Part shown: piece by piece, positions 1 to 64,000 of the stretch | Layout of the letters: each line of letters opens with the position of its first letter | Position numbering within the stretch: position 1 is the first letter of the stretch | Source: a virus | IMG/VR virus record: IMGVR_UViG_3300037104_000756 | Location: 1-64,000 of that record | Length of the DNA stretch: 64,000 nucleotides | Strand: one strand, 5' to 3' | Made by a program: the position numbers and the translations under genes | The notes under the pieces: generated by a model | What the model was told of the DNA's origin: nothing | Database searches by the model: none | What the model saw: the letters and a program-made list of their open reading frames with translations, nothing else

Positions 1-189
1 ACGGGTGTTCTGGATCAGACTTCCAGCCGATCTAAAATGTTTGCAGCCATCGCCACGGGCGGAATTACTGTCAACTCCAACGCCGATAATCAAGCTTTAC
101 AAGTTCAAAATGTGGGTACTGCCTATACCACAGGAGATGGACTTGTGACCTTTGTTGTGGATTATATGATCGTTCCTAGCTCACTGTAA
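1..189 (+). CDS. 3' end of a truncated hypothetical, probably virion, protein
   Basis: Frame 1 is open from base 1 to TAA at 187-189 (…VQNVGTAYTTGDGLVTFVVDYMIVPSSL). Confidence 0.6.
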   Translation, partial: TGVLDQTSSRSKMFAAIATGGITVNSNADNQALQVQNVGTAYTTGDGLVTFVVDYMIVPSSL

Positions 190-234
190 TCCCAGGATTG
201 AAGCTGAAATTGAACGGCAGGGGGCAGCCTGACC

Positions 235-2133
235 ATGTTTGACATTGACAAAACACTACTTGAAAATTATCGCCATTCCTTTGACTTCACAAACTTCCCC
301 AAGAAGTTTCTGGAGCGATTTGAGCACACCACCCCTGATGAAAAAACGAAGTGGTTTACTGAGCGATTCTTATGCTTGAAGTACCATTTGTTCTTGAGTG
401 GTTTTACGGTTGCGGATAAAGCGGGCGACCCCGACTTACCGAAAGAGTTCGTCCCTATTCTGGGGATGGACTTCCAAGATGACCCCCACACCCAGCTATT
501 CGCGCAGTACGTGCAGAACCGTCCTGGCGAGCACTTTGTCCTGTCCGATCTGGACACCGTCACCAAGAAGCGGATGATCCTCTGGCCTCGCGGCATCTTC
601 AAAACTTCCTCCGTAGTCGTCGACATCGTTCAGACCATTTTGAATTATCCCAACGTCCGTATTTGCTTCCTTACGGGCGGCGACCAATTGGCAAAGCGCC
701 AACTGGCGCGCGTTAAGCGTGTGTTTGAAAAGCCAACGAAACGGTTCCAACTTCTGTTCCCCGAATATTGTTTGAAGAGTGTCCGCAACAAGAAAATTAA
801 AGATGAGACTGACCCGCGCGCGTGGTCCGACGAGTTATGCAAGATGGGAACGGCGCACGAGTTTACCGTCCCATGCCGCACCAACGACACCTTCGCTGAA
901 CCGACATTCGCGATTTCGACTGCCCGATCCGTTAAGGCGGGGTCGCACTTTGAGAAGATTTACATTGATGATTTGGTGAACGATCAAAACTATCGCAGCG
1001 GTAAAGCCTTGGAAAAATGCTATCAGGATTACCTCGACATCTGCCCTGTGTTGGAGCCATCCGGGTTCATCATCATGACCGGAACGCGGTATTCCTACGG
1101 AGACACCTACGAAGTTATTCAAGAGAAAGCGCGCGAGGAAGAACAGCAGATCGGAAAGACTATCTGGAAATTCTCCATTCGAGATTGCTGGAGCATGGGT
1201 TGCGAGAATTGCCGTCACACCGACGTGTACCACGACTACAGCGTAAATATTCTGCAGCCACCGTGTATCGAACTCGGATGCACATGCAAAGGGTTTCGGT
1301 CAAACGGGTCCAAAGGAGTCCTATTCCCTGAAAAGCGTACGGTGGATGGGCGAGCTATTGGACATACCCTGGCTTTCCTTGAAGGCGAAAAAATTCGATT
1401 GGGTGCGGAGTTCTTTGCGAACCAATATGAGAACAAACCCATCGCCACGGGATCGCAAACATTCACCGAGACGTTGATTGGTGGGCAGACTCTGCATGAC
1501 ATGGGTCAAATTCCCTTGTACTCACACTCCTACACCTTTGTTGTAGGAGATTTGGCATATGTAGGACAGGAAGGTCGGGATTATTCTGTTCTGTTCATCT
1601 GCCGCTTGTTTCAAGGACAAATTTTTATCTTCGACTGTGTGTTCGGGAATTGGGATTCGGCGCAGATTGCGGAAAATACCGTTAACGTGCTGCTCAAACA
1701 TCGTCCCAATATCGTGTTCTACGAAAAATTCAATGGCTGGGAAGCGTACAACAATATCATCACCGCGCACGCGGCGTCGCGCGGCATCGCCAAGGCGGAT
1801 ATTCAGTGGGAAAAAGGCTCTCAAGCTACCAACGCCAAAATGACTCGCATCGGCTCGGTGAAAGGTCCGTTGAGTAACAAGCGCCTGTGGTTGTTCGCGG
1901 GCATGCCGGGATACGACATCCTCGTCAAACAGCTAACCAAATGGCCGAAGCTGGGTCGTCATGACGATTTCGCGGACACAGCGGGCATGGTTGTATCGGC
2001 TCCGACTGGATATCAGTTAGAGAGTCCGCCAATCTTGTCGACTGGTTTAAGCTGGTTACAGAAACTCCACCAAGTCGATCCTGTTGAGTATAATTATCCA
2101 GACACAGGTATGGGGAACGGGCTAATCGGGTAG
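235..2133 (+). CDS. terL: Terminase large subunit
   Basis: Walker A-like PRGIFKTS, Walker B IYIDDL, coupling motif GTRY, nuclease motifs VGDLA and HDDFAD; lies directly upstream of the portal. Confidence 0.92.
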   Translation: MFDIDKTLLENYRHSFDFTNFPKKFLERFEHTTPDEKTKWFTERFLCLKYHLFLSGFTVADKAGDPDLPKEFVPILGMDFQDDPHTQLFAQYVQNRPGEHFVLSDLDTVTKKRMILWPRGIFKTSSVVVDIVQTILNYPNVRICFLTGGDQLAKRQLARVKRVFEKPTKRFQLLFPEYCLKSVRNKKIKDETDPRAWSDELCKMGTAHEFTVPCRTNDTFAEPTFAISTARSVKAGSHFEKIYIDDLVNDQNYRSGKALEKCYQDYLDICPVLEPSGFIIMTGTRYSYGDTYEVIQEKAREEEQQIGKTIWKFSIRDCWSMGCENCRHTDVYHDYSVNILQPPCIELGCTCKGFRSNGSKGVLFPEKRTVDGRAIGHTLAFLEGEKIRLGAEFFANQYENKPIATGSQTFTETLIGGQTLHDMGQIPLYSHSYTFVVGDLAYVGQEGRDYSVLFICRLFQGQIFIFDCVFGNWDSAQIAENTVNVLLKHRPNIVFYEKFNGWEAYNNIITAHAASRGIAKADIQWEKGSQATNAKMTRIGSVKGPLSNKRLWLFAGMPGYDILVKQLTKWPKLGRHDDFADTAGMVVSAPTGYQLESPPILSTGLSWLQKLHQVDPVEYNYPDTGMGNGLIG

Positions 2134-2139
2134 CAACTG

Positions 2140-2160
2140 GACTTTTTGTGTCATTAGAGA
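2140..2160 (+). promoter_or_regulatory. Putative phage late promoter (GACT-N9-AT motif)
   Basis: GACT TTTTGTGTC ATTAGAGA upstream of the portal; one of 12 intergenic copies. Confidence 0.55.
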
Positions 2161-2207
2161 AGGGGTAGTTCCCTCCACATCATCATTCGAGAGGAAGTCG
2201 TAGACCT

Positions 2208-4427
2208 ATGTCGGACAGCGACATCAAAGCCACTAGCCATTTCACCGATCAAGGTCAAATGCGAATCTCCGAACTCCCTGGAGCCGTTCCGTATGGCGAA
2301 ACAGCCCTGCCTATCGGAGCCACCGAGGTAGCTTTCGAGGACCAGCGTCGGTCCGATCTTTCGATGATGAAAGAGGCGAACCTTAATAGGGAAGAATCGG
2401 AGCAATTCATTGCAACAAGGGGTCTTATCGGCAGATGGAACATGGCTGAAATCATGTTGCGCGCGTGGGTCGAGCCCATCAAATGGAAAAATAGCGATCA
2501 GTTTCGGTCACATCTTGGAATTCCACTCATTGCCGAGCAATTCTACAGCATCCACAGCGTGGTTAACCAAACCCTATTCGGCGGATATCAAGTTTTTAAA
2601 ATCGACGCCACGTCAGGCACACCGATGGAGTGCGCGGAAGCCCAGCAGGCTATTTTGAACGCGCAATTGAAAAATTGTGGATACAAGGGTGTGTCCGCCA
2701 AATCAGAATTTCGAGAAATCACCTACGACGGTCTGTTTTATGGATTCGGCGTGGCGCATTATGGTTGGCAGACGATCAAGAAAAACATCATCAAGAAGGT
2801 TCAGAAAGTTCACGCCCAAACAATCACCCTAAACGACACTCTGGTTCAAATCCCTGCCGCCGACGAAGATGATATTGTGGAAAAGGTGGTTGGGGTTCTC
2901 GAAGTGAACATGCCGAAGCTGGAGCATGTGCCCATTCGTCGTTTTCGATACTCTCCCGACCTGCGTCGCGGCGACCCGCGCTGCGCGGAATGGTGCGGTC
3001 GAATTATCTACGTCACGGGATATGATTTGGACGCTCTTCGAAATACTGAGGGTTGGAATATTCCTACCCGCGACCAGTTGGTTAAGCTGACAACTCCGCA
3101 AATGCAGAGTCAGTCGGCTACAAACCCGTTGGAGACATTAGGATCGAACACAGGGAACCCCGTTTTTCAACAAACGACGACTCCACAAAAGGCTTTGCCT
3201 GAAAACTACACCGACCGCACATCGCATGACCCTTTGATGCGCAAATTTGAGTTGTTCGATTACTGGACCGGGTCGCGGCACGCAATCATTCTCGGTAAAG
3301 AATACACTTTGCTGAATGACGAGCATAAATTCGGACGCCCTCCGTTTCTGGGCTTCTGTTTTCGAAATGCGCCCGACTCCGCGCACGGTTACGGTATTGC
3401 ATATTGGCTAACAGACTTCCAACGTGTTTGCCAAGGAGTAATTAACGCATTTTTGGATGACATGAACCTGAATTTGATGGGGACATACACGTCCCCGGCT
3501 GGCGCGAACAACAGCGCGCAGGCTCAGTGGATTTTCCCAGGCAAAATCTTCAAAAGCGACCCTCAAGGGAAGCTGGAACCCATCACGCGGAACTCTATCG
3601 ACGCAAAAGAGCCTTTGGCTGTCATTGCACAGATGAAAGCATGGGCGGCATCGGTTAGCGGCGCGGGTCCGGGCACGTTGGGCTCAAATCCCGGCGCTGC
3701 GGGTGATATGCGCACGCCTGCAGGCGTAGAAGCCCTCTCTGGTGGAGAATCCGTCAAGCTGCAGGACCTGATTGACGTAATTTCCGAGCAGGTGTTCATC
3801 CCGTTCGTAGAATTTTGTATTGCCGAGAACCAGAAGCTGAAGCCGTCGCAGATTCGCGCGCTGTTGTCGGACGCGCTCGGCGCGGCGTTCGAAGCCACGC
3901 CTCTGAACATCATTAACGGCACATATAAGGTCGATATTTCGGCTGGAACGAAACTCGCGGCGCGCGAAGCCTTGAACAAATACATCGGCATCATCCAAAC
4001 CATCCTGCAAGCCCCGGGCACGGTTGAAAATTTGGCAGTGCAGGCGCTGAAGCTGGATTACAACGCTTTAATTTCCTCAATGTATGATTCGTTTGGTGTG
4101 CCGTACAAGGAGAAGGTAATTGTCCCCATGAACGACGAGGACAAGGCGCGCATGATGGCGAATACACAACAAGCCGCAATGCAGGGTAAGATGGGAATTG
4201 TTAGAACTCAGGGTGAAGTCAAGAAAGACGTTGACAATAACCAATCTGAGAATAGAATGCTAATTGAGACAGGCAAACACACGTTGAAGGCTCAAAGCAT
4301 CGATCACAACGCCTCTGTGGACGCAGCGCAAGCAAAAGCCGAAGCTGCGACGCCAGAAGCCCAAGGATTAGATCGAGCAGCTAAAGGCGCGTTTGCCAAC
4401 ATGGATAAAGCAGAATTTCCGAAGTAG
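2208..4427 (+). CDS. Portal protein
   Basis: 739 aa between TerL and scaffold/capsid; YGFGVAHYGW and HGYGIAYWL segments resemble podoviral portals; Q/A-rich helical C-terminus. Confidence 0.85.
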   Translation: MSDSDIKATSHFTDQGQMRISELPGAVPYGETALPIGATEVAFEDQRRSDLSMMKEANLNREESEQFIATRGLIGRWNMAEIMLRAWVEPIKWKNSDQFRSHLGIPLIAEQFYSIHSVVNQTLFGGYQVFKIDATSGTPMECAEAQQAILNAQLKNCGYKGVSAKSEFREITYDGLFYGFGVAHYGWQTIKKNIIKKVQKVHAQTITLNDTLVQIPAADEDDIVEKVVGVLEVNMPKLEHVPIRRFRYSPDLRRGDPRCAEWCGRIIYVTGYDLDALRNTEGWNIPTRDQLVKLTTPQMQSQSATNPLETLGSNTGNPVFQQTTTPQKALPENYTDRTSHDPLMRKFELFDYWTGSRHAIILGKEYTLLNDEHKFGRPPFLGFCFRNAPDSAHGYGIAYWLTDFQRVCQGVINAFLDDMNLNLMGTYTSPAGANNSAQAQWIFPGKIFKSDPQGKLEPITRNSIDAKEPLAVIAQMKAWAASVSGAGPGTLGSNPGAAGDMRTPAGVEALSGGESVKLQDLIDVISEQVFIPFVEFCIAENQKLKPSQIRALLSDALGAAFEATPLNIINGTYKVDISAGTKLAAREALNKYIGIIQTILQAPGTVENLAVQALKLDYNALISSMYDSFGVPYKEKVIVPMNDEDKARMMANTQQAAMQGKMGIVRTQGEVKKDVDNNQSENRMLIETGKHTLKAQSIDHNASVDAAQAKAEAATPEAQGLDRAAKGAFANMDKAEFPK

Positions 4428-4447
4428 ACTTTTTCAGACATAAATAC
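4427..4447 (+). promoter_or_regulatory. Putative late promoter (GACT-N9-ATA)
   Basis: GACT TTTTCAGAC ATAAATAC. Confidence 0.55.
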
Positions 4448-4523
4448 ATTCGGTTATTCCTTTCACCAGAACCCCGAATTTAAGGGGGTTATGATACAAA
4501 GTATTGCAAGTAAGGAGCCTGAC

Positions 4524-4946
4524 ATGAGCAGCAGTGAAATCCCCGTGAGTGCGGCGGCATCGCCGTTTACGACAGAGACCACCCCCAATATTGAGCGTGC
4601 GAATAGACTCATCAGTCTGCGCAGCAACCCCGGATTCCGTGATTTGATTCGTCTGTCGCTGGAGATTGTGCAGTCGGCAGCCGATATTTGCGCAGATTAT
4701 CCTGGCTGGGATGCACAACAAATAACGGTTCTAAAAGTACGCATGCAGTGCGCGAAAGAACATCACGCGCTTCTCTTAAATAAAGTCCAAGAAGCCATCG
4801 AGACTGGCAAACAAGAGGCAATTGCGCAGGCTCCAACTCTACCCGCCAAGACTGCTTCAGATATGGTAGACCAAGGGGATTACGTGCGCCAGCAGGTACT
4901 CCAGCAATTCGATGAGATGGAATCGCGTCCCGCTGGATCATATTAA
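4524..4946 (+). CDS. Hypothetical head-module protein
   Basis: SD TAAGGAG before ATG 4524; helical protein between portal and scaffold. Confidence 0.7.
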   Translation: MSSSEIPVSAAASPFTTETTPNIERANRLISLRSNPGFRDLIRLSLEIVQSAADICADYPGWDAQQITVLKVRMQCAKEHHALLLNKVQEAIETGKQEAIAQAPTLPAKTASDMVDQGDYVRQQVLQQFDEMESRPAGSY

Positions 4947-4975
4947 AGAGTTGCTGAAATCTTGTTACGGTTTAT

Positions 4976-4996
4976 GACTATTCAAATCATCATTGA
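4976..4996 (+). promoter_or_regulatory. Putative late promoter (GACT-N9-ATC)
   Basis: GACT ATTCAAATC ATCATTGA; upstream flank TGCTGAAATCTTGTTACGGTTTAT resembles that of the 42517 copy. Confidence 0.55.
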
Positions 4997-5010
4997 GGGA
5001 GCACATTCAA

Positions 5011-6081
5011 ATGAGCAACGATACATTTTCTGTTAGCGACGAACTGACAAAAGCAATCCAAGATTCTATCAACTCTGCCGATATTCGGACGGTTGTGCAG
5101 GGCGCAATCGACAAGCAGTCTGCAGCCTCGGCGGTACTGGCGGCTGACCAAGCGAATGCTGAGAAGGCAGCAGCGGATCAGCTTGCTGCAGAGACTGCGG
5201 ATGCTACGTCATCGGGATTCTCGCGTATCGAAACTATCGGCGGGCGCGAATTCACATTTGAAGCCGGAAGCGAACTGGAACTTGAGCAACTGATCAATAA
5301 CGCCTATAAAGTTGCGTACGCAGTTCAGACTCCAGTCCAAACAGAAGAAGCGGCTCCTGTGCTCGATGCGGCTACGGTTGCGGCAGCAGCGGTGGTCGAG
5401 GCGGATATCAAGGCTGCGTTGGAATTGAAATTCAAGAATGGCGAGATTTCCACGGCGGATTATCTCGAACAGTCGGGTGCCATCAAGGATTATCTTCAAA
5501 GGCAAGGCGTGCCGCTGGATGCACTGAAGGCGGCGGTCGACACGAATCACGATACGCAGTACAAAACATCATGGGAACAAGCGACCGAACAGTTCAAGAG
5601 TTCTGCCGCAGGATCGTCGTGGCCGGGTGGGGATCAAAACAAAAACATGATTGGTTTGTTGATTGCGCAGATGGGTCTTCTCGACGCGCCGGATAAAGTC
5701 TCGGCGCTATCGCAAGCGTACGAGCAAATGAAAACGACAGGCATGATATTCCCTGGTGACGATGCAGAAGATACCTCGGTGGTCGACACTACAAACGATA
5801 TCGTTCGGACGGAAGTTGTCGCAGCCCCTGCGGCTGTGGCTACTCCTGCGCCAGCAGCGGCACCGAAAAAGGCAGCGGGTTCGTCTTCAATGTTTAACAC
5901 GAGTTCTGGCGGCAGTGGCAATAGCGGCGCACCGGCTCCAGCAGCGGTCAAGACAAATGTTGATCCGAATGCATCACCTGCAGAAATTATGGACGCGTGG
6001 AAGAAAGCGCAGGTTGCTGCGGGAAAAGACCCCAACTCCGCATTCACTGAAACGTTTGCGAACGGCGGACGCCGAGTATAG
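5011..6081 (+). CDS. Capsid scaffolding protein (putative)
   Basis: Acidic, Ala-rich helical protein just upstream of the MCP; SD GGGAG before ATG 5011. Confidence 0.65.
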   Translation: MSNDTFSVSDELTKAIQDSINSADIRTVVQGAIDKQSAASAVLAADQANAEKAAADQLAAETADATSSGFSRIETIGGREFTFEAGSELELEQLINNAYKVAYAVQTPVQTEEAAPVLDAATVAAAAVVEADIKAALELKFKNGEISTADYLEQSGAIKDYLQRQGVPLDALKAAVDTNHDTQYKTSWEQATEQFKSSAAGSSWPGGDQNKNMIGLLIAQMGLLDAPDKVSALSQAYEQMKTTGMIFPGDDAEDTSVVDTTNDIVRTEVVAAPAAVATPAPAAAPKKAAGSSSMFNTSSGGSGNSGAPAPAAVKTNVDPNASPAEIMDAWKKAQVAAGKDPNSAFTETFANGGRRV

Positions 6082-6235
6082 TTTACAGCACACCAATTTG
6101 CGCAGTCCGATCACCTGCGTTTAGCCGAGGCGAGGGCGGCTCGAACCGCCCCTCTCAGGTCTTCTTGTATCGCACCAGATAGTTAGTTCCCGCCATTAGA
6201 ATCGCATTCTCTTCTTGCATATCTCTGAAGTTTAT

Positions 6236-6256
6236 GACTATCAAATGTATAAGTGT
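6236..6256 (+). promoter_or_regulatory. Putative late promoter for the capsid gene
   Basis: GACT ATCAAATGT ATAAGTGT. Confidence 0.6.
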
Positions 6257-6321
6257 ACAGACTCCTTGAGCAAGAGACTGGTTGATTTTCGAGTCGATTA
6301 CGACTCACAAGGAGCACTACA

Positions 6322-7317
6322 TTGATTCTTCCTCCTGGCGTAATTTCTACCACATTAGCTGCGTTCCCGCAGATCGCGTACGACCGCACAGCAATTTTGG
6401 AATGGCAATTCAACACCCCCTTCCTCGAAGAGCTTTGCGACTTCCGTCCGCTGCCCCGGCGCTCTGGTCGAACGCTCCAGTTCTACGGACAAACTCCGTA
6501 CGCTGCCGCGACCTATGACCTGTCCGAAGGTATTCCAGGTCCGTCGCTCCAACTGAACCAAGTGTTCAGCGATGCTTTCGCCGACGAATACGGCGACTGG
6601 ATCGGAATTTCAAATGTTGCGCAGCAAATGTTCCTCGCGGACATTACGCTCGACGCAAGCCGCAACCTTTCGTATCGGGGCGCTCTCACGAGCAACCTGA
6701 TCGCGATTAACGGCTTCGAAGCTGCGGCAACCGCCCAGGCTTCAGCGCGCATCGATTTGCTTGACAACGAATTCATGCTTTCCAACACCATCCGCAAGTG
6801 CGAGTCCCAGTTGATGGGCAACGCAGTTCCGGGTCGCGATGGCGGGCTATATACATCTGCGATGCACCCATACGTTGTGTACGACTTCATGTCGGACAAC
6901 AGCGCTGGGTCAGCAGTCGACACACTCAAGCGCTCCGAAGCTGGCGCGAATGTCCTGAAGTCGGACATGACACGCGGCTACACCGTGCTGGAGTGGAGCG
7001 GAGTTCGAATCATCCGCACCCAGACCGTGCCGACTTACGCAAATTACCCGTCAACGGGTAAGACAGGATACGCGACGTACGTTGTCGGTCGCGAAGCAAT
7101 GATGGCCTCCGAGTTACTGGGAACACGCGTTCCGCGCAGCCCCAGTTTCAAGGTGAACGTCAAGACCTTCGGCGATAACGACATCGATCTGAGCAACCCC
7201 ATGTTGCAGACACGAGCAATCGTGAGCTACGACTGGTTCCTCGGAGTTGTGGCAAGGCCCAACACTAACAACACCCCAGGTTTCAGGCGCGTAAGGGGTG
7301 AGGTTTCAGCGGTTTAA
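6322..7317 (+). CDS. Major capsid protein, N4-gp56-like family
   Basis: 331 aa; pattern RPLPRRSGRTLQF…LSEG…EYGDWIGIS typical of N4-gp56-type MCPs; SD AAGGAG with TTG start. Confidence 0.85.
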   Translation: MILPPGVISTTLAAFPQIAYDRTAILEWQFNTPFLEELCDFRPLPRRSGRTLQFYGQTPYAAATYDLSEGIPGPSLQLNQVFSDAFADEYGDWIGISNVAQQMFLADITLDASRNLSYRGALTSNLIAINGFEAAATAQASARIDLLDNEFMLSNTIRKCESQLMGNAVPGRDGGLYTSAMHPYVVYDFMSDNSAGSAVDTLKRSEAGANVLKSDMTRGYTVLEWSGVRIIRTQTVPTYANYPSTGKTGYATYVVGREAMMASELLGTRVPRSPSFKVNVKTFGDNDIDLSNPMLQTRAIVSYDWFLGVVARPNTNNTPGFRRVRGEVSAV

Positions 7318-7383
7318 CTCGGGTGTTGTTTTTCGCTTGACTTTCGGTGAGGAGTTGTTCTAAAATAGGTCTTGGAGGCAATC

Positions 7384-7782
7384 ATGCCATTCAAAGACCC
7401 GAACAGCGAAGCGGCCAAAGCAAGCAATAAACGGCGGCAGGCAAAGTATAACGCCACCGAGAAATCGAAGGAACGGTTTAAGAGATACCGCGAACGGCAC
7501 CCAGAGTTGCGACGAGAGAATTGGTACAAAGGCCAGTACGGCGTCACTTTGGAAGCGTTCGAAGCACAGATTGAAGCGCAAAATAATCTGTGTCCGATTG
7601 GAAATCATCCTTTCGGAAAGCGGGGCAGAAACGATGATTCGCCCTGCCAAGATCACGACCACGAGACTGGCACGAACCGAGCCATCTTGTGCAAGAATCA
7701 TAACTCGATGTTGGGTTTGGCTCGTGATTCAGTTGAAGATTTGGAATCAGGAATTTTGTACTTGAAATCTTTTGAGAAGTAA
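7384..7782 (+). CDS. Endonuclease VII-like (HNH) homing endonuclease
   Basis: YGVTLE…Q.NLCPI…DHDHETG.NRAILC.NHN.MLG; own sigma70-like promoter (TTGACT…TAAAAT) and GGAGG. Confidence 0.85.
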   Translation: MPFKDPNSEAAKASNKRRQAKYNATEKSKERFKRYRERHPELRRENWYKGQYGVTLEAFEAQIEAQNNLCPIGNHPFGKRGRNDDSPCQDHDHETGTNRAILCKNHNSMLGLARDSVEDLESGILYLKSFEK

Positions 7783-7796
7783 ACAGGAGAACTACC

Positions 7797-8393
7797 GTGT
7801 CCAACGCTTCTACAGTTCGCAGACAAGTCGCAGGAACGCAGCAATTGACGATTGCTCAACTTCTTGGGACATCGATTACCACAACACCGACCGCGTTTCA
7901 ATTGAACAACAACGGTCTGACTCTGACTGGCGGGGGCGTAATTCCTCTGTCCGCTGGCGTCACAGGATTGTACCAGGGAACTGGCGCAGTGCTGCACATC
8001 GCGGCAGTCGGCACCATCGCTGGTGTCACCTCGGCGACCCTATCCTTGAAGCTGTATGAAGTGCCTGCCGCTCTGCTCCCCATCGCCAACACGCTGGTGG
8101 GCGCACAGACATTCACAAACTGGAACTTGCTCGCTACGTCATCCGTTCGCACGGTTGGCGCGACGACTGACTCCTTCTCTTTCGACGCGCGCCTGCAATT
8201 GGACGCCGCTGGAAACCTGCAAGGACAGTTCACAGACGAGATCGATTCGTTGGTTGATGTGTATGCTCCGACAACCGCTGTAACGGGTTTGGTCGGCGAA
8301 GCAGACTTGAACTTCGTTCTAGTGGCGACACTGGGCGGCGGAGAAGTCGGCGTCATCCTCACCTGCAATGAGTTCCGATTGGACTTGGAATAG
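7797..8393 (+). CDS. Putative virion structural (decoration) protein
   Basis: T/G/A-rich beta-type composition in the head module; SD AGGAG. Confidence 0.55.
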   Translation: MSNASTVRRQVAGTQQLTIAQLLGTSITTTPTAFQLNNNGLTLTGGGVIPLSAGVTGLYQGTGAVLHIAAVGTIAGVTSATLSLKLYEVPAALLPIANTLVGAQTFTNWNLLATSSVRTVGATTDSFSFDARLQLDAAGNLQGQFTDEIDSLVDVYAPTTAVTGLVGEADLNFVLVATLGGGEVGVILTCNEFRLDLE

Positions 8394-8407
8394 CCAGTAG
8401 AAAGTTC

Positions 8408-8454
8408 TTGACATCGAAGCCCTCCAATGGCAAACTGCTGTTGGAGGGTTTTTC
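8408..8454 (+). terminator. Intrinsic terminator overlapping a sigma70-like promoter
   Basis: Stem GCCCTCCAA/TTGGAGGGT plus T-run; TTGACA(8408)-17-CAAACT with TG extension. Confidence 0.6.
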
Positions 8455-8706
8455 TTAAGGTGCAGGAAAAGCAACAGGCAGCGGCGGACCTGATACGGGC
8501 GACAAACGACCGCATGTTTATAACATCACCGTCAACTCAATGGGTAAGAGCGGCGATGCGATTGATGGAGATCGTGGAGACCAAAGCCATGGCATGGCGG
8601 ACCCCGTCAAGAAGAAAAAAGTCAAGCTGATGTCTAAAGGGACTAGCGGTTTGAAATCGGCAGGACAAAAAGTTCCAGCAGTTGCATAAAGAAAAAGGAG
8701 AACACC

Positions 8707-8913
8707 ATGTCAGGATTACTCGTACCTTACGGCTTCCCGACCGTCAACGCAGGCGGAACAGAAGGACTCGGCAAACTTATTGATACCGCAACAGGTTTGA
8801 CTGTCGCGCCTAACGGCACAACAGGTACACCTGCAGTTATCGCAGCGGATATCGCTGCAGTGTACGCGGGAGAGGGACAGAACGTGTTCGGTTTGCTTCG
8901 CACCACCAAGTAA
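8707..8913 (+). CDS. Small hypothetical protein
   Basis: SD AAGGAG; 68 aa, G/T/A-rich. Confidence 0.7.
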   Translation: MSGLLVPYGFPTVNAGGTEGLGKLIDTATGLTVAPNGTTGTPAVIAADIAAVYAGEGQNVFGLLRTTK

Positions 8914-8928
8914 CTCAGGAGGAACACC

Positions 8929-9135
8929 GTGGCTAGTATTACACCAGAAATCCCGTCAGGGAATGCATCGCTACCATCGCCGCTGATTACTCCGGGCTGG
9001 CCGCTGGCATCTGTACCTATGTCCAATCCCATAGCTAACAATCCAGGGACTTCACCGGGCATGAATACGACAGATGCTGCTGATTTGCTTGCGGCTGCGA
9101 CCGAAGCGGGAAATCAGAATAATTCAGTTGTGTAA
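8929..9135 (+). CDS. Small hypothetical protein
   Basis: SD AGGAGG with GTG start; Pro-rich. Confidence 0.65.
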   Translation: MASITPEIPSGNASLPSPLITPGWPLASVPMSNPIANNPGTSPGMNTTDAADLLAAATEAGNQNNSVV

Positions 9136-9141
9136 AGTTTT

Positions 9142-9217
9142 GGGGGATTAGCTCAGTTGGGAGAGCGCGTGCTTTGCAAGCATGAGGTCGCAGGTTCGAA
9201 CCCTGTATTCTCCACCA
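9142..9217 (+). tRNA. tRNA-Ala(UGC)
   Basis: 76-nt cloverleaf, G3:U70 identity pair, anticodon TGC, GGTTCGAACC T-arm, encoded CCA. Confidence 0.95.
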
Positions 9218-9314
9218 AGTTGCGCGGGGGCGCAAAGATGTATAAACCCACGGATGGCGCGCGGCGGCAAGAACAAGGGTATGAACCTGGGCTGCCGCGC
9301 AGACCATCAAATTA

Positions 9315-9389
9315 GCGGGCTTGGCCGAATGGTATAGGCATCTGGCTTCCACCCAGAACAAGCGTGTCCGATTCACGCAGTCCGCTCCA
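9315..9389 (+). tRNA. tRNA-Gly(UCC)
   Basis: Acceptor GCGGGCT/AGTCCGC, anticodon arm TCTGG-CTTCCAC-CCAGA, U73 plus CCA; T-loop reads TCCGATT. Confidence 0.85.
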
Positions 9390-9492
9390 TATTTTGTGGT
9401 ATGATGTTTGTGCCAGTGGCTTCATGCAATGTTCTAGGCGTTGTATGCATTGCGGGTAAGGAGCTAAAAACTCAACCACTGGCGTCAGATTT

Positions 9493-9566
9493 GCCCGATT
9501 CGTTCAGTGGCAGGACGGGGAGTTTGTACCTCCCAGACTGGCGTTCGATTCGTCGATTGGGCTCCA
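9493..9566 (+). tRNA. tRNA-Thr(UGU)
   Basis: Acceptor GCCCGAT/ATTGGGC, anticodon arm GGGAG-TTTGTAC-CTCCC, TTCGATT T-loop, CCA. Confidence 0.85.
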
Positions 9567-9582
9567 AATTGAAGGGAATGAA

Positions 9583-10014
9583 ATGATCCACCCTGATAGA
9601 AGGTTTGGACCTCATCCAGAACGAGGTCTCGCAATCAGCCTAGCGAAAAAAGGATTGGCGCAGATTAAAGGACGTATTCACCCTGACCGTGTTCTTACGG
9701 GTGCAGAAAAGAACGCGCGTCATCGTGCAAAACATCCTCGCACTGTCGAATTTCGGCGCGAAGAGCATGCAAACTATCAACGTGCATTCATCGCTGCCAA
9801 AACGCAACAGTATGAGAAACAAAAAGGTCTGTGTACCCTATGTCATACATCTTTGCCAGAATTGGAAAAATGTCACTGGGATCATGACCACAACACTGGC
9901 AAAATGCGAGACGTTTTGCATCGACGATGCAACATTGCTTTAGGTTATATTGAAGATGAACTTTACCCCCTAGCTCTTGATTATTTGGAGATGCACACCC
10001 ATGACGCCGATTAA
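9583..10014 (+). CDS. Endonuclease VII-like homing endonuclease
   Basis: QKGLCTLC…DHDHNTGKMRDVLHRRCNIALG. Confidence 0.85.
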   Translation: MIHPDRRFGPHPERGLAISLAKKGLAQIKGRIHPDRVLTGAEKNARHRAKHPRTVEFRREEHANYQRAFIAAKTQQYEKQKGLCTLCHTSLPELEKCHWDHDHNTGKMRDVLHRRCNIALGYIEDELYPLALDYLEMHTHDAD

Positions 10015-10624
10015 CCCGACCCCCGAAAAAACCCTTCTTGGGTGGTTGATTCGGCATGGGGAACTGGTCAATATGTCAGTATGGGATGGCTGGGGGTTAT
10101 TCGACCTCAGTGAAGAGGGTCGCCAACAAGCCGAAAAAGCCGCGCAGTGGCTATCTTTCGAAAAGATTGGGCGCGTCGTATCGTCAGACGTACCTCGTAC
10201 CCTGCACACCGCACAATACCTCATGGACACTGGGTGGGTCTGCTGCCCATTTATGGCGTGCGACCCGAACATCCGACCGTGGAATGTATCCGAAGAATTT
10301 ACGGGCAAGGAGAAGACTCCCGAGCGCCTTGCCGCGTTCAAAAAATATCTGGACGACCCTGATTTGGTCATCCCGGGCGGCGAGAGTCGCAACCAACTTC
10401 ACGACCGCGTGCAGGTAATATTCCAATATTTGTGCGCGCCGTATAATGCGCTGCCTACTGCTTGCTTCATTCACAATTCCGTGATAAAATCCCTGATGGG
10501 GCTGGACGACGTGAAACAAGCGGTTATGCCCGGGGGCATCGTCGGCGTTTATATGGACGAAAAAGGTGAGATTGATTTTGAAGTACTGCTGGGTCACGTT
10601 GAACCTGAGATTGGAGTTTCCTAA
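10001..10624 (+). CDS. Histidine phosphatase superfamily protein
   Basis: LIRHG catalytic motif, SSDVPRTLHTA, PGGES, C-terminal His (FIHNSVIK). Confidence 0.85.
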   Translation: MTPINPTPEKTLLGWLIRHGELVNMSVWDGWGLFDLSEEGRQQAEKAAQWLSFEKIGRVVSSDVPRTLHTAQYLMDTGWVCCPFMACDPNIRPWNVSEEFTGKEKTPERLAAFKKYLDDPDLVIPGGESRNQLHDRVQVIFQYLCAPYNALPTACFIHNSVIKSLMGLDDVKQAVMPGGIVGVYMDEKGEIDFEVLLGHVEPEIGVS

Positions 10625-11193
10625 TGTCTTCACCAACATCACCATTTATGGATCACGCCGCGCCTGTTTTGTCTGGCGATCCTACTCTGTCCGATGACCA
10701 ACGCGCCGATTTACATGACGCGTTCTACCAGAAGGACCCCGCTGCGTTAACCGCGCATCTGCAGACGTTGGCGATCCCTGACGACACGAAGCATAAATTG
10801 TTCCAAGCCAAGCAGGCGTCTATGCCCCCCACGCCGCCTGTCGACAAAGTGACGGACGCCGTGCATCGGCTGGCGGCTATCGACCCCCAGACATTAGAGA
10901 TTGCCGAATCGCACCCGAACTTGCTAAAGGCGTTCACCACTGCCGCTACGACCCCTGAGAAAGAGCCTACAGCGGCTGCAGGAGCGACTTCAGGCGCAGA
11001 TAAGGGTAAGAAGACATCCAAGGCTCCAACGGCTCCTGTAGCGCCACGGGCGGATGGGCAGCCCCATTTCCCAGCGATTCCTGATGGGCATCACAGGGTT
11101 TTGAGCACCAACGGTGGAGTTTACGACGTGCCACACGAAAACATAGATGCCGCGCGCGTGGCAGACCCGAACTTGCACATCTTGAACCCATAA
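10624..11193 (+). CDS. Hypothetical protein preceding the giant virion protein
   Basis: Translationally coupled (TAATG); P/A-rich. Confidence 0.7.
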   Translation: MSSPTSPFMDHAAPVLSGDPTLSDDQRADLHDAFYQKDPAALTAHLQTLAIPDDTKHKLFQAKQASMPPTPPVDKVTDAVHRLAAIDPQTLEIAESHPNLLKAFTTAATTPEKEPTAAAGATSGADKGKKTSKAPTAPVAPRADGQPHFPAIPDGHHRVLSTNGGVYDVPHENIDAARVADPNLHILNP

Positions 11194-11205
11194 TTCGGAG
11201 ACCTT

Positions 11206-14200
11206 GTGGCAGAAGATACCCCAGTTACTCCAGCGGCACCTCCGATACCGGACTCGATTCCGATTACGGACCCAACTGTGTCTGCATCAATTCCAATTGA
11301 CCCAGACACCGCTGCGATCTACGACCCCGCCAAAGACAAGAGGGCTCCATTCCTCAAGGTGAATCTGCATCCAACGGGACCGACTATTGAGGAAGCACAT
11401 AAACCTTTACTGCAGCGAGCCAAAGAAGCCATCACGGAGAATATTCCTAACTATTCGTCCCGAACTGTCTACGATCCCAAGTACGGTAAAGAATCTTTTC
11501 TCCCCGATTCAGATGTTATGACGAGCCAGGAGCGGCGCGAACATCCCGTCGTTGCAGGGGCGCTCGATGCCGCTAGTGGTTTGGCAACTCCCGCCACGCT
11601 CGCGACCGTTGCGGCGACTGCAGGAGTAGGCGAAGCGGGACTCATTCCCAAAGTGTTGTCGGGTCTTTTCGCAGGTCAAATTGCTGTAGGAGTGTACGAC
11701 CAGTATCCTGCATTAAAAGCGGCGGTAGATAAAGCCCAGCACGCAAAGACGACGCAAGAACATGACGACGCGTTTGCCGAAGCGCAACAACTATTGACGC
11801 ACATGGGCGCGGATACCGTTATGGGTTTGTTGGCTGCGAAGCACGGCGCGGAAGGCGCGAAAGAGATTTTGGACTCGACTACGGGCAGCGGCGTGCCCGA
11901 CCAAGCATCAACGTTTAAGGCTCCGCAAGGACCTGCGGCTCCCGAACCTGAAGAGACACACCCCGAAATGAATCGGGATACGGTTAAGTCGCTCCAGAAG
12001 TTAGGATACTCCAACCAACACATTACCAATTTCAATATCTCCGAAATCCGCGACATTCTGAAAAATAATACTCCTGCGGTTGATCATCCCGTATCCAAAC
12101 CCGCTGGTCCCGACCCTGATGCATTTGCTGCGTCTGGCGGTAAGTTGGTGGGTCCGACTCCGACAAAAGCGGCATCCGCCGCTGCCGCGCCAGAAGCAAA
12201 AATTACCACCGACAGTAATGGAACTAAATGGGCTGAGAACGAGAACGGCGTCCGTGTTTCTATTCCGCAGCGCATCCCTGAAGCGCAAGTCCAAGAGTAC
12301 GCCGCTACACAACTTGATTCACAAGCTAAGATGCAGGCGGACGCCAAGGCGAAAGTCGCGAACGCAGCGGACCCCATCGAAGACCTTCTCATGTCCGACA
12401 AGATTCAAGGCAAGAAAGTTCGCGGTGCAACTCCAAAACCTACCGAGATTCCTGCGCAGCAAGGGCGACGGGCGGGAGTGGGAGGCGTTAACCGCACACT
12501 TCCTGAAGACAGTAGTTTTGCCTTCAGGGCGAGAAGCACGGACAAACTCCCCTATGACAGCACCAGCAATGGCGGGGATATGGGGCGCGGCGGTAAAGCG
12601 TGGCTCAATACCGATGGGACTTTTGACCCTCAAGATGAAGTCCATAAGAATGGGCTTGAAAATCTTGCCAAAGGAAATATCCGAATCGGAAATTTAGAGC
12701 GTGACGGGAGTGTTCTCTTCCATGCAAATGACGTTCCTACCGAAGCGCAACGTGCGGCAATCGGAAAAGACATCGCCAAGCAGGGAGTGATTTACGATTT
12801 GACCAATAAGAGCGGTGAGCGCATTTCGGGTGAGACAGATAAACCAGGAGAATTCTGGCGCGCTGTCGATAAATTTTATGGCGTTGGACCCCAGCCCGAC
12901 GCCTTCGCATCATCGGGCGGCAAGTTTGTAGGAAAAACGCCTGAGCCAGCCGCACCCGCTGTCACTTATCATCCAGATTTGCAAAAAGTCATAGACCTTC
13001 CAGGTGTGACGGTTCACCAAAACGCATCGCAGGTTACTGGCGCAGCACATTTCGTGACACCCGATGGGAAATTCGTGCGCTTGCCTAGAGGGCTAGGGCA
13101 TCCTGAAGCTGTCGCAAAAGCGGTCGGTGGGGCTGCGTACGACCCTGATAATCGTGTTCGATTTCTAAATGACACAGGTGCGCTGCGTATTCGTCCCTCG
13201 ACAGGGAAGGCGGGAGAAACATTGCATGTTTCAGTTCCTGCAGGTGGCGTGACGCCTGAACAAGTGGACGCACTACAGCGATCCGTGCAGGCTATGGGTA
13301 AAAACGGCAATCTGGTTTTGGAACGCGCAGATATCAACGCCGAAAACAAAGACACCGCCAGCACCACTATCGAGCAGGTGAAACCATATCAAGTAGAAGA
13401 CGCGTTGAAAAAAATCGGAGCGCATCCAGAACAAGCGGGTCTTGTCACCAGTGAACTGCAAACTCCACATAAAGAAACATACGAAATGGAAATCACAGAT
13501 CGCGTAGGCGACACCAATACGGACGGGGAGGTTCATACCGAAAAAATTGACGCGCACTCCCCCAAGCAAGCGATAGCTCTTGCGCAAAAGAAATTCCCAG
13601 ATGCACATCAATGGCGCTTGGCTACCATGCCTGAAGAGAAGGCACTGTCAACTGAATATTCCGTCCCGACGAAGAACCTCGCCACAATGCCTGCATCCGC
13701 AGACCGCCCTGTGGTTCACACTATCCGCCACGAACTTGGACATGCCTTGGTCGGACAGAATGAAGGCATGGGCGTGAAAGCGATGATTAGCTCGACTCAC
13801 CCTAAAGGCGGGAGGAACATGCGGGCGGCGGTTGATTGGGACGCGACGGGTGTGTTTAATTTTAATGGACACCCATACCCCGAAAAAATTCCCATGCTTG
13901 TTCGCACATTCATGGGTGGCATAGCTGCAGATGAAGTTTTCAATGATCTGCCGCGCAGCACCAATCACAATTTCAACATCGCGACTCGCGGTTCGGATGG
14001 TCAACGGGCGTATAGCTTTCTGCGGGCGGAAGGCGTCAGTCACGAACAGGCGTTTGATTATATGCACCAAGCGATAGAAGACGGGAAAGCGTATTTGGCA
14101 AAGCCTGAAGTTTCTGATATCATCAAAGAGAACGCGAATGTTCGAGAAGCAGGGCTGTCTCGGCAGTACCACTACAGTCCCGAAAGATTGCAAAATATGC

Positions 14201-17200
14201 ATGCGGAAGCTCAAAGGAGAATTCAAAATGGAGCCGAACAGCCTAACAACGGAGCAATTAATGGACAAGCTGCTGGAGGACGCGAAACAGCAGACACCCG
14301 AGGAGAAAGCGGAAGTGCGCAAGGCACTGGCGAAGGCGTTCCCGCAGAAGAAGGTATAGTCTCGGAAGAAAAATCCAGAAGCCCCCAAAAACCTGCAAAA
14401 TTAAAACAAAACCCACCTGTAGGGTATATCACCCCGGCAGGGAAATTTGATCCATTCCAGAAGGGCGAGACCTCCCACATGGAAGCCGCCCATCGTTTGA
14501 TGGGCTATGGCGATCCTCAAAAATCCCTTGATGTTGACGCCTTCGATGAGGTACTAAAGGCGGGGTATGTGCGTAAAGCCGGACAAGGGTCCTATGATAT
14601 TCGTGGAGAACTGAATCCACAAACCAAAGCAGCCCTTGAGCACGATATTCTCTTAGATTCCCGCGATCTTAAAACGGGAGGTAAATATAAGCATCCCGCC
14701 AATATCGTCATCGAAAATGACGATGATGGTTACGAATTTTCAGTAGACGACTTCATCGACAAGTACAACGGCAGTCTTGATAAGGCGATGAACGCCGAGC
14801 GCACATTGACTACGGCTGAAGTCAAGAAACCTGCAGCCATGACGCCTAAGATTGCGCAGCAGATTGTTGATGCGCACACTGCCAACGGTGGCTCTACCTT
14901 CAACCTTCACCAAGGCGACTTAGCAGGCACTGATAACTACGCGGTAGCGGCACATCCCGAACGCGGAGAAGTTTTGGATCATCAGCCGACCACCAAAGAT
15001 ATTCAAGCGTTTGCCAAAAAGAACGCAGACCTGTTGAAGGACCCAGAAAAGAGTATCGGCACTTGGCACGACACCTCGAACGATACGCACGCGCTCGATG
15101 TCGTCGCGACGATGCCCGACCGCGAGAAAGCTATCGCGCTAGGAAAAGCGAACGACCAAAAAGCTATCTTCGGCTTGAAAAACAACGAAGAAATCAACAC
15201 AGGTGGAACTGGCGCAGTGCCTGTCGGCGGTACCGCCGCCGCGCCCGCAGCACCAGCCGCGCCGCCCGAGAGCGCCGATATTCCGACAGTCAGCACCCGC
15301 GTACCTTCGCGCAAAGTCAAGGGTGTAGATGTCGAAGACCACACCAATCAGGCGCTCACATCTGACATGGACGCTGCTAAAGCCGCGCCTGGGTACATGC
15401 AGAAGATGGTGGATAAGATCATTGCTACTCCAGGTTTCAAGGCTCCCGAGGGAGGCGACGCGCAAGCGATTGCCGAAGCATATATTCGGCACGTTGCGGA
15501 CAATACGAAATTCGTGTTCAACAAATTGAAGCCCGAGAACGTCAAGAAAGACGAGCAGTGGTATCCTGTTGGCGCGCATCAGCGCGGTCTCGAAGTCGCG
15601 AAGCAGCATGGATACACTCCCGCGCAAATATTCGGCGTCACGTCAGTGGAATCTCCCATGACCGACTGGGATGCAAATACCGCGATGGCGGAACGCACTG
15701 CCAGCATCTGGAAGAACCAACAGAAGACCAAATTCACTCCTGAAATGCGTCAAGCGGCGGATGATATTCTCACTGTGCCCGCCATGGGGAAATTTAAAAC
15801 ACTCTTCAAGGGTTTAGAGGGAAAGACGCTGGCTGAACTCCCAAACATCGAAGATAAGGCATGGTGGCTGCGGCTATATGACGAGGGACACAACCCACGC
15901 TCATATCAGACCTGGAATCCTGACGGGACCTCGGGAGGATTCGCGAAAAACATCGATGGGGTGACCAATAAAAACCTCGGATGGAGTTTCCAGAACCACA
16001 TTCAAAAAGCGATCTCCATTCTACAGGACGGATCGCCCGAGAACATTAGCGCGAGTTTGGGCTATGGACACAAGGTTCGCAACTTCTATAATAACCAACT
16101 CGCGCCAGATGACCCGCGATATTTGACCATCGACACCCACGCGGTTAACATTGCGCAGTTGCGCCCGATGTCAGGAAAGAATCCTGGCGTCACATCAAAT
16201 TTCGGCACGATCAGTAATGGACCGCACGGATTAAGCGGTGTTTACCCTTTGCACGATGCTGGGTATCGATTGGCTGCAAAAGAGCTTGGCATTTCAATCC
16301 CGAGTAGACTACAATCACCTACATGGGTAGAAATTCGCAATGTCTTTACGGACGATTTCAAAACGAAGGAAAATCTTGCATCGATAGATGCAATATGGAA
16401 GGAACATTCCGATGGAAAAATCACAGCCGACGACGCCCGCAACAAAATCTGGGACTTCGCAGAGCGATGGAACCGTGAAAATACTGGAAAGACTGGGAGT
16501 ACCAGTGACCAGGGAAAACTATTTGATGCTGGCGTTCGCGGGACATCCACCAAAGGAACTGGATCAGGAAATCGAGGAGCAACTCCCGCGCCAGTTTCGA
16601 AACCAGAAGTAGACGAGGGCGACACCTCATTTGACTTCGGGGCGAATGAACCAGAGCGCATCGCGCCCGCGCGTGTAAAATCCAACGTTCCGAAGATGAC
16701 AGGAGAGGGTTTAATTAAAGCGCTCCATGGTCTTAATAAACCCAGTGGGAAAATTCCAACAAAGTTTCGTCAAAACCTCAATGCCGCCGAAAGCATGAGT
16801 GATCCAGATACGCGGTTCAATACCGCGCAGCATGAAGCAGGACATGTAGTGATTAGCGAGATGTTGCGCCCCGGGGCTGTTCAGGGTGTTGGGTTGGATG
16901 ACTCGGGAGGATACACCAACATAGCGCCGCCAGCGGGGAAAACAGAAGCCAGTCAGCTTTCTCCAGAGGAAATCCGAAATCTCGTCGCGGTGAGTTACGC
17001 GGGCGGGATGGTAGAGCCAGGAGGAACCACCGCCAAGCATGTCGGACCAGATCAAGCGCGACGGGCAGACATATTAGGGGGTGGCGCGGTATCGACGATG
17101 TCTAATATTGGTCGTTTGATAACGGGTCATACTCTTGGTACTGACCAAATGCTACAGGCGAATCAACAACAGGCTGAAGCAAAGGCGCGCGTGACCGCAC

Positions 17201-17310
17201 TGCTTGCCGACCCTGCTGTTCGCCAGAACATCAATACCTTGGCAACGCACATCACAACGAGGGGGCATCTCTCAGGCGACGAAATCCGTAGCGTGCTAAA
17301 GAAGCCTTGA
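11206..17310 (+). CDS. Giant polyvalent (probably virion-packaged) multidomain protein
   Basis: 2034 aa; two M41/FtsH-like zincin domains (HELGH at 13729, HEAGH at 16831), an HhH-GPD glycosylase-like domain (GHKVRNF…TIDTH), three copies of a [YFW]-h-x-P/T-D/A-G-x-F…H…G-x-h-R module, and low-complexity linkers. Confidence 0.85.
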   Translation: MAEDTPVTPAAPPIPDSIPITDPTVSASIPIDPDTAAIYDPAKDKRAPFLKVNLHPTGPTIEEAHKPLLQRAKEAITENIPNYSSRTVYDPKYGKESFLPDSDVMTSQERREHPVVAGALDAASGLATPATLATVAATAGVGEAGLIPKVLSGLFAGQIAVGVYDQYPALKAAVDKAQHAKTTQEHDDAFAEAQQLLTHMGADTVMGLLAAKHGAEGAKEILDSTTGSGVPDQASTFKAPQGPAAPEPEETHPEMNRDTVKSLQKLGYSNQHITNFNISEIRDILKNNTPAVDHPVSKPAGPDPDAFAASGGKLVGPTPTKAASAAAAPEAKITTDSNGTKWAENENGVRVSIPQRIPEAQVQEYAATQLDSQAKMQADAKAKVANAADPIEDLLMSDKIQGKKVRGATPKPTEIPAQQGRRAGVGGVNRTLPEDSSFAFRARSTDKLPYDSTSNGGDMGRGGKAWLNTDGTFDPQDEVHKNGLENLAKGNIRIGNLERDGSVLFHANDVPTEAQRAAIGKDIAKQGVIYDLTNKSGERISGETDKPGEFWRAVDKFYGVGPQPDAFASSGGKFVGKTPEPAAPAVTYHPDLQKVIDLPGVTVHQNASQVTGAAHFVTPDGKFVRLPRGLGHPEAVAKAVGGAAYDPDNRVRFLNDTGALRIRPSTGKAGETLHVSVPAGGVTPEQVDALQRSVQAMGKNGNLVLERADINAENKDTASTTIEQVKPYQVEDALKKIGAHPEQAGLVTSELQTPHKETYEMEITDRVGDTNTDGEVHTEKIDAHSPKQAIALAQKKFPDAHQWRLATMPEEKALSTEYSVPTKNLATMPASADRPVVHTIRHELGHALVGQNEGMGVKAMISSTHPKGGRNMRAAVDWDATGVFNFNGHPYPEKIPMLVRTFMGGIAADEVFNDLPRSTNHNFNIATRGSDGQRAYSFLRAEGVSHEQAFDYMHQAIEDGKAYLAKPEVSDIIKENANVREAGLSRQYHYSPERLQNMHAEAQRRIQNGAEQPNNGAINGQAAGGRETADTRGESGSAQGTGEGVPAEEGIVSEEKSRSPQKPAKLKQNPPVGYITPAGKFDPFQKGETSHMEAAHRLMGYGDPQKSLDVDAFDEVLKAGYVRKAGQGSYDIRGELNPQTKAALEHDILLDSRDLKTGGKYKHPANIVIENDDDGYEFSVDDFIDKYNGSLDKAMNAERTLTTAEVKKPAAMTPKIAQQIVDAHTANGGSTFNLHQGDLAGTDNYAVAAHPERGEVLDHQPTTKDIQAFAKKNADLLKDPEKSIGTWHDTSNDTHALDVVATMPDREKAIALGKANDQKAIFGLKNNEEINTGGTGAVPVGGTAAAPAAPAAPPESADIPTVSTRVPSRKVKGVDVEDHTNQALTSDMDAAKAAPGYMQKMVDKIIATPGFKAPEGGDAQAIAEAYIRHVADNTKFVFNKLKPENVKKDEQWYPVGAHQRGLEVAKQHGYTPAQIFGVTSVESPMTDWDANTAMAERTASIWKNQQKTKFTPEMRQAADDILTVPAMGKFKTLFKGLEGKTLAELPNIEDKAWWLRLYDEGHNPRSYQTWNPDGTSGGFAKNIDGVTNKNLGWSFQNHIQKAISILQDGSPENISASLGYGHKVRNFYNNQLAPDDPRYLTIDTHAVNIAQLRPMSGKNPGVTSNFGTISNGPHGLSGVYPLHDAGYRLAAKELGISIPSRLQSPTWVEIRNVFTDDFKTKENLASIDAIWKEHSDGKITADDARNKIWDFAERWNRENTGKTGSTSDQGKLFDAGVRGTSTKGTGSGNRGATPAPVSKPEVDEGDTSFDFGANEPERIAPARVKSNVPKMTGEGLIKALHGLNKPSGKIPTKFRQNLNAAESMSDPDTRFNTAQHEAGHVVISEMLRPGAVQGVGLDDSGGYTNIAPPAGKTEASQLSPEEIRNLVAVSYAGGMVEPGGTTAKHVGPDQARRADILGGGAVSTMSNIGRLITGHTLGTDQMLQANQQQAEAKARVTALLADPAVRQNINTLATHITTRGHLSGDEIRSVLKKP
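14228..14359 (+). CDS. Nested +1-frame small protein (43 aa) inside the giant gene
   Basis: SD AAAGGAG directly upstream of the ATG; helical sequence MEPNSLTTEQLMDKLLEDAKQQTPEEKAEVRKALAKAFPQKKV. Confidence 0.6.
   Translation: MEPNSLTTEQLMDKLLEDAKQQTPEEKAEVRKALAKAFPQKKV
16412..16612 (+). CDS. Nested +1-frame small protein (66 aa) inside the giant gene
   Basis: SD GGAAGGA before ATG; globular-looking core ILERLGVPVTRENYLMLAFAGHPPKELDQEIEEQLP. Confidence 0.65.
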   Translation: MEKSQPTTPATKSGTSQSDGTVKILERLGVPVTRENYLMLAFAGHPPKELDQEIEEQLPRQFRNQK

Positions 17311-17342
17311 CGAACTGAGTATTCGGCGATACACTAAAATCC

Positions 17343-17864
17343 ATGAGTGCCGTTAAACCCAAAGCTGCTCGCAAGCCAGTCACCGCCGAAGCTAAACTCA
17401 TCCTGCAAGACAAAAGACTTCAGAAGAAGTATGGCATTACTCTGGAAGAGCGCGACAAAAGGATTTACGAACAAGAAGGATTGTGTGCAATTTGCGGCGG
17501 CGCGCTCGACGCGTACGGACCCCCGAACGTGGATCACTTCCATTTCTTTGTCCAAGCCGTTCGCGAGACAGACCAACGGCTGCTGGCGCTGGGGTTGAAA
17601 TGGATTGCGATATCTTATGACGAGAGACGGAATTCGGTGTATTCCCGATACGCTAAAACCAAAGAGTCTGCTATCGCGAGTGTGAAAGACGCAACGAAAG
17701 CGTGGTCGGTGCGGGGCATTCTTTGCTTCAAATGTAATCGTGGCCTGGGCTCCATCGAGAAGTTTTTTAACGCCGCGCACCAACCTGGAAATCTCCTCCC
17801 TGTGATCGATTATTTACGGGCTCGATTAAAAACACTTGACAAACCGACAGACTTTAAACTATAG
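17343..17864 (+). CDS. Endonuclease VII-like homing endonuclease with internal insertion
   Basis: KKYGITLEE…QEGLCAICGG…VDHFH, about 55 extra residues, then VRGILCFKCNRGLG; promoter TTGACG-17-TACACT. Confidence 0.8.
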   Translation: MSAVKPKAARKPVTAEAKLILQDKRLQKKYGITLEERDKRIYEQEGLCAICGGALDAYGPPNVDHFHFFVQAVRETDQRLLALGLKWIAISYDERRNSVYSRYAKTKESAIASVKDATKAWSVRGILCFKCNRGLGSIEKFFNAAHQPGNLLPVIDYLRARLKTLDKPTDFKL

Positions 17865-17887
17865 TACTTTCCGACACTGGAGACATT

Positions 17888-18661
17888 ATGTCAACGACCC
17901 CAGAACCTATCGCCGTCCCACATCCTCTCAATGCGATTAGCACCTTTCTCAAAGCACACGAACGTCTCATCATTATCGCGGTGTGCTTGCTGGTGGGTTT
18001 GCACTTTTACGGTCGCGTGATTGGCGCTTGGGAAGCGCATGATCAACGCGCGGACACGCTCGCGCATGCGACGCTACAGGCTAATGTGTCCGCCGCCAAC
18101 CAACAAGCGGATGTGAACGCAAAAGCGGCAGCGCAATACCAACAACTTGCAACCCAGCTTGCCGAATCCAACAAGGCGCTGGCGTTGGCGCAGGCGACGC
18201 GCAATACCGCCACACAAAACCAACAGAATACCGACCGTACGCTTCCTCCCAATGAATTGGCGTTGCGCTGGACGACCTTGCTCCATATTGCTCCTGAGTC
18301 CGTACTGGTAGAGCCTGGGGGCAAGGGCATCCCCGACGCGCTCTTGATTACTCCAGCGGGAGCGCGAGAAACCGTAGTTCAGTTGGAGAGCATACCGACG
18401 TTGCAGGCTGACCTTAAAGACGAGCAAAGTGTTGTAGCCAACGACCAGACTCAAATCGGCACGTTAACGACCCTGAATGGCGGCTTGAATAAGCAGATCG
18501 ACGCCTTGAACGTTGTGAACGAGTCTGAGATCAAGGCATGCACTGATGATAAGAATTTGCTGAAGGCTCAGGCACGTAAGTCTAAATTTCACTGGTTTAT
18601 TGGTGGATTTGTCACTGGATTTATTACTCGCCAAGTCATCAAAATCTATACAGGATTCTAG
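17888..18661 (+). CDS. Membrane-anchored coiled-coil protein (spanin-like)
   Basis: N-terminal TM segment, long Q/A coiled coil, C-terminal hydrophobic segment; promoter TTGACA-18-TATAGT. Confidence 0.5.
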   Translation: MSTTPEPIAVPHPLNAISTFLKAHERLIIIAVCLLVGLHFYGRVIGAWEAHDQRADTLAHATLQANVSAANQQADVNAKAAAQYQQLATQLAESNKALALAQATRNTATQNQQNTDRTLPPNELALRWTTLLHIAPESVLVEPGGKGIPDALLITPAGARETVVQLESIPTLQADLKDEQSVVANDQTQIGTLTTLNGGLNKQIDALNVVNESEIKACTDDKNLLKAQARKSKFHWFIGGFVTGFITRQVIKIYTGF

Positions 18662-18674
18662 GGAGGCACTGAGC

Positions 18675-18926
18675 ATGCCAAATGCATCTAAAGGGGCTGA
18701 ATTAAAAGCAGCGGGTCTTTGTCATAGTTGCGGAAAAAGGCCACGACGTGCAGATAGGATTAGATGCGAACTTTGTGCTGCCGCTGATCTCGCGCGGTCG
18801 AGGCGTCAGACTGACCGATTCCAAGAACGCACAGGTGTTAGGCATACTGAACCTGAATGGAAGGTTCTCGAAATCGAAGCTCAACTAAAATGGAATAAAG
18901 AAAACATTCACCCGGAGGTAGCATGA
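18675..18926 (+). CDS. Small Zn-finger protein, paralog A
   Basis: CxxC…CxxC; SD GGAGG; shares both termini with 21382..21642. Confidence 0.75.
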   Translation: MPNASKGAELKAAGLCHSCGKRPRRADRIRCELCAAADLARSRRQTDRFQERTGVRHTEPEWKVLEIEAQLKWNKENIHPEVA

Positions 18927-19840
18927 GAATCGGAGCCCGCGTTTCCGTCCATCGCAGTCAGCTAGTTCACTCCCCTGATCGTGAAGGTAATGTCACTCGT
19001 GAAAAGGTCGATCTGGCGAAACTACGCATAAGTTTTGAGGGTTGGGTTGCGATCTTAAAAGGTCGTCTTCTACCGAATGGAAAAATTCAAGTGGCGGTCG
19101 GGAATAACAGGCTCGTGGCGCTGAATGAACTCCAGTACGACGGGCTGATTGATATTCAGCTTTATGACGATTGCACTGACAAGGAGTTTGGGAAGATTTA
19201 CCTCGACGATAACAACGCTGTCGACAGCAATTGCACCCAGTGGGCGATGCATGCTGTTGTCCACGCCGTCTCCATTCTGGGACCCGCGTACGCCAATCCG
19301 TCGTCTGAGTTGGATGCGGACCTATCCCGACTCATGGGAGTCCGAAACGATGTTGTTCCTGATTTAAGAAAAATGGATATGGCCATTTCCCAACACACGC
19401 TTGCCCCCGAAGTCGAAAAGATTAGGGAGATTGACTACGCAATATATTTTTGGGCGCGGGTCGAAGCGGTTGGAGGAGTACCTCTGGGCGATCAAACGTA
19501 TTACATTCTGAATCGCCTTATTCCAGGGCTGCACCCGAATGCACCGAAGGGGGTAGCGATAAAAGACCCTATCTCGACAATCAAGGCGTGGTCTCATAAT
19601 TTCGATCCCAACTTCGGGAAAAAACCTCGAAGAGCGAAACCGAACATTAAATTTCATCAGGAGTTAAGCTTGGATGAAAAAGGCGACAAGGTTCGGATGG
19701 CGTTGGAGAATTTCATTTCAGATATTGAAAATACCGAAGAACCTGTGCTGCGCGATGATGTTCAGCAAGACCTGCGCAGTCTTTGCGAGAAGTTTATTCA
19801 GATTTGTGATGGCGTCACCACGGAGGTGTCCAATGGGTAA
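18923..19840 (+). CDS. ParB/Srx-like N-terminal domain protein
   Basis: IQVAVGNNRLVAL resembles the ParB GxxR motif; helical C-terminal part. Confidence 0.5.
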   Translation: MRIGARVSVHRSQLVHSPDREGNVTREKVDLAKLRISFEGWVAILKGRLLPNGKIQVAVGNNRLVALNELQYDGLIDIQLYDDCTDKEFGKIYLDDNNAVDSNCTQWAMHAVVHAVSILGPAYANPSSELDADLSRLMGVRNDVVPDLRKMDMAISQHTLAPEVEKIREIDYAIYFWARVEAVGGVPLGDQTYYILNRLIPGLHPNAPKGVAIKDPISTIKAWSHNFDPNFGKKPRRAKPNIKFHQELSLDEKGDKVRMALENFISDIENTEEPVLRDDVQQDLRSLCEKFIQICDGVTTEVSNG

Positions 19841-21359
19841 GCTGCACGTAAAGAGAAAACAGGCGGTCGTTAAGGCGAAGAAACCAACGAAGCCGCTTAA
19901 GGCGGGAACTATCGACGGCGTAGTGGCTGATCCTGTGAAGTTGCCGAGCGGCAACACCATCAAACGGTATATCATCACCTCAGCACAAAACAACACTAAC
20001 CTGCATGAAGGATTGTGGAAAAACCTCCTGGCGCTGAGAGCGCACTATAACGCCGAGTTGGTTGTTGGGAGATTCACTTACAACAAAAGTGCGTACGGTC
20101 CTGCGTCCGTAAAACCAAACACTGCCGACGAGAGTGACCACGACTCTCCGTGGTACGATCCCCGCCTCGAAGAGTTTACGAGGGATGCACGAGTGCAGCT
20201 TGGCAAGGGGTTGGTATGGTGCGGGGAATCCAATATCATCCCGACCGCTGGTGATCCATTGCGCGGCTTCGAGGATTTTGCGGGTCGTCAATCATGTATT
20301 TTCCCGCACTCCACTATAGCCATGCGTTCAGTGGCGGCAACGGAAGGTAGCGGAGCGAAATTGATATATGCCACAGGGACGGTAACACAAAAGAATTATA
20401 TCCACATGCGGGCGGGACTCGTAGCAGAATTTCACCACACCTTCGGTGCATTGATTGTCGAAGTCGATAGCCTGGGTGTTTGGAAGGTCCGCCAACTTGA
20501 TGCAGAGGATGGGAGCGGCACCATATATGACCTGACGTTGAAGGTCGAGCACGGGAAAGTCACCGATGGGCATCGCGTGGAAGCTATCGTGTTCGGAGAC
20601 ATTCACGCTACAATCATTGATGAAACAGTTCTGGCTCTATCGGCCACAGTGGCGGACAACATGATCGACACTCTGCGTCCGAAACATATCTTCATTCACG
20701 ACCTGATGGAAGGCGCATCCGTCAATCATCACGCCTCTCGTAAACCGTTGGAGAGATTCAAAACCTCGCTGCGTGAACTGACGGTCGTCGAAAATGAACT
20801 GAAAGTGACTGCAGAGGTACTTCAGCACTACTGCCGCCCAAACGCGTTGACTGTAGTGGTCAACTCGAATCACGACCGCTGGCTGGATCGCTGGCTCGAT
20901 GAATTTGACCCGCACTTTGACGACGCGCGCAACTTGGAAATATATCACGACGGTAACGCCTCTCGCCTCATGCAGCAGAGGCTTTTTGGGAAGCCTCTGA
21001 ACGTCCTTGAGTATTTGATTCGCAAATACACCCACTTCACTCTTCCGGCGCAGTTCCTTGCGATGGATGAATCATTCTTGCTGTGCGACAAGCAGCTTGA
21101 ATGCGGCCAACATGGAGATTTAGGTCCCAATGGATCGCGCGGGTCTGCGAAGGCTCTCGCCAAGGTCGGTCGACCATCGGTTGTCGGACACTATCACAGT
21201 GCGGGAATCTGGAACGGACTCTACGCGGTCGGAACCAGCACAGAGTTTCGGATGGGCTACAACACAGGACCTAGTTCGTGGACACATAGTCATTGCATTG
21301 TCTACGAAAACGGCAAGCGCACCATCATCACCATGTACGAGAAAGCTTGGAAGGCATAA
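19833..21359 (+). CDS. Calcineurin-like metallophosphoesterase, T5 A1-like
   Basis: RYIITSAQNNT N-terminal motif; GDIH, HDL, SNHD, HGD and GHYH metal motifs; SD GGAGG before ATG 19833. Confidence 0.8.
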   Translation: MGKLHVKRKQAVVKAKKPTKPLKAGTIDGVVADPVKLPSGNTIKRYIITSAQNNTNLHEGLWKNLLALRAHYNAELVVGRFTYNKSAYGPASVKPNTADESDHDSPWYDPRLEEFTRDARVQLGKGLVWCGESNIIPTAGDPLRGFEDFAGRQSCIFPHSTIAMRSVAATEGSGAKLIYATGTVTQKNYIHMRAGLVAEFHHTFGALIVEVDSLGVWKVRQLDAEDGSGTIYDLTLKVEHGKVTDGHRVEAIVFGDIHATIIDETVLALSATVADNMIDTLRPKHIFIHDLMEGASVNHHASRKPLERFKTSLRELTVVENELKVTAEVLQHYCRPNALTVVVNSNHDRWLDRWLDEFDPHFDDARNLEIYHDGNASRLMQQRLFGKPLNVLEYLIRKYTHFTLPAQFLAMDESFLLCDKQLECGQHGDLGPNGSRGSAKALAKVGRPSVVGHYHSAGIWNGLYAVGTSTEFRMGYNTGPSSWTHSHCIVYENGKRTIITMYEKAWKA

Positions 21360-21381
21360 ACAAGTTTCGGAGGCATTGAGC

Positions 21382-21642
21382 ATGCCAAATGCAGTTGAAT
21401 ACTCCAAACGGAAAGCAGAGAGATTTTGCGTGGTGTGTGGAACGCTACCTAACACTCATGGCTATTTGTGTGATCCATGCGCAGCACGAAACCGTCGCAG
21501 CCACAAACGCCAAATGGATAGAATTCAACTCCGTACTGGCTCCAGACGGATTTTAGCTGAGTGGCAAGTTCAAGAAATCGAAGATCAACTGAAGTGGAAC
21601 AAAGAAAACATTCATCTGGAGGCACGTAGTGAGCAACGATAA
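21382..21642 (+). CDS. Small Zn-finger protein, paralog B
   Basis: CVVC…CDPC; C-terminus [14 protein letters not shown] shared with paralog A. Confidence 0.75.
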
Positions 21643-22630
21643 GGACAACACAGAACAATCCCTTAGCGAAGTAATGGCAGGCATTGAAAAACAGCATGGC
21701 AAGGGCGCTATCATGATGCTGGGAAGCAAAACGTTTGCTCCCATCGACGTAATCTCCACCTCTTCTCTTGCGTTGGACGTGGCGCTGGGCGTCGGGGGCA
21801 TCCCTCGCGGGAGGGTTGTTGAAATCTACGGACCTGAATCTGGCGGGAAGACGACGCTGGCGCTCCACATCATTGCCGAAGCGCAAAAATTGGGCGGCAA
21901 GGCTGCGTTTATCGATGCGGAGCATGCTCTCGACCCCGTCTATGCCCGTAAGCTGAGTGTTGATGTCGACCACTTGCTAGTGTCCCAGCCCGATAACGGA
22001 GAGCAGGCGCTGGAGATCACCGAATCCTTAATTAAGTCGGGCAGGATTGCCATCATCGTCGTAGACTCGGTGGCTGCCTTGGTTCCACGCGCGGAACTGG
22101 AAGGCGATATGGGCGACCCACAGATGGGCTTGCAGGCGCGCTTGATGTCGCAAGCGCTGCGCAAACTCACGGGGATGACGAATCAAACAAAAACTATTTT
22201 GATTTTTATCAATCAAATCCGAGAGAAGATTGGCGTGATGTTCGGCAGTCCCGAAACCACCACAGGTGGACGAGCGTTGAAGTTTTACGCATCGGTGCGG
22301 CTCGACATTCGCAAATTCGGCTGGCTCAAAGACGGCGACGTAACCCTTGGAGCCGAGACACGGATCAAGGTCGTAAAAAACAAAGTCGCTACGCCGCATA
22401 CCCAGGCTGAGGTGCATCTTCTTTATGGTCACGGTATATCGCGCGAATGGGACTTGCTGCAAATCGGCGAAGCCAACAACATCATCACCAAAACAGGAAA
22501 CTGGTTCAACTACAAAGGTGAGAAAATCGGACAGGGCGCAGAGAACGCGCGTGTTTTCCTCGTGAATCATGTTGACATTGCCACCACACTTGAGGTAGAA
22601 TTACGTAGCCTCCTCTTCAAGAAAAGGTGA
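21629..22630 (+). CDS. recA: RecA recombinase
   Basis: [41 protein letters not shown]; full-length bacterial type. Confidence 0.97.
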
Positions 22631-22633
22631 CCA

Positions 22634-23104
22634 GTGATCACTTCAAAAGAATACCGAGACGATCCCAAAAAACATGGGTATGTGACCAACGGCTTGAGTC
22701 GGTGCTGTATCTGCGACCTCTCATACACAGACCATATTGAGGACGTGCCTGCGGTAGAAAAAACGGTTCTGTCCTCCGATGCTCAGGAACGCAAAAATAT
22801 TCCCATCGCAAGCGGAGTCTTGGATTATTTCCCTTCGGCTTTGAGTGAAGTGGCCCGCGTATCCTTTGCAGGCAATGAACAACACAACCCAGGGCAGCCA
22901 CTACACTGGGCGCGCGGCAAATCCACCGACCAAGACGATTGTATTATTCGCCATTTCTTGGAGCGCGGGAAGATCGACACGGACGGCATGCGGCACTCCG
23001 CAAAGCTGGCATGGCGTGCGCTGGCGTTGCTGCAACTCGAACTTGAAGCAGAAGGGGCACCCATTGCACGGGGCTCCATCGAGCCCGAGGAGAAAAAGCG
23101 ATGA
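22634..23104 (+). CDS. dATP/dGTP diphosphohydrolase-like protein (DUF5664)
   Basis: FPSALSEVARVS..GN.QH…HW…RH…H.A..AWRAL pattern. Confidence 0.75.
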   Translation: MITSKEYRDDPKKHGYVTNGLSRCCICDLSYTDHIEDVPAVEKTVLSSDAQERKNIPIASGVLDYFPSALSEVARVSFAGNEQHNPGQPLHWARGKSTDQDDCIIRHFLERGKIDTDGMRHSAKLAWRALALLQLELEAEGAPIARGSIEPEEKKR

Positions 23105-23610
23105 AGAACCCAGTCAAGGATATTCGCACACTCGACGATTTGAATAAACAGAGTCGCGAGTACCGCTTCGTTAACAGCTTTTATGACCTTCAAAATGATG
23201 CTGCTGAGATCAACAAAAACAGCGGCTTCGTAGATCAGGAAGTCTTGATTGATAAACTGGCGAGGTTCCTGGGTGACGCGCACTCTGTCGGATTAGATGA
23301 AGCCCGACAATTTCTACCTCTTATTGACATGTTCAAGGGAGCCCGAGTCGGCTTGAAGCTGGCTCTCTCAATCGGGGAGATCAGTGAAGCTCTCGAAGCG
23401 GTCAGGAAGACCAAGGGAGCGGACGACCACATCCCAGCATTCTCGGCGGAAGAGGCTGAACTCGCCGACGGAGTTATTCGGCTGATGAATTATGCCCATG
23501 ACCGCAAGCTGCGTTTGGCAGAGGCTATCGTAGCCAAAAACGAGTACAATCGCACTCGGAAGGATCACACCAGGGAGGCGCGGGCGGGAGCGGGCGGGAA
23601 AAAATTCTAA
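23101..23610 (+). CDS. MazG-like NTP pyrophosphohydrolase
   Basis: GEISEALEAVRK…EAELADGVIRL…KNEYN.TR (EXXE…EXXD). Confidence 0.8.
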   Translation: MKNPVKDIRTLDDLNKQSREYRFVNSFYDLQNDAAEINKNSGFVDQEVLIDKLARFLGDAHSVGLDEARQFLPLIDMFKGARVGLKLALSIGEISEALEAVRKTKGADDHIPAFSAEEAELADGVIRLMNYAHDRKLRLAEAIVAKNEYNRTRKDHTREARAGAGGKKF

Positions 23611-23619
23611 GGAGGGGAA

Positions 23620-24060
23620 ATGCTTAAAGTTTACTTGGCGGCACCATATGTCATGAAAGATGTCATTCAAGAGCGCGCTACCGAACTGCGGGTGGTGGGA
23701 ATTGAAATCACCTCCAGTTGGATCAATGAAAAACACAAGCCGACCGTTCAAATGCATGAGATAACGAAAGAAGAGCATCAGCAATATGCCCTTCAGGATA
23801 TCCAAGACGTGGTGGCTGCGGATATTCTTGTATTTCACACCGATCCAACCAAAACCATAGTCCGAGGCGGGCGGCATGTGGAATTCGGCATTGCGATTGG
23901 TATCGGACTGACGCGGCACATGCCAATCCTCGTGGTTGGGCAGGACCACGAGAATATTTTCCACTACCTTCCGCAAGTGACGCACTGGGATTCGTGGGAC
24001 CAAGTAAAAAAAGCATTGTGTGATATCCACACCTGGGATGAAATTAGTTCCAGAGCATAA
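23620..24060 (+). CDS. Nucleoside 2-deoxyribosyltransferase-like protein
   Basis: KVYLAAP…DIQDVVAADIL…GGRHVEFGIA. Confidence 0.75.
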   Translation: MLKVYLAAPYVMKDVIQERATELRVVGIEITSSWINEKHKPTVQMHEITKEEHQQYALQDIQDVVAADILVFHTDPTKTIVRGGRHVEFGIAIGIGLTRHMPILVVGQDHENIFHYLPQVTHWDSWDQVKKALCDIHTWDEISSRA

Positions 24061-24068
24061 GGACCCTT

Positions 24069-26330
24069 GTGGCCTATCAATTTCTACACATGGACTATGA
24101 GACGTTTTCTCTCGTAGACCTGCGCGAAGTCGGACTCGACAACTACGCCAAACACCCGTCAACGGGCATCTCTATGCTTGGTTGGGCTCTTGATGATGAG
24201 GAGGTTGAGATATGGCTGCCTCATCTCGGTCCGATGCCTCAGAAATTGCTCGACGCTTTGCAAAACTCCAACATCCTCAAAGTGGCGTGGAATTCTGTGT
24301 TCGAGTACAACATCACAAAATATGTGTTGTTTGGCGCGCGATATATGAGCGAGGGCTTCTTTGTGCCGCTATGGGAATTTCGCGACCCGATTGTGCTTGC
24401 CCACAATTTGTCTCTTCCGGGCAGGTTGGATGATGTCGCCCAAATTTTGAAAATGAAAGAACAGAAGGACCCGCGCGGCGATGAACTAAAGTTCATGTTT
24501 TGCGAACCTGTCAGTCATGGCGGCGAAGTGACTCTGTTCGGAATTTCTCCACCGCTATTCCGTGACCACAACAGCCATCCTAGAGAGTTCGCTGAATATA
24601 TCGAGTACTGCAAGCAGGACGTGCGGGCAGAGCGTGCATTATGGCACCGCCTGCGTAAAATAGGTTTTCCTGACCGCGAATGGCAGGGGTGGCTGCTAGA
24701 TCAAAAAATCAATGCCTTCGGCATGCCTGGGCGTCGCGATCTGGCTGAGAAAGGGTTGCGGCTGGCGTTGAAATTTAAAGATATCCAAAGCAAGTTGTTG
24801 AAAGAGAAAACTGGGCTCGCGAATCCGAATTCTGATGTGCAAATGAAAGAGTGGGTTACGGCGCGAGGATATCCGTGGAATTCTCTACGGGCTCCAACCG
24901 TGCAGGCTGAGTTAAAAAATCCAACATCACCTATTACCGTGGAGTGCCGCGAGGCGTTGAAAATCCGATCCTCCGCACGCAAATCATCATACACAAAGAT
25001 TGAAAAGTTTTTAAACCTTCTCTCTACTGACGACCGTCTCCGAAATCAGTTTCGCTACATGGGTGCTGCGCGTACTGGACGATGGGCTAGCGGCGGCGGG
25101 GAAGACACCTCTGTTCAAGTGCAGAACCTCCCGCGCGGAGAAAAAGCGGTTAAGAAAAAGCTGACGCGGGCTCTCGACCTGTTGGAGAATGAAGACTACG
25201 ACGGTATCGTGGCGGAATTCACCAACACTAAAGACCCGAAAGACTCGGTCACGGTAGTGGAGTTTGTCATCACACTGTTGCGGTCGCTGTTTCAAGCGAA
25301 GCCGGGGAAAAAGTTTCTCGTTGCCGACAAGAATGCAATTGAAAACCGATTTCTGGGTTGGGCGGCGGGCTGTGATGCAATTCTGGATGTCTTTCATCAC
25401 ACTAAAGCGGAGGGCGGCGACCCGTACCTAGCTTTTGATTGCAAGCTGCGCAATACCTCGTACGCGGACGCTTGGGCAGAGTATGCCGCAGGGAGCGAAG
25501 ATAACAGACAGAATGCGAAGCCTGCTGTGCTGGGCGCAGGATATGGTCTCGGCGGCGGCGACATGTACATCAATGAATATGGAGATGAGGTTCGGGGCGG
25601 TTTGTGGGGATACGCGAAATCGGTTTGTGGCGTCGATATTACGAAAGAGTTTGCACACAAAGCCGTGAAAGTTTTCCGTGAAGTATACCCCGAAGTTCCA
25701 GTCTTCTGGCTCGACCTGGAAGAAGCATTCAAGCAGGTTTTGAAGCGCGGTGGCGTGGTTAAAGTTGGAGAAGTGACGTGGGATAAACGCGCCAAAGAAT
25801 GGATCGAGCACCCAACCAAAGGCAAGCAGTGTGTGATCACCTTCCGGCGCGTCCCGATGGATGGTGGCGGATATATGATACGGATGGAACTGCCATCTGG
25901 TCGCGCGCTTCACTATCTTAACGCAACCCTGGAAGATGAAACACGGACGAGCCAGAATACAGGTCGTCCCTACACCGTTCAGACAATTTACTACGATGGT
26001 GTTGAACATAGCTCAACACAGGGCGTTGACGGAAAGACAATAAAAAAGCGCCACAAATGGGGACGCGTCAAAACATATGGTGGGAAACTTTGTGAGAACG
26101 CTATTCAAGCTATGGCGAGAGACGATCTGTTAAACAGTATGTTTTTGGCTGATGAAATGGGTATTTCTTTGTGGGGTTTGTTCCACGACGAACTCGCGGC
26201 GGAAGTTGACGATTCTATGTTCGGGCTGCGGCTGGATGATTTGATTTGGTGCATGTGCCAAATTCCAGACTGGGCTCCGGGGATGCTGTTGGGTGCGGAA
26301 GGCTACGAATCTTTCGTGTACAAGAAATAA
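24069..26330 (+). CDS. polA: Family A DNA polymerase with 3'-5' exonuclease
   Basis: ExoI DYETFS; RTGRWAS; motif A ADKNAIENR; motif B RQNAKPAVLGAGYG; motif C HDEL. Confidence 0.93.
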   Translation: MAYQFLHMDYETFSLVDLREVGLDNYAKHPSTGISMLGWALDDEEVEIWLPHLGPMPQKLLDALQNSNILKVAWNSVFEYNITKYVLFGARYMSEGFFVPLWEFRDPIVLAHNLSLPGRLDDVAQILKMKEQKDPRGDELKFMFCEPVSHGGEVTLFGISPPLFRDHNSHPREFAEYIEYCKQDVRAERALWHRLRKIGFPDREWQGWLLDQKINAFGMPGRRDLAEKGLRLALKFKDIQSKLLKEKTGLANPNSDVQMKEWVTARGYPWNSLRAPTVQAELKNPTSPITVECREALKIRSSARKSSYTKIEKFLNLLSTDDRLRNQFRYMGAARTGRWASGGGEDTSVQVQNLPRGEKAVKKKLTRALDLLENEDYDGIVAEFTNTKDPKDSVTVVEFVITLLRSLFQAKPGKKFLVADKNAIENRFLGWAAGCDAILDVFHHTKAEGGDPYLAFDCKLRNTSYADAWAEYAAGSEDNRQNAKPAVLGAGYGLGGGDMYINEYGDEVRGGLWGYAKSVCGVDITKEFAHKAVKVFREVYPEVPVFWLDLEEAFKQVLKRGGVVKVGEVTWDKRAKEWIEHPTKGKQCVITFRRVPMDGGGYMIRMELPSGRALHYLNATLEDETRTSQNTGRPYTVQTIYYDGVEHSSTQGVDGKTIKKRHKWGRVKTYGGKLCENAIQAMARDDLLNSMFLADEMGISLWGLFHDELAAEVDDSMFGLRLDDLIWCMCQIPDWAPGMLLGAEGYESFVYKK

Positions 26331-26333
26331 GGG

Positions 26334-26367
26334 TTGACAAATTACCAGTACCAAAGTACCATTGCAC
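26334..26367 (+). promoter_or_regulatory. Sigma70-like promoter with tandem GTACC operator-like repeat
   Basis: TTGACA-17-TACCAT; CAGTACCAAAGTACCATTGCAC recurs (19/22) at 62431-62452 on the minus strand. Confidence 0.6.
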
Positions 26368-26386
26368 ATCCTCGAAAGGAAAACAA

Positions 26387-27310
26387 ATGACCGACTCTCC
26401 AAAATTGAACCTGCGCCAAAAGCTAGTTCAGATTTATAACGAACTCGACCACGTTGATAAAGCGGGCGAGAACAAGAAGCAGAGCTATAGATTCGTGCGG
26501 GCGGCAGATGTGATGCGTCCTGTTCGGGCGATGCTTGCGAAATGGGGCATCTATGCCGAAACGAATTATGAATTGCTGACGACGTACGACATCAAAACCA
26601 ACAGCGGCGGAAACATGCACACAGCAACCGTGAAAGCTACGATTGTGCTTTTCGATGCCGACTCCGACGAGACCAAGACGATCAGCGGTTTAGGAGACGG
26701 AGCAGATAGCGGCGACAAAGGCATTTTCAAGGCTCAGACAGGCGCGACCAAAAACGCACTCCGAAACGGAACCCTGTTGCCCGATGAAGCAGACCCGGAA
26801 GCGGATGAATCGGTCGACAATTCTATTGACGAACCCGTTGATGGACGTGCTTTGAGTGGCGGCGCATATGATCAACCCAGTTTCCAAGATGCTCGCCATA
26901 CGACTGCGCGCCCTACGGCAGCCCCTGCGAAGGCCACAAAAACTGCAGCACCTGTGGCTGTCCCACAGACGACCTCGGCTGCACAGGCTGTGAGTCGTGA
27001 ACCTGGGGATGATTCCGAATATGATCTGCCGACCGAGGCGGAACTAACAGGGTACCGCGCGAAGTTCAAGAAGCTGGGCGATGACCTTTCGACGGTGGGC
27101 AAGTTGAAATCCAGCAAGGGTCTGCCGATTAATCGCAAATTATTGGTCTTCCTTATCAGCATCACCAAGGCGGATGATGCGAAGACAATTTCCAAACTTC
27201 AATGGGATGACTTCTTTGCCCGCGTCGATCAGGTGCAGACACTGGAGAACGGACTTGTCGGACTCGGGAAGTTGGTCAACAAATACAACGGGCTCGACGA
27301 GAAGAAGTAA
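26387..27310 (+). CDS. erf: ERF-family ssDNA-annealing protein
   Basis: KAGENKKQSYRF…GDGADSGDKGIFKAQTGA.K.AL…DPE; SD AAGGA. Confidence 0.85.
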   Translation: MTDSPKLNLRQKLVQIYNELDHVDKAGENKKQSYRFVRAADVMRPVRAMLAKWGIYAETNYELLTTYDIKTNSGGNMHTATVKATIVLFDADSDETKTISGLGDGADSGDKGIFKAQTGATKNALRNGTLLPDEADPEADESVDNSIDEPVDGRALSGGAYDQPSFQDARHTTARPTAAPAKATKTAAPVAVPQTTSAAQAVSREPGDDSEYDLPTEAELTGYRAKFKKLGDDLSTVGKLKSSKGLPINRKLLVFLISITKADDAKTISKLQWDDFFARVDQVQTLENGLVGLGKLVNKYNGLDEKK

Positions 27311-27732
27311 TGGCTCTCTGTTGCGGTTGCAGAACCATCCGAACGTCGACCAATAGCACTCACAGTCGGCGCAATGAAGATGGGTTGGATGATTATTGTC
27401 GGACATGCAAATCCAACCAGTACTATAGAAACGCCCGCAGCCGTCGCAACGGGTTTTTGGTTCGGCGATATGGCATCACAATTGAGCAGTTTGAGGATTT
27501 GGTTCAGCAGCAACGCGGGCGTTGTCGGATTTGCGGAACAGATAACCCCGGGAACACAGGATGTAGTCGCTGGAAGAGAAGTACATGGCATGTTGATCAC
27601 ATTCACGGTACTAAAATCGTTCGAGGGTTGTTGTGCCATCTTTGCAATCGATTACTGGGATTGGCAAAAGACAACCCACGAATTTTGGCAGCCGCACTTA
27701 AATACTTAGAGGAGAATTCACATGAGCAATAG
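27310..27732 (+). CDS. Endonuclease VII-like homing endonuclease
   Basis: RRYGITIE…QRGRCRIC…VDHIH…VRGLLCHLCNRLLG. Confidence 0.88.
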   Translation: MALCCGCRTIRTSTNSTHSRRNEDGLDDYCRTCKSNQYYRNARSRRNGFLVRRYGITIEQFEDLVQQQRGRCRICGTDNPGNTGCSRWKRSTWHVDHIHGTKIVRGLLCHLCNRLLGLAKDNPRILAAALKYLEENSHEQ

Positions 27733-28180
27733 CGTCAACAAAGTAATTTTGATTGGTCGCTTGGGCAAAGACCCAGATGTTAAATACACCCAGAGCGATA
27801 AGGCGGTTGCGAATTTCAGCATCGCGACTGACGAGACCTATAAAGACGCTCAGGGCGAAAAACAAAAACGAACGGAGTGGCATAATATCGTTGTGTGGGG
27901 GAATTCGGTTGAGGCGTTTGTTCAGCCGTACATCCACAAGGGCGACATGGTCTACATCGAAGGCAAGCTGCAGACTCGTTCATGGGAAGACAAAGCGGGC
28001 GTCAAGAAATACACCACCGAGATAAACGTCACAGACATCAAAGGTCTCGTGACCGAACCGACAGACAACAAACCCACAGATCGTGGCAATACAGGACGAT
28101 CAACCCAACAGGCACGACCTGCGCAACGGCAGGCGGCTCCTGCTGCGGCGATAGTCAACGAGGAAGATATCCTCTTCTAG
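27722..28180 (+). CDS. ssb: Single-stranded DNA-binding protein
   Basis: VNKVILIGRLGKDP…TEWH…EGKLQTRSW; acidic tail EEDILF. Confidence 0.96.
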   Translation: MSNSVNKVILIGRLGKDPDVKYTQSDKAVANFSIATDETYKDAQGEKQKRTEWHNIVVWGNSVEAFVQPYIHKGDMVYIEGKLQTRSWEDKAGVKKYTTEINVTDIKGLVTEPTDNKPTDRGNTGRSTQQARPAQRQAAPAAAIVNEEDILF

Positions 28181-28188
28181 TCGAAGTT

Positions 28189-28331
28189 GTGGAGTCATAC
28201 TCCACTGATCTGGCGTAGCAAGGGATACGGCTAGCCTGCGACAGCGGGCATAGGGCTAACGCACAACCAAAGTCGGACCCATGTCGCCCCTTGCGCTCCG
28301 AGTAACCCAGTAAGAATGATAAACTCTCGGA
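28189..28331 (+). ncRNA. Candidate structured intergenic RNA/ssDNA element
   Basis: Four helices visible between ssb and the helicase (see findings). Confidence 0.35.
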
Positions 28332-28359
28332 CCAATTTTCTAGTCTGAAGGAGGTTTCC

Positions 28360-29943
28360 TTGCCTGAACTGAACACAGACCAGCAAAGAGTTATTGACGA
28401 TTGTACAGGGGCGCGCTCGGTAATTGCGGGTCCTGGGAGCGGAAAATCCACCACAATGGTGGAGTTTATTCGCACACTGTTAGCGGCGGGGGTCTCTGCC
28501 GCAGATGTTCGAGCAGTGACATTTTCGAAAGAGATGGCAACCGCGCTTGAGAAAAAACTGAAAGTTAAGGGAGTGGTGTCGACCTTTCACAGTCTTGGAT
28601 ATTTGATTTGTTCGGAGACCGAGCGCAAACCTGTCGAGCCAGAGCTACGATATCGACTGATGTGCAAACTGGTTCGTAAGTACCACCTCGACTATAAAGA
28701 ACTGGATCGGTTCATCGCGCAGTTGCGCCGAGGAAACATCAGCCCGACGCAGGCGCTGGAGTGTGATCGAGAGTATTCATACAGTATGGCCGTCGCGTAC
28801 GGGGAATACGAGCGCACCCGCGCACAAGAAGGGTGGATGGACTTCGATAGCATGCTGCGAGACTCCGTGGATTTGCTGGAAAACAACCTGCAGGCGCGCG
28901 GACGATGGCAGCCCCGATATTTGATTGTCGACGAAGCGCAGGATACTGACGACTGCCAGTGGCGGATGATGCAATTGATGGCAGAGAAGCACGGCAATGT
29001 CACTGTGGTGGGCGACCCTAATCAGGCGATTTACGGTTTCCGTGGCGCGAAGCCTGACAACATCACGAATTTTGAACAGTGGTTCCCAGCAGGCAAAAAG
29101 TTTTATCTTGGGTTAAACTATCGCAGCACCCAGACGATTGTGGATTTTGTGCGGGAGAACGCGCCCGAAGACACACCGAAAGAGCTACTCGCGCGCATGA
29201 AGGCGGCGCGGGACGTTAAGGGTGCGCCGATTGGATTGAAGATGTATTGGTCGGATGACGCTGAAGCTGAGTCCGCCCTGGTGCTCGCGCAGAAAGACCC
29301 GCTCAATTCGATCATCCTTGCCCGTACGAACCGTATGGTGGGACTGCTGGAGCGCCTGTGCAATCGATACGGCGTTCGGTACCACTTAATGGGTAAGACG
29401 GGGTTTTGGAAACAGAATGAAATCCGCAAAGCAATTGAAGCGCTCAAATCATATCCATTGATATCGACTGAGGCGGGTTTGAATCTCACAATCCCCGGTA
29501 TCGAGTCCAAGTACGCTGTCGAGGACCGGACCGAAAAAGATAACGATGCGCTGGAGAATCTGAAAGTGTTGCGCCTGATCGGAAAAGATTTCACGAGGGC
29601 GAAAGATTTCGTGACATATGCTAACAAGATGATGCACCGACGCAACGACCCGAAGGGTGTTTCAATTTCGACAGTCCACCAAGCCAAGGGCGGTGAGTGG
29701 AAGAACGTCTACCTTATCGGCGCAAGCGCCAAAGGATTCCCGCACCCGAAAGGTGACCCAAAGGAGGAGAAGCGCATTTATTTTGTGGCGATCTCGCGAC
29801 CAATCGATGTGTTGCGTATTTCGTTCGCAGGTACGCCGTCTCCATATTTACGACGGTATCTCACCGACGAAATTTTAGATCAACTGAGAGATCATGCGGA
29901 TGAAGTGGACCGACTGCAGGAACAGCACACACTATTCGCTTGA
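28360..29943 (+). CDS. UvrD/Rep-family SF1 helicase
   Basis: AGPGSGKST, STFHS, VDEAQD, VGDPNQAIYGFRGA, NYRS, STVHQAKGGEW, YFVAISR. Confidence 0.93.
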   Translation: MPELNTDQQRVIDDCTGARSVIAGPGSGKSTTMVEFIRTLLAAGVSAADVRAVTFSKEMATALEKKLKVKGVVSTFHSLGYLICSETERKPVEPELRYRLMCKLVRKYHLDYKELDRFIAQLRRGNISPTQALECDREYSYSMAVAYGEYERTRAQEGWMDFDSMLRDSVDLLENNLQARGRWQPRYLIVDEAQDTDDCQWRMMQLMAEKHGNVTVVGDPNQAIYGFRGAKPDNITNFEQWFPAGKKFYLGLNYRSTQTIVDFVRENAPEDTPKELLARMKAARDVKGAPIGLKMYWSDDAEAESALVLAQKDPLNSIILARTNRMVGLLERLCNRYGVRYHLMGKTGFWKQNEIRKAIEALKSYPLISTEAGLNLTIPGIESKYAVEDRTEKDNDALENLKVLRLIGKDFTRAKDFVTYANKMMHRRNDPKGVSISTVHQAKGGEWKNVYLIGASAKGFPHPKGDPKEEKRIYFVAISRPIDVLRISFAGTPSPYLRRYLTDEILDQLRDHADEVDRLQEQHTLFA

Positions 29944-29984
29944 CTTCCGGCACCGAGTGTGATCTATTAGATGCAGGAGATTTT

Positions 29985-30344
29985 ATGAAAAAAGGCGATA
30001 TCATTCAGCACCCCGTTTTAGGAGAAGTGGTTGTGGATCAACAGTACGGGGACGGCACTTGTCAAGTATCGCGTCCAAACGGCGACGAATACAACATCGA
30101 CCCCTTAATCTGCACTCTGGTTACGCCCGCAACCCCGGCACGCAAAGGAAAATCACTCAGTCCACTTGAAAAACAGAATCGCCGCGACTCAGCAGTGAGC
30201 AACAACATCTACCCATACGTGGCGGATGAAATCCTTCGGATACATGGGCGAGAACTGGGCGAGAACTGGGCGATGATTTTTTTGAAATTCTTGACAGGGT
30301 CGCCGACGACGAGGATCAACAAGATTGGTCCGAAAAAGCTGTGA
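29985..30344 (+). CDS. Hypothetical protein
   Basis: SD AGGAG before ATG 29985. Confidence 0.6.
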   Translation: MKKGDIIQHPVLGEVVVDQQYGDGTCQVSRPNGDEYNIDPLICTLVTPATPARKGKSLSPLEKQNRRDSAVSNNIYPYVADEILRIHGRELGENWAMIFLKFLTGSPTTRINKIGPKKL

Positions 30345-30529
30345 ACTTTCTTCATACCCGCCCCGCTTTTCTCAAGTTTGTTTTGAAGTGGCATGAACAA
30401 TACCCGAACGAGCAAGGCAGCATCAAACGGTTCATCGAAGTGTGGAAGATGACGGAAGACAAGAACCGCGCGTTGGTGTTCTCTATGATGATGCAGATTC
30501 AAGAAGAGGAGCGCGTCGCCACCATATGA
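30341..30529 (+). CDS. Hypothetical protein
   Basis: GTGA overlap with the upstream gene. Confidence 0.5.
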   Translation: MNFLHTRPAFLKFVLKWHEQYPNEQGSIKRFIEVWKMTEDKNRALVFSMMMQIQEEERVATI

Positions 30530-30580
30530 GCACAATGAAGCCGCACCAGATTTCATCCCAAAAGTGCAGGAGTATCTCCA

Positions 30581-31705
30581 ATGAGTGACATGAAAGCCCA
30601 TCTTTATATCAACTCCAAGGGGCTCGCGGTGACCCGCCATTCATATAGCGGGGGCGATTCTTTTTCATACTGCGCTCGCAAATATTACCTGGAGCGCGTG
30701 CAGGGGTGGGCTGAGAAGGTGCAGCGCTCATCCACGTTCTTCGGCATCGCGCTGGAGAAAGGAATTACGTTTTATCACCAGCGCCGTCTCGATGTTGCGG
30801 GGGCGGTCGCGGAATTCGTACGGCTGTGGGCAGAAAGCAAAGACAAGCCGTACACGTACACCAAATCCGACTTGGATTGGGACCGCCTGAACCTAACGGG
30901 ACAGGAACTCATCAAGCTGTATGCTATTCGTTACCCGACATTCCCGTACGTCGTTACCAACCCGCAAGATTTTCAGGTCGAGACTCATTTCGAAGTGTTC
31001 CCAGGCACAAAGCTGGCAGGACTTGAATTCACATCATACATCGATTTGATTGCGCAATTGAAAGATGGCGTTACTCCCTTGATTATAGACATAAAAACAT
31101 CAGGCAAGGATGTTCCTGAGTTGACGGTGCTGGACCCGCAACTTCGCAGCTACTCCTGGGTAAAAAGTTACCCCAACGTGGCGTTTCTGTGGTTCCGCAA
31201 AATGGGGCGCTCAATTTCCAAGGGTGATACCGTAACGTTGTTGGAAACGCGGGCGGACTGGAAGGCGGGCACGGACGCTATCGTTATGCTTAAGGATGCC
31301 TTTGGTATCTGGGTGACGCAGAATCACCAAATCGTCGACGATATGGATGCGAAGTTTGTTGGCAAGAGCAAAGCCGTAGAGGCTGCGCGGCAACAATATA
31401 TTGAAGCAAACTCCATTTTCATGCCCGAGAGTATTATCACCAAGCAGCGGGTCCAATTCAAGATGGCGGTCATCACGCCTGAGAGCGCGGATGATATCGG
31501 ACGGTCTATCAAACGGGATGTGATCAACATCGCGGCGGCTAATGAAAAAGAATTCTGGCCTATGCAGTCCGGCGTACGATTCCCAAATGAAAAATGCCCC
31601 ATGTGCGCCATGCGCGGCATTTGCTCTAATAACTCCGACCTGCGTGACGCGCTCCTCGTCCGCAAGCAATTAGACGAGTTTGACTTCGGCAAAGAATCCG
31701 AGTAG
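30581..31705 (+). CDS. PD-(D/E)XK nuclease (RecB/Cas4-like)
   Basis: HSYS…C.RKY; YIDL…IIDIKTS…QLRSY; C-terminal CPMC…C. Confidence 0.85.
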   Translation: MSDMKAHLYINSKGLAVTRHSYSGGDSFSYCARKYYLERVQGWAEKVQRSSTFFGIALEKGITFYHQRRLDVAGAVAEFVRLWAESKDKPYTYTKSDLDWDRLNLTGQELIKLYAIRYPTFPYVVTNPQDFQVETHFEVFPGTKLAGLEFTSYIDLIAQLKDGVTPLIIDIKTSGKDVPELTVLDPQLRSYSWVKSYPNVAFLWFRKMGRSISKGDTVTLLETRADWKAGTDAIVMLKDAFGIWVTQNHQIVDDMDAKFVGKSKAVEAARQQYIEANSIFMPESIITKQRVQFKMAVITPESADDIGRSIKRDVINIAAANEKEFWPMQSGVRFPNEKCPMCAMRGICSNNSDLRDALLVRKQLDEFDFGKESE

Positions 31706-31740
31706 TATACCAACACAATTCTTTTTAACGAGGAGACATC

Positions 31741-33618
31741 GTGCTTAGTGATATACCTATCGCGCTCAGGCAGCGTCCGAACTGGGTATGTTGGAAATCC
31801 CTTGTTCGAGATGGGAAGTCTACCAAAATCCCTTTTAATGCGAATACAGGAGGTATGGCTAAAGCTGACGACCTAGTGACCTGGACTACTTTTGAACGAG
31901 CGGTGGACTCGGCGGATGTTCTCAAGGGCGGCGATTATGATGGAATTGGGTTTGAACTTGGAGGCACAAACCTTGTAGGAATTGATTTCGACAATGCCAT
32001 CACGAACAAAGGCATCATTGACCCATACGCGCTGGCGATTTTGAAGATTCTCGGCAGCCCTTATACCGAGATTTCACCCAGCGGCACGGGACTACATGCG
32101 TTTGTAGAGTGCGATGTGTTGCCGGAAGGAGGTAGGAAACTCTCCCAAGGGCATATAGGAATTGAAATTTATCATGGTCGAGAGGGCGGTCGATACTTCA
32201 CGATGACCGGGGAGAAGGTTCTTGGTCATGACGTTCCGAATATCCCAGATATATCCATACCTTACCTTCTAATCACCCAGAACAAAGACAAGAAATTCAA
32301 GTCTCTATGGCTGGGAGATATCTCCGCGTTTGAGGGTGATGAATCCAGTGCAGATTTTGCGCTGATGCGCCGTTTGGCTACACTCACGCAAAACAATCCT
32401 CTGCAGATGGAGAAGTTCTTCGGGGCTTCAGTTCTCGGACAACGGGATAAATGGCGAGACCGTGAAGACTATCGAAATCGCACCATCAAAGCCGCGATAG
32501 ACACTGAACGTACTGGCAAACCTGTGCCTCTTTCGGAGGCGATTGAGTTTCACACCCCTGCTCTGCCTGACCCAGATGGAGAGTATGTGATTGCGCCCGC
32601 CGAAGGGCAGGATGATGGTTGGTTTCCGCTTGGAGATATCAGTCTTATCGGCGGTGCGAGTGGCACAGGCAAAACCACTTGGATTTTTGAGATGCTCCAC
32701 AAACAGAAACAGGGATGGCCTGTACTCAACCACCGCACCCAGAAATATGTGTTTCAGGTTTTGGCTTACGATAGGGGTAGGAATGCTTTTACCCGTACGA
32801 TGAGACGGTTGAACCTGAATCCTTCCGACATACCTACGACTCCACTACCGCTCGCTTTCGGCACCGAGGCGGTGCAGGGCATCATCAATCAGATCGAGAA
32901 GATGAATCCTATTCCTAACATCATCTTCATCGAAGGATTGGATATGCTGCTCGATGACGCCAACAAGAAGTCCGTCGTTTCGCCATTCATGCGTCACCTG
33001 CAAGAATTGGCGGCTCATTTTCATATCGCGCTGATATGTAGTGTCGGGGCACCCAAAACCAAGCGCGGAGAGGATTATGCCGCCAAGCGAGATAAGCTGT
33101 CAGGAAGCGAAGCCTGGGGTCGTAACTGCGAAACGGTCTGTGTACTCGAATTCTCCGAAGAAGACGACGGTACAGCCCCCCAGCGCGAATTAACCATACT
33201 CCCACGCAATGCCCCTGCTGAAAAATTCACCCTACAGTTCGAGAGTGGTCGCCTTGTGCCTGTGCTGGCCACCGAAGAGGCAGAGCCAGAACAAAAACCG
33301 ATGGGTCGTCCTGACTTCTCTATGCAGAAAGCCATTAGATTTCTTGAACAGGAGTTACAAGACGGGACTCCTCGAAGGAACAACGATCTATACGAAAAAG
33401 CGATGGGTTTAGAAGGAATCAGCCGAAAGACTTTGGAAAAAGCTGCAGATACACTCAAGGTAAAAAAGGCACAATACCAGGACACGTCAGGTCGAAAAAA
33501 ACTATGGCGGTCGGAGTGGTCCCTGCCGCAAATGCACGAAGTAGGGACCGAAGGCACCCACGAAGTTGGGGCTCGTTCGCCTTTGTTTCGCTATGAGGGA
33601 GTAGATCATGAATCTTAG
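31741..33618 (+). CDS. Primase-polymerase fused to a RecA-like (AAA_25-type) helicase
   Basis: GIDFD…EISPSGTGLH…EIY…RYFTMTG primpol; DESSADFAL; Walker A GASGTGKT. Confidence 0.88.
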   Translation: MLSDIPIALRQRPNWVCWKSLVRDGKSTKIPFNANTGGMAKADDLVTWTTFERAVDSADVLKGGDYDGIGFELGGTNLVGIDFDNAITNKGIIDPYALAILKILGSPYTEISPSGTGLHAFVECDVLPEGGRKLSQGHIGIEIYHGREGGRYFTMTGEKVLGHDVPNIPDISIPYLLITQNKDKKFKSLWLGDISAFEGDESSADFALMRRLATLTQNNPLQMEKFFGASVLGQRDKWRDREDYRNRTIKAAIDTERTGKPVPLSEAIEFHTPALPDPDGEYVIAPAEGQDDGWFPLGDISLIGGASGTGKTTWIFEMLHKQKQGWPVLNHRTQKYVFQVLAYDRGRNAFTRTMRRLNLNPSDIPTTPLPLAFGTEAVQGIINQIEKMNPIPNIIFIEGLDMLLDDANKKSVVSPFMRHLQELAAHFHIALICSVGAPKTKRGEDYAAKRDKLSGSEAWGRNCETVCVLEFSEEDDGTAPQRELTILPRNAPAEKFTLQFESGRLVPVLATEEAEPEQKPMGRPDFSMQKAIRFLEQELQDGTPRRNNDLYEKAMGLEGISRKTLEKAADTLKVKKAQYQDTSGRKKLWRSEWSLPQMHEVGTEGTHEVGARSPLFRYEGVDHES

Positions 33619-33631
33619 TCAGGAGCAGGAG

Positions 33632-33850
33632 AATACTTTTGCCAAAGTAGAAATATCTCTCTATTATATTGATTCTATTATATATGTAGTTTTCCCAAAG
33701 TCCAAATACACTTCTGCCAAACTACAGACTTCTGCCAAGCTTGGCGAAAGTCCCTACTTTGGCAGAAGTACTTCTGCCACACTTCTGCCAAACATTACTG
33801 CATTAGAATCAGCGGGTTCTAGCTTATTATCCTACTTTGGCAAAAGTATT
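33632..33850. repeat. Putative replication origin with iterons
   Basis: 19-bp perfect inverted repeat (33632-33650/33832-33850), repeated ACTTCTGCCA units, 20-bp palindrome at 33760-33779, AT-rich tract at 33651-33693. Confidence 0.7.
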
Positions 33851-33876
33851 TCACTTTTGCACGCGAGGAGCGCAAC

Positions 33877-34374
33877 ATGTCTCTGATTAAAAGTTTGCCC
33901 CGAATCGCCGCCCAGGAGCTTCACAACACCCATTGCGGTCTCCGCAACCTAAAATTCAAATTGGAACTGATTTCGGAAGCCTATGGGACCCCCGCCGTCG
34001 AGAGGGATTTCCGAGAATGGTGTCGAGGGATTGAACCAGGGACTCGCATGAAATATCCAATCTTCGATTATATGAAGGTGATTGACTCTCGACTCGGGTC
34101 CGCACCAGAAGAGACACGCGCGAATCTGGAGGACCCCGCCATCGTGGACTTGCAATCACTGGCGTATGAATTGACGGGGCTGCTGCCCGCAAAGGCGTGC
34201 GTCGCTAACGCGCTGGTGAAATACCCCGCTGATGAGGTTAAAGAAGCCTTGCGGGAATACACTGACGACCTGCCCGGAAAAGATGCAAAATCAGATATGC
34301 GTGCATTTTGGTCGGAAGGTGGGGCTGAAGCGATTATCTTAGCCCGCCGAAGGAGAGCTACCCATGCCAGTTAA
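33877..34374 (+). CDS. Hypothetical protein
   Basis: SD GAGGAG. Confidence 0.7.
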   Translation: MSLIKSLPRIAAQELHNTHCGLRNLKFKLELISEAYGTPAVERDFREWCRGIEPGTRMKYPIFDYMKVIDSRLGSAPEETRANLEDPAIVDLQSLAYELTGLLPAKACVANALVKYPADEVKEALREYTDDLPGKDAKSDMRAFWSEGGAEAIILARRRRATHAS

Positions 34375-34687
34375 AATTGTGAAAGTGCGAGTAGGACCGA
34401 AGCGTCTTCACCCTAATGTGGTCTATATCGGCAGGTCATTCGGCGGTTGGTCGGCGTCACCATTTTATAGTCCGTTTCAGATCAATAAAGATGGCACGCG
34501 CGCCGAAGTGATTGAGAAATTCGCCGCATATTGGTACGCACCAGAACAGGCAGAGCTACGTGCAAAAGCGTTGCAAGTAATCTGGTCTGATGATACACTT
34601 GGTTGCTGGTGTAAACCCCTCGATTGTCATGGAGACATCATCGCGGGATATGTTAACTGGAAGAAGGGGCCAACTCTATGGCTTTAG
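34364..34687 (+). CDS. DUF4326 family protein
   Basis: VYIGR…SPF…DGTRAEVIEKF…LGCWCKPLDCHGDII. Confidence 0.85.
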   Translation: MPVKIVKVRVGPKRLHPNVVYIGRSFGGWSASPFYSPFQINKDGTRAEVIEKFAAYWYAPEQAELRAKALQVIWSDDTLGCWCKPLDCHGDIIAGYVNWKKGPTLWL

Positions 34688-34956
34688 AAGCGGCGGTTGC
34701 GTATACGTTTCCTGAAGAACGTGGCGTCTGTGGTTTCTGCGGAGACGCGGAGGGTGGGTACGCTAAACGCAAAGACGGGCAATGGCAAGCGGCATGTTGG
34801 AAGTGTGTTAAGCCTGAGACCGCAGGAGCGACTCAATCGAAACGTAAATTGGTCGGCACGATATACACCGACGTTGACGCGGACGTGGTTGAACCGGCAA
34901 CAAAGAAAAAGAATCCTGGGATGGCACCGAGCACGAATCGACCGAGGACAGCATGA
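34678..34956 (+). CDS. Small Zn-ribbon protein
   Basis: CGFC…CWKC. Confidence 0.6.
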   Translation: MALEAAVAYTFPEERGVCGFCGDAEGGYAKRKDGQWQAACWKCVKPETAGATQSKRKLVGTIYTDVDADVVEPATKKKNPGMAPSTNRPRTA

Positions 34957-35615
34957 AGATCATCGAACCTAGTTTTGAAATTCTGGATTTGACATGCAGA
35001 GAAGACGGTGTTAAACTACTTCGTCGGGTTGAATACCTTGCGAGAATCTCCCATCGCAGCGAAGACAAGCAAACAGAGGACTCATGGCAGAGGTTTGTTA
35101 CGGCGGTTGTCTTGCAACATGGTGATTGGTCTGTAGTGGAACATTGTATCGTCACCGTGGTGGCTCGCGTCGACCGAGGAGTTACTCATGAGTGGGTCCG
35201 AGATCGGATCGGAAGCTACACCCAAGAGTCGACAAGGTTCGTGAATCACGGAAATAAAGATATTGAATTCATCAAGCCGTCTTTTGCGGGAGATGATCCT
35301 GTTGCGGCGAGCGCGGCATGGAACGCGGAGATGTGGAGAGCAGAGCAAGCGTATAGAGAACAGCTTGAGATGGGACAGTCACCTCAGATAGCACGTTCTG
35401 TGTTGCCGAATGCGACGGCTTCGACGATTGCCGTGACGTATAATTTACGGCAATGGAGAAAATTTTTCATGAGTCGAGTTTGTAGGGAGGTTCACCCAGA
35501 TTTTAGACGGACGACGATTCCACTCCTACAAAAATTTAAGGAGTTGATTCCGATTCTGTACAGCGATATAATACCAGAAGAAAAACAAAGCATCTCATTT
35601 TCGAGGCCGCGATGA
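34953..35615 (+). CDS. thyX: FAD-dependent thymidylate synthase
   Basis: H..WSVVEH…RGVTHEWVRDRIGSYTQESTRF…ARSVLPNA…NLRQW. Confidence 0.9.
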   Translation: MKIIEPSFEILDLTCREDGVKLLRRVEYLARISHRSEDKQTEDSWQRFVTAVVLQHGDWSVVEHCIVTVVARVDRGVTHEWVRDRIGSYTQESTRFVNHGNKDIEFIKPSFAGDDPVAASAAWNAEMWRAEQAYREQLEMGQSPQIARSVLPNATASTIAVTYNLRQWRKFFMSRVCREVHPDFRRTTIPLLQKFKELIPILYSDIIPEEKQSISFSRPR

Positions 35616-36049
35616 CGGGCGCGGAACGTAGCCGCAAATGGCGTCGAGATCATCCTGGGTACTACACCATGTATTTGAAACGATACGGGCCTAAATGGCG
35701 GGTGAAACTGAAGCAAAAAGGTTTGTGTGTTCGGTGCGGAAAAAGAAAGGTTTTAAAGTGGACTACTTGCAGTGAATGTAAAGAATATCACAAGACAGTG
35801 TCGCCCACAATTCGAGCGATTCGTAAAGAGGACCGCCCACTGGCATTACGACGATCTAAAAAGGCCAAGAGGTGTTGTTGTTGCGGCTCTCGGACGCATA
35901 ACGGTCGGGGATGGCACATTGACCACGATCACAAAACCAAGAAGTTTCGGGGAATTTTGTGTAACAACTGCAACCTTGGCCTGGGTCACTTTAAAGATAG
36001 CGTTCAAAGGTTATCACAGGCAATTAAATATTTGGAGATCATGTCATGA
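35612..36049 (+). CDS. Endonuclease VII-like homing endonuclease
   Basis: WHIDHDHKTKKFRGILCNNCNLGLG. Confidence 0.88.
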   Translation: MTGAERSRKWRRDHPGYYTMYLKRYGPKWRVKLKQKGLCVRCGKRKVLKWTTCSECKEYHKTVSPTIRAIRKEDRPLALRRSKKAKRCCCCGSRTHNGRGWHIDHDHKTKKFRGILCNNCNLGLGHFKDSVQRLSQAIKYLEIMS

Positions 36050-37701
36050 TTGAACTACCAAAAGTCACACTAAGTCACTTTGCTCAGACCATCTGTGACC
36101 AAAAATATGCTCACACGATGGACGACGGTTCGTTAGAGCATTGGCACAATATCTCCTATCGCGTCCCGAAACACGTCCTGCGGGCAGTGCGCGCACCGAA
36201 GTCTGTAGTGGCGCGGGTGCAGCAACTGGTTGCGCAGAGAAAGTTCATCCCTGGTGGTCGATACCTTGCTGCGACTGGTCGCCTCTTTCATCAAGTGAAT
36301 AACTGCTTTCTGTTTCGCCCAGAAGATAGTCGTGAAGGTTGGGCTGACTTTATGCATAAGGGGGTTTTGTCCCTGATGACGGGCGGCGGTAAGGGTGGAT
36401 TTTATAGCGGAATACGGGAAGAAGGAAAACTGATTCGAAAAACAGGTGGTTTTGCAACAGGTCCTATTGCTTTGATGCAGATGATGAACGAATCCGGGCG
36501 ATTTATTATGCAAGGTGGGAGCCGTCGATCTGCAATCTGGGCTGGCTTGAGTTGGTGGCATCCAGACATCCATAAATTCATTACACTGAAAAACTGGATA
36601 CCTGAAGTTCGAGCGCTAAAAGCAGCAGATTATAATTTTCCAGCGACGATGGACGGAACAAACATCTCTGTGTGTTTGGATGACGATTTTTTTCTGGCGT
36701 ATGGGGACGAGAAACACTCCAATCACTCTTCAGCGCACTCGGTTTACTGGTCTACGATCCGCCAGATGCTGAAGACTGGGGAGCCGGGGTTTTCGATTGA
36801 CTGCGGCAAAAATTCCAAGGAGAACCTACGAAATGCATGCACAGAAGTTACTAGTGCAGATGATAGCGATGTCTGTAATCTTGGGTCTATTAATCTGGCG
36901 CGTATCGAATCATTGGATGAGATGCGCGAAGTCACAGAATTGGCGAGTGCTTTTCTATTGGCTGGCACTGTTTACTCTGATGTGCCTTTTGCTGCGGTAG
37001 ATAAAATTCGGTCCAAGAACCGCAGGCTCGGACTCGGCTTGATGGGGATTCATGAATGGTTGTTGATGCATGATAAACGCTACGGCGCGGACAGCGATTT
37101 GGAAGAGTATTTGAAGATTTACGCTCAGTCGGGATTGATGGTTAACGGGTATGCGGACAAGTGGGATTTATCTCACCCCATTAAAACCCGCGCCATTGCT
37201 CCAGTCGGCACCATCGGCATTATCGGGGAAACTACGACAGGGATTGAACCGATTTTTTGTGCTGCATATAAACGTCGGTATCTGAAAGGGTCCTCATGGC
37301 AGTACCAGTATGTGGTCGACCCCACAGCCAAGCGTCTGTTAGATGCGGGGGTGCCGTCAAATTTGATTGAAGACGCGTACTCCTTGGCGGAAGATGTGGA
37401 GCGGCGAGTTTCGTTCCAAGCGTGGGTTCAACAGTATGTCGACCATTCCATTTCGTCGACGATCAACCTTCCTAAATGGGGATCGCCACTTAACAACGAA
37501 GATACCGTGCAATCGTTCGGCAAGATGTTGATCAAATACCTCCCCCGCCTGCGCGGGATTACGGTGTACCCTGATGGAGCACGCGACGGTCAACCCCTCA
37601 ACGCGATGCCTTTATATGAAGCATTGAGGCATGAGGGTGAAATATTCGAAGAGGCTGGAAACGCCTGCGATTTGAGCAAGGGTGGGGAGTGCGGAGCATG
37701 A
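36046..37701 (+). CDS. nrdJ: Ribonucleotide reductase, probably class II (B12-dependent)
   Basis: FIPGGRYL, NNCF, RRSA, NACTE, CNLGSINL, RRLGLG, IAPVGT, SSTINLP, C-terminal Cys pair; no small-subunit gene nearby. Confidence 0.88.
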   Translation: MIELPKVTLSHFAQTICDQKYAHTMDDGSLEHWHNISYRVPKHVLRAVRAPKSVVARVQQLVAQRKFIPGGRYLAATGRLFHQVNNCFLFRPEDSREGWADFMHKGVLSLMTGGGKGGFYSGIREEGKLIRKTGGFATGPIALMQMMNESGRFIMQGGSRRSAIWAGLSWWHPDIHKFITLKNWIPEVRALKAADYNFPATMDGTNISVCLDDDFFLAYGDEKHSNHSSAHSVYWSTIRQMLKTGEPGFSIDCGKNSKENLRNACTEVTSADDSDVCNLGSINLARIESLDEMREVTELASAFLLAGTVYSDVPFAAVDKIRSKNRRLGLGLMGIHEWLLMHDKRYGADSDLEEYLKIYAQSGLMVNGYADKWDLSHPIKTRAIAPVGTIGIIGETTTGIEPIFCAAYKRRYLKGSSWQYQYVVDPTAKRLLDAGVPSNLIEDAYSLAEDVERRVSFQAWVQQYVDHSISSTINLPKWGSPLNNEDTVQSFGKMLIKYLPRLRGITVYPDGARDGQPLNAMPLYEALRHEGEIFEEAGNACDLSKGGECGA

Positions 37702-38324
37702 TACCAATCAATGGAGATGAAGCACTACATCTCGTTAACCAACAAGCTACGGAGATGGCTGCCGTGGAAGATAAATTCGAACGAGGTTATGCTCACCTGG
37801 GGTGGCTGTTGTTGGAAGTGGCGCAAATGCAGTATTGGCGCGTGCGGTATACCACGTTTCGAGAGTACCTCCGCAGTGTGTCGCTGATTTCAAAGAAGAC
37901 GCCCGGACAACTTCACCGATACTTCCTAACGGTGCGCGACCTGAGCGACACATTCGAGCCCTCTCAACTAGAATTGATGGGAATCACCAAGGCGATGAAA
38001 TTACGCGCTGCCAAGGACTACGCTATTGTCCTACCCTCCATCATCGTTACCGCCGCCCTCGACCCCGCCGTAACTGTTCGGGAGTTGAAAAAAATCATTT
38101 CGGTGACGCTCAAGATGCCCGAGGAAGAAGGGGACTGGATGGACCTAGAATTTGAATTCATGGTCACCCCAGAGCAACGCGCGCTTATCACACAAGCGCT
38201 CGATGTCGCCATGCACACGGACCCGCTGACGAAGTCGACCATTTCGAAGTCGGCGCAGATGCTCGACGTTATGACGAAGTTCGCCCAAGAATTCCTTGGG
38301 GCGCACTCGGGAGATGGGAATTGA
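37698..38324 (+). CDS. Hypothetical protein (possible DNA-binding)
   Basis: ATGA coupling; YWRVRYTTFREYL segment. Confidence 0.65.
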   Translation: MIPINGDEALHLVNQQATEMAAVEDKFERGYAHLGWLLLEVAQMQYWRVRYTTFREYLRSVSLISKKTPGQLHRYFLTVRDLSDTFEPSQLELMGITKAMKLRAAKDYAIVLPSIIVTAALDPAVTVRELKKIISVTLKMPEEEGDWMDLEFEFMVTPEQRALITQALDVAMHTDPLTKSTISKSAQMLDVMTKFAQEFLGAHSGDGN

Positions 38325-38659
38325 GGGATACAGTCTGGGTTAAATTAAACGACGCAGGCATCCCAGTGCGTATGTTCAGAAACCGCAAGTCCGCACATGC
38401 TTCTGGGGTTGAGCGGAACGCTGAGTGGGTGCGATCCGAAGCGGTTTCCTCGATTCGACATCAAGTTTTTCTACGGTCTAAAGGATATTGTGAATTTTGT
38501 GGGGAGATAATAACGGAGAAAACTGGGCATCTTCACGAACAGACTCATCGCGGCAAAGGTGGGGAAATCTCGTTGGATAACTCGGTCTTCATTTGTCCAA
38601 CGTGTCATTGCAGGGCTCACGCTGATAGGAGTGTCAAGTTTTCTCGCAAAAACACTTGA
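38321..38659 (+). CDS. HNH endonuclease-like protein
   Basis: CEFCG…HLHE…RGKGG…LDN..FICPTCH..AH. Confidence 0.75.
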   Translation: MRDTVWVKLNDAGIPVRMFRNRKSAHASGVERNAEWVRSEAVSSIRHQVFLRSKGYCEFCGEIITEKTGHLHEQTHRGKGGEISLDNSVFICPTCHCRAHADRSVKFSRKNT

Positions 38660-38767
38660 CATTTTGGAATTGTTTTGGCATCATGATGGCTAATCCGAAT
38701 AGCAACGACGAGGGGTGGCGAGTCGTATGAGCAACGGTTCGCCACCTCAAATAAATAGGAGGTTATT

Positions 38768-39187
38768 ATGGGACGATCAGTGAGCGCAGTAGCAGCCCGA
38801 GCGGTCAAGAATAGTGAGAAGGGCAGCAAGCCTGCGAAAAGAACTGGCGAGGAGAGATTGTCCGCCATTCGTAGCAGCGTTCCTGCAAAGCTTCACGTTC
38901 CTATCGGAGAGGTTGGATTTTTGCTGGAGTTGCATGATGCGCTGGTGGTGTTCATAAAAGATGTGGTGAATCCCGCGCTCGAACAGACGCGCCACGAGCG
39001 AGACGCCTTCGCTCATCAGTTGTTTGAGTCACAATCAGACTTCTCTACCTTTCGATGTGTCTCCCTCACGAAAATTGATGAACTCGCCGCGTCACATGCA
39101 ATTGCGCTGCAGTCCGCTAATCAGGAGATCGACACCCTCAAGGCGCAGCTTGCAGGGTCCGGGGATGGTCCGAATGCTGAAGGATAA
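38768..39187 (+). CDS. Hypothetical protein
   Basis: SD AGGAGG; upstream TTGACA promoter at about 38656. Confidence 0.65.
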   Translation: MGRSVSAVAARAVKNSEKGSKPAKRTGEERLSAIRSSVPAKLHVPIGEVGFLLELHDALVVFIKDVVNPALEQTRHERDAFAHQLFESQSDFSTFRCVSLTKIDELAASHAIALQSANQEIDTLKAQLAGSGDGPNAEG

Positions 39188-39476
39188 GGAAGGCAACCGA
39201 CTGTTCCGAAAAGTTCAGGTGAAAGTAATTTACCCGGACAATATTTTCCCTGCGAAGACGTTCACGCAGCACGCGGGTCCGCAGCAGGGATTTGGTCCGA
39301 CCGGGGTGGACGACATTTTGATGAAGATCGCGGACCAGTTGGACACCCTTTACCCGTGGTGGGATTTCAAGTCCGTGGCGTTGAAGCCAGAAGGTCGCAC
39401 GCTTCGGTACGTTTTCACTTTTTCTGGATATTGCGCGGGAGCGCCCGCCACAATTACCAATGAAGGGTTAGACTAA
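39174..39476 (+). CDS. Hypothetical protein
   Basis: Overlaps the upstream stop; start uncertain. Confidence 0.55.
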   Translation: MLKDKEGNRLFRKVQVKVIYPDNIFPAKTFTQHAGPQQGFGPTGVDDILMKIADQLDTLYPWWDFKSVALKPEGRTLRYVFTFSGYCAGAPATITNEGLD

Positions 39477-39490
39477 CGCGGAGGAGAAAA

Positions 39491-39700
39491 ATGAGCATAT
39501 TCATCACCGAAGGTCCGAGCGCAGCCGATCCTCTTGATGTAGCTCCAATCACCGTCATAGCTCCAATCACTGCCTTAGGATTAGGTGGGTACCCTATTCG
39601 AATTGTGGCGAACACTTGGCGTTCGCGCGCTGCAGTGTGGTTATTGCGCCGGTATGTTCAGAGAGTTTTGGAGGCGTCAAATGTCTCACGAACGTTTTGA
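39491..39700 (+). CDS. Hypothetical protein
   Basis: SD GGAGGAG. Confidence 0.6.
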   Translation: MSIFITEGPSAADPLDVAPITVIAPITALGLGGYPIRIVANTWRSRAAVWLLRRYVQRVLEASNVSRTF

Positions 39701-39848
39701 GATTTGGGAAGAGACGGACTCGGCTTTTCCGCAATGGCCCTGGCGCGCCCAGGTGGTGAACTACGTTGCTCGCTTTGCTAGTCGGGAGTCTGCTGAGAGT
39801 TTTGTGAAGAGTGTGAAAGAATATCGCGAGCAAAACAAACTCAAGTAA
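39681..39848 (+). CDS. Hypothetical protein
   Basis: SD GGAGG before ATG 39681. Confidence 0.6.
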   Translation: MSHERFEIWEETDSAFPQWPWRAQVVNYVARFASRESAESFVKSVKEYREQNKLK

Positions 39849-40013
39849 GGTAGAGGGTAATCGGTCCGCAGGTTAGTGGTCCGCATTTGCAGTCCGCGCA
39901 GGTGGTTTCGTACGATTCCCAACAAAGCGTAAAATAGCACGGCCATTTTGCTCCACAAATTTTGCAGATGTGTGGCTGGCTCCATGGAGTTTCATATACT
40001 GGTGGAGTTTTCT

Positions 40014-40295
40014 TCATCGGAGGTTTGCCAACGCGGTGTTTACCTTCAGGCGGATGTACGATTCTTCGAGAGAAGGTTTTTGATGTTGCCAGTATTCGAA
40101 GGCTTGGATTTCGAGAACCAGGGTGGTTTCGCGACAATCTCGGCGCAGGTCATTGACAACAATTCTGTGGAGTGGGGATGGTTGTCTGTTAGATGCTTCG
40201 AGCGCTTCCTGGCACTCAAGAGCACGCTTGCAACGGCGGATAGTCTCTATAGTGATGAGTTCCCCGTCCGTGAGTTTGACGATCTTCTTTTTCAT
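40014..40295 (-). CDS. Hypothetical protein
   Basis: SD AAGGAG before MKKKIVKL; followed by a coupled Cys-rich ORF ending at 39841. Confidence 0.6.
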   Translation of the reverse strand: MKKKIVKLTDGELITIETIRRCKRALECQEALEASNRQPSPLHRIVVNDLRRDCRETTLVLEIQAFEYWQHQKPSLEESYIRLKVNTALANLR

Positions 40296-40367
40296 TGTCT
40301 GCTCCTTGGGTGAAAGAATATCAGAAAACAGTTGACAACGCAACAGGACCTTTGGTATTCTTTTTTC

Positions 40368-40835
40368 ATGGCTGATTCAACCATCGCGATTGCGGCAACC
40401 CTTGTTCACGAAGGTGGGTATGTGAATAATCCTGCCGACCCAGGCGGCGCAACCAATATGGGGATTACTCAGGCAGATATGCCAGGGCAGGATATGCGCG
40501 CACTGACGGTCGCACAAGCCACGACCTATTATTTGGCGCACTACTGGAAATCACTCTACTCCCAAATTGTCGACCAATCCATCGCCTCAAAACTCTTCGA
40601 CATGGGCGTCCTGTTCGGTGTCGGGACGGCAGTTAAATGTTTGCAGGGAGTTTTATGTGTCTCCCAAGACGGTAATTTTGGCCCAGACTCTCTATATCAC
40701 CTCAACGTGGCGAGCCAATCGGCGACTCTTGGTTCCTATAAAACGGCACTGCTTGCGCATGCAGGTAGAGTGGCAACATCGAACCCCAAAGAAATTGTGT
40801 TTTTGGTGGGATGGCAGAGGAGAATCAATTCGTAA
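40368..40835 (+). CDS. Endolysin, glycoside hydrolase family 108
   Basis: HEGGYVNNPADPGGATNMGIT…LFDMGV..G…LQ…DG.FGP…GWQRRI. Confidence 0.9.
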   Translation: MADSTIAIAATLVHEGGYVNNPADPGGATNMGITQADMPGQDMRALTVAQATTYYLAHYWKSLYSQIVDQSIASKLFDMGVLFGVGTAVKCLQGVLCVSQDGNFGPDSLYHLNVASQSATLGSYKTALLAHAGRVATSNPKEIVFLVGWQRRINS

Positions 40836-40839
40836 ACAA

Positions 40840-40860
40840 GACTTTTAATTCAATAAGTGA
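40840..40860 (+). promoter_or_regulatory. Putative late promoter (GACT-N9-ATA)
   Basis: GACT TTTAATTCA ATAAGTGA. Confidence 0.55.
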
Positions 40861-40961
40861 AGCACAGATTTGAGCCAGTCGGCGGGCGTCAAGGCTCATC
40901 ATAGGATTGGAGCTAATCAAAGAAATTCGCCGACATACCTTTTTAGAAACGGTGGTGGGTC

Positions 40962-41165
40962 ATGTCAGGAACCAGCCACGTCTTTACTTTTAAATGCGCC
41001 CAGGGTCACGTCACGCATTGCCTATTTCCCCCAGGAACTCGGATTGATGATCACGATGAAATGAAATGTGCCGAGTGTTTGAAAACAAATGATTCTAAGC
41101 CCGCTTATGTGGTTTTCGTTCGCTCGCAAACCACAAAGGATAAAACCAATGGCGGACGACGCTAA
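40962..41165 (+). CDS. Small Zn-ribbon protein
   Basis: FKCAQGH…CAEC. Confidence 0.55.
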   Translation: MSGTSHVFTFKCAQGHVTHCLFPPGTRIDDHDEMKCAECLKTNDSKPAYVVFVRSQTTKDKTNGGRR

Positions 41166-41448
41166 TCACGCACACAAGTACTACTGCTCGTACTGCACGA
41201 AATACATATATGGTGCAACCCCTGAAATTTTGGCTACGTGTTTGAATGTTCACAACTCAGCGATTCATCCAGCAGATTGTGCCCGATGGTGCGCCGCCGA
41301 CATCGTTCGTTCGACACATTATGTCGGTACATCTTATGTGTCCGAGTATCTTACAGTAGGGGAGTGGGGCACCGCCAAGAACCCTCCTAGCATCACCGCG
41401 CGCGACCGCATTATGCTCGCGAAGGGGTTGGTCCGATGGGATTCCTAG
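41149..41448 (+). CDS. Hypothetical protein
   Basis: SD AAGGA; CxxC…H…H motif. Confidence 0.55.
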   Translation: MADDANHAHKYYCSYCTKYIYGATPEILATCLNVHNSAIHPADCARWCAADIVRSTHYVGTSYVSEYLTVGEWGTAKNPPSITARDRIMLAKGLVRWDS

Positions 41449-41605
41449 CACTCATAGGATGTTGGATGCTTATCGCTGCGATTGCTGGAGTAGTCGACCG
41501 CTGGTATATGAGGAGGGCATCTCACCATGACAATTAGAGATGGTGAAACTGTTTGTGAGCACGGAGCCCGCCCATTTGAATGCCCACTGTGCAAAGAGAA
41601 ACGCA

Positions 41606-42196
41606 ATGCCTCTTGATCTATATTCGGAGGACCACTTTAACCAGAAATCTTGGGAGCGTGTCGCAAATGCGAAGGCCACCGATTTTGAACCGTGGGCGGA
41701 AGCGCGCGAAAGGTACATTGCGGAAAAAGTCGAACCGATGCTGCAGATGTATCGACAAAGCGACCACGACTGGTTCAAAGACTTCAATCGTCGCCGGGGT
41801 GAATGTATCCATTCCTCGGACTTAATCTACAAACTACAAGGAATTAGTACACATATTTCGGTGCAGTCTCAGGTAAATTTTCCTGACGATTGGGGGTTGT
41901 ACTCTTCTGCTCTTGGCCGAGTTCAGTTCCTGACGGGTTTACCAAAAGGCTGGTTGACAGAGTTTAGCTACGCATTGGTGGACGAACGTGACCTTCCGTT
42001 AGAAGAGCGGCGCGGCTGGCGGACAGTGTTGGTCTACTGCCTTATGAAAGGTGCGATCACCTGGGAACAGGTGCTGGTTGAATTCGGCGAACCCAACGAT
42101 GCTTGGAATGAAGCCCGCTGGTGTGAAGTGACGGCGGACTTTCGGCACGGTGGTGAGGGTATTATCCATAGGAACATAGCAAATGTCATAGAGTAA
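41606..42196 (+). CDS. Hypothetical phage protein
   Basis: RGWRTVL…KGAITW motif; globular composition. Confidence 0.65.
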   Translation: MPLDLYSEDHFNQKSWERVANAKATDFEPWAEARERYIAEKVEPMLQMYRQSDHDWFKDFNRRRGECIHSSDLIYKLQGISTHISVQSQVNFPDDWGLYSSALGRVQFLTGLPKGWLTEFSYALVDERDLPLEERRGWRTVLVYCLMKGAITWEQVLVEFGEPNDAWNEARWCEVTADFRHGGEGIIHRNIANVIE

Positions 42197-42211
42197 GACG
42201 GAGCACAAATC

Positions 42212-42490
42212 ATGAGCAGATTCAAGACCTGGGTTATTGTCCAATACTCGATCCATCAGGCAAACCAACAACTGCGTAGTCGACAGAAGGCGTTGCAAAT
42301 TATCCCGCCTGACGAAAATCCCTATGAGATTATGAAGGCGTGGAAAACCGAGATGATACGCCGCTATGGGATTGATGGTATTCAACACTCGGATTGCGCG
42401 ACCCCCGAGATTCAATCGATTTCTTTGGAGTCTATCTTTCGGCGGGTTAAACGGAGAACCCGTCGCGTGATTTATGCCATGTTCTTTTAA
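42212..42490 (+). CDS. Hypothetical protein
   Basis: SD GGAG. Confidence 0.55.
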   Translation: MSRFKTWVIVQYSIHQANQQLRSRQKALQIIPPDENPYEIMKAWKTEMIRRYGIDGIQHSDCATPEIQSISLESIFRRVKRRTRRVIYAMFF

Positions 42491-42516
42491 CTGCTGAAAA
42501 CTTATTACAGGTTTGT

Positions 42517-42537
42517 GACTATCTCCCCCATCAGTGT
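42517..42537 (+). promoter_or_regulatory. Putative late promoter (GACT-N9-ATC)
   Basis: GACT ATCTCCCCC ATCAGTGT. Confidence 0.55.
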
Positions 42538-42575
42538 GGAGCACCCAGCACTGAGATTTTCGAGGAGCAAGTTAC

Positions 42576-43076
42576 ATGGCAAATGAACACGACAACAACC
42601 GAAGTTCGGCGCTGACGCCTGAAGCGCTGGCTGTCATCAATACCGCAACATCCAAAGCGGTTCAGGAAGCGGTATCTGCTTTGCTGCAGGGATTGATGCC
42701 TGCTTTCAAGGATATGGCTGTTACGCCTGAGAAGTTGCGCGAAGCCAACCGTCCGTACGAAGACCCTGCGAAACTAAAGCGGGAACTCCGCGAATCATTG
42801 AAATCCAAGCAGGATGAAGCAGAAATTACCCGCATGAATGATGCGCGTAAAGCCGCCTGCCCTCATCTCGACAAGAATGGACGATCATCCATTAACCTCG
42901 TGCATAACCAACCAGACCACCAGCCGCGCGGAATTTGCGTAGTGTGTGGTGACTGGATTCACCCGAAGGAATGGCGGATCGGACCGGCTGACGAAAAGAA
43001 TCCGAGAGGTAAAGCGTATCTGGTCGAGCCGCATAAAGATTATCGCGTCGTCATGCAGATTGACAGCATGAGCTAG
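42576..43076 (+). CDS. Hypothetical protein with Zn-binding C-terminus
   Basis: SD GAGGAG; CPH…CVVC. Confidence 0.7.
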   Translation: MANEHDNNRSSALTPEALAVINTATSKAVQEAVSALLQGLMPAFKDMAVTPEKLREANRPYEDPAKLKRELRESLKSKQDEAEITRMNDARKAACPHLDKNGRSSINLVHNQPDHQPRGICVVCGDWIHPKEWRIGPADEKNPRGKAYLVEPHKDYRVVMQIDSMS

Positions 43077-43093
43077 CTTTTCTGCGAAAAAAC

Positions 43094-43140
43094 TTGACAT
43101 CTAAGTCCTCTGGAGCTACGATCAGTCCAGAGGATTTTTT
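43094..43140 (+). terminator. Intrinsic terminator overlapping a sigma70 promoter
   Basis: Stem TCCTCTGGA/TCCAGAGGA plus T-run; TTGACA-17-TACGAT with the -10 box in the loop. Confidence 0.65.
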
Positions 43141-43163
43141 ATGTTCAAATCACAGGAGGCTCT

Positions 43164-43862
43164 ATGAAGAAATTTCTTTTGGCATTGCTGTTTGTATTGA
43201 TGAGTTTCGCTCCGCTCGCGCACGCGCAAACGCGCCTGTCGGTCGGTCTTGCTGGTGGAAATAACGTGGATAACTTGAGCGTAGGACCAGCGGTCGCTAT
43301 TGAAGTTCCATTCCTGCGGCATTTCGAATTGGATTTGCGCGACACGTTTTCTCCGTACGAGCGGCACACGGCATTGGGAACCGGGTATGCCAACATCGTC
43401 AAGGGCGGCGGCATTATTTGGTTGACTAAAAGTTTTGGAGTTGTGGGAATCGCCGAGTCTTCGAGCTACGCGGTAACGCAAGTGTCGAAGAGCGCGGTGT
43501 ACACCAATGCTGGGGCGATCTATCGGACGTTGTTTTTGGGCGCGCCGACACGCTTTGAATTCGATTATATCCAGCAATCCAACAACGGCATTACGAACGG
43601 CATCGAGACCAGCCACTTTCATGGTGGAGAGTTCAGTATCGATACTCGATTCGGATGCGCGAAGTCTGCATGCTTGCGCGTGCGAGAGCAGTTGGACATC
43701 GGTCGCGTGCTCACTCAAGGCAATCCCGCGTGCGATGGCAACGGAATAACCGACCCTCGATTCTTACCTTGTCCGCGTGGTTCAGCAATCACAGGTGGTG
43801 GTTCTGTGTCGCTGATGTTAGAGTTCCCGCGCAGGAAGGTAATCGAAACTACACCATTCTAA
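43164..43862 (+). CDS. Secreted outer-membrane beta-barrel-like protein (moron)
   Basis: Sec signal peptide ending AHA-Q; alternating amphipathic strands; own promoter and terminator. Confidence 0.6.
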   Translation: MKKFLLALLFVLMSFAPLAHAQTRLSVGLAGGNNVDNLSVGPAVAIEVPFLRHFELDLRDTFSPYERHTALGTGYANIVKGGGIIWLTKSFGVVGIAESSSYAVTQVSKSAVYTNAGAIYRTLFLGAPTRFEFDYIQQSNNGITNGIETSHFHGGEFSIDTRFGCAKSACLRVREQLDIGRVLTQGNPACDGNGITDPRFLPCPRGSAITGGGSVSLMLEFPRRKVIETTPF

Positions 43863-43869
43863 GTGGAGA

Positions 43870-43897
43870 GGGGTCTGAATAAGACCCCTATTTTTTA
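43870..43897 (+). terminator. Intrinsic terminator
   Basis: GGGGTCT-GAATA-AGACCCC followed by a T-run. Confidence 0.7.
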
Positions 43898-44268
43898 TGG
43901 ACAATCCAATTCCAAAATCGAATTTCAACGCCACGCTTCGCGCGTCCATAAAATTACAGCGCGCGATGCCTTGTTGCGTGCCTCATTGTCCTAACCATCG
44001 ATTCGTTGATTTCTATGTTTGTAAGATGCATTTTGTGGAACTCATGGACGCTGCATTTTTGCGGACGGTGGCTTATGGCTAAAACTGGTCGACCACGAAA
44101 ATCACAGAAGTGTCCAAAGTGTGGGGAAACTGATTTGACTGCCTTTGCATCCAATCGGACGCGGCGCGGCGGGCGGCAAGTCTATTGTCGAGACTGTGAG
44201 CGCATCCGCCGATTTATCAAATCCGTTAGTTTTGACTGAATGAGATGAATTTTGACTGAAATGTTTTG

Positions 44269-44289
44269 GACTCGGCACTCCATAGGTGT
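44269..44289 (+). promoter_or_regulatory. Putative late promoter (GACT-N9-ATA)
   Basis: GACT CGGCACTCC ATAGGTGT; preceded by two TTTTGACTGAA direct repeats. Confidence 0.55.
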
Positions 44290-44326
44290 AGAGGCTGAAT
44301 ACCCGCCTCCCTGAAGGTAAAATCCA

Positions 44327-45208
44327 ATGGCGACAGGAACACAAAACGAAATCTATTCAAACGCGAATTTCCGCCCTGTGCGGGTTCGTGACTCGATCCA
44401 GTTCCTGCGCGGGAACGTCGCTCCGTTTGCGCATGAAGGCAGTGAAGCTGGAGTATCCGCTGTTGTGGCGACCACTGCTAACCCAGGAGCATATCCTAAC
44501 ACCCCGTTCGTTGTGGGCGTGTTCACTGCGTTTAGCGCGCAGTTCGTTCCTGCGAATATTCGCCCTATCGATTCCGAAATTCTGTTCAACTATCCCGTCA
44601 CTCCAGATGAGCGCGGCGGCGGGCTCGGCGTCCAGATTCAAACGAATCCGTTTCCTCTCGGCGCTCCGACGAACTCAGCGGCTGGTAGCGTGGCGGCGGT
44701 TCGCGGAGCGATCACCATCGGCGGCGTCTACACAGGCGCGGATGCGGGCTCAGGCACTTCGAAGACGGACCCGTCCGTTCTGATTGCAACTACCATCTCG
44801 GCTGGATACCTCTACGGCGTCCAGGGTAAAATGATTGTTCGCGGTACGCTCAATGCGGGCGGCAATTACAGCGCGGCTCTTCAAGGGCAACTTGATTTGT
44901 CCGCCGCTGTTTTGGTTGGCTCTCCTTTGCAGGCGCTGTGGCTTGACATGGGCGCAACGGCATCGGCTAATATCATCTCGATTCCGATACACATCAATGC
45001 GATTACCATCACCAACACAACGGCAGCGGTTATCAATTCGGCGCTGTTGTTTATCGGAAATGCCGCGAACCTGTTTGACGTGACCGATTTGGCGGCAGGC
45101 GGACAACATTTCTATCAGCATACTGGCGCAGGTCTCGGCACCATCGGCACCGACTACTTGGTTGTGGTGGTGAACGGCGTCACGAAACACATCGCGCTGT
45201 ACGCATAA
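44327..45208 (+). CDS. Virion fibre/spike-like protein, paralog 1
   Basis: G/A/T-rich; collinear with 45256..46782 (VRDS.QF.RGN, DSE.LFNYP, VRGAITIGG.YTGA, YLYGVQGK, LQGQLD, NTTAAVINSA). Confidence 0.65.
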   Translation: MATGTQNEIYSNANFRPVRVRDSIQFLRGNVAPFAHEGSEAGVSAVVATTANPGAYPNTPFVVGVFTAFSAQFVPANIRPIDSEILFNYPVTPDERGGGLGVQIQTNPFPLGAPTNSAAGSVAAVRGAITIGGVYTGADAGSGTSKTDPSVLIATTISAGYLYGVQGKMIVRGTLNAGGNYSAALQGQLDLSAAVLVGSPLQALWLDMGATASANIISIPIHINAITITNTTAAVINSALLFIGNAANLFDVTDLAAGGQHFYQHTGAGLGTIGTDYLVVVVNGVTKHIALYA

Positions 45209-45255
45209 AAAGAATTTAGCAGGAAGAGCACGACACAAAAAAGGAAATCACGACG

Positions 45256-46782
45256 ATGTCTACACAGAATCCTATTTACTCAAACCAGAACTGGCGTCCG
45301 TTGAAAGTTCGCGACAGTTTCCAGTTTGTTCGCGGCAATATCTCAGGGTTTGCGCACACGGGTAGTGAATCAGGCACGTTGGGTGTTATCGGACCTAACA
45401 GCACTCCTGGCGCGCACCCTGACGTTCCGTTTGTGATCGGCGTCTACTCCGCTTATGGCGCAGCGGCACAGCCTGGAAATCTGCGGGCGGTTGACTCTGA
45501 ACTTCTCTTTAATTATCCAGGGAGCACCTCAATTACGGTGAACCCGACAGGTATTGACGGCACTCCCACAACGCCGAATACGGCATCCTCAAGTATCGTA
45601 GCCGTACGCGGCGCGATCACCATCGGCGGTATCTATACAGGCGCGACGGCAGGAACAGGTACTGCGGTCGTAGACCCATCACGCACGACCCCCACAACTA
45701 TCGTGGGCTCGTCCTATCTTTACGGGGTGCAGGGTAAGGTTGTGCTCAACGGCGGTCTCGCCAATACAGGAGGGAACGGCATCATCGTTACCGGACTGCA
45801 AGGGCAACTCGACATTTCACACACTACCGTCATTTCAAGTCCCCTGACCGCAGGCTGGTTTGATATCGGCGCATCGGCATCGGCGGCTCTTATCGCTTCG
45901 TGGGTTCCAGGTTCTGCTACTGGACTTGACGCTCAACTTGGCGTGGCAGCAAAATATGGTATCCTTGCCGCTGCGGGAATCACAAACACAGGCTCTACGG
46001 TAGTCGCTGCTCCTGCGGTTATTGGTTCTTTCCCAACTACAACGATTACGTTTGACGGCGGCACCGCGACGGTGGACAACATTGACGCGGCGGCAGCCCA
46101 AGTGGCTGCGCACGCGGCTTACCTTCACTACTCTGGATTGGCGTTCACTTCTCTGGGCGGCGCTCTGGACCTATCCACCGCCTTCAGCGGGTCCAACATC
46201 GTCACTCCCGGGAACTACAGTTTCGGTGCGGCAACCTGCTCCTTGGGTCTCGTCCTGAACGGACCTGGAACATACATCTTCAAGGGTTCTTCAACGATCA
46301 ATTTGGCTTCTGGTCAGTCCATAACTTTTTCGGGTGGCGCAACGTTGGCTAACACCACTGTTATTTGGTTGGTGGGGTCGTCCTTCACTTCCGTGGCGAC
46401 TTCGAACATGGTCGGGACTATTCTTGCGGACACATCCATCACCCTCGAGGGCGGCACTCTTCAGGGGCGCGCGTTTGCGGGCGTCGTGACTAGCTCGGGA
46501 GCAGTTACTATCGCTGCCGCAAACAACGTGACGGTTTCTTTTAGTCCGCCGACACCCGCGACAGGCGGACCGACATTTATCGACATCACCACGCTGTACA
46601 ACACGACGGCTGCGGTTATCAACTCAGCCTTCCGTATTATCTCGAATTCGACCTTTCTCTTTGATCTGAGCAGCAACTCAGGCAGCCCATGGCTGACCAC
46701 TGGAGTTTTGTCCAGTCAGACGAAGAAAATAGCTGTGAACGTAGACGGAGTGACATACTACATTCCACTATACGCAGCCTAA
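45256..46782 (+). CDS. Virion fibre/spike-like protein, paralog 2, with inserted DUF3494 ice-binding-like domain
   Basis: Insert at about 45937-46536: YGILAAAGITNTGSTVV…AAAAQ…TPGNY…YIFK…VIWLVGSS…GTILADTSITL…LQGRAFA…GAVT. Confidence 0.8.
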   Translation: MSTQNPIYSNQNWRPLKVRDSFQFVRGNISGFAHTGSESGTLGVIGPNSTPGAHPDVPFVIGVYSAYGAAAQPGNLRAVDSELLFNYPGSTSITVNPTGIDGTPTTPNTASSSIVAVRGAITIGGIYTGATAGTGTAVVDPSRTTPTTIVGSSYLYGVQGKVVLNGGLANTGGNGIIVTGLQGQLDISHTTVISSPLTAGWFDIGASASAALIASWVPGSATGLDAQLGVAAKYGILAAAGITNTGSTVVAAPAVIGSFPTTTITFDGGTATVDNIDAAAAQVAAHAAYLHYSGLAFTSLGGALDLSTAFSGSNIVTPGNYSFGAATCSLGLVLNGPGTYIFKGSSTINLASGQSITFSGGATLANTTVIWLVGSSFTSVATSNMVGTILADTSITLEGGTLQGRAFAGVVTSSGAVTIAAANNVTVSFSPPTPATGGPTFIDITTLYNTTAAVINSAFRIISNSTFLFDLSSNSGSPWLTTGVLSSQTKKIAVNVDGVTYYIPLYAA

Positions 46783-46870
46783 AAAGTTCTTGGCTTGGGG
46801 GTGTGACCAACGCATCCCCATCACCTTGATTTTGTACCAGAAGTAAAATCTACGTTTGGAGGAAATAGTA

Positions 46871-47083
46871 ATGAGCACAACACCAGGGTTGAACGCAATT
46901 CAATTAATCGAACAAGAGATTGGGAATTTTCTCAAGCAGCGTGAACAAGCGATTGCGAACGTTCATGCGGTCGACGGCGCAATTCAGGCTGCCCAGCACC
47001 TCGTAGCGAAGCTGAAAGCCGAAGCTGCGAAGGCTGAAGTTGAGGTTGAGAAGGTCATCGAGTTAGTTAAAAAGGAACTGTAG
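46871..47083 (+). CDS. Small coiled-coil protein
   Basis: SD GGAGG; heptad pattern. Confidence 0.65.
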   Translation: MSTTPGLNAIQLIEQEIGNFLKQREQAIANVHAVDGAIQAAQHLVAKLKAEAAKAEVEVEKVIELVKKEL

Positions 47084-47159
47084 TCTTACCGATCTTCCAG
47101 TTACGAGGCTCTGGTGCTGCTCACACCAGACTACAAACCGTTCTGGATGCTCCGAACCG

Positions 47160-47198
47160 GACGCCCGTCATCCTCACTGGTGGCGGGCGTTCGTATTT
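47160..47198 (+). terminator. Probable terminator hairpin
   Basis: ACGCCCGTCA/TGGCGGGCGT stem followed by TCGTATTT. Confidence 0.5.
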
Positions 47199-47224
47199 AA
47201 GACTTTTTGTGTTATAATTAGAGA

Positions 47225-47806
47225 ATGAAGTTCTATTCATATCTCTGGCTTCGGGACGACGGAACGCCGTATTATGCGGGGAAGGGTACGGGTCGAAGAG
47301 CGTTTCGCAGTGCGGGACATGGGGTGCACTGTCCTCCAGATCGCACTCGGGTCATAGTCTACCCTGTGATGAGTGAAGCGGAAGCTTTTGATTTAGAAAT
47401 GACGTTGATTGCATGGTACGGCAGAAAAGATATCGGTACCGGGTGTTTGCGGAATTTAAGCGGGGGTGGAGAGGGTCCGACACTATCCGTTGCGCATCGA
47501 AAGAAACTGAGCGAAGCCCACATGGGGCATGTTTCATCCCGCAAAGGGAAAAAATTATCGGAGAAAGAAAAACAGAATCTCAAGGGGTGGGCTAAGGGGC
47601 ACATCCCGTGGAACACAGATAAGATGGGCGGTTCTTGGTCTCAGGCTCGAAGAGATTCGTTTGAGCGGCGAGGCGTATCAGAACAAACTCGCCAAAAGCA
47701 GCGGCTGGCGAAATTAGGAAACAAGAATCGATTGGGCGGAAAAAAATATGAACTTCAACCTCGTGCCTTCGGTGAACCAATCCACAACCATCCAAGCAAT
47801 GGCTGA
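47225..47806 (+). CDS. GIY-YIG-like (Seg-type) homing endonuclease with NUMOD3-like repeats
   Basis: FYSYLW…PYYAGKG.G.R…E..LI..YGR…LRNLSGGGEG; RKKLSEAHMG and PWN repeats. Confidence 0.8.
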   Translation: MKFYSYLWLRDDGTPYYAGKGTGRRAFRSAGHGVHCPPDRTRVIVYPVMSEAEAFDLEMTLIAWYGRKDIGTGCLRNLSGGGEGPTLSVAHRKKLSEAHMGHVSSRKGKKLSEKEKQNLKGWAKGHIPWNTDKMGGSWSQARRDSFERRGVSEQTRQKQRLAKLGNKNRLGGKKYELQPRAFGEPIHNHPSNG

Positions 47807-49142
47807 TCAACTCCGAATTCACACAAAGCTCCAGAACTTTTTTTCGGTCGGCGGTATTGATGGTCAACCCATGTTGCGCATTGCCGACAACGTGCAACAA
47901 ATGTTGCTGACACGTCGCATGCCGTGGAAATTCAATCGCGTAAACATGGGCTCGAACAATCCAGCAGTCAATCCCCACTTTTTCATGACTCAGCAAGGTT
48001 TCCAAGATTTTAAGTTCGCTGGTGCGTCCTGCTTCGCGCTAATCAATAGCGTGACTCCTGGCGGTCAGCTTCCTGCGGGTGGTGCTGGGGTTGACCTAAA
48101 TCCGGGCGTGTACCAGAACGGAAACGCAAAGGTGAACTATGGGACGTTCAACGGGGGAAACTCCTATGGACCTACGGGGAACTGGCAAACGGCTGGTATT
48201 ATTTTTAATCCTGGGGCTGGCACTTTTACTGTGCAATTTCTTGATCCGCATCCGTTTCAAATTGGAAACATTGGCACATCGCAAATTTTGATCGCGGGGG
48301 TTGTAAACCCCGCGTACAACAGCACGTTCACGTACAACCAGCTTTCGCAAACCAGTAAATGGATTAACAGCTACACACTGCTCGCGATTCCTGACAATTT
48401 CCATATCGTGCTGCAGGGCACTCCTGGTCATTTCGGAGCCATCAGTACGATTTCAGCTTCAGGCACTGTGACAACCGTGTTGGTCCCGAATTCTATGACT
48501 CCCGGGGGCATCATGACGTTCACGGGGATCGGCACAAACACGGCGCTGAATGGTTTAAGTGTCACATTGTTGACCGCAACATCCACTACGGTAACATTTA
48601 CGACACCTACGGGCGTGACGATCACCAATGGCGCGGATAATGGAACCATATACGCGGCTCCTTCAGGCGCACCTGGGATTTGGAATTTGGGATGGGTAGA
48701 AGCGGCGGCGCTGGTCGACATCAACAATCCTAGTTTTCCCCTGCCCGTCACTCCTGTGGACGCGGTACACCGCATTGCACCTGAATACACTTCGACGGGA
48801 GATAGCATCTCTCTGTCGTGCGAGATTGATTACGGCAATGGCGTGGTAATGTTTCGTCTGTCGCAGCCTGTGAGCACATATCCTTTTGCGTTCACTGTCG
48901 TCTATCAAGCGAAGGCACCGAAGTTCACGAGTGGGCGAAGTATCTTTCAGTTTCCAGATGATTTGTCGTATGTGCTGTTCGAGCTAATGTTGTGGCAAGG
49001 CATGCGATTCGCGTACGGCATTACGGCGGCAGAGACGCAGGCTCAGATGCAGATGGCTGCGCTGGCTCTGCAGAATGCGCTTGCTAGCGAGGACCGCGAA
49101 GACAACATCATGGGCTTAACTCCCAGTTTCACATTGATGTAG
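47748..49142 (+). CDS. Virion structural protein (head-tail adaptor/tail-like)
   Basis: Helical termini (PWKFN; FPDDL…) flank a T/G-rich beta insert; in the late cluster. Confidence 0.55.
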   Translation: MNFNLVPSVNQSTTIQAMADQLRIHTKLQNFFSVGGIDGQPMLRIADNVQQMLLTRRMPWKFNRVNMGSNNPAVNPHFFMTQQGFQDFKFAGASCFALINSVTPGGQLPAGGAGVDLNPGVYQNGNAKVNYGTFNGGNSYGPTGNWQTAGIIFNPGAGTFTVQFLDPHPFQIGNIGTSQILIAGVVNPAYNSTFTYNQLSQTSKWINSYTLLAIPDNFHIVLQGTPGHFGAISTISASGTVTTVLVPNSMTPGGIMTFTGIGTNTALNGLSVTLLTATSTTVTFTTPTGVTITNGADNGTIYAAPSGAPGIWNLGWVEAAALVDINNPSFPLPVTPVDAVHRIAPEYTSTGDSISLSCEIDYGNGVVMFRLSQPVSTYPFAFTVVYQAKAPKFTSGRSIFQFPDDLSYVLFELMLWQGMRFAYGITAAETQAQMQMAALALQNALASEDREDNIMGLTPSFTLM

Positions 49143-49163
49143 GACTTCGGGTTCTATAGGTAG
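49143..49163 (+). promoter_or_regulatory. Putative late promoter (GACT-N9-ATA)
   Basis: GACT TCGGGTTCT ATAGGTAG. Confidence 0.55.
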
Positions 49164-49280
49164 AGACAAATATGATCACGCTTATGCGGTGCAACTGGGA
49201 AATCAGTTTGCCAAAGGTGTGAAGCACACCGAAGAATGGAAAGCGACACGCAGTGCCCAGCAGAAGAAGTGGTGGGCTGA

Positions 49281-50567
49281 GTGGCGGGCAAAGAGGGTAG
49301 CTATATCATCCAATTAATTAACGGATTTCCCCAGGGACCGAACGCGCTTATTGTGCCGAACGGTTCAATTTCTTTTTCTCTTAACGTGGATGCGACGGTG
49401 GTCGCTGCGCCGTACGGTTTTGTTTGCGCAGATATCCCTGTCGTATTTCAGTTCGACGCCACGGGAGCGTTGATTCAGCCCGCAAAGTTGTGGAGTAACG
49501 CAGAGTTAAATCCACAACTGTCATCAACACTTTTGGGAACATATTATTTGGTTACGTTTTACGATCAAGATGGCGCGCGTCTGAATAAGTCGCCTATGTG
49601 GTGGCAGTTTCCAGAAGCCGCAAACGCAACCGTAGATATTAGCGGTATGGTTCCGTACGCGACCGTAGGAGGCAATGTGATTTTTTATCCAACATCTTTT
49701 GCGATTGGTTCGATTCCGACTCCCAGTCTGACGACCCTCGGCGGCATATTTGCAAATGCAGGTCTGTTGCATGAAGTTGTGATCGGCATCAATACCGACG
49801 GCACTCTGGCGTTCGGCTTTCTTCCTCCACCTACCCTTACGACCCTCGGCGGCGTATTTGCAAATGCAGGTGTCGCTGGTCAGTTTATCACCGCGATCAA
49901 TACAGACGGGACTGTTACGCTCGGGACCCCAACAGGCAGCATCACAGGTACGATATCAGCAAATCAAATTGCTTTTGGTAGCGCGTCAAACATTCTGGCT
50001 GGTAGCGCCAACTTTACGTGGACGAACTCCACGCAAGTGTTGAACATCATTGGAAAAAATGGATCAGGAAACGTCGTCATCTTAGACGCCTCTGCTTTGG
50101 TGGGCGGGACTGATCACGCGCTTACCATTATTAAAGCGGATTCCGGCGACTTTAATGTCGTCCATTTCGTCTCAAACCCATCGACCGGCAACGTTGATTT
50201 GCAGATGGCAAACGGGCAGTTCAGGATTAATGTAGCCAACGGGGTTGGTATTTTGGAGATAGACACCAATATTCTTTCCTATCTTACGACGGTCTCTGGG
50301 GGGCAGTTTGTAGCTGGGTGTAGTAGCAATTCCGCCGGTTTTCCGAGTTTAAATTATGTGTTCGATACTGCCCTCCTTCGGATCGGTGGGTTGATTCTGT
50401 CTCAGGTTGCGACCCCCACAACGATTACAGGTCAAATCGGGTTTGGAACGACACTGGACACGTCTGCGACGGCAGGCAGCAACGGAGATGTTCCGGCTCA
50501 AGTTGTTGGCTACCTAGTGTTTGACATCGCAGGCACAAAGTTTAAGTTGCCGTACTACGCGGCATAA
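49281..50567 (+). CDS. Tail fibre-like protein
   Basis: Two tandem LTTLGG.FANAG…INTDGT repeats; C-terminal KLPYYAA like the 44327/45256 proteins. Confidence 0.65.
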   Translation: MAGKEGSYIIQLINGFPQGPNALIVPNGSISFSLNVDATVVAAPYGFVCADIPVVFQFDATGALIQPAKLWSNAELNPQLSSTLLGTYYLVTFYDQDGARLNKSPMWWQFPEAANATVDISGMVPYATVGGNVIFYPTSFAIGSIPTPSLTTLGGIFANAGLLHEVVIGINTDGTLAFGFLPPPTLTTLGGVFANAGVAGQFITAINTDGTVTLGTPTGSITGTISANQIAFGSASNILAGSANFTWTNSTQVLNIIGKNGSGNVVILDASALVGGTDHALTIIKADSGDFNVVHFVSNPSTGNVDLQMANGQFRINVANGVGILEIDTNILSYLTTVSGGQFVAGCSSNSAGFPSLNYVFDTALLRIGGLILSQVATPTTITGQIGFGTTLDTSATAGSNGDVPAQVVGYLVFDIAGTKFKLPYYAA

Positions 50568-50571
50568 TTAA

Positions 50572-50592
50572 GACTTTTCACACCATAGTAGA
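50572..50592 (+). promoter_or_regulatory. Putative late promoter (GACT-N9-ATA)
   Basis: GACT TTTCACACC ATAGTAGA. Confidence 0.55.
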
Positions 50593-50613
50593 GCCCTCTG
50601 GGCTCCCCATACT

Positions 50614-53600
50614 ATGGCTAGAAAAGTATCGCAGAGCGACCCCGCGCTCGCCATCGAATTTTTCCTATCTGGCTTCTATACCCACCGCAGCCAGTTGTTC
50701 GCTCCCTATAAAGGGATCGGAGTTAATGTGGTGTCGTTCCACGATCCTGTGATCGCGGGAGACAACATGGAGGACACCGATCTTTTTGAATGGCAACGCC
50801 GCCCCGGGTTTTCGATATTTTGTGCGCAACCTTTGGCTGACTTGGAGGTTGTAAACCAGTTTGATTCGAGTCGCAATCTGAAGGGTGTTGTAGTTCCGTG
50901 GGTTGATACGAATCAACGCTGGGCGACCTTCTCTCCTACATCCATTACTACAATCGCGGTTAAGACCACACCTCAGCAGGGGTATGTCAGCACGATTGGA
51001 AACATGACATATTTCTCTGATGGCGCGTCCGCTGATCTCTATAAATTTGATGGCACTAAGCTGAGTGCATGGGGTCTTGCGGCACCGACAATCGCCCCTG
51101 TGTCTTCAGGTATGGGTTTCTGGCAGCCGTTTACCAGACTCCAACTCGGCAACTCAATTCTCGACCCTAACGGCGATGTGGAGTCGGTCACTGCGATTTT
51201 AATTCCATCTGGCTCCTTTGAATCTCCAACACTTGCAACTACGAAAGCGCTGGGCGGCAGTCTCACGCAGACATGGACATATGATCCTGTTAACGGAGGA
51301 TATTTTGTCCAGATGGGGTATCGCCTCCTGCAGCAGGGGCATAGCAATAGCTTGAGCACCTCGACAATCTTCACGTTTCCAAACCCAATCGTGATAGGAG
51401 ATGTGGTTGTTTTGACATTCGGTCAGGGAAATACAGATGTTATTCCGACCGTGGTTTCGGTGACAGACAGCCTTGGCAATATCTATACACAACAGGCAAC
51501 TCGCGTTGGAGCTTTTGCTGGCGGCGGCGGGCATACATTCTATTCTACTGCATGGGTGTGGACCGCTCCTGTAACGGTTGGAGGGGCATGCACCGTAACC
51601 GTGCAGGTTAGTATCCCCGGTTTCGGTGGTCTTCAAGTTCTCGCGCATGAGTTTTCAGGAATCAGCGCCACGATTTCCACCAGCGCGACGAACTATGCGG
51701 TTAACGTTGGCTCGTTGAACACCGGCACGGTGACGTTTGGTGGTGCAGATCATCTTGTGGTCAGTTCATTGTTGCTGTTTAGCACGGGACCCGGTTCCGC
51801 ACCGCTAGATTATCCCAATGGCGTTTCAAATATTTCTGGCGAGTGGCAACTCTATGATGCGTTCGCAGGGCACACATCCCCGCAATCTCCGACATGGGGC
51901 ATTCCAGCGGCAAACGGGCAAGCTCTCGGCATTAGCGTTGTATTTCCCATCACCACACTTGTGACTGGATACTCCCCATGGCTATTCTTAGGTAGTCTCC
52001 CTCTTAACATCCCAGTTGGTGCGACGATCTTGGGAGTACAAGTCAGCATTCCAAAGCGGAACGAGTCTGGCGTCGGCGCGGTGATAGACCACTCCGTGAC
52101 TCTTTTTATTGGGGGAGCCGCCACAGGTACGGGGCTTGCATCGGCTGCCGCATGGTCTCCTTCGGGATACGCGACCGAAATTTACGGCGGTCCTGACAAT
52201 GTATTAGGACGATGGGGATTCACACCTACGGCGGCGCAGTTGAACGTTAATGGCACCAGCGGATTCGGAGTAGGCATCTCGGCAGCTATCGTGGATACAA
52301 CAGGCGGTTCTGTCGTGCCCGAGGTTGGGTTTGATAGCCCGAACCAACCCACAGTCACGGTCTATTTCAAGCAGGCGAGCGGATTTTCTGGACCTGGAAT
52401 AACAGGCGCGAACGAACCGATTTGGCCTACAGCAATCGGCAATGTGGTTAACGACGGCGGTTTGACGTGGACGAATTACGGACCTATTCAGACATGGTTT
52501 CCTGTGACGGGATACCCTACGCCAGTTGTTGTTCTGGATATTAATGGTAATTTGCAACTCAGCACATATCTCGCTAATCCGGTCCCAGCATGGGATGTCG
52601 CTGTTGGGTACACTACGGGACAGATTGTATATTTTGGAGGTCAGTATTGGTTGAGTGTTTTCAGTGGAACCAACACGGGAGTCGTTCCGTCGACGCTCTA
52701 TGCGACAACGGGAACCACCACGGTTCCGTATTGGGTGCTCACAACCACGCCGTTGGTGACAGGATTGACACCGCCCGTATGGAACACCACCATCGGGGGA
52801 CCCACCACGGACGGATCGTATACGTGGACAAATATCGGACAGGGCACTGGCTTGGCGTTTGTTGGGTACGCATATGTTTATGGTTTCCGCACGATTTATG
52901 GGCATCTCACGACATCGAGTCCATTTTCGAATAATACTGGCGCAATTCTCGGACCGTTGAATGGGACGATCACGAGTTATAACATAACCTACGGAGCGCG
53001 GGTTACTAGCGTGGCTTTTGTGGGGAACAACAACTTCGTGCCAGGGAACATATTCACTGTGAGTGGGTTGACGCAGCAACCAGTGGGGCTGACGCTCAAT
53101 AATTTAGATTTTACGGTGGTGTCCGCCACTCCATCATCGACATTTCCTTTGACGGCTACTCAAGTGAGTGGCAGCACGCTGCTCACTGTTACGGCGGTAA
53201 ATAACCTTGTTGTAGGACAAACGGTCACTTTTAGCGGCGTGAGCACAGATACGTTTTTGAATGGAATCACTGTGACGGTTCTTGCCGGGGTGACCGCCAC
53301 ACAATTTACAGCCACGATTCCGACGCATGCTAATTACGGACCAACAACCGAGACGGGTATTGTTATCGCCAATGGCAGCTATATCGCCACAACCCAGTTG
53401 GCGGGGACCGGCGTGAGTGGTGTGATTCTGGATGCGGGGGAAGCTATGCCTCTGCGGTCCACCATCACTGGAGCCGGAACTGCATCGCCGCTTTGCAACT
53501 CTACGGCATCAATCTCTGCCGTGAGTGTGACTGCCAATATTGTGACGATCACCGCCAGCAATAACTTTCAACCTGGACTCTGGGTAACGTTGACAGGATT

Positions 53601-55524
53601 CACAACCGCGCTCATCTTTAATAACCAGCAGTTTCAGGTTATCTCGGTGGATAAATCCATAGGCGTCCAGAACACCTCTTTCCAAGTGTATTTTGAGACT
53701 CCGAATTACGGCACAACTGCGGTTCCGATAGCGGAGACAGGAACAGCAACGTTCAATGCCATCGAAATATATCGCTTGAGCGACGGCGGCGGTTCCTATT
53801 TGTTTGATGGTGCCGTGACGAATCCAGGCACGAGTATGTTTCTGTTTAACGATTTTGTCCCCGATTCAGACTTAGACATTCTTCTGGTTGCGCCGCTGGC
53901 GCATCAAAACGATCCGCCTCCAGGCGCGCCAGGGTCTTCCATCACTCCAACTGGCAACCTCACGGCATATTGGAATGGTCGTCTCTGGATGATCGTTGGA
54001 AACTACGTGTACTTCGATGCGGGACCTGATTGCGAAAACGGCATTTCCCAAGAGTCATGGCCTCCCGCAAATCGGTTCCTATTTTCAGGACCTGCGTTTA
54101 ATTTGGTTAAGACGGCGGATGGCTTAGGCTTGCTTGTCCAATTGGCTGATCGCTTTAATGTGATTCTTGGCGGTCCCGAAACCATCAGCTTCTATCCATC
54201 AGACGCCCTCGACAATTTTGGAATCTCAAATCCCAACGCGATTTTTCGCGACGGATCGATCATTGGTTTGTTTACGACGCAGAAACAATATTTTGAATTG
54301 CTTGGCAGTCAGAAGAATGAAATCGGCGAGCATATTGCCGACTATCTGACTGCTAATTTCGATCCCGCAAAATCCTATGTGACTATGCACCGTAACGGGC
54401 TCGATGTTGGTATGTTTATCAGTAACGGTGTGGATCAAGTGCTTCGATTTGGAAGCAACATCGCTGCATGGAGCGTTCCTGCATTTCCATCTTTCGGTGC
54501 GGGCGCGATGCGGTCGATTGAAACTTCAGTAGGTATTACGACTCTGATGATTGCCGCGCCTGCGGGCGGGGCTACGACCGTGGTGGGTCCAGCAAATCCC
54601 ACTTCAGGTACGAGTGCGGGGGTTGGAACTCCGTGGATTAATCCTAACAACATTACTGTTGGGAACCCGACAACCTACTCAACGGTCACTTTTACGGTGG
54701 CGGGCACATCGGCAGCGTTGCGCGCGTCGACATACGCGGTATCAATTCCCAACACTGCAAGTGTGCAGGGAATTCAAGTCTCGATTGTAGGAAAGCAGTC
54801 TGAGACATCTGGGGATTTGACTCTGAACATTACGCCGACCAATCCGGCAATCGGAGCCGAGACGCATAATTTTTCATTTGGATTGACCAACACGACGGTA
54901 TTATTTGGTAGCTCGACGGATTTGTGGGGTATGCCGTGGAGTACACCCCTTGGCGCGGGAGGGGTCAGCTTTGACATCTCTAGCGTGTTTACTGGATTGA
55001 GCGGAACGCCTGAAGTGTTTATTTCAGAAGTGCAGATCACGGTCACATATCAAAACCCAGGGAACTATCTGTACGCTCGCGATGTGAATTCTTGGGGAGA
55101 CGCTGGCACCTTTGGCGCAAACAACGGCATACCTTATCCGTTGTGCAATATAGTGCTCGGCAGCATCACCCTATCGCAGCTTGGGGCTCCGCTGCTCCCA
55201 CTGCAGCATGTTTGTGGATACTTTGATGCAGTCGGAACCTTAAATAACGGCGGGTCATCATATCCCAATATTTGGATTTTGCCGAACGAGGTGAACGTTA
55301 CGAAAGGCATCGGGTTCGTCTACTTGCCCGAGATATTACAAGAACCGCCCGAGGGGCAGAACCAGCCGAGTGCTACTATCCTGGCGCTCAGATGGCCTGT
55401 GAATATGGCCAATTCCTTTTTGATGAGCCAATTTATCCACCATTGCCAGATTAAAATTCAATTCGAGCCCGAGAACGCTCCGAATACGATCAAGGCTATC
55501 GCGTTCAAGGAAGACCAATCATGA
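50614..55524 (+). CDS. Large tail (nozzle/tubular-like) protein with inserted beta modules
   Basis: 1636 aa; N-terminal WQRRPGF typical of podoviral nozzle proteins; repeated T-rich modules. Confidence 0.65.
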   Translation: MARKVSQSDPALAIEFFLSGFYTHRSQLFAPYKGIGVNVVSFHDPVIAGDNMEDTDLFEWQRRPGFSIFCAQPLADLEVVNQFDSSRNLKGVVVPWVDTNQRWATFSPTSITTIAVKTTPQQGYVSTIGNMTYFSDGASADLYKFDGTKLSAWGLAAPTIAPVSSGMGFWQPFTRLQLGNSILDPNGDVESVTAILIPSGSFESPTLATTKALGGSLTQTWTYDPVNGGYFVQMGYRLLQQGHSNSLSTSTIFTFPNPIVIGDVVVLTFGQGNTDVIPTVVSVTDSLGNIYTQQATRVGAFAGGGGHTFYSTAWVWTAPVTVGGACTVTVQVSIPGFGGLQVLAHEFSGISATISTSATNYAVNVGSLNTGTVTFGGADHLVVSSLLLFSTGPGSAPLDYPNGVSNISGEWQLYDAFAGHTSPQSPTWGIPAANGQALGISVVFPITTLVTGYSPWLFLGSLPLNIPVGATILGVQVSIPKRNESGVGAVIDHSVTLFIGGAATGTGLASAAAWSPSGYATEIYGGPDNVLGRWGFTPTAAQLNVNGTSGFGVGISAAIVDTTGGSVVPEVGFDSPNQPTVTVYFKQASGFSGPGITGANEPIWPTAIGNVVNDGGLTWTNYGPIQTWFPVTGYPTPVVVLDINGNLQLSTYLANPVPAWDVAVGYTTGQIVYFGGQYWLSVFSGTNTGVVPSTLYATTGTTTVPYWVLTTTPLVTGLTPPVWNTTIGGPTTDGSYTWTNIGQGTGLAFVGYAYVYGFRTIYGHLTTSSPFSNNTGAILGPLNGTITSYNITYGARVTSVAFVGNNNFVPGNIFTVSGLTQQPVGLTLNNLDFTVVSATPSSTFPLTATQVSGSTLLTVTAVNNLVVGQTVTFSGVSTDTFLNGITVTVLAGVTATQFTATIPTHANYGPTTETGIVIANGSYIATTQLAGTGVSGVILDAGEAMPLRSTITGAGTASPLCNSTASISAVSVTANIVTITASNNFQPGLWVTLTGFTTALIFNNQQFQVISVDKSIGVQNTSFQVYFETPNYGTTAVPIAETGTATFNAIEIYRLSDGGGSYLFDGAVTNPGTSMFLFNDFVPDSDLDILLVAPLAHQNDPPPGAPGSSITPTGNLTAYWNGRLWMIVGNYVYFDAGPDCENGISQESWPPANRFLFSGPAFNLVKTADGLGLLVQLADRFNVILGGPETISFYPSDALDNFGISNPNAIFRDGSIIGLFTTQKQYFELLGSQKNEIGEHIADYLTANFDPAKSYVTMHRNGLDVGMFISNGVDQVLRFGSNIAAWSVPAFPSFGAGAMRSIETSVGITTLMIAAPAGGATTVVGPANPTSGTSAGVGTPWINPNNITVGNPTTYSTVTFTVAGTSAALRASTYAVSIPNTASVQGIQVSIVGKQSETSGDLTLNITPTNPAIGAETHNFSFGLTNTTVLFGSSTDLWGMPWSTPLGAGGVSFDISSVFTGLSGTPEVFISEVQITVTYQNPGNYLYARDVNSWGDAGTFGANNGIPYPLCNIVLGSITLSQLGAPLLPLQHVCGYFDAVGTLNNGGSSYPNIWILPNEVNVTKGIGFVYLPEILQEPPEGQNQPSATILALRWPVNMANSFLMSQFIHHCQIKIQFEPENAPNTIKAIAFKEDQS

Positions 55525-55994
55525 ACCCGACAGATAACATCCTAACCCCGCATCCGGGGCATATACCAACTACCCCAATCATATGGCCCGCGCCTCGGCA
55601 CGTATCAAACCAAGTTCAGCAAACGAAGGGATCAGCGAAACCGCAAGCCGCTAATGTGCTTCCGACAACGCAGCCGTCTGTTTCTGCGGTCGCTCCCCGC
55701 ACCACACCAAAGAATGTGAGTCAAGTGCGCGTCGTGACGCGTCGACCTATTGCTGGGCAAAAGACAGTAACGGTGCAGTTCACTCACCCCGGAGACCCCT
55801 ATTTTTCAGGGGCGAATGTTTATCTACGCCGCGCAGGGCAACAGCCAACCCTGGTTGCGGGCGGCGCGCAATCTCCGATTAGTTTTACTGTGCCCGTCAA
55901 CGCCGCCGCGCATACAGTCCATGTAACCTCGGTGGGGAATTGGGGAGAGACCGACATTCTAACCAGTCCTGCGCATCATGTGCATCTGGTTTAA
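55521..55994 (+). CDS. Hypothetical virion protein, FN3/Ig-like C-terminus
   Basis: ATGA coupling; FSGANVY…VTSVGNWGE. Confidence 0.55.
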   Translation: MNPTDNILTPHPGHIPTTPIIWPAPRHVSNQVQQTKGSAKPQAANVLPTTQPSVSAVAPRTTPKNVSQVRVVTRRPIAGQKTVTVQFTHPGDPYFSGANVYLRRAGQQPTLVAGGAQSPISFTVPVNAAAHTVHVTSVGNWGETDILTSPAHHVHLV

Positions 55995-56038
55995 GATTTC
56001 GCGATTGGGTAGTGCGCGTGACGAATCATTGGATTCAA

Positions 56039-56059
56039 GACTAATCAATTCATAAATGT
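56039..56059 (+). promoter_or_regulatory. Putative late promoter (GACT-N9-ATA)
   Basis: GACT AATCAATTC ATAAATGT. Confidence 0.55.
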
Positions 56060-56072
56060 AAGGAGCATTGTA

Positions 56073-56546
56073 ATGAGCGAAATACTGGGCTGGAAGTTTC
56101 GGTTGGCGGAACCCGCTGACGCAGAAGCCTTTACGCAGTGGACGTTGTCGAATCCACAGATCGACCCGAAGGATATTGAGGCGGCAAAAAAGGAAAACAA
56201 TCCTACAGTTATCTATTTTGCGGCTGAAAATGCCGAGGGACAAGTGGTCGCATTCGCGCCTGTGTACCTGCAGATGATTTTGGCGCATCTGGTATTTAAT
56301 CCAGACGCCGCAGGAAAAGACAAACTCCGGGCGATGCAATTTTTATTGAACGGCGCGGTTCTAGTCGCGATACAGCACGGCGTGCGGGAAATTGTGACAC
56401 TAAGTAAAGAGAATTATCCGGTAGCGAAGTGGGCAGTGAAACACGGATTTGATTTGGAACCGCGACAACTTTTTAAGTTTGATATCAATCGCGTGTTGGA
56501 CGCACCAGAGGAAGACAAGACATGTGCAGTTCAGGCGGACAAGTAG
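56073..56546 (+). CDS. GNAT-like acetyltransferase
   Basis: FRLAEPADA…GQVVAF…NYPVAKWAVKHGF; precedes internal virion genes as in podoviruses. Confidence 0.6.
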   Translation: MSEILGWKFRLAEPADAEAFTQWTLSNPQIDPKDIEAAKKENNPTVIYFAAENAEGQVVAFAPVYLQMILAHLVFNPDAAGKDKLRAMQFLLNGAVLVAIQHGVREIVTLSKENYPVAKWAVKHGFDLEPRQLFKFDINRVLDAPEEDKTCAVQADK

Positions 56547-57358
56547 CGCAAAACGACCAAGCCTTGCAAGATGCGAATCTTGCAGCGAATACGAATTTCC
56601 TGAATAACGCGAAGACTGCGTTTGGTGAACAGCAAGCTGTCCAAGCGAAGCAAACGGCGCTCGCCAACAATATGATGGCGAATCCCATGGGATATACGCC
56701 CCGGGAATTAGCGATTCAGACTACAGGCGTCAACGAGAATTTCGCGCGGTCAGCGCGGCAAGCTCTCGGGTCTGCAGCGGCTTTTGCGGCGGCACACGGC
56801 GGCGCGGATGTCGCGGGCGGCGGCGCAGCGCAGATAGCTGGGCAAATCGGCGCGACGGCGGCAACTGGAAAAGCAGGCGCGTTAGCGGACATCCAGTCGC
56901 GGAATGAAGAGATGAAACGCCAGAGCATGTTGACTGGTCTGCAAGAATTGAATACCGCAGGCGGCGCGGCTCAAGGTGCAGTCGGTGGCACTATCAGCGG
57001 CGCAGGAACAACAGGTGGGACCACAGTAGATGCAGGTACTGCTGTCACAGCAGCACAGCAAGCAAGCTGGGGAGATGTCACGGGCGTGTTGAGTGGTCTG
57101 AGTGGTTTGGCGCAAGCAGGCGCAACCGCATACGCTGGGAGATGCTGGATCGCGGCGGCTATTTATGGTGGATGGGATGACCCGCGCACGAGTTTGGTGC
57201 GGTCTTATATTTTCGGTGATTTTTCAACCACATGGTATGGACGCGCGCTGGCTTGGCTCTACGAACAAACGGGCGAGCGAATCTCAAAGAGACCTTTACT
57301 GGTGCGGATGCTGACGCCGATATTTAATTTAGCTCTGCGAAAAGCGCAGGAGAAGTAA
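56522..57358 (+). CDS. Internal virion (ejection) protein with CFI-box-CTERM-like tail
   Basis: G/A/Q-rich body; C-terminal CWIAAAIYG…R…GR….Y…G. Confidence 0.6.
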   Translation: MCSSGGQVAQNDQALQDANLAANTNFLNNAKTAFGEQQAVQAKQTALANNMMANPMGYTPRELAIQTTGVNENFARSARQALGSAAAFAAAHGGADVAGGGAAQIAGQIGATAATGKAGALADIQSRNEEMKRQSMLTGLQELNTAGGAAQGAVGGTISGAGTTGGTTVDAGTAVTAAQQASWGDVTGVLSGLSGLAQAGATAYAGRCWIAAAIYGGWDDPRTSLVRSYIFGDFSTTWYGRALAWLYEQTGERISKRPLLVRMLTPIFNLALRKAQEK

Positions 57359-57359
57359 C

Positions 57360-58079
57360 ATGGCTGAAACTGTAAACATCAAAAAAAGCTACAGCGCCTT
57401 GAATGAGGCTCTGGCTAAAACATTCGACGAGAGCGGCGTCAAGCGCAGTTTTACCGTGCCCTACATCGAAGGTCAAGCGATGGCAGACCATATCAACTCG
57501 GTGGGTCAAGCTGCGTCACAGAGCGGCGGACTGTCGGGCAATCTCATCATGTCCGCGCATCACTCTGGCGGTAAAGGGTACGGCAGCGGTGAAGGACATA
57601 CGGTCGGACATCCTGCAGAAAAATTGCGGCAGACGATGATTCCGAAAGATGACGAGCATACTAAGACCGCGATTGCGGCAGCGCAAAAATGTATTAACAA
57701 TTTCAAGTTTCTGTTGGGCGACGACGATTCAACTGTGCAGACGGCTCAAAACCAGTTGAATTTGGTCAAGCCGACGAATGCAGCAGGGATGTCGCTGTTT
57801 GATTTTGGCGTGTTGCTTATCCAGATTATGTTCAAGCCAACCCAAGCGGTTGCGCGGGCTCATAATGGGACGAAACCTGGGGGACACTCGGCACATCTGC
57901 GAGGACCCGTTCAGGAAGCACCCCAAGCCGGTCAGGAAACGCAGGAAACCGCCCAAGGCGGCGCTCAAGAGGCTGGGACAGCACCAACAGGCACACCCGA
58001 GGCTCCAGAGGCTCAGGCAGCCCCAGAAGCGCAGGGCGCGCCATCTGGGCCAGCACCAGCACCCCAAGCGCAAGGATAA
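57360..58079 (+). CDS. Putative internal virion protein
   Basis: Tightly packed operon; A/P/Q-rich tail. Confidence 0.55.
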   Translation: MAETVNIKKSYSALNEALAKTFDESGVKRSFTVPYIEGQAMADHINSVGQAASQSGGLSGNLIMSAHHSGGKGYGSGEGHTVGHPAEKLRQTMIPKDDEHTKTAIAAAQKCINNFKFLLGDDDSTVQTAQNQLNLVKPTNAAGMSLFDFGVLLIQIMFKPTQAVARAHNGTKPGGHSAHLRGPVQEAPQAGQETQETAQGGAQEAGTAPTGTPEAPEAQAAPEAQGAPSGPAPAPQAQG

Positions 58080-58085
58080 ATCATC

Positions 58086-59879
58086 ATGGCTGAAGTGAAC
58101 GCACAAGAACCTAATCCGCAAGCTACGCCAGAATCTGTGGCCCAGCCCAACGCCCAATACGCCAACGCTCCGCTGGCGACGGCGAACGATGCTCCGACCG
58201 CGAGCGTCCCGTCGACTGCTCCAGCTAACGCACCCGCGAATGTTGGGCAGACTCCTGCTCCTCATGCTCGGTTGGCTGCGATGGTGCAGGGATTAGCCGA
58301 TGGTCTTAGCGGACTGTCGGCGGGTATGGCGTCAAAAGGTAGAGTTTCGGGCGCTCAAGTTGTGCAGGAATTACAAGCAGGGCGTCAGCAGATGGCGCAG
58401 TCTAAAGTCGCCGCCGCCCAAGCGCAGAAGAGCGCGGAGATTGACAATAGTTTGAAGACGGCAGACACGAATCAAATCAACGTTCATACTCATATGCTCG
58501 TTGCTCAAGGACCAAATGAACTTGCCAAGACGCATTTAGAGGTGACAGGGGCAGAGCAAGCCCAAGCGATTACGGGGGCGGATTTCGCAGCGCAACATGG
58601 TGGTTCCGATCCTGATGAATTTAAGGCGAAGCTGAAAGACCAAACGCCGCTTAATGCAAATGGCGATGCAGCGGGATCATTTTTCATGAAGGGGGCGCAA
58701 CGAGAACTTCGTGGCGCGCAAACGGCAGGAATTCCTGATGATAACCCTGCTGTGCAGAATATGCAAAAGGTTCTTGCTGACCCGAAAGCCACTGCGGGCG
58801 ATGTATATAGTGCGACGCAGCAACTTCAATTGGAAAATGCATCGCAGGGAAAAGCGATTGACGAACAAGCGAAACGGCAAGCGGCAGCCGAGACGGCTCC
58901 ACTCGGGGCAAAGGCAGATGAATTCAACAAGATGAACGAAGATCGGTATCAAATCCTGCACCCAGGTAAACCTCTGCCAGATGAGTACAAGGTAAATTCT
59001 GGCTCTACCCCGAAAGACCTAGATCGTATTCACACTACCTTAAAAGGTGCGGAGGATGCAACCGGCACGAAACTGCAGCGAGACCAAGGAAATCAGTTTC
59101 GCCAACAAATGTTGGATTTACAGAAAGGGGTAGACATTCCTGGCGATAACACCAAAACGGGGCCTGAATACTTGGCTTCTTTGAGTAAAGAGAATCCTGC
59201 TATGGCTGCGAACGTGAGGCAGATCGGGGAAGGTCGTGGAGCACCCCCACCTGCAGGTGCCCGTACTCCTGCGGCGTTGAGGTTGTTGGGTGCAGTCAAT
59301 CTCGCGTACCCAGAGTATGATGCGTCGCGTTTTCCTATATACCAGAAGACGCGCGCGGATTTCACTTCTGGCGGTCAGGTGGCTAAGTCTCTCAACGGCG
59401 GCCACACCGTTCTTCAACATTTGGCGGCGCTCCAGCAATTAAATACGGATGCAAGTCGCATCCCTGGGACCAAGGCGCACCAAGCATTTCAGAACCAGTT
59501 AGACACTCTCGCTCCCGAACTTGCTCGCTTCTACGGAAACGAAACCGTGGAAGGTATTGCGGGATATAAGTCTACCCTCGGATCGATCCTTAACCGTGAC
59601 GTAGCTATCCAGCAGCAAGCAAAATCCATGAGGGAAAAATTCAACGGATTTCAAACTCAATGGGAGAGTGGATCACCTCCAGGCGCGGTGTCGCCCGTAA
59701 CGATCTTTGGTCCGAAGGAACAGGAAACATACAATAAGATCACAGGCGAGGGTGGAGGGGCTTCAAGTGGCAAGGCGGTGAGTTTGGCAGAGGCTATGAA
59801 GCTGCCAGTAAACGCAGGGAAAACTGAAGATCAAGTTCGCGCGGATATCACATCCCACGGACATCAAGTGGGTCAGTAA
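58086..59879 (+). CDS. Putative internal virion (ejection) protein
   Basis: 597 aa, A/Q-rich and helical. Confidence 0.6.
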   Translation: MAEVNAQEPNPQATPESVAQPNAQYANAPLATANDAPTASVPSTAPANAPANVGQTPAPHARLAAMVQGLADGLSGLSAGMASKGRVSGAQVVQELQAGRQQMAQSKVAAAQAQKSAEIDNSLKTADTNQINVHTHMLVAQGPNELAKTHLEVTGAEQAQAITGADFAAQHGGSDPDEFKAKLKDQTPLNANGDAAGSFFMKGAQRELRGAQTAGIPDDNPAVQNMQKVLADPKATAGDVYSATQQLQLENASQGKAIDEQAKRQAAAETAPLGAKADEFNKMNEDRYQILHPGKPLPDEYKVNSGSTPKDLDRIHTTLKGAEDATGTKLQRDQGNQFRQQMLDLQKGVDIPGDNTKTGPEYLASLSKENPAMAANVRQIGEGRGAPPPAGARTPAALRLLGAVNLAYPEYDASRFPIYQKTRADFTSGGQVAKSLNGGHTVLQHLAALQQLNTDASRIPGTKAHQAFQNQLDTLAPELARFYGNETVEGIAGYKSTLGSILNRDVAIQQQAKSMREKFNGFQTQWESGSPPGAVSPVTIFGPKEQETYNKITGEGGGASSGKAVSLAEAMKLPVNAGKTEDQVRADITSHGHQVGQ

Positions 59880-61223
59880 ATGGCTGTTCCAACAACTCAA
59901 GCTGCCGATCCATACGCAGACATCGCGACTCCTATCCAAGCCGCGACGGGTCAGCCGTCCGCCTCTTCGACAGCACCTGATCCTTATGCATCTATCGCAA
60001 CCGACATTTCTCCTGCTGAAGGAGCACTCTCTAAAATCGGAGATTTTGCGAAAGGTACTGCTGAAGGTGCGGTCACATCGATGGGCGAGACGATTCAATC
60101 TCTGCCTTGGATCGGGAAGAAGATAATTTCACCTGACGCCATGACGGCGGAACGTGCATACTTTGCCCCAGGTACGCCAGCAGAAAAATATGGACAGACA
60201 ACTGGGCATTTAGCCGAACCTCTGTTGGAGTTTGTTCTGGGTGACGCCGCTCTGAAAGGTCTTACTCTATCTGATAAAATTGGACTGGCGGGAAAAATTT
60301 CAAAGATCGCACAAGATTCGCCATATATCGGAAAACTACTACAGCATGGAGTTAACGCGGCTCGAATGGGAACCGTCGGGACGACCGAAGCGTTAGCAAA
60401 GGGTGCCACGCTACCACAAGCGCTTGAGACAGGGGCTGCAACTGGAATCGGCGGCGAAGCCCTATCTGCCATCGCCGAGCCCGTGGCGAACGCCATCAAG
60501 AATCCATTTCGAACCGCCAAGGCGATAGCTAGTCCCTTCACAGGGGGGGCTATTCAACCCGCTCTAAAATCAGGCATACAGGATGTTTGGGATTCTGTCG
60601 CAGAGAGAGCAGGCGTAGCAAAACCCGTCTCTTCTTCTGTGCAAGATTTAGGCCAGGAAGTCGGCGATAACATTCTGGCGCGATCCAAGGCTAACTACAA
60701 AATGATCGATACGGCTACCGATGGCCGATTTTCAGGAACCGAGAAAGCCCTCAAAGATGTGAATAAAGAGTTGCAATCTGTAACGAACGACACCGAAGAG
60801 CAGGCTCTTCTTGTTCGTAAAACAAGGCTAGAACTACAAATGGATCAGATGATGGATGAGGCGGCGACTAAGGGGGTTTCTCAGGCCCATGTCGACGCAG
60901 CCAAAAGCGATTTCAAGCAGGCCCAAGCTATCTACGACACGAACCATCAAATTCGAATGGCCACTGCGGGAGTACGGCCAGGAATGCAGGGCGCAAAGGA
61001 TGTTCCCGAGGAAGTTAATGCAAAGTCTCTGCTGAATCGACTGAATAAACTTCTGAATAAAGGTCGCCTACAGCAAGCCGTGGGGGAGGATTCTGCCGAG
61101 GATTTGATTGGACACTCCGCAATCGCGCAGAAGGCAGCTAAAGATGTGACCCGTAACCAGAGAATTGGTGGGGCAGTAGTCGCTGCCGCTGGGTACGGGG
61201 GCGCTAAGAAATACCTACCGTGA
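59880..61223 (+). CDS. Putative internal virion (ejection) protein
   Basis: DPYA repeats at the N-terminus, G/A-rich segments, helical C-terminus. Confidence 0.6.
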   Translation: MAVPTTQAADPYADIATPIQAATGQPSASSTAPDPYASIATDISPAEGALSKIGDFAKGTAEGAVTSMGETIQSLPWIGKKIISPDAMTAERAYFAPGTPAEKYGQTTGHLAEPLLEFVLGDAALKGLTLSDKIGLAGKISKIAQDSPYIGKLLQHGVNAARMGTVGTTEALAKGATLPQALETGAATGIGGEALSAIAEPVANAIKNPFRTAKAIASPFTGGAIQPALKSGIQDVWDSVAERAGVAKPVSSSVQDLGQEVGDNILARSKANYKMIDTATDGRFSGTEKALKDVNKELQSVTNDTEEQALLVRKTRLELQMDQMMDEAATKGVSQAHVDAAKSDFKQAQAIYDTNHQIRMATAGVRPGMQGAKDVPEEVNAKSLLNRLNKLLNKGRLQQAVGEDSAEDLIGHSAIAQKAAKDVTRNQRIGGAVVAAAGYGGAKKYLP

Positions 61224-61285
61224 GTTGAATGACGTTAGTAGGATATAAACGCCGTAGGCAAGCAGCAGCAGACTTAAAATTCCCA

Positions 61286-61843
61286 TCATGATTGTTTTCT
61301 CTCTAGGCGATTTGGCGGCGTGATACCCCAGCCGAGACTTCGAAGCCACTCAGCTAGTTCTTGTTCGCTATGCCCTCGCGAATGATTGCCTTTTAACTGA
61401 ATACTTAGGTTGGTTAGATCGTTGCAAGCGCGCCCGTTGATCCCATGGTGAACATCTTCGTTGGGTTTGAGCGGACGACCAAGGAACTGAGCCATAACAT
61501 GTCGATGCTCTAGGACTCTTTTGCCATTATAGGTGATGACGCGGTATCCATGAGTATCCAGCGATCCTGCACCGAATGGCGCTTTTATGCCTCTGCTGCA
61601 TCCTGTGGTGAGACTCGCAGTTACTACGTCGCGCCGTACGCGTCGGATTTTATCCATACAATCCCAAGTGGGTTTGGCGGATCGCGTGCGTTTTCCGACG
61701 CCGATGACGCGCAAGTTTCCAAACACCATGTTAGTGAGATCGGGACTGTGGCGGCACATATGCTTTGCGGGTCGGAGACACGGGCGCGCTTCGGTCATGC
61801 ACCCTCGTTTGATCATTTTGCCGCAAAGTGTTTTGGTCTTCAT
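61286..61843 (-). CDS. HNH homing endonuclease
   Basis: DLTNMVFGNL…; EHRHVMAQFLGRPL..NEDVHHGING..CNDLTNL. Confidence 0.85.
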   Translation of the reverse strand: MKTKTLCGKMIKRGCMTEARPCLRPAKHMCRHSPDLTNMVFGNLRVIGVGKRTRSAKPTWDCMDKIRRVRRDVVTASLTTGCSRGIKAPFGAGSLDTHGYRVITYNGKRVLEHRHVMAQFLGRPLKPNEDVHHGINGRACNDLTNLSIQLKGNHSRGHSEQELAEWLRSLGWGITPPNRLERKQS

Positions 61844-61946
61844 GTTCGTAGTATATCACGAAGTATCCGCAAGAGTCCACTTCAGTTACTAAAGCGGCAG
61901 ACTGTCCAGCACATCATAAATATTAGCCATATAGACCAGAACACAA

Positions 61947-62144
61947 TCATCGCGGCCAGCTTGGTGGTAGCGGTGTGGGACCACCTGGATTAGGCATCGG
62001 AGAGCAGGCTGACGGAGGTAGGCCACCGCAAGGGTCGTACGGGCCATTTTGGGCGAGTACCGACACTGTGCTGGACAACCCATAAATGAGCAGCCCGAGT
62101 GCTAGAACTGCAGAAAGACTAATCGTTGCAAGTGTAATTTTCAT
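61947..62144 (-). CDS. Small secreted/membrane Pro-rich peptide
   Basis: SD AAGGAG; signal-like N-terminus; Cys pair. Confidence 0.55.
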   Translation of the reverse strand: MKITLATISLSAVLALGLLIYGLSSTVSVLAQNGPYDPCGGLPPSACSPMPNPGGPTPLPPSWPR

Positions 62145-62311
62145 TGCGGCTCCTTTACTGAGAGAATGCGAACTTCAGGACCATCGTTGGCGGAGTCCGC
62201 ATCATTGAACAGACTGTTGATGAGTGACGCCAACAGTGGCATCTGATACGCCGCCAGTGCGGCTACGATCATCGTTCGTTCACCAGAGGTGATTTCGATT
62301 TTACGTTTCAT
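62141..62311 (-). CDS. Small hypothetical protein (56 aa, not in the ORF track)
   Basis: SD AGGAG; MKRKIEITSGERTMIVAAL…; ATGA-coupled on both sides. Confidence 0.55.
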   Translation of the reverse strand: MKRKIEITSGERTMIVAALAAYQMPLLASLINSLFNDADSANDGPEVRILSVKEPQ

Positions 62312-62462
62312 GCTGGTCTCCTAGTTTTCTTATCGGGATATTTTGCGAGTGCTTTTTCAACAAGGCGTTTGATATGGTTGAATTCCTTCACGGTCTTCCA
62401 TGCGTTAAGGATACCAAGGACCTTGCGACAGTGCAATGGTACGAAGGTACTGCCCGGATTAA

Positions 62463-62483
62463 GACTTTCTCTCGTATAGTGTA
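62463..62483 (+). promoter_or_regulatory. Putative late promoter (GACT-N9-ATA)
   Basis: GACT TTCTCTCGT ATAGTGTA. Confidence 0.55.
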
Positions 62484-62497
62484 GGCAGGAGAATGCT

Positions 62498-62716
62498 ATG
62501 GAGCGCTCACCCGTTTGCCCAAAATGCCTCTCGAAATTTTTAGACATCCGAGGGTGCATATATCATGGTAAGACCGCCAGCACCATTTGTGAAGATGCAT
62601 GGCATCGCGGCGCTGATTATAATCCTGACGTGCTAGTTCTGACTGCTCAGGACCGCGATTTTCTCGCAAGTGTGAAAGTTAGTTTGGAACCGCAAAGGAA
62701 GGCACTCCGTGGCTGA
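62498..62716 (+). CDS. Small Cys-rich hypothetical protein
   Basis: SD AGGAG; CPKC…C…C…WH. Confidence 0.6.
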   Translation: MERSPVCPKCLSKFLDIRGCIYHGKTASTICEDAWHRGADYNPDVLVLTAQDRDFLASVKVSLEPQRKALRG

Positions 62717-63092
62717 AACACAGAATGGTGTTGTGGTAGGGATCGAGGTATTAGCCGAGCGCATCGCTAACCTCTCGAAAAAACTAGACGAGCAGATTGC
62801 GTTGTCCAAGACATCGGTCGATGCCGCTTTGACCGCTATTCAAGTCGCTAAGTCGGACCAAGAACGCACGGTGACCGTAGCTTTCGCTGCGAGCCAATCG
62901 GCTATTACGAAAACGGAACAATCACAGAAGGAGAGCAACCAGAATATCGGCATCCTGCAGAACGACGTGGTCCGCCTCAAGGAATCGCAAGCGCAGTCGA
63001 GCGGTAACACGGGCGGCATGAAGGAAATGTACGGGTATATTTTTGCTGTCATTATGGTGATCGTGGATATATTCATGGGACTCCGCAAGTAA
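62709..63092 (+). CDS. Coiled-coil protein with C-terminal TM segment (lysis-associated?)
   Basis: C-terminal YGYIFAVIMVIVDIFMG. Confidence 0.55.
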   Translation: MAETQNGVVVGIEVLAERIANLSKKLDEQIALSKTSVDAALTAIQVAKSDQERTVTVAFAASQSAITKTEQSQKESNQNIGILQNDVVRLKESQAQSSGNTGGMKEMYGYIFAVIMVIVDIFMGLRK

Positions 63093-63101
63093 AGGGGAAT
63101 C

Positions 63102-63419
63102 ATGCATCCACGTTTAGATTTGGTAGATCAGATTATCCGCATTCTTGGCTGGCCCACACTGCTGGGTGGATTGGGCTGGGCGATCCGCAAATGGGATGAC
63201 GGTCAACGTGACTTCAAAGTGATGGGGGAGAATACACGAATCGCGGTCGCAAAGATTGCTACAGTTGAGACCGAGGTGCTGGCGATTAAAAACAACCACC
63301 TTGCTCATTTGCAGGAAGGTATCGTTGCATTGAGCGCAAGCAATGACAAAGCGGTTGAAATTTTGCAGACTATCAGTAAAGACATTGCGGTGTTGGTTGA
63401 CCGCACACCACGCGCTTAA
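63102..63419 (+). CDS. Holin-like membrane protein (tentative)
   Basis: Single N-terminal TM segment plus coiled coil. Confidence 0.45.
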   Translation: MHPRLDLVDQIIRILGWPTLLGGLGWAIRKWDDGQRDFKVMGENTRIAVAKIATVETEVLAIKNNHLAHLQEGIVALSASNDKAVEILQTISKDIAVLVDRTPRA

Positions 63420-64000
63420 TCCAATCGGACTCCCCAGAACGCTCTTTTGCTAACAGGTGCATCTGAGATCAGGCGGACGCAACTCGGGTCTGCCGTCACC
63501 ACGAACCGCCTTCCTGTTGGAAATCTCACCTCGACTCTTAATGTTTGCGACAGAATATTCATACCCGTTATGGTGCCGCAGTAGTGAGCAGCGGGTCCTG
63601 TTAGAATCTCCACAAAATCTTGCGTGACTATCCTCGGGGCGGCAGGGCTATTATGATTTTGCATCATCGTTTGAATCTCAGCATCAGGGATGGTGACTGC
63701 ATGGAGAAAAACACCTTCGTCGGTATATATAGACGCCATTTCTGAGATGCCTCGAACCCGAGTTAGACCGCGAGTCAGGGTCGGTGATGTGCATCGCGCA
63801 AACAGATAATTGAACGCCAACTCTCCGTCATCGTTCGTAGGAGCAAAAATTTGCGCTGCTTGTTTTCCAAAGAGACGGCGTCCCTGGCTCTTGAGCATCG
63901 GAAAGATGAGGCTCATGCGGTGGTCAGACGATATTTCAAACATACACCAGGGCGTGTCTTGTAGCTTGCTTACGGCTCCAAACGATACCAGCGGGGAGTC
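63416..64000 (-). CDS. NusG-family transcription antitermination factor, probably 5'-truncated
   Basis: Frame open to the window end; NGN-like PWCMFEI…FNYLFARC; KOW motif DFVEILTGPAAHYCGTI…LRVEV. Confidence 0.7.
   Translation of the reverse strand, partial: DSPLVSFGAVSKLQDTPWCMFEISSDHRMSLIFPMLKSQGRRLFGKQAAQIFAPTNDDGELAFNYLFARCTSPTLTRGLTRVRGISEMASIYTDEGVFLHAVTIPDAEIQTMMQNHNSPAAPRIVTQDFVEILTGPAAHYCGTITGMNILSQTLRVEVRFPTGRRFVVTADPSCVRLISDAPVSKRAFWGVRLD

What the first reader, a model, noticed from the sequence alone, without database searches (positions are those of the whole stretch)
11206..17310. Polyvalent protein built from effector domains with overprinted partner genes: candidate new system
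Seen: one 2034-aa ORF strings together a G/A-rich hydrophobic N-terminus, three repeats of a small His-containing module, an M41/FtsH-like zincin (HELGH…GGIAADE…GSD), an HhH-GPD glycosylase-like domain (Lys in GHKV and Asp in IDTH, as in EndoIII-family enzymes) and a second M41-like zincin (HEAGH). Two of the enzymatic domains are immediately followed by a +1-frame small ORF with its own SD (14228 and 16412). The main frame turns into a G/S/T/E low-complexity linker over those same stretches. Established: phage polyvalent proteins are thought to be delivered with the DNA, and toxin genes are commonly followed by immunity genes. Inference: each domain plus hidden inhibitor is a self-contained cassette that can be shuffled within a giant ORF without breaking it, keeping the effector silent in the producing cell but active after injection. 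Standard annotation would miss these genes.
Basis: partly seen in the sequence, partly recalled or inferred. Interest (0 to 1): 0.88.

Follow-up and report, generated by a model that had tools for sequence, protein, structure and literature searches.

The report
Two partner genes nested in giant phage gene
A 2034-codon phage virion gene carries two real, conserved small genes written one base out of frame inside its floppy linkers; one is predicted to cap the active site of the DNA-glycosylase-like domain encoded just upstream, an enzyme-plus-partner layout that standard annotation misses.

Summary
ORF 11206-17310 (2034 aa) is a mosaic polyvalent virion-module protein. Its first HExxH domain models as an FtsH/M41-type protease domain (Z 13.8-8.2). 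Its DUF7178 domain models as an HhH-GPD DNA-glycosylase fold (top 22 hits, Z 9.7-4.5) with an invariant EndoIII-like Lys/Asp pair.

Both +1-frame ORFs are real genes, shown by comparison, not by the window alone: codon shuffles give as many +1 ORFs.
- ORF-B (16412-16612) belongs to an uncurated, mostly acidic small-protein family (1868 cluster representatives).
- It follows a DUF7178 domain in 76/77 loci found through ORF-B, and in 72/80 loci found through DUF7178 (67 in +1, 5 in +2, 0 in frame).
- It has a conserved SD+ATG.
- Codon periodicity switches to its frame only at the two nested ORFs.
- A complex model puts it over the Lys/Asp cleft (ipSAE 0.88; best control 0.00).
- ORF-A (14228-14359) is conserved likewise in 13 loci, but its partner is unproven.

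An inhibitor or immunity role is inferred, not shown. A docking or subunit role remains open, because ORF-B-like modules also head some effector proteins.

This scan has reported the same layout on other phage DNA. I found no published description.

The parts
11206..17310 (+). Giant polyvalent-type ORF (2034 aa) at the end of the head module
   Evidence: Terminase, portal and major head genes lie upstream. Mosaic homologues of 1489-2163 aa occur in 8 viral contigs. Related DUF7178-bearing giants carry LPD38 and RadC/JAB domains.
11542..11715 (+). G/A-rich hydrophobic N-terminal segment (aa 113-170)
   Evidence: Read from the translation. Not tested further.
12112..12165 (+). Linker motif PDAFAASGGKLVG (first copy). 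Candidate processing site (inference).
   Evidence: Regex hit at aa 307. The same motif recurs between modules in L002, L007 and L008.
12892..12948 (+). Linker motif PDAFASSGGKFVG (second copy)
   Evidence: Regex hit at aa 567.
14410..14805 (+). 'xITP(D/A)GKF...His' module (third copy). Earlier copies are near aa 466 and aa 616.
   Evidence: Motif hits. 45.7% identical to a module placed elsewhere in L002, which is module shuffling.
13666..14226 (+). ZINC1: FtsH/M41-like metalloprotease domain (HELGH, GGIAADE, GSD)
   Evidence: Alignment A5: H22, E23, H26, G84, G85 and D111 are invariant. Model pLDDT 90.5. FtsH-family hits Z 13.8-8.2. Foldseek probability 1.00.
14213..14219 (+). Shine-Dalgarno AAAGGAG of ORF-A, made from the main-frame Arg codons AGG AGA
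   Evidence: AGGAGAAT is conserved in 8 of 9 ORF-A copies.
14228..14359 (+). ORF-A: nested +1-frame gene, 43 aa (core TTEQL...MSPEEKAE...KKK)
   Evidence: Conserved in the +1 frame in 13 viral loci, with two tandem copies in L007. Identity 50.2% against 33.6% for the main frame, in 36 of 36 pairs. Diversity by its own codon positions is 0.43/0.29/0.49. 14 small proteins are called elsewhere at E<1e-3.
15283..16410 (+). DUF7178 domain: HhH-GPD DNA-glycosylase-like fold. Invariant Lys1623 (nt 16072-16074) and Asp1643 (nt 16132-16134).
   Evidence: Pfam PF23802. Alignment A3 invariants. Model pLDDT 90.4. Top 22 structural hits are HhH-GPD enzymes.
16397..16403 (+). Shine-Dalgarno-like GGAAGGA of ORF-B
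   Evidence: An SD (GAGGAGG, AGGAG or AGGA) lies about 3-8 nt before the ATG in most relatives.
16412..16612 (+). ORF-B: nested +1-frame gene, 66 aa (core DGTVKILERLGVPVTRENYLMLAFAGHPP..LD.EIE..LP)
   Evidence: Predicted to bind the DUF7178 cleft.
16726..17307 (+). C-terminal HEAGH region (ZINC2), unconfirmed second zincin
   Evidence: HExxH at aa 1876. No Pfam or PDB sequence match, and hhalign to ZINC1 gives probability 5%. Absent from L002, L007 and L008.

Best explanation
The giant gene encodes a polyvalent protein of the head module: a string of shuffled modules joined by disordered linkers. Two linkers double as complete small genes, read one base out of frame from their own SD+ATG.

ORF-B is the dedicated partner of the HhH-GPD glycosylase-like DUF7178 domain encoded just upstream. 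It is made as a separate, usually acidic, small protein. It docks onto the conserved cleft that holds the EndoIII-like Lys/Asp pair. It most likely keeps the enzyme blocked in the producing cell until the large protein is packaged or released.

ORF-A is a small, slightly basic helical protein of the same functional class. It usually sits behind the FtsH/M41-like protease domain and probably restrains that protease. I know of two precedents, lambda CIII and SpoVM, which are small peptides that inhibit FtsH. That resemblance is from my own knowledge and was not tested here.

Nesting keeps each partner gene with its domain when modules are shuffled, without interrupting the long frame.

Shown here: the genes are real, the linkage is conserved, initiation is separate, and the folds are as stated. 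Predicted: binding of ORF-B to DUF7178. Inferred: inhibition, and delivery of the large protein into the host.
For: Real family. ORF-B relatives are called as small proteins elsewhere. The profile finds 1868 cluster representatives at E<=1e-3 and 514 at E<=1e-10, nearly all 45-190 aa.

Linkage:
- A DUF7178 domain ends 0-100 nt upstream in most of the 76/77 loci found through ORF-B.
- 72/80 loci found through DUF7178 motifs have ORF-B downstream: 67 in +1, 5 in +2, 0 in frame; 55 nested and 17 adjacent.

Coding signature:
- Over the same nucleotides, pairwise identity is 56.7% in the ORF-B frame against 35.8% in the main frame. ORF-B is higher in 99.1% of 780 pairs.
- Diversity by ORF-B codon position is 0.355/0.251/0.524. 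So the main frame's third position is the least variable there. The upstream domain shows the normal main-frame pattern, 0.284/0.240/0.584.
- A sliding scan over 8 giant homologues flags this signature clearly only at aa ~997-1045 and ~1741-1800.
- ORF-A: 50.2% against 33.6%, in 36 of 36 pairs.

Separate initiation. SD+ATG is conserved. In some loci a stop codon lies directly before the ATG. Adjacent, non-nested forms exist.

Enzyme. HhH-GPD fold, with invariant K264 and D284 20 residues apart.

Binding. ipSAE 0.88 against a best control of 0.00. That mark was reached by 58 of 80 solved complexes and 2 of 110 mismatched pairs. Runs agree in at least 66% of contacts, and partner pLDDT is at least 73. 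The interface includes residues 260-262, 264-265 and 285.

Other support. The ORF-B family is acidic, with median net charge -5. Stand-alone and arrayed copies away from DUF7178 resemble orphan immunity genes. ZINC1 has the FtsH protease fold.
Against: - No expression, binding or activity data exist.
- The complex score is a model's own confidence and used my own alignments.
- The window's own ORF-B is charge-neutral by my hand count of the sequence.
- ORF-B-like modules sit at the N-terminus of larger effector proteins: P0030 (756 aa), P0031 (832 aa, with ADP-ribosyltransferase-family Pfam hits; a source names it 2'-5' RNA ligase) and P0034 (364 aa, Zeta-toxin family). An inhibitor has no obvious reason to be fused there.
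- ORF-A follows a non-protease module in L090-L094. No ORF-A complex could be modelled here.
- CRP-738 (L004) and zth2-2 (L006) show no significant ORF-B match downstream of the domain.
- The glycosylase Z-scores (under 10) are moderate for a helical fold.
Confidence: 0.5

Rival explanations
1. The nested proteins are real partners but not inhibitors. They are docking or assembly modules. An ORF-B module clamps onto the DUF7178 domain to tether a separate polypeptide to the packaged polyvalent protein. That polypeptide is either nothing more than a cap or, when fused, a cargo effector. Alternatively the module acts as a required subunit or folding chaperone.
For: ORF-B-like modules form the extreme N-terminus of effector proteins P0030, P0031 and P0034. 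Binding is predicted. Linkage is strict. Some proteins hold two ORF-B stretches, or ORF-A-like and ORF-B-like modules together.
Against: Most family members are 45-190 aa with no cargo. The predicted interface covers the invariant Lys/Asp cleft rather than a neutral surface. A required subunit would be expected to fuse in frame at least sometimes, but 0 of 72 do. Copies occur in genomes with no DUF7178 within 4 kb.
Confidence: 0.27
2. The +1 segments are reached by programmed +1 ribosomal frameshifting. This gives truncated polyvalent proteins with alternative C-termini, not separate small proteins.
For: The +1 frame is open upstream of the ATG in several loci, up to 175 codons. AAA-A runs lie just upstream in the window.
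Against: SD+ATG is conserved at the head of the conserved core in most loci. In several loci a stop codon directly precedes the ATG. In 17 of 72 loci the DUF7178 gene ends before or within ORF-B. Stand-alone small proteins with unrelated N-termini exist. Five loci use the +2 frame instead. The extra upstream open stretch is not conserved as protein.
Confidence: 0.05
3. The nested ORFs are relics. They were once separate genes, were overrun when neighbouring genes fused, and are no longer expressed. Or the conservation reflects a nucleotide-level constraint.
For: The count of +1 ORFs in the window is what codon shuffles give. There is no expression evidence.
Against: Purifying selection in the +1 frame persists across relatives down to 37% ORF-B identity, with the wobble position of the +1 frame the most variable. 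Start, SD and stop are retained in dozens of independent assemblies.
Confidence: 0.05

Closest known systems
Rz/Rz1 two-component spanin genes of phage lambda and relatives (PMC6139136, PMC5295617)
   Same: A small gene lies out of frame inside a larger gene (+1 frame, as I recall for lambda Rz1). The two products bind each other. The same pair occurs as embedded, overlapped and separated architectures; here it is 55 nested and 17 adjacent or partly overlapping. Annotation often misses the small gene.
   Different: The proteins and their function are unrelated: lysis there, a virion polyvalent enzyme and its partner here. Here the host frame over the overlap is only a disordered linker of a multi-domain protein. 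There are two different nested genes in one ORF, and the pair moves as a cassette between architectures.
Polyvalent proteins of phages and conjugative elements (Iyer et al. 2017, PMC5512222)
   Same: A giant multi-domain protein in the virion module with zincin-like metallopeptidase domains proposed to process it. Module order is mosaic. Related DUF7178-bearing giants carry LPD38 and RadC/JAB.
   Different: A term search of that paper found no 'overlapping', 'frameshift' or 'glycosylase'. The DUF7178 domain as an HhH-GPD fold and the two small-protein families are not described there.
Polymorphic toxin / immunity pairs, including phage MuF toxins (PMC5576092)
   Same: An enzymatic effector domain on a phage head-associated protein, followed immediately by a small cognate gene. 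Orphan and arrayed copies of the small gene occur elsewhere.
   Different: There the immunity gene lies downstream of a C-terminal toxin and is not overprinted. Here the long frame reads on through it. Neither toxicity nor protection has been shown here.
Small acidic phage inhibitors of DNA glycosylases: Ugi of PBS1/2 (my own knowledge) and p56 of phi29 (PMC2018632)
   Same: A small, mostly acidic phage protein predicted to occupy the DNA-binding or active-site cleft of a DNA glycosylase-type fold.
   Different: Ugi and p56 target the host's UDG, which has a different fold. ORF-B would target the phage's own HhH-GPD-like domain. No sequence relation was found.
Endonuclease III / OGG / AGOG HhH-GPD glycosylases, and QNG1 (DUF2419)
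   Same: Fold match: Tm1821 Z 9.7, rmsd 3.7 over 184 aa; QNG1 Z 8.3; EndoIII 2abk Z 6.2. The motif GxGHKVRNFYNN...T(I/V)DTHA resembles EndoIII's GVGRKTANVV...VDTH, with Lys and Asp about 20 apart. The EndoIII motif is from my own knowledge.
   Different: No sequence-level match to any solved structure. There is an extra N-terminal helical region of about 70 aa. Substrate and activity are unknown.

Membership tests
Peptidase M41 (FtsH-type) protease domain - ZINC1 | HExxH zinc site plus a downstream third ligand in the FtsH protease-domain fold | tested here: met
   HELGH, GG(I)AADE and D111 are invariant in A5. Structural matches to FtsH, FtsHi and YME1 protease domains have Z 13.8-8.2 over nearly the whole model and Foldseek probability 1.00.
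Peptidase M41 (FtsH-type) protease domain - ZINC1 | Sequence membership (Pfam Peptidase_M41) and fusion to an AAA+ ATPase | tested here: not met
   No Pfam hit at E<=1. No PDB sequence hit. No AAA+ module in the ORF. So it is FtsH-like in fold, not a member of the curated family.
HhH-GPD DNA glycosylase superfamily - DUF7178 domain | Helical two-lobe fold with a helix-hairpin-helix followed by a loop and a catalytic Asp | tested here: met
   The top 22 VIA hits are all HhH-GPD enzymes or QNG1, Z 9.7-4.5, then unrelated folds at Z about 4 and below. Foldseek's best probabilities are OGG1 and AGOG, 0.51 and 0.41. Z under 10 is moderate for a helical fold.
HhH-GPD DNA glycosylase superfamily - DUF7178 domain | Catalytic Asp, and Lys for bifunctional enzymes, at equivalent positions | tested here: inconclusive
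   K264 and D284 are invariant in 28 sequences and 20 residues apart, in a GHK...DTH context. Residue-level superposition on EndoIII K120/D138 was not available.
HhH-GPD DNA glycosylase superfamily - DUF7178 domain | N-glycosylase or AP-lyase activity on DNA | not testable with these tools
   Needs an enzyme assay.
Polyvalent proteins (Iyer et al. 2017) | Many unrelated effector domains in one polypeptide of a phage or conjugative element, including zincin-like MPTase, in a virion or transfer context | tested here: met
   At least two enzymatic folds plus repeated modules in 2034 aa. The head-module context is shown. Relatives carry LPD38 and RadC.
Embedded (out-of-frame nested) phage genes, Rz1-type architecture | Complete gene with its own start inside another gene's frame, conserved as protein | tested here: met
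Toxin-immunity / enzyme-inhibitor pair | The small protein binds and neutralises the adjacent enzyme | tested here: inconclusive
   Binding is supported by a model only: ipSAE 0.88, best control 0.00, a mark reached by 58 of 80 solved and 2 of 110 mismatched pairs, contact agreement at least 66%, partner pLDDT at least 73. Neutralisation was not testable.

The most novel reading that the evidence does not exclude
Polyvalent phage proteins carry a hidden second layer of genes. Dedicated inhibitor genes are overprinted on the linkers behind their enzyme domains. ORF-B would be a new family of protein inhibitors of HhH-GPD glycosylases, and ORF-A an inhibitor of an FtsH-type protease domain. They would silence the effectors in the producer cell and travel with their domains when modules shuffle. 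Hosts and resident mobile elements would keep orphan copies and arrays of the same modules as protection against incoming virion effectors.
Probability: 0.35. Interest if true: 0.85.

Novelty: new variant of a known kind. Interest (0 to 1): 0.72.

Why it matters
- It shows that the 'linkers' of giant phage proteins can hide complete, widely conserved genes that gene callers skip inside long ORFs. That matters for annotating thousands of viral contigs: at least 577 viral contigs carry DUF7178.
- It gives DUF7178 a concrete, testable identity: an EndoIII-like glycosylase fold carried by a virion-module protein.
- It names a large uncurated small-protein family as its partner. If that family is inhibitory, it would be a first protein inhibitor class for HhH-GPD enzymes, of possible use as a tool in the way Ugi is for UDG.
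- It offers a simple explanation of how effector-partner pairs survive domain shuffling in polyvalent proteins.

Tried and rejected
Contexts of the database proteins P0003-P0037 could therefore be examined only through related loci.
- Megablast of the gene against the phage collection found nothing.
- Pfam and PHROGs give nothing for ORF-A or ORF-B. ESM Atlas gave no usable hit.
- The DUF7178 profile has no sequence match among solved structures, and neither zincin region does.
- hhalign of ZINC2 to ZINC1 gave probability 5%.
- blastp of the protein against itself listed no internal repeat.
- The 205-aa +1 ORF at 12080-12697 and the other alternative-frame ORFs show no conserved +1 signature. 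One borderline window at aa 481 lies in saturated alignment. I rejected these as genes.
- The weak ORF-B-like stretch in phage LS06-2018-MD07 (L005 4040-4159, E 0.015 in a tiny database) was left undecided.
- The motif AD(R/L)xF(L)RxxG(I/V) was not found in any locus held at that point, L001-L096 and the window.
- No RNA holder is listed among sequencing runs.
- Laid contigs show only that the same DNA, without indels, is present in a second peat study.
- A search for the contexts of P0030 in viral contigs gave only partial relatives.
- No paper mentions DUF7178.

Full report
**What is there.** The window is part of a 98-kb IMG/VR virus record that is 98% complete. DNA of this phage is held by peat metagenomes from more than one study. 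ORF 11206-17310 (+) is open for 2034 codons. It lies behind the terminase, portal and major-head genes and before the replication genes. Pfam and PHROGs recognise only DUF7178 (PF23802, phrog_3842) near aa 1410-1712.

Homologous giant ORFs of 1489-2163 aa exist in other viral contigs. They are mosaic. The same modules occur in different order and number. For example, the 'GWVRKAGQGSY...VDDFIDKYNG' module is at aa ~1113-1195 here and at ~478-560 in L002. More distant DUF7178-bearing giants also carry LPD38 and RadC/JAB domains. So the protein belongs to the polyvalent proteins of Iyer et al. 2017 (PMC5512222).

- ZINC1 (aa 821-1007; HELGH, GGIAADE, GSD) was modelled from 8 sequences at pLDDT 90.5. 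Its eight best structural matches are all FtsH, FtsHi or YME1 protease domains. Z is 13.8-8.2 over almost the whole model, and Foldseek probability is 1.00. It is FtsH-like in fold but is not a sequence member of Pfam M41 and has no AAA+ module.
- The DUF7178 domain (aa 1360-1735) was modelled from 28 sequences at pLDDT 90.4. Its 22 best matches are all HhH-GPD glycosylases or the related QNG1: Tm1821 OGG Z 9.7 (rmsd 3.7 over 184 aa), QNG1 Z 8.3, then AGOG, OGG1, MagIII, EndoIII and MutY. Unrelated folds appear only at Z about 4 and below.
- Lys264 and Asp284 of the domain (Lys1623 and Asp1643 of the protein) are invariant and 20 residues apart, in 'GHKVRNFYNN...T(I/V)DTHA'. By my own knowledge this resembles EndoIII's 'GVGRKTANVV...VDTH' (K120, D138). 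Activity is untested.
- The C-terminal HEAGH region could not be confirmed as a zincin.
- The three 'His modules' are motif-level repeats.

**The nested ORFs in the window alone are not remarkable.** There are seven +1-frame ATG-ORFs of 43 aa or more in the gene. Synonymous-codon shuffles give 7.7 +/- 1.8. The case rests on comparison with relatives.

**ORF-B (16412-16612, 66 aa).**
- Six small database proteins share its core 'DGTVKILExLGIPVTRENYLMLAFAGHPP..LDGEIE..LP'. Some have unrelated N-termini.
- A motif scan found 77 viral loci. In most of these 77 loci (about 65) the relative lies one base out of frame inside a long ORF of 585-3945 aa. In the rest it is a separate gene.
- In 76 of the 77 loci a DUF7178 domain lies upstream, in most ending 0-100 nt before it. 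The exception is cut by the contig end.
- The reverse test used loci chosen by DUF7178 motifs only. At least 577 viral contigs match, and the best 80 were fetched. Of these, 72 have an ORF-B-like segment within 450 nt downstream: 67 in +1, 5 in +2 and none in frame. 55 are fully nested and 17 are adjacent or partly overlapping.
- Over identical nucleotides, mean pairwise identity is 56.7% in the ORF-B frame and 35.8% in the main frame. ORF-B is higher in 99.1% of 780 pairs. The recurrent main-frame 'GNxGEL' is just the shadow of 'VTRENYL'.
- Nucleotide diversity by ORF-B codon position is 0.355/0.251/0.524. So the main frame's third position is the least variable there. The upstream domain shows the normal main-frame pattern, 0.284/0.240/0.584.
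- An SD about 3-8 nt before an ATG heads the conserved core in most loci, for example 'GAGGAGGcacgcaATG'. In some loci a stop codon directly precedes the ATG. This argues for separate initiation rather than frameshifting.
- The family profile finds 1868 cluster representatives at E<=1e-3 and 514 at E<=1e-10, nearly all 45-190 aa. It is absent from Pfam and PHROGs.
- The family is mostly acidic, with median net charge -5.

**ORF-A (14228-14359, 43 aa).**
- Relatives sit in the +1 frame of giant ORFs in 13 viral loci. Most lie directly behind ZINC1, with a conserved 'AGGAGAAT' SD built from main-frame Arg codons. L007 has two tandem copies.
- Identity is 50.2% in its frame against 33.6% in the main frame, in 36 of 36 pairs. 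Diversity by its codon positions is 0.43/0.29/0.49.
- Fourteen small database proteins match at E<1e-3.
- In L090-L094 it follows a different module, while the junction 'MHAEAQRRI' is kept. So its partner is not settled.

**An unbiased scan.** I ran a sliding scan of codon-position diversity along the whole giant ORF in 8 homologues. It flags the +1 signature clearly only at aa ~997-1045 and ~1741-1800, which are the two nested ORFs. One borderline window at aa 481 lies in saturated alignment. The 205-aa +1 ORF at 12080 shows nothing.

**Binding.** I modelled the DUF7178 domain (A3) with ORF-B (A4).
- The score was ipSAE 0.88 (three runs: 0.89, 0.88, 0.88), against a best control of 0.00.
- In the tool's calibration this mark was reached by 58 of 80 solved complexes and 2 of 110 mismatched pairs. 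The counts hold only roughly here because I supplied my own alignments.
- Runs agree in at least 66% of contacts, and partner pLDDT is at least 73.
- The confident interface includes domain residues 125-126, 234-238, 260-262, 264-265, 285 and 303-309. That covers invariant positions, including the putative catalytic Lys and the residue next to the Asp.
- This supports binding over the active-site cleft. It does not show it.

**What complicates the inhibitor reading.**
- ORF-B-like modules also form the N-terminus of larger effector proteins: P0030 (756 aa), P0031 (832 aa, with ADP-ribosyltransferase-family Pfam hits; a source names it 2'-5' RNA ligase) and P0034 (364 aa, Zeta-toxin family).
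- Small multi-module proteins (P0027, P0028, P0032) combine ORF-A-like and ORF-B-like modules with zinc ribbons and a repeated '(S/A)D..FL(R/K)..G(I/V)' motif.
- A soil contig (L195) has four such genes in a row, away from any DUF7178.
- Acidobacteriota MAGs carry stand-alone copies, one 3.2 kb from an integrase gene.
- These forms fit orphan or arrayed immunity genes, but also docking modules. They do show that ORF-A and ORF-B belong to one functional class.

**Verdict.** The nested genes are real, separately initiated and tied to their domains. ORF-B is predicted to cap the glycosylase-like cleft. Inhibition, injection and toxicity are inferences.

The closest known architecture is Rz1 embedded in Rz. 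That pair has the same embedded, overlapped and separated spectrum (PMC6139136). The closest known logic is toxin plus downstream immunity gene, as in MuF toxins (PMC5576092). A term search of the polyvalent-protein paper found neither 'overlapping' nor 'frameshift'.

Earlier notes of this scan report the same layout in other phage genomes. I reached the same reading independently. I add the reverse-association count, the absence of in-frame fusions, the effector-headed forms and the arrays.

Noticed in passing
L195:112-2379 (metagenome contig Ga0302326_10089122): Four consecutive small genes are built from ORF-B-like and ORF-A-like modules, zinc ribbons and a repeated '(S/A)D..FL(R/K)..G(I/V)' motif at their ends. 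No DUF7178 or zincin gene was seen among the listed ORFs of the contig (ORF list read only, no domain scan). Proteins P0027, P0028 and P0032 are of the same kind. This may be an array of orphan partner or immunity modules.
   Followed up: partly
L178:4031-4261 and L179 (Terriglobia MAG, two chromosomal copies): A stand-alone ORF-B-like gene ends in 'TRADRRWLRKMGV'. It sits in a run of small genes about 3.2 kb from a phage-integrase gene, with no DUF7178 within 4 kb.
   Followed up: partly
window 9583-10014, 17343-17864, 35612-36049: Three Endonuclease VII/HNH-type genes. The second lies just after the giant gene and the first about 1.2 kb before it. They may be homing endonucleases.
   Followed up: no
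window 12112-12165, 12892-12948, ~16609-16650: Short motifs recur between modules here and in relatives: PDAFAxSGGK(L/F)VG and DEGDTSFDFGAN. They are candidate cleavage sites for the embedded protease.
   Followed up: no
window 16466-16551: A contig from a third peat study shares only the ORF-B core at about 87% DNA identity, and its flanks are unlike the window. The core therefore circulates in other contexts.
   Followed up: no
window 45256-46782: A 508-aa protein has an Ice-binding-like (PF11999) insert, next to a paralogue-sized neighbour. This agrees with an earlier first-reader note.
   Followed up: no
window 34953-35615: A ThyX (Thy1) homologue. This could bear on base modification and so on what the glycosylase-like domain spares or attacks.
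   Followed up: no
L007:4334-4468 and 4472-4588: Two tandem ORF-A genes lie in the +1 frame of one giant ORF, separated by a stop and 3 nt. The nested gene has been duplicated in place.
   Followed up: partly

Follow-up and report, generated by a model that had tools for sequence, protein, structure and literature searches.

Can a short open frame lying out of phase inside a giant phage gene be a gene in its own right and, if so, what would its product do? The question is raised by a 64,000-nucleotide stretch of DNA (the window, the whole stretch that was analysed) from a 98-kb peat-metagenome phage, in which a giant gene for a polyvalent virion-type protein carries, directly after its DUF7178 domain, a 66-codon ORF in the +1 frame (Table 1). 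An earlier note, made from the letters alone, had proposed that this ORF encodes a small folded protein with its own start, and that the product is a Ugi-like or immunity partner of the glycosylase-like domain. Here we weigh these proposals against comparative, structural and modelling evidence.

Table 1. Coordinates of the features discussed, in the numbering of the window
Feature	Position	Strand	Remarks
Giant 2034-aa ORF, polyvalent virion-type protein	11206..17310	+	houses the hidden gene; two HExxH motifs (aa 842, 1876) and DUF7178
DUF7178 / predicted HhH-GPD glycosylase-like domain	15523..16440	+	main frame, giant-protein aa 1440-1745; Pfam PF23802, 2.4e-18
Invariant Lys 1623 (domain K184)	16072..16074	+	motif GHKVRNF
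Invariant Asp 1643 (domain D204)	16132..16134	+	motif IDTH
Possible 8-codon N-terminal extension	16388..16411	+	upstream in-frame ATG
Shine-Dalgarno-like GGAAGGA	16397..16403	+	8-nt spacer to ATG 16412; main-frame codons Trp-Lys-Glu
Candidate hidden gene, +1 frame relative to the 2034-aa ORF	16412..16612	+	66 codons and TAG (ATG 16412-16414, TAG 16610-16612); start kept in 7/7 close relatives
Main-frame linker overprinting the small gene	16441..16612	+	low complexity, constrained only to stay open
Conserved folded core (predicted), three short helices, T-R-E-x-Y of PVTRENYL	16466..16597	+	residues 27-70 counted from ATG 16388

Results

The Hidden Frame and Its Giant Host Gene

The sequence features that the earlier note had read at this locus, namely the GGAAGGA, ATG 16412, the +1 frame and a main-frame linker, are all present as described, and the linker that the main frame encodes across the small ORF is rich in G, S, T and K. 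In its longest open form the +1 ORF runs from ATG 16388 and comprises 74 aa; because this upstream ATG has no SD-like motif and is missing from two relatives (L009 and L015), it is probably not the start of the small gene. The length of the hidden ORF is unremarkable on its own, since the +1 frame of the giant gene contains five ATG-initiated ORFs of at least 58 aa (192, 74, 73, 66 and 58 aa). A nucleotide search of GenBank phages returned no match to the region. The public DNA runs that carry the sequence are peat and permafrost metagenomes, and none of those listed is an RNA run.

Selection Switches Frame over the Hidden ORF

It is the conservation pattern, and not ORF length, that makes the case for coding beyond chance. 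Among seven related phages, the mean pairwise difference upstream of the ORF is 0.19-0.23, 0.15-0.19 and 0.52-0.54 at main-frame codon positions 1, 2 and 3, respectively; these values become 0.42, 0.24 and 0.15 over 16481-16540, and 0.43, 0.34 and 0.21 over 16541-16609. The most conserved position over the hidden ORF is therefore the third position of the main frame, i.e., the second position of the +1 frame. When the whole giant gene was scanned in 403 segments within the window's clade, 16441-16620 was the sole stretch in which the third position was the least variable and its variability low. A second clade, of 16 phages, undergoes the same switch over the ORF, from 0.18/0.14/0.52 to 0.38/0.08/0.04.

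One alternative is that the frame is open by chance and encodes no protein, a reading with which the ordinary length of the ORF for so large a gene would agree. It is contradicted by purifying selection specific to the +1 frame in two clades and by the existence of a family of 1645 clusters, with free-standing homologues and a confidently modelled core fold (see below). For practical purposes these comparative data refute a chance ORF, the probability of which we regard as close to nil. Judged by how it evolves, the hidden +1 ORF is almost certainly a genuine coding gene, and the proposal that it codes for a real small protein is thus borne out by the selection switch and by the conserved family.

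The Small Gene Very Probably Has Its Own Start

Conserved initiation signals indicate that the small protein is very probably translated from its own SD sequence and ATG. An ATG lies upstream of the core in 58 of 59 non-redundant viral loci, ~16-40 codons ahead in most, and most of those loci have a GAGG, GGAGG or AAGG motif 5-10 nt before it. ATG 16412, which had been put forward as the start together with its GGAAGGA, is common to all seven close relatives; the GGAAGGA itself is found in five of the seven, and the remaining two have GGAG at an equivalent spacing. Within this clade the ATG and SD are retained although the main-frame residues that supply them differ, and the 18 nt past the ATG are nearly invariant.

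The small domain could also be reached by a programmed +1 frameshift after the DUF7178 domain, which would yield a shorter protein ending in it. This would accord with the +1 offset seen in every nested and partly overlapping locus, and a predicted contact between the two domains (see below) fits an intramolecular arrangement equally well. In six loci, however, the small gene stands at a +2 offset and overlaps barely or not at all. The +1 frame of L007 and of L097 begins at the ATG itself, so a slip site would have scant space there, if any. A conserved slip site was not seen in the alignment of the window's clade, the free-standing and N-terminally fused forms of the protein begin at their own Met, and neither the loci nor a search of longer proteins yielded an in-frame fusion of DUF7178 to the small domain, which is weak evidence. 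Thus, the conserved ATG and SD and the six +2-offset loci favor an own start, and the frameshift, disfavored by the near-universal ATG with SD, by those six loci and by the free-standing forms, is very improbable.

Linkage to DUF7178 and the Order of Events

The earlier note had named the lack of linkage between homologs and the glycosylase-like domain as the outcome that would speak against it. In viral loci the opposite was found, and in both search directions: a DUF7178-like domain lies directly upstream in 79 of 80 loci selected by the peptide, and the peptide directly downstream in 74 of 78 selected by the domain. Free-standing copies occur in bacterial genomes that lack DUF7178 (see below). 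DUF7178 proteins without the small gene also exist, for example in Roseobacter phage CRP-738. In the window, position 16440 is the last of the domain and 16466 the first of the conserved small-protein core.

Among the domain-selected loci, the small gene is nested in 57, partly overlapping in 12, and separate at another frame offset in 6, these last being the +2-offset loci. In two loci (L097 and L098) it sits between two large ORFs, and in L058 the neighbors of the DUF7178 gene encode a tail tubular protein on one side and an internal virion protein on the other. Because relatives keep separate, overlapping, nested and fused forms, the succession of events can be reconstructed from them. The small gene would be the older reading, still found in some phages as an ordinary separate gene right after the DUF7178 gene; in most phages the upstream gene would have lost its stop codon and would now run on over the small gene in a different frame, as linker, which in the window's phage would extend to the downstream peptidase module. 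By this comparison of arrangements, the locus is an older small gene that came to be overprinted as the giant protein grew and its linker extended across it.

A Widespread Family of Small Acidic Proteins

A profile built from three nested ORFs identified 96 gene-called small proteins that carry a PVTRENYL core, so the motif that the earlier note had likened to small phage proteins is real. At E ≤ 1e-3 the family profile matched 1645 clusters, and at ≤ 1e-10 it still matched 275, almost all of them proteins of 56-200 aa; the small protein has no model in Pfam or PHROGs. The window's ORF aligns with the family across the whole core and is 76% identical to a gene-called protein of 56 aa (P0030). 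In a 34-member alignment T41, R42, E43, Y45 and E61 are invariant, and T-R-E-x-Y is followed by an acidic E-x-E-x-x-L-P segment; some members carry additional short motifs (D-L-x-F-L-R-x-x-G-I). The family is acidic, with a median net charge of -5 and a pI of 4.4, and the window's own copy is weakly so, with a net charge of -1. In GenBank, for example, a divergent copy lies nested and without annotation in the giant CDS that Rhodobacteraceae phage LS06-2018-MD07 has as a "methyltransferase"; a tblastn search of GenBank phages with P0038 gave no match. No paper naming DUF7178 and none describing the nested gene was found in the literature.

Some members are fused. In P0232, P0233 and P0235-P0237 the small domain forms the extreme N terminus of large effector proteins that bear LigT/ART or Zeta-toxin-type kinase domains. 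Past the nested ORF of L057, the main frame is homologous to residues 113-738 of P0233 (39% identity, 5e-133), so the same three modules appear joined in different frames. The tie between the fused effector forms and DUF7178 is putative: searches for the loci of P0233 and P0236 led only to relatives lacking the small domain or gave no match. Other members stand free among clusters of small genes in MAGs, those of Acidobacteriota included, with no DUF7178 within 6 kb; in four of those bacterial genomes DUF7178 was found nowhere by a search that did recover the window's own copy. Orphan copies adjoin an integrase in Acidobacteriota genomes without DUF7178, and a comparison of neighbors among the free-standing loci revealed no conserved adjacent partner gene.

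DUF7178 Is Predicted to Adopt an HhH-GPD Glycosylase-Like Fold

The assignment of the upstream domain as DUF7178 and HhH-GPD-like, also anticipated in the earlier note, is upheld by the Pfam match (Table 1) and by an AF2 model (pLDDT 90.6) that resembles HhH-GPD glycosylases. Every one of the top 22 VIA matches of the model is either an HhH-GPD glycosylase or the queuine salvage enzyme, which is related to that group. Tm1821 Ogg leads (Z 9.7, rmsd 3.9, 175 aligned residues), a moderate match for a helical protein, and AGOG, EndoIII, Mag1, OGG1 and MutY come next. A Foldseek search of the PDB with the model gave weak rows alone (best E 0.42), and a PDB sequence search with the DUF7178 profile gave no match. 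A profile comparison places the G-x-G-H-K hairpin and I-D-T-H motif opposite the Lys and Asp motifs of an Nth protein, at a nonsignificant E of 0.14; the invariant K184 and D204 within them may be the counterparts of the catalytic Asp and, in bifunctional enzymes such as EndoIII, Lys. DUF7178 shares with glycosylases of the EndoIII/Ogg type an all-helical, two-lobed fold with a helix-hairpin-helix. It differs in being ~100 aa longer, in having an inserted beta-hairpin and no iron-sulfur cluster motif, and in residing inside virion proteins, and its sequence similarity to them is not significant. Thus, DUF7178 is predicted, by fold only, to be HhH-GPD DNA glycosylase-like.

A Predicted Complex of the Small Protein with the DUF7178 Domain

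The product of the hidden gene, of ~66 aa, would consist of a disordered N-terminal stretch of 20 residues and an acidic three-helix core. The core, which had looked folded from its sequence, is modelled as three short helices with a pLDDT of 85-92. In BFVD, a set of predicted viral structures, one 77-aa viral protein matches the model (rmsd 0.9 over 46 columns), while the PDB yielded a single chance-level match by sequence and, by fold, only similarities of Z 2.3-2.5 to ribosomal stalk proteins.

The model of the small protein in complex with the DUF7178 domain, obtained as one job with unpaired alignments, scored 0.82, and the best of three controls scored 0.00; of 80 solved complexes 58 attain the mark for this score, as do 2 of 110 mismatched pairs, rates that are approximate for the alignments used here. 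At least 96% of contacts are shared among the runs, and the partner has a pLDDT of at least 82. The contacted domain residues in the model include 45-46, 117, 154-158 and 181-182, among which P45, R117 and W154 are invariant and 181-182 belong to the hairpin; the invariant T-R-E-x-Y residues of the small protein lie mostly outside the predicted interface. Taken at face value the modelling suggests that the small protein binds the DUF7178 domain, which we consider fairly probable.

Discussion

The explanation that we favor, if tentatively when taken as a whole, is that an own-start gene, overprinted by the linker, supplies a partner for the DUF7178 domain encoded just upstream. The product would act in trans, sitting on the domain face that holds the helix-hairpin-helix hairpin and the invariant residues, and would mask or regulate the domain as an immunity-type partner; thus masked, the domain would be held inactive in the cell that produces it and within the DNA-filled capsid, up to the moment of ejection. 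That the partner masks rather than docks is itself possible but somewhat doubtful. Counted in favor of masking are the gene order, in which an enzyme-like domain is followed by a small partner as in toxin-immunity pairs, and the acidity of the family, and the orphan copies beside an integrase in Acidobacteriota without DUF7178 would fit orphan immunity. Fusion of the small domain to the N terminus of large effectors would be odd for an inhibitor. The weak charge of the window's copy and the placement of T-R-E-x-Y are counted against the explanation as a whole, as are the moderate fold match of DUF7178 to glycosylases and the DUF7178 proteins that have no small gene. Of the original idea of a Ugi-like or immunity partner, then, the partnership is supported by linkage and predicted binding, and the likeness to Ugi is not, given three short helices without a fold match and the weak charge of this copy.

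The same contact could serve assembly. Here the small protein would be a plug docking onto DUF7178 where that domain forms part of an internal virion (ejected core) protein. As an N-terminal domain it would recruit cargo or effectors into the virion, and as a free form of 56-70 aa it would be a structural subunit or a cap at that site. The fused effectors P0232, P0233 and P0235-P0237, the shared modules of L057 and P0233, the virion genes around the L058 DUF7178 gene and the score of the complex model would all be compatible with docking; indeed, the N-terminal fusions and the virion-gene context fit it at least as well as they fit an inhibitor. We judge docking somewhat unlikely. Free forms without cargo, such as the window's, would have no obvious purpose, and the bacterial copies in DUF7178-free genomes would have no docking site.

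A real small protein might instead have another target, e.g., a host factor, its linkage to DUF7178 reflecting block inheritance and translational coupling. The free-standing bacterial copies, with DUF7178 neither nearby nor, in four genomes, anywhere, point this way, as do the invariant T-R-E-x-Y residues lying mostly off the interface and the D-L-x-F-L-R-x-x-G-I motifs, which suggest other contacts. Yet linkage of 95-99%, maintained by domains only ~35-40% identical and across three kinds of junction, exceeds usual block inheritance, and the complex model passes its controls; this reading appears improbable. Masking, in its furthest-reaching form, would make the PVTRENYL protein a natural inhibitor of an HhH-GPD-type glycosylase, to our knowledge the first, lying inside the linker of the effector that it silences, and would make the bacterial orphans immunity genes against ejected phage effectors. 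We offer this extension as rather unlikely.

Rz1 inside Rz of lambda and E inside D of phiX174 are embedded phage genes, and the hidden gene resembles them as a complete small +1-frame gene within a longer gene on the same strand, with, very probably, an SD and start of its own. Set beside Rz1 in Rz, the hidden ORF is complete, lies in another frame and is under its own purifying selection, and, as in Rz/Rz1, the embedded product is predicted to bind that of the surrounding gene. In contrast to Rz1 and E, the proteins and their function are unrelated, there is no lipoprotein box and no lysis context, and here the small gene would be the older partner and the surrounding linker the overprint, with separate, overlapping, nested and fused relatives in existence.

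Ugi of PBS1/2, p56 of phi29 and SAUGI inhibit host family-1 uracil-DNA glycosylases. Like them, the small protein is small, acidic (by the family median) and phage-encoded, and its predicted contact with a glycosylase-like fold lies on a surface that takes in a DNA-binding hairpin. The partner in this case, however, would be encoded by the phage itself, as an HhH-GPD-like domain within its virion protein, and searches of the PDB by sequence and fold found no match between the small protein and Ugi, p56 or SAUGI.

With the toxin-immunity pairs known from polymorphic toxins and from polyvalent proteins (for the latter, Iyer et al. 2017, PMC5512222), the locus shares an enzyme-like effector domain in a giant protein, a small partner next to it and orphan partner copies in bacterial genomes. 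It differs in that the partner is overprinted within the effector's own ORF, and in that the toxicity of the effector is putative. The text of PMC5512222 does not contain "glycosylase," "overlapping" or "frameshift," and has "HhH" once, in another context.

Collectively, the sequence comparisons support the conclusion that the hidden frame is a real, widely conserved, unannotated small-protein gene. As gene callers skip genes nested in longer ones, its 1645-cluster family is largely invisible in phage annotation. For a tailed phage the case is unusually clean, in that relatives preserve these different gene arrangements. The small protein is also a candidate partner for an uncharacterized glycosylase-like virion domain and thereby offers a direct handle on the role of DUF7178; if the partner is inhibitory, it would represent a new type of glycosylase inhibitor with uses like those of Ugi.

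An embedded gene read in the +1 frame

Judged by the selection acting on its bases, the 66-codon ORF that lies in the +1 frame of the giant ORF is a real embedded gene. The earlier note had described its SD-like element, start, stop and frame exactly (see the table). The length of the ORF is unremarkable, as the +1-frame ATG-ORFs in the giant gene measure 192, 74, 73, 66 and 58 aa; it is by conservation that it stands beyond chance. In close relatives, which are 73% identical in the main frame, the nested ORF is kept at ~64% identity with conservative changes, with less conservation in the main-frame linker that shares its bases. In an alignment of seven related phages, the 900 nt upstream show a variability of ~0.2/0.17/0.53 at main-frame codon positions 1/2/3, and the order inverts across 16481-16609, to 0.42/0.24/0.15 and then 0.43/0.34/0.21. 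Because each main-frame third position serves as a second position in +1, this is what a gene read in that frame would show. In a scan of 403 windows across the whole giant gene, only at 16441-16620 was the third position the least variable of the three and low as well; the few other flagged windows lacked constraint at every codon position. The same switch occurs in a second clade, a distant one of 16 phages, from 0.18/0.14/0.52 to 0.38/0.08/0.04 at the motif. A sibling 43-aa ORF, also noted as hidden, lacks alternative-frame selection in the seven-phage alignment, its codon positions being about equally variable (0.46-0.52/0.44-0.54/0.44-0.45), like unconstrained linker.

The window covers the first 64 kb of a viral contig of 98 kb in IMG/VR, near-identical DNA is present in peat metagenomes, and its large ORFs, including one for an SU10-type portal, lie on the + strand in every case.

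Features of the window and of related loci
Feature	Position	Strand	Remarks
Histidine phosphatase gene	9977-10624		just upstream of giant ORF
Giant ORF	11206-17310	+	2034 aa; two HExxH motifs; sole Pfam hit DUF7178
P-D-A-F-A-x-S-G-G-K-x-V-G, first copy	12115-12153		13 residues; aa 304
P-D-A-F-A-x-S-G-G-K-x-V-G, second copy	12895-12933		13 residues; aa 564
43-aa ORF	14213-14359		
Further in-frame ATG of small ORF	16388		earlier than ATG 16412
GGAAGGA	16397-16403		
ATG of small ORF	16412		+1 vs giant ORF
TAG of small ORF	16610-16612		
Endonuclease VII domain gene	17343-17864		directly after giant ORF; 4e-12
Small ORF of viral locus L022	5962-6144		GTG the only start; DUF7178-like gene convergent on opposite strand
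Copy in Rhodobacteraceae phage LS06-2018-MD07	L127:3235-3399		OP947163.1; unannotated
Free-standing member with D-L-x-F-L-R-x-x-G-I motifs or tandem cores	L088:6010-6240		
Further such members (L095, P0061, P0116, P0102, P0147)			

Probable translation from its own start

The small protein is very probably made from its own start. An ATG precedes the core in 58 of 59 non-redundant viral loci, mostly by ~16-40 codons, and in most of these an SD-like motif lies 5-10 nt 5' of it. In the second clade, SD and ATG are carved from main-frame E-E-A-R-N/D, with GAGG and ATG preserved through synonymous codon choice in all 16 sequences. ATG 16412 is common to all seven members of the window's clade, where the 18 nt 3' of it are almost invariant, whereas ATG 16388 is missing in two; in two members both the SD (GGAG, Trp-Arg) and the ATG (Asn-Asp) are built from different main-frame residues. 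A +1 ribosomal frameshift is much the less likely source: neither the six genes at +2 offset nor the free-standing ones described below could arise in that way, and no conserved slip site was seen.

Linkage to DUF7178 and origin of the overlap

The earlier note had proposed the peptide as a candidate partner of the glycosylase-like domain, and the genomic linkage agrees with this. With the peptide profile, 80 viral loci were identified; a DUF7178-like domain (~306 aa) lies directly upstream in 79, in a same-strand ORF in 78 of them (L022 is the exception), and the last one is truncated at the 5' end. In the reverse direction, the 80 most domain-similar of 542 relatives were taken, a sample biased toward kin of the window's domain; 78 had enough downstream sequence, and the peptide directly follows the domain in 74 of these. 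Among the domain-selected loci, 57 are fully nested at +1, 12 have a main ORF terminating inside the small core, also at +1, and six have a separate or barely overlapping small gene at +2. By comparison, synteny with DUF7178 is tight. The copy in LS06-2018-MD07, divergent (K-Y-T-Q-E-N-Y-L, E 1.9e-6), is nested behind DUF7178 in a giant CDS annotated 'methyltransferase'; Roseobacter phage CRP-738 (GenBank) has the domain and lacks the small gene.

At least 12 divergent phages, the L058 group, have a DUF7178 ORF that stops exactly 38 nt past the small-gene stop, with a tail that is semi-conserved (G-R-x-A-P-x-x-G-A). The next gene, for an internal virion protein, begins at that stop in L058 itself and likely in the rest. 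This spacing suggests translational coupling of all three genes.

Free-standing copies, with no overlapping large ORF, occur in 11 bacterial MAG loci, mostly of Acidobacteriota, one of them 3 kb from an integrase. No DUF7178 lies within 6 kb of the small gene in these loci, and the domain profile matched nowhere in four of the genomes, which are possibly incomplete (the same search gave 1.9e-118 for the window's own record). MAG contigs L097 and L098 have the small gene between two large ORFs that lie in a common frame. Among longer proteins, a search placed the small domain at the very N-terminus of large ones that carry LigT/ART or Zeta-toxin-type kinase domains, and the main frame of viral locus L057, 3' of its nested ORF, is homologous to one such protein beyond its small domain (39% identity, 5e-133), so that DUF7178, the small domain and the downstream module are joined in different frames in different phages. 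None of the loci and proteins examined had DUF7178 fused in frame to the small domain. These comparisons identify the small gene as the older, which the linker of the giant protein came to overprint as that protein grew. The fused relatives P0232 and P0235, like L057, have modules set apart by junction motifs H-P-R...G-G-Q-F; these, and the comparable 13-residue repeat of the giant protein, may be linker or processing sites.

A widespread family of small acidic proteins

A profile from three nested ORFs recovered 96 gene-called proteins, 50-136 aa long, in which an acidic E-x-E-x-x-L-P segment comes after the core GIPVTRENYL. When 1.84 billion cluster representatives were searched in full with an HMM, 1645 matched at E<=1e-3 (275 at <=1e-10), nearly all of the best 150 being 56-200 aa long. 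The family has no model in Pfam or PHROGs; BFVD contains one clear member, an unnamed viral protein of 77 aa. The family is acidic (median net charge -5, pI 4.4), the window's copy carrying only -1. AlphaFold2 predicts three short helices (core pLDDT 85-92) after 27 disordered N-terminal residues, and fold searches returned no resembling solved structure. Free-standing members frequently have the short motif D-L-x-F-L-R-x-x-G-I, one to three times, ahead of the core or behind it, and some have two tandem cores; the L095 copy shows an apparent internal frameshift that divides its core between two frames.

A predicted partner of a glycosylase-like domain

The DUF7178 model is confident (pLDDT 90.6). 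Foldseek alone was weak; the top 22 VIA-align matches are all HhH-GPD DNA glycosylases or the related queuine salvage enzyme, led by Tm1821 Ogg (Z 9.7, rmsd 3.9, 175 aligned), with AGOG, EndoIII, Mag1, OGG1 and MutY next (Z 5-7). Invariant K184 of G-H-K-V-R-N-F and D204 of I-D-T-H (numbered from the domain start) align with the Lys and Asp motifs of an Nth protein in a profile comparison that is not significant (E 0.14). A glycosylase-like fold with plausible catalytic residues is thus a fair description of the domain. The L058 gene lies between tail tubular and internal virion protein genes and that of CRP-738 comes after the portal, positions suggesting that the protein is packaged and ejected.

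When the domain alignment was paired with the peptide alignment (residues 24-74; one job, three runs), the complex scored 0.82 in three runs, the best control 0.00; 58 of 80 solved complexes and two of 110 mismatched pairs reach that mark, a rough calibration with self-made alignments. Contact agreement was at least 96% and partner pLDDT at least 82. Predicted contacts on the domain include 45-46, 82-94, 108-111, 117, 154-158 and 181-182, among them the invariant residues P45, R117 and W154 as well as the helix-hairpin-helix hairpin. The modeling favors binding of the small protein to the domain, which we consider probable.

What such binding would accomplish is more tentative. The small protein might mask the domain as an immunity partner, a possibility consistent with the effector-then-partner gene order, the acidity, the predicted hairpin contact and the presence of orphan copies in phyla of likely hosts. 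A docking or assembly role, which would fit the small domain's place at the N-terminus of effector proteins and the setting among internal-virion genes, is nearly as likely. The closest known kind is the embedded phage gene whose product binds that of the containing gene, as with Rz1, which is embedded in Rz and whose product binds the Rz product.
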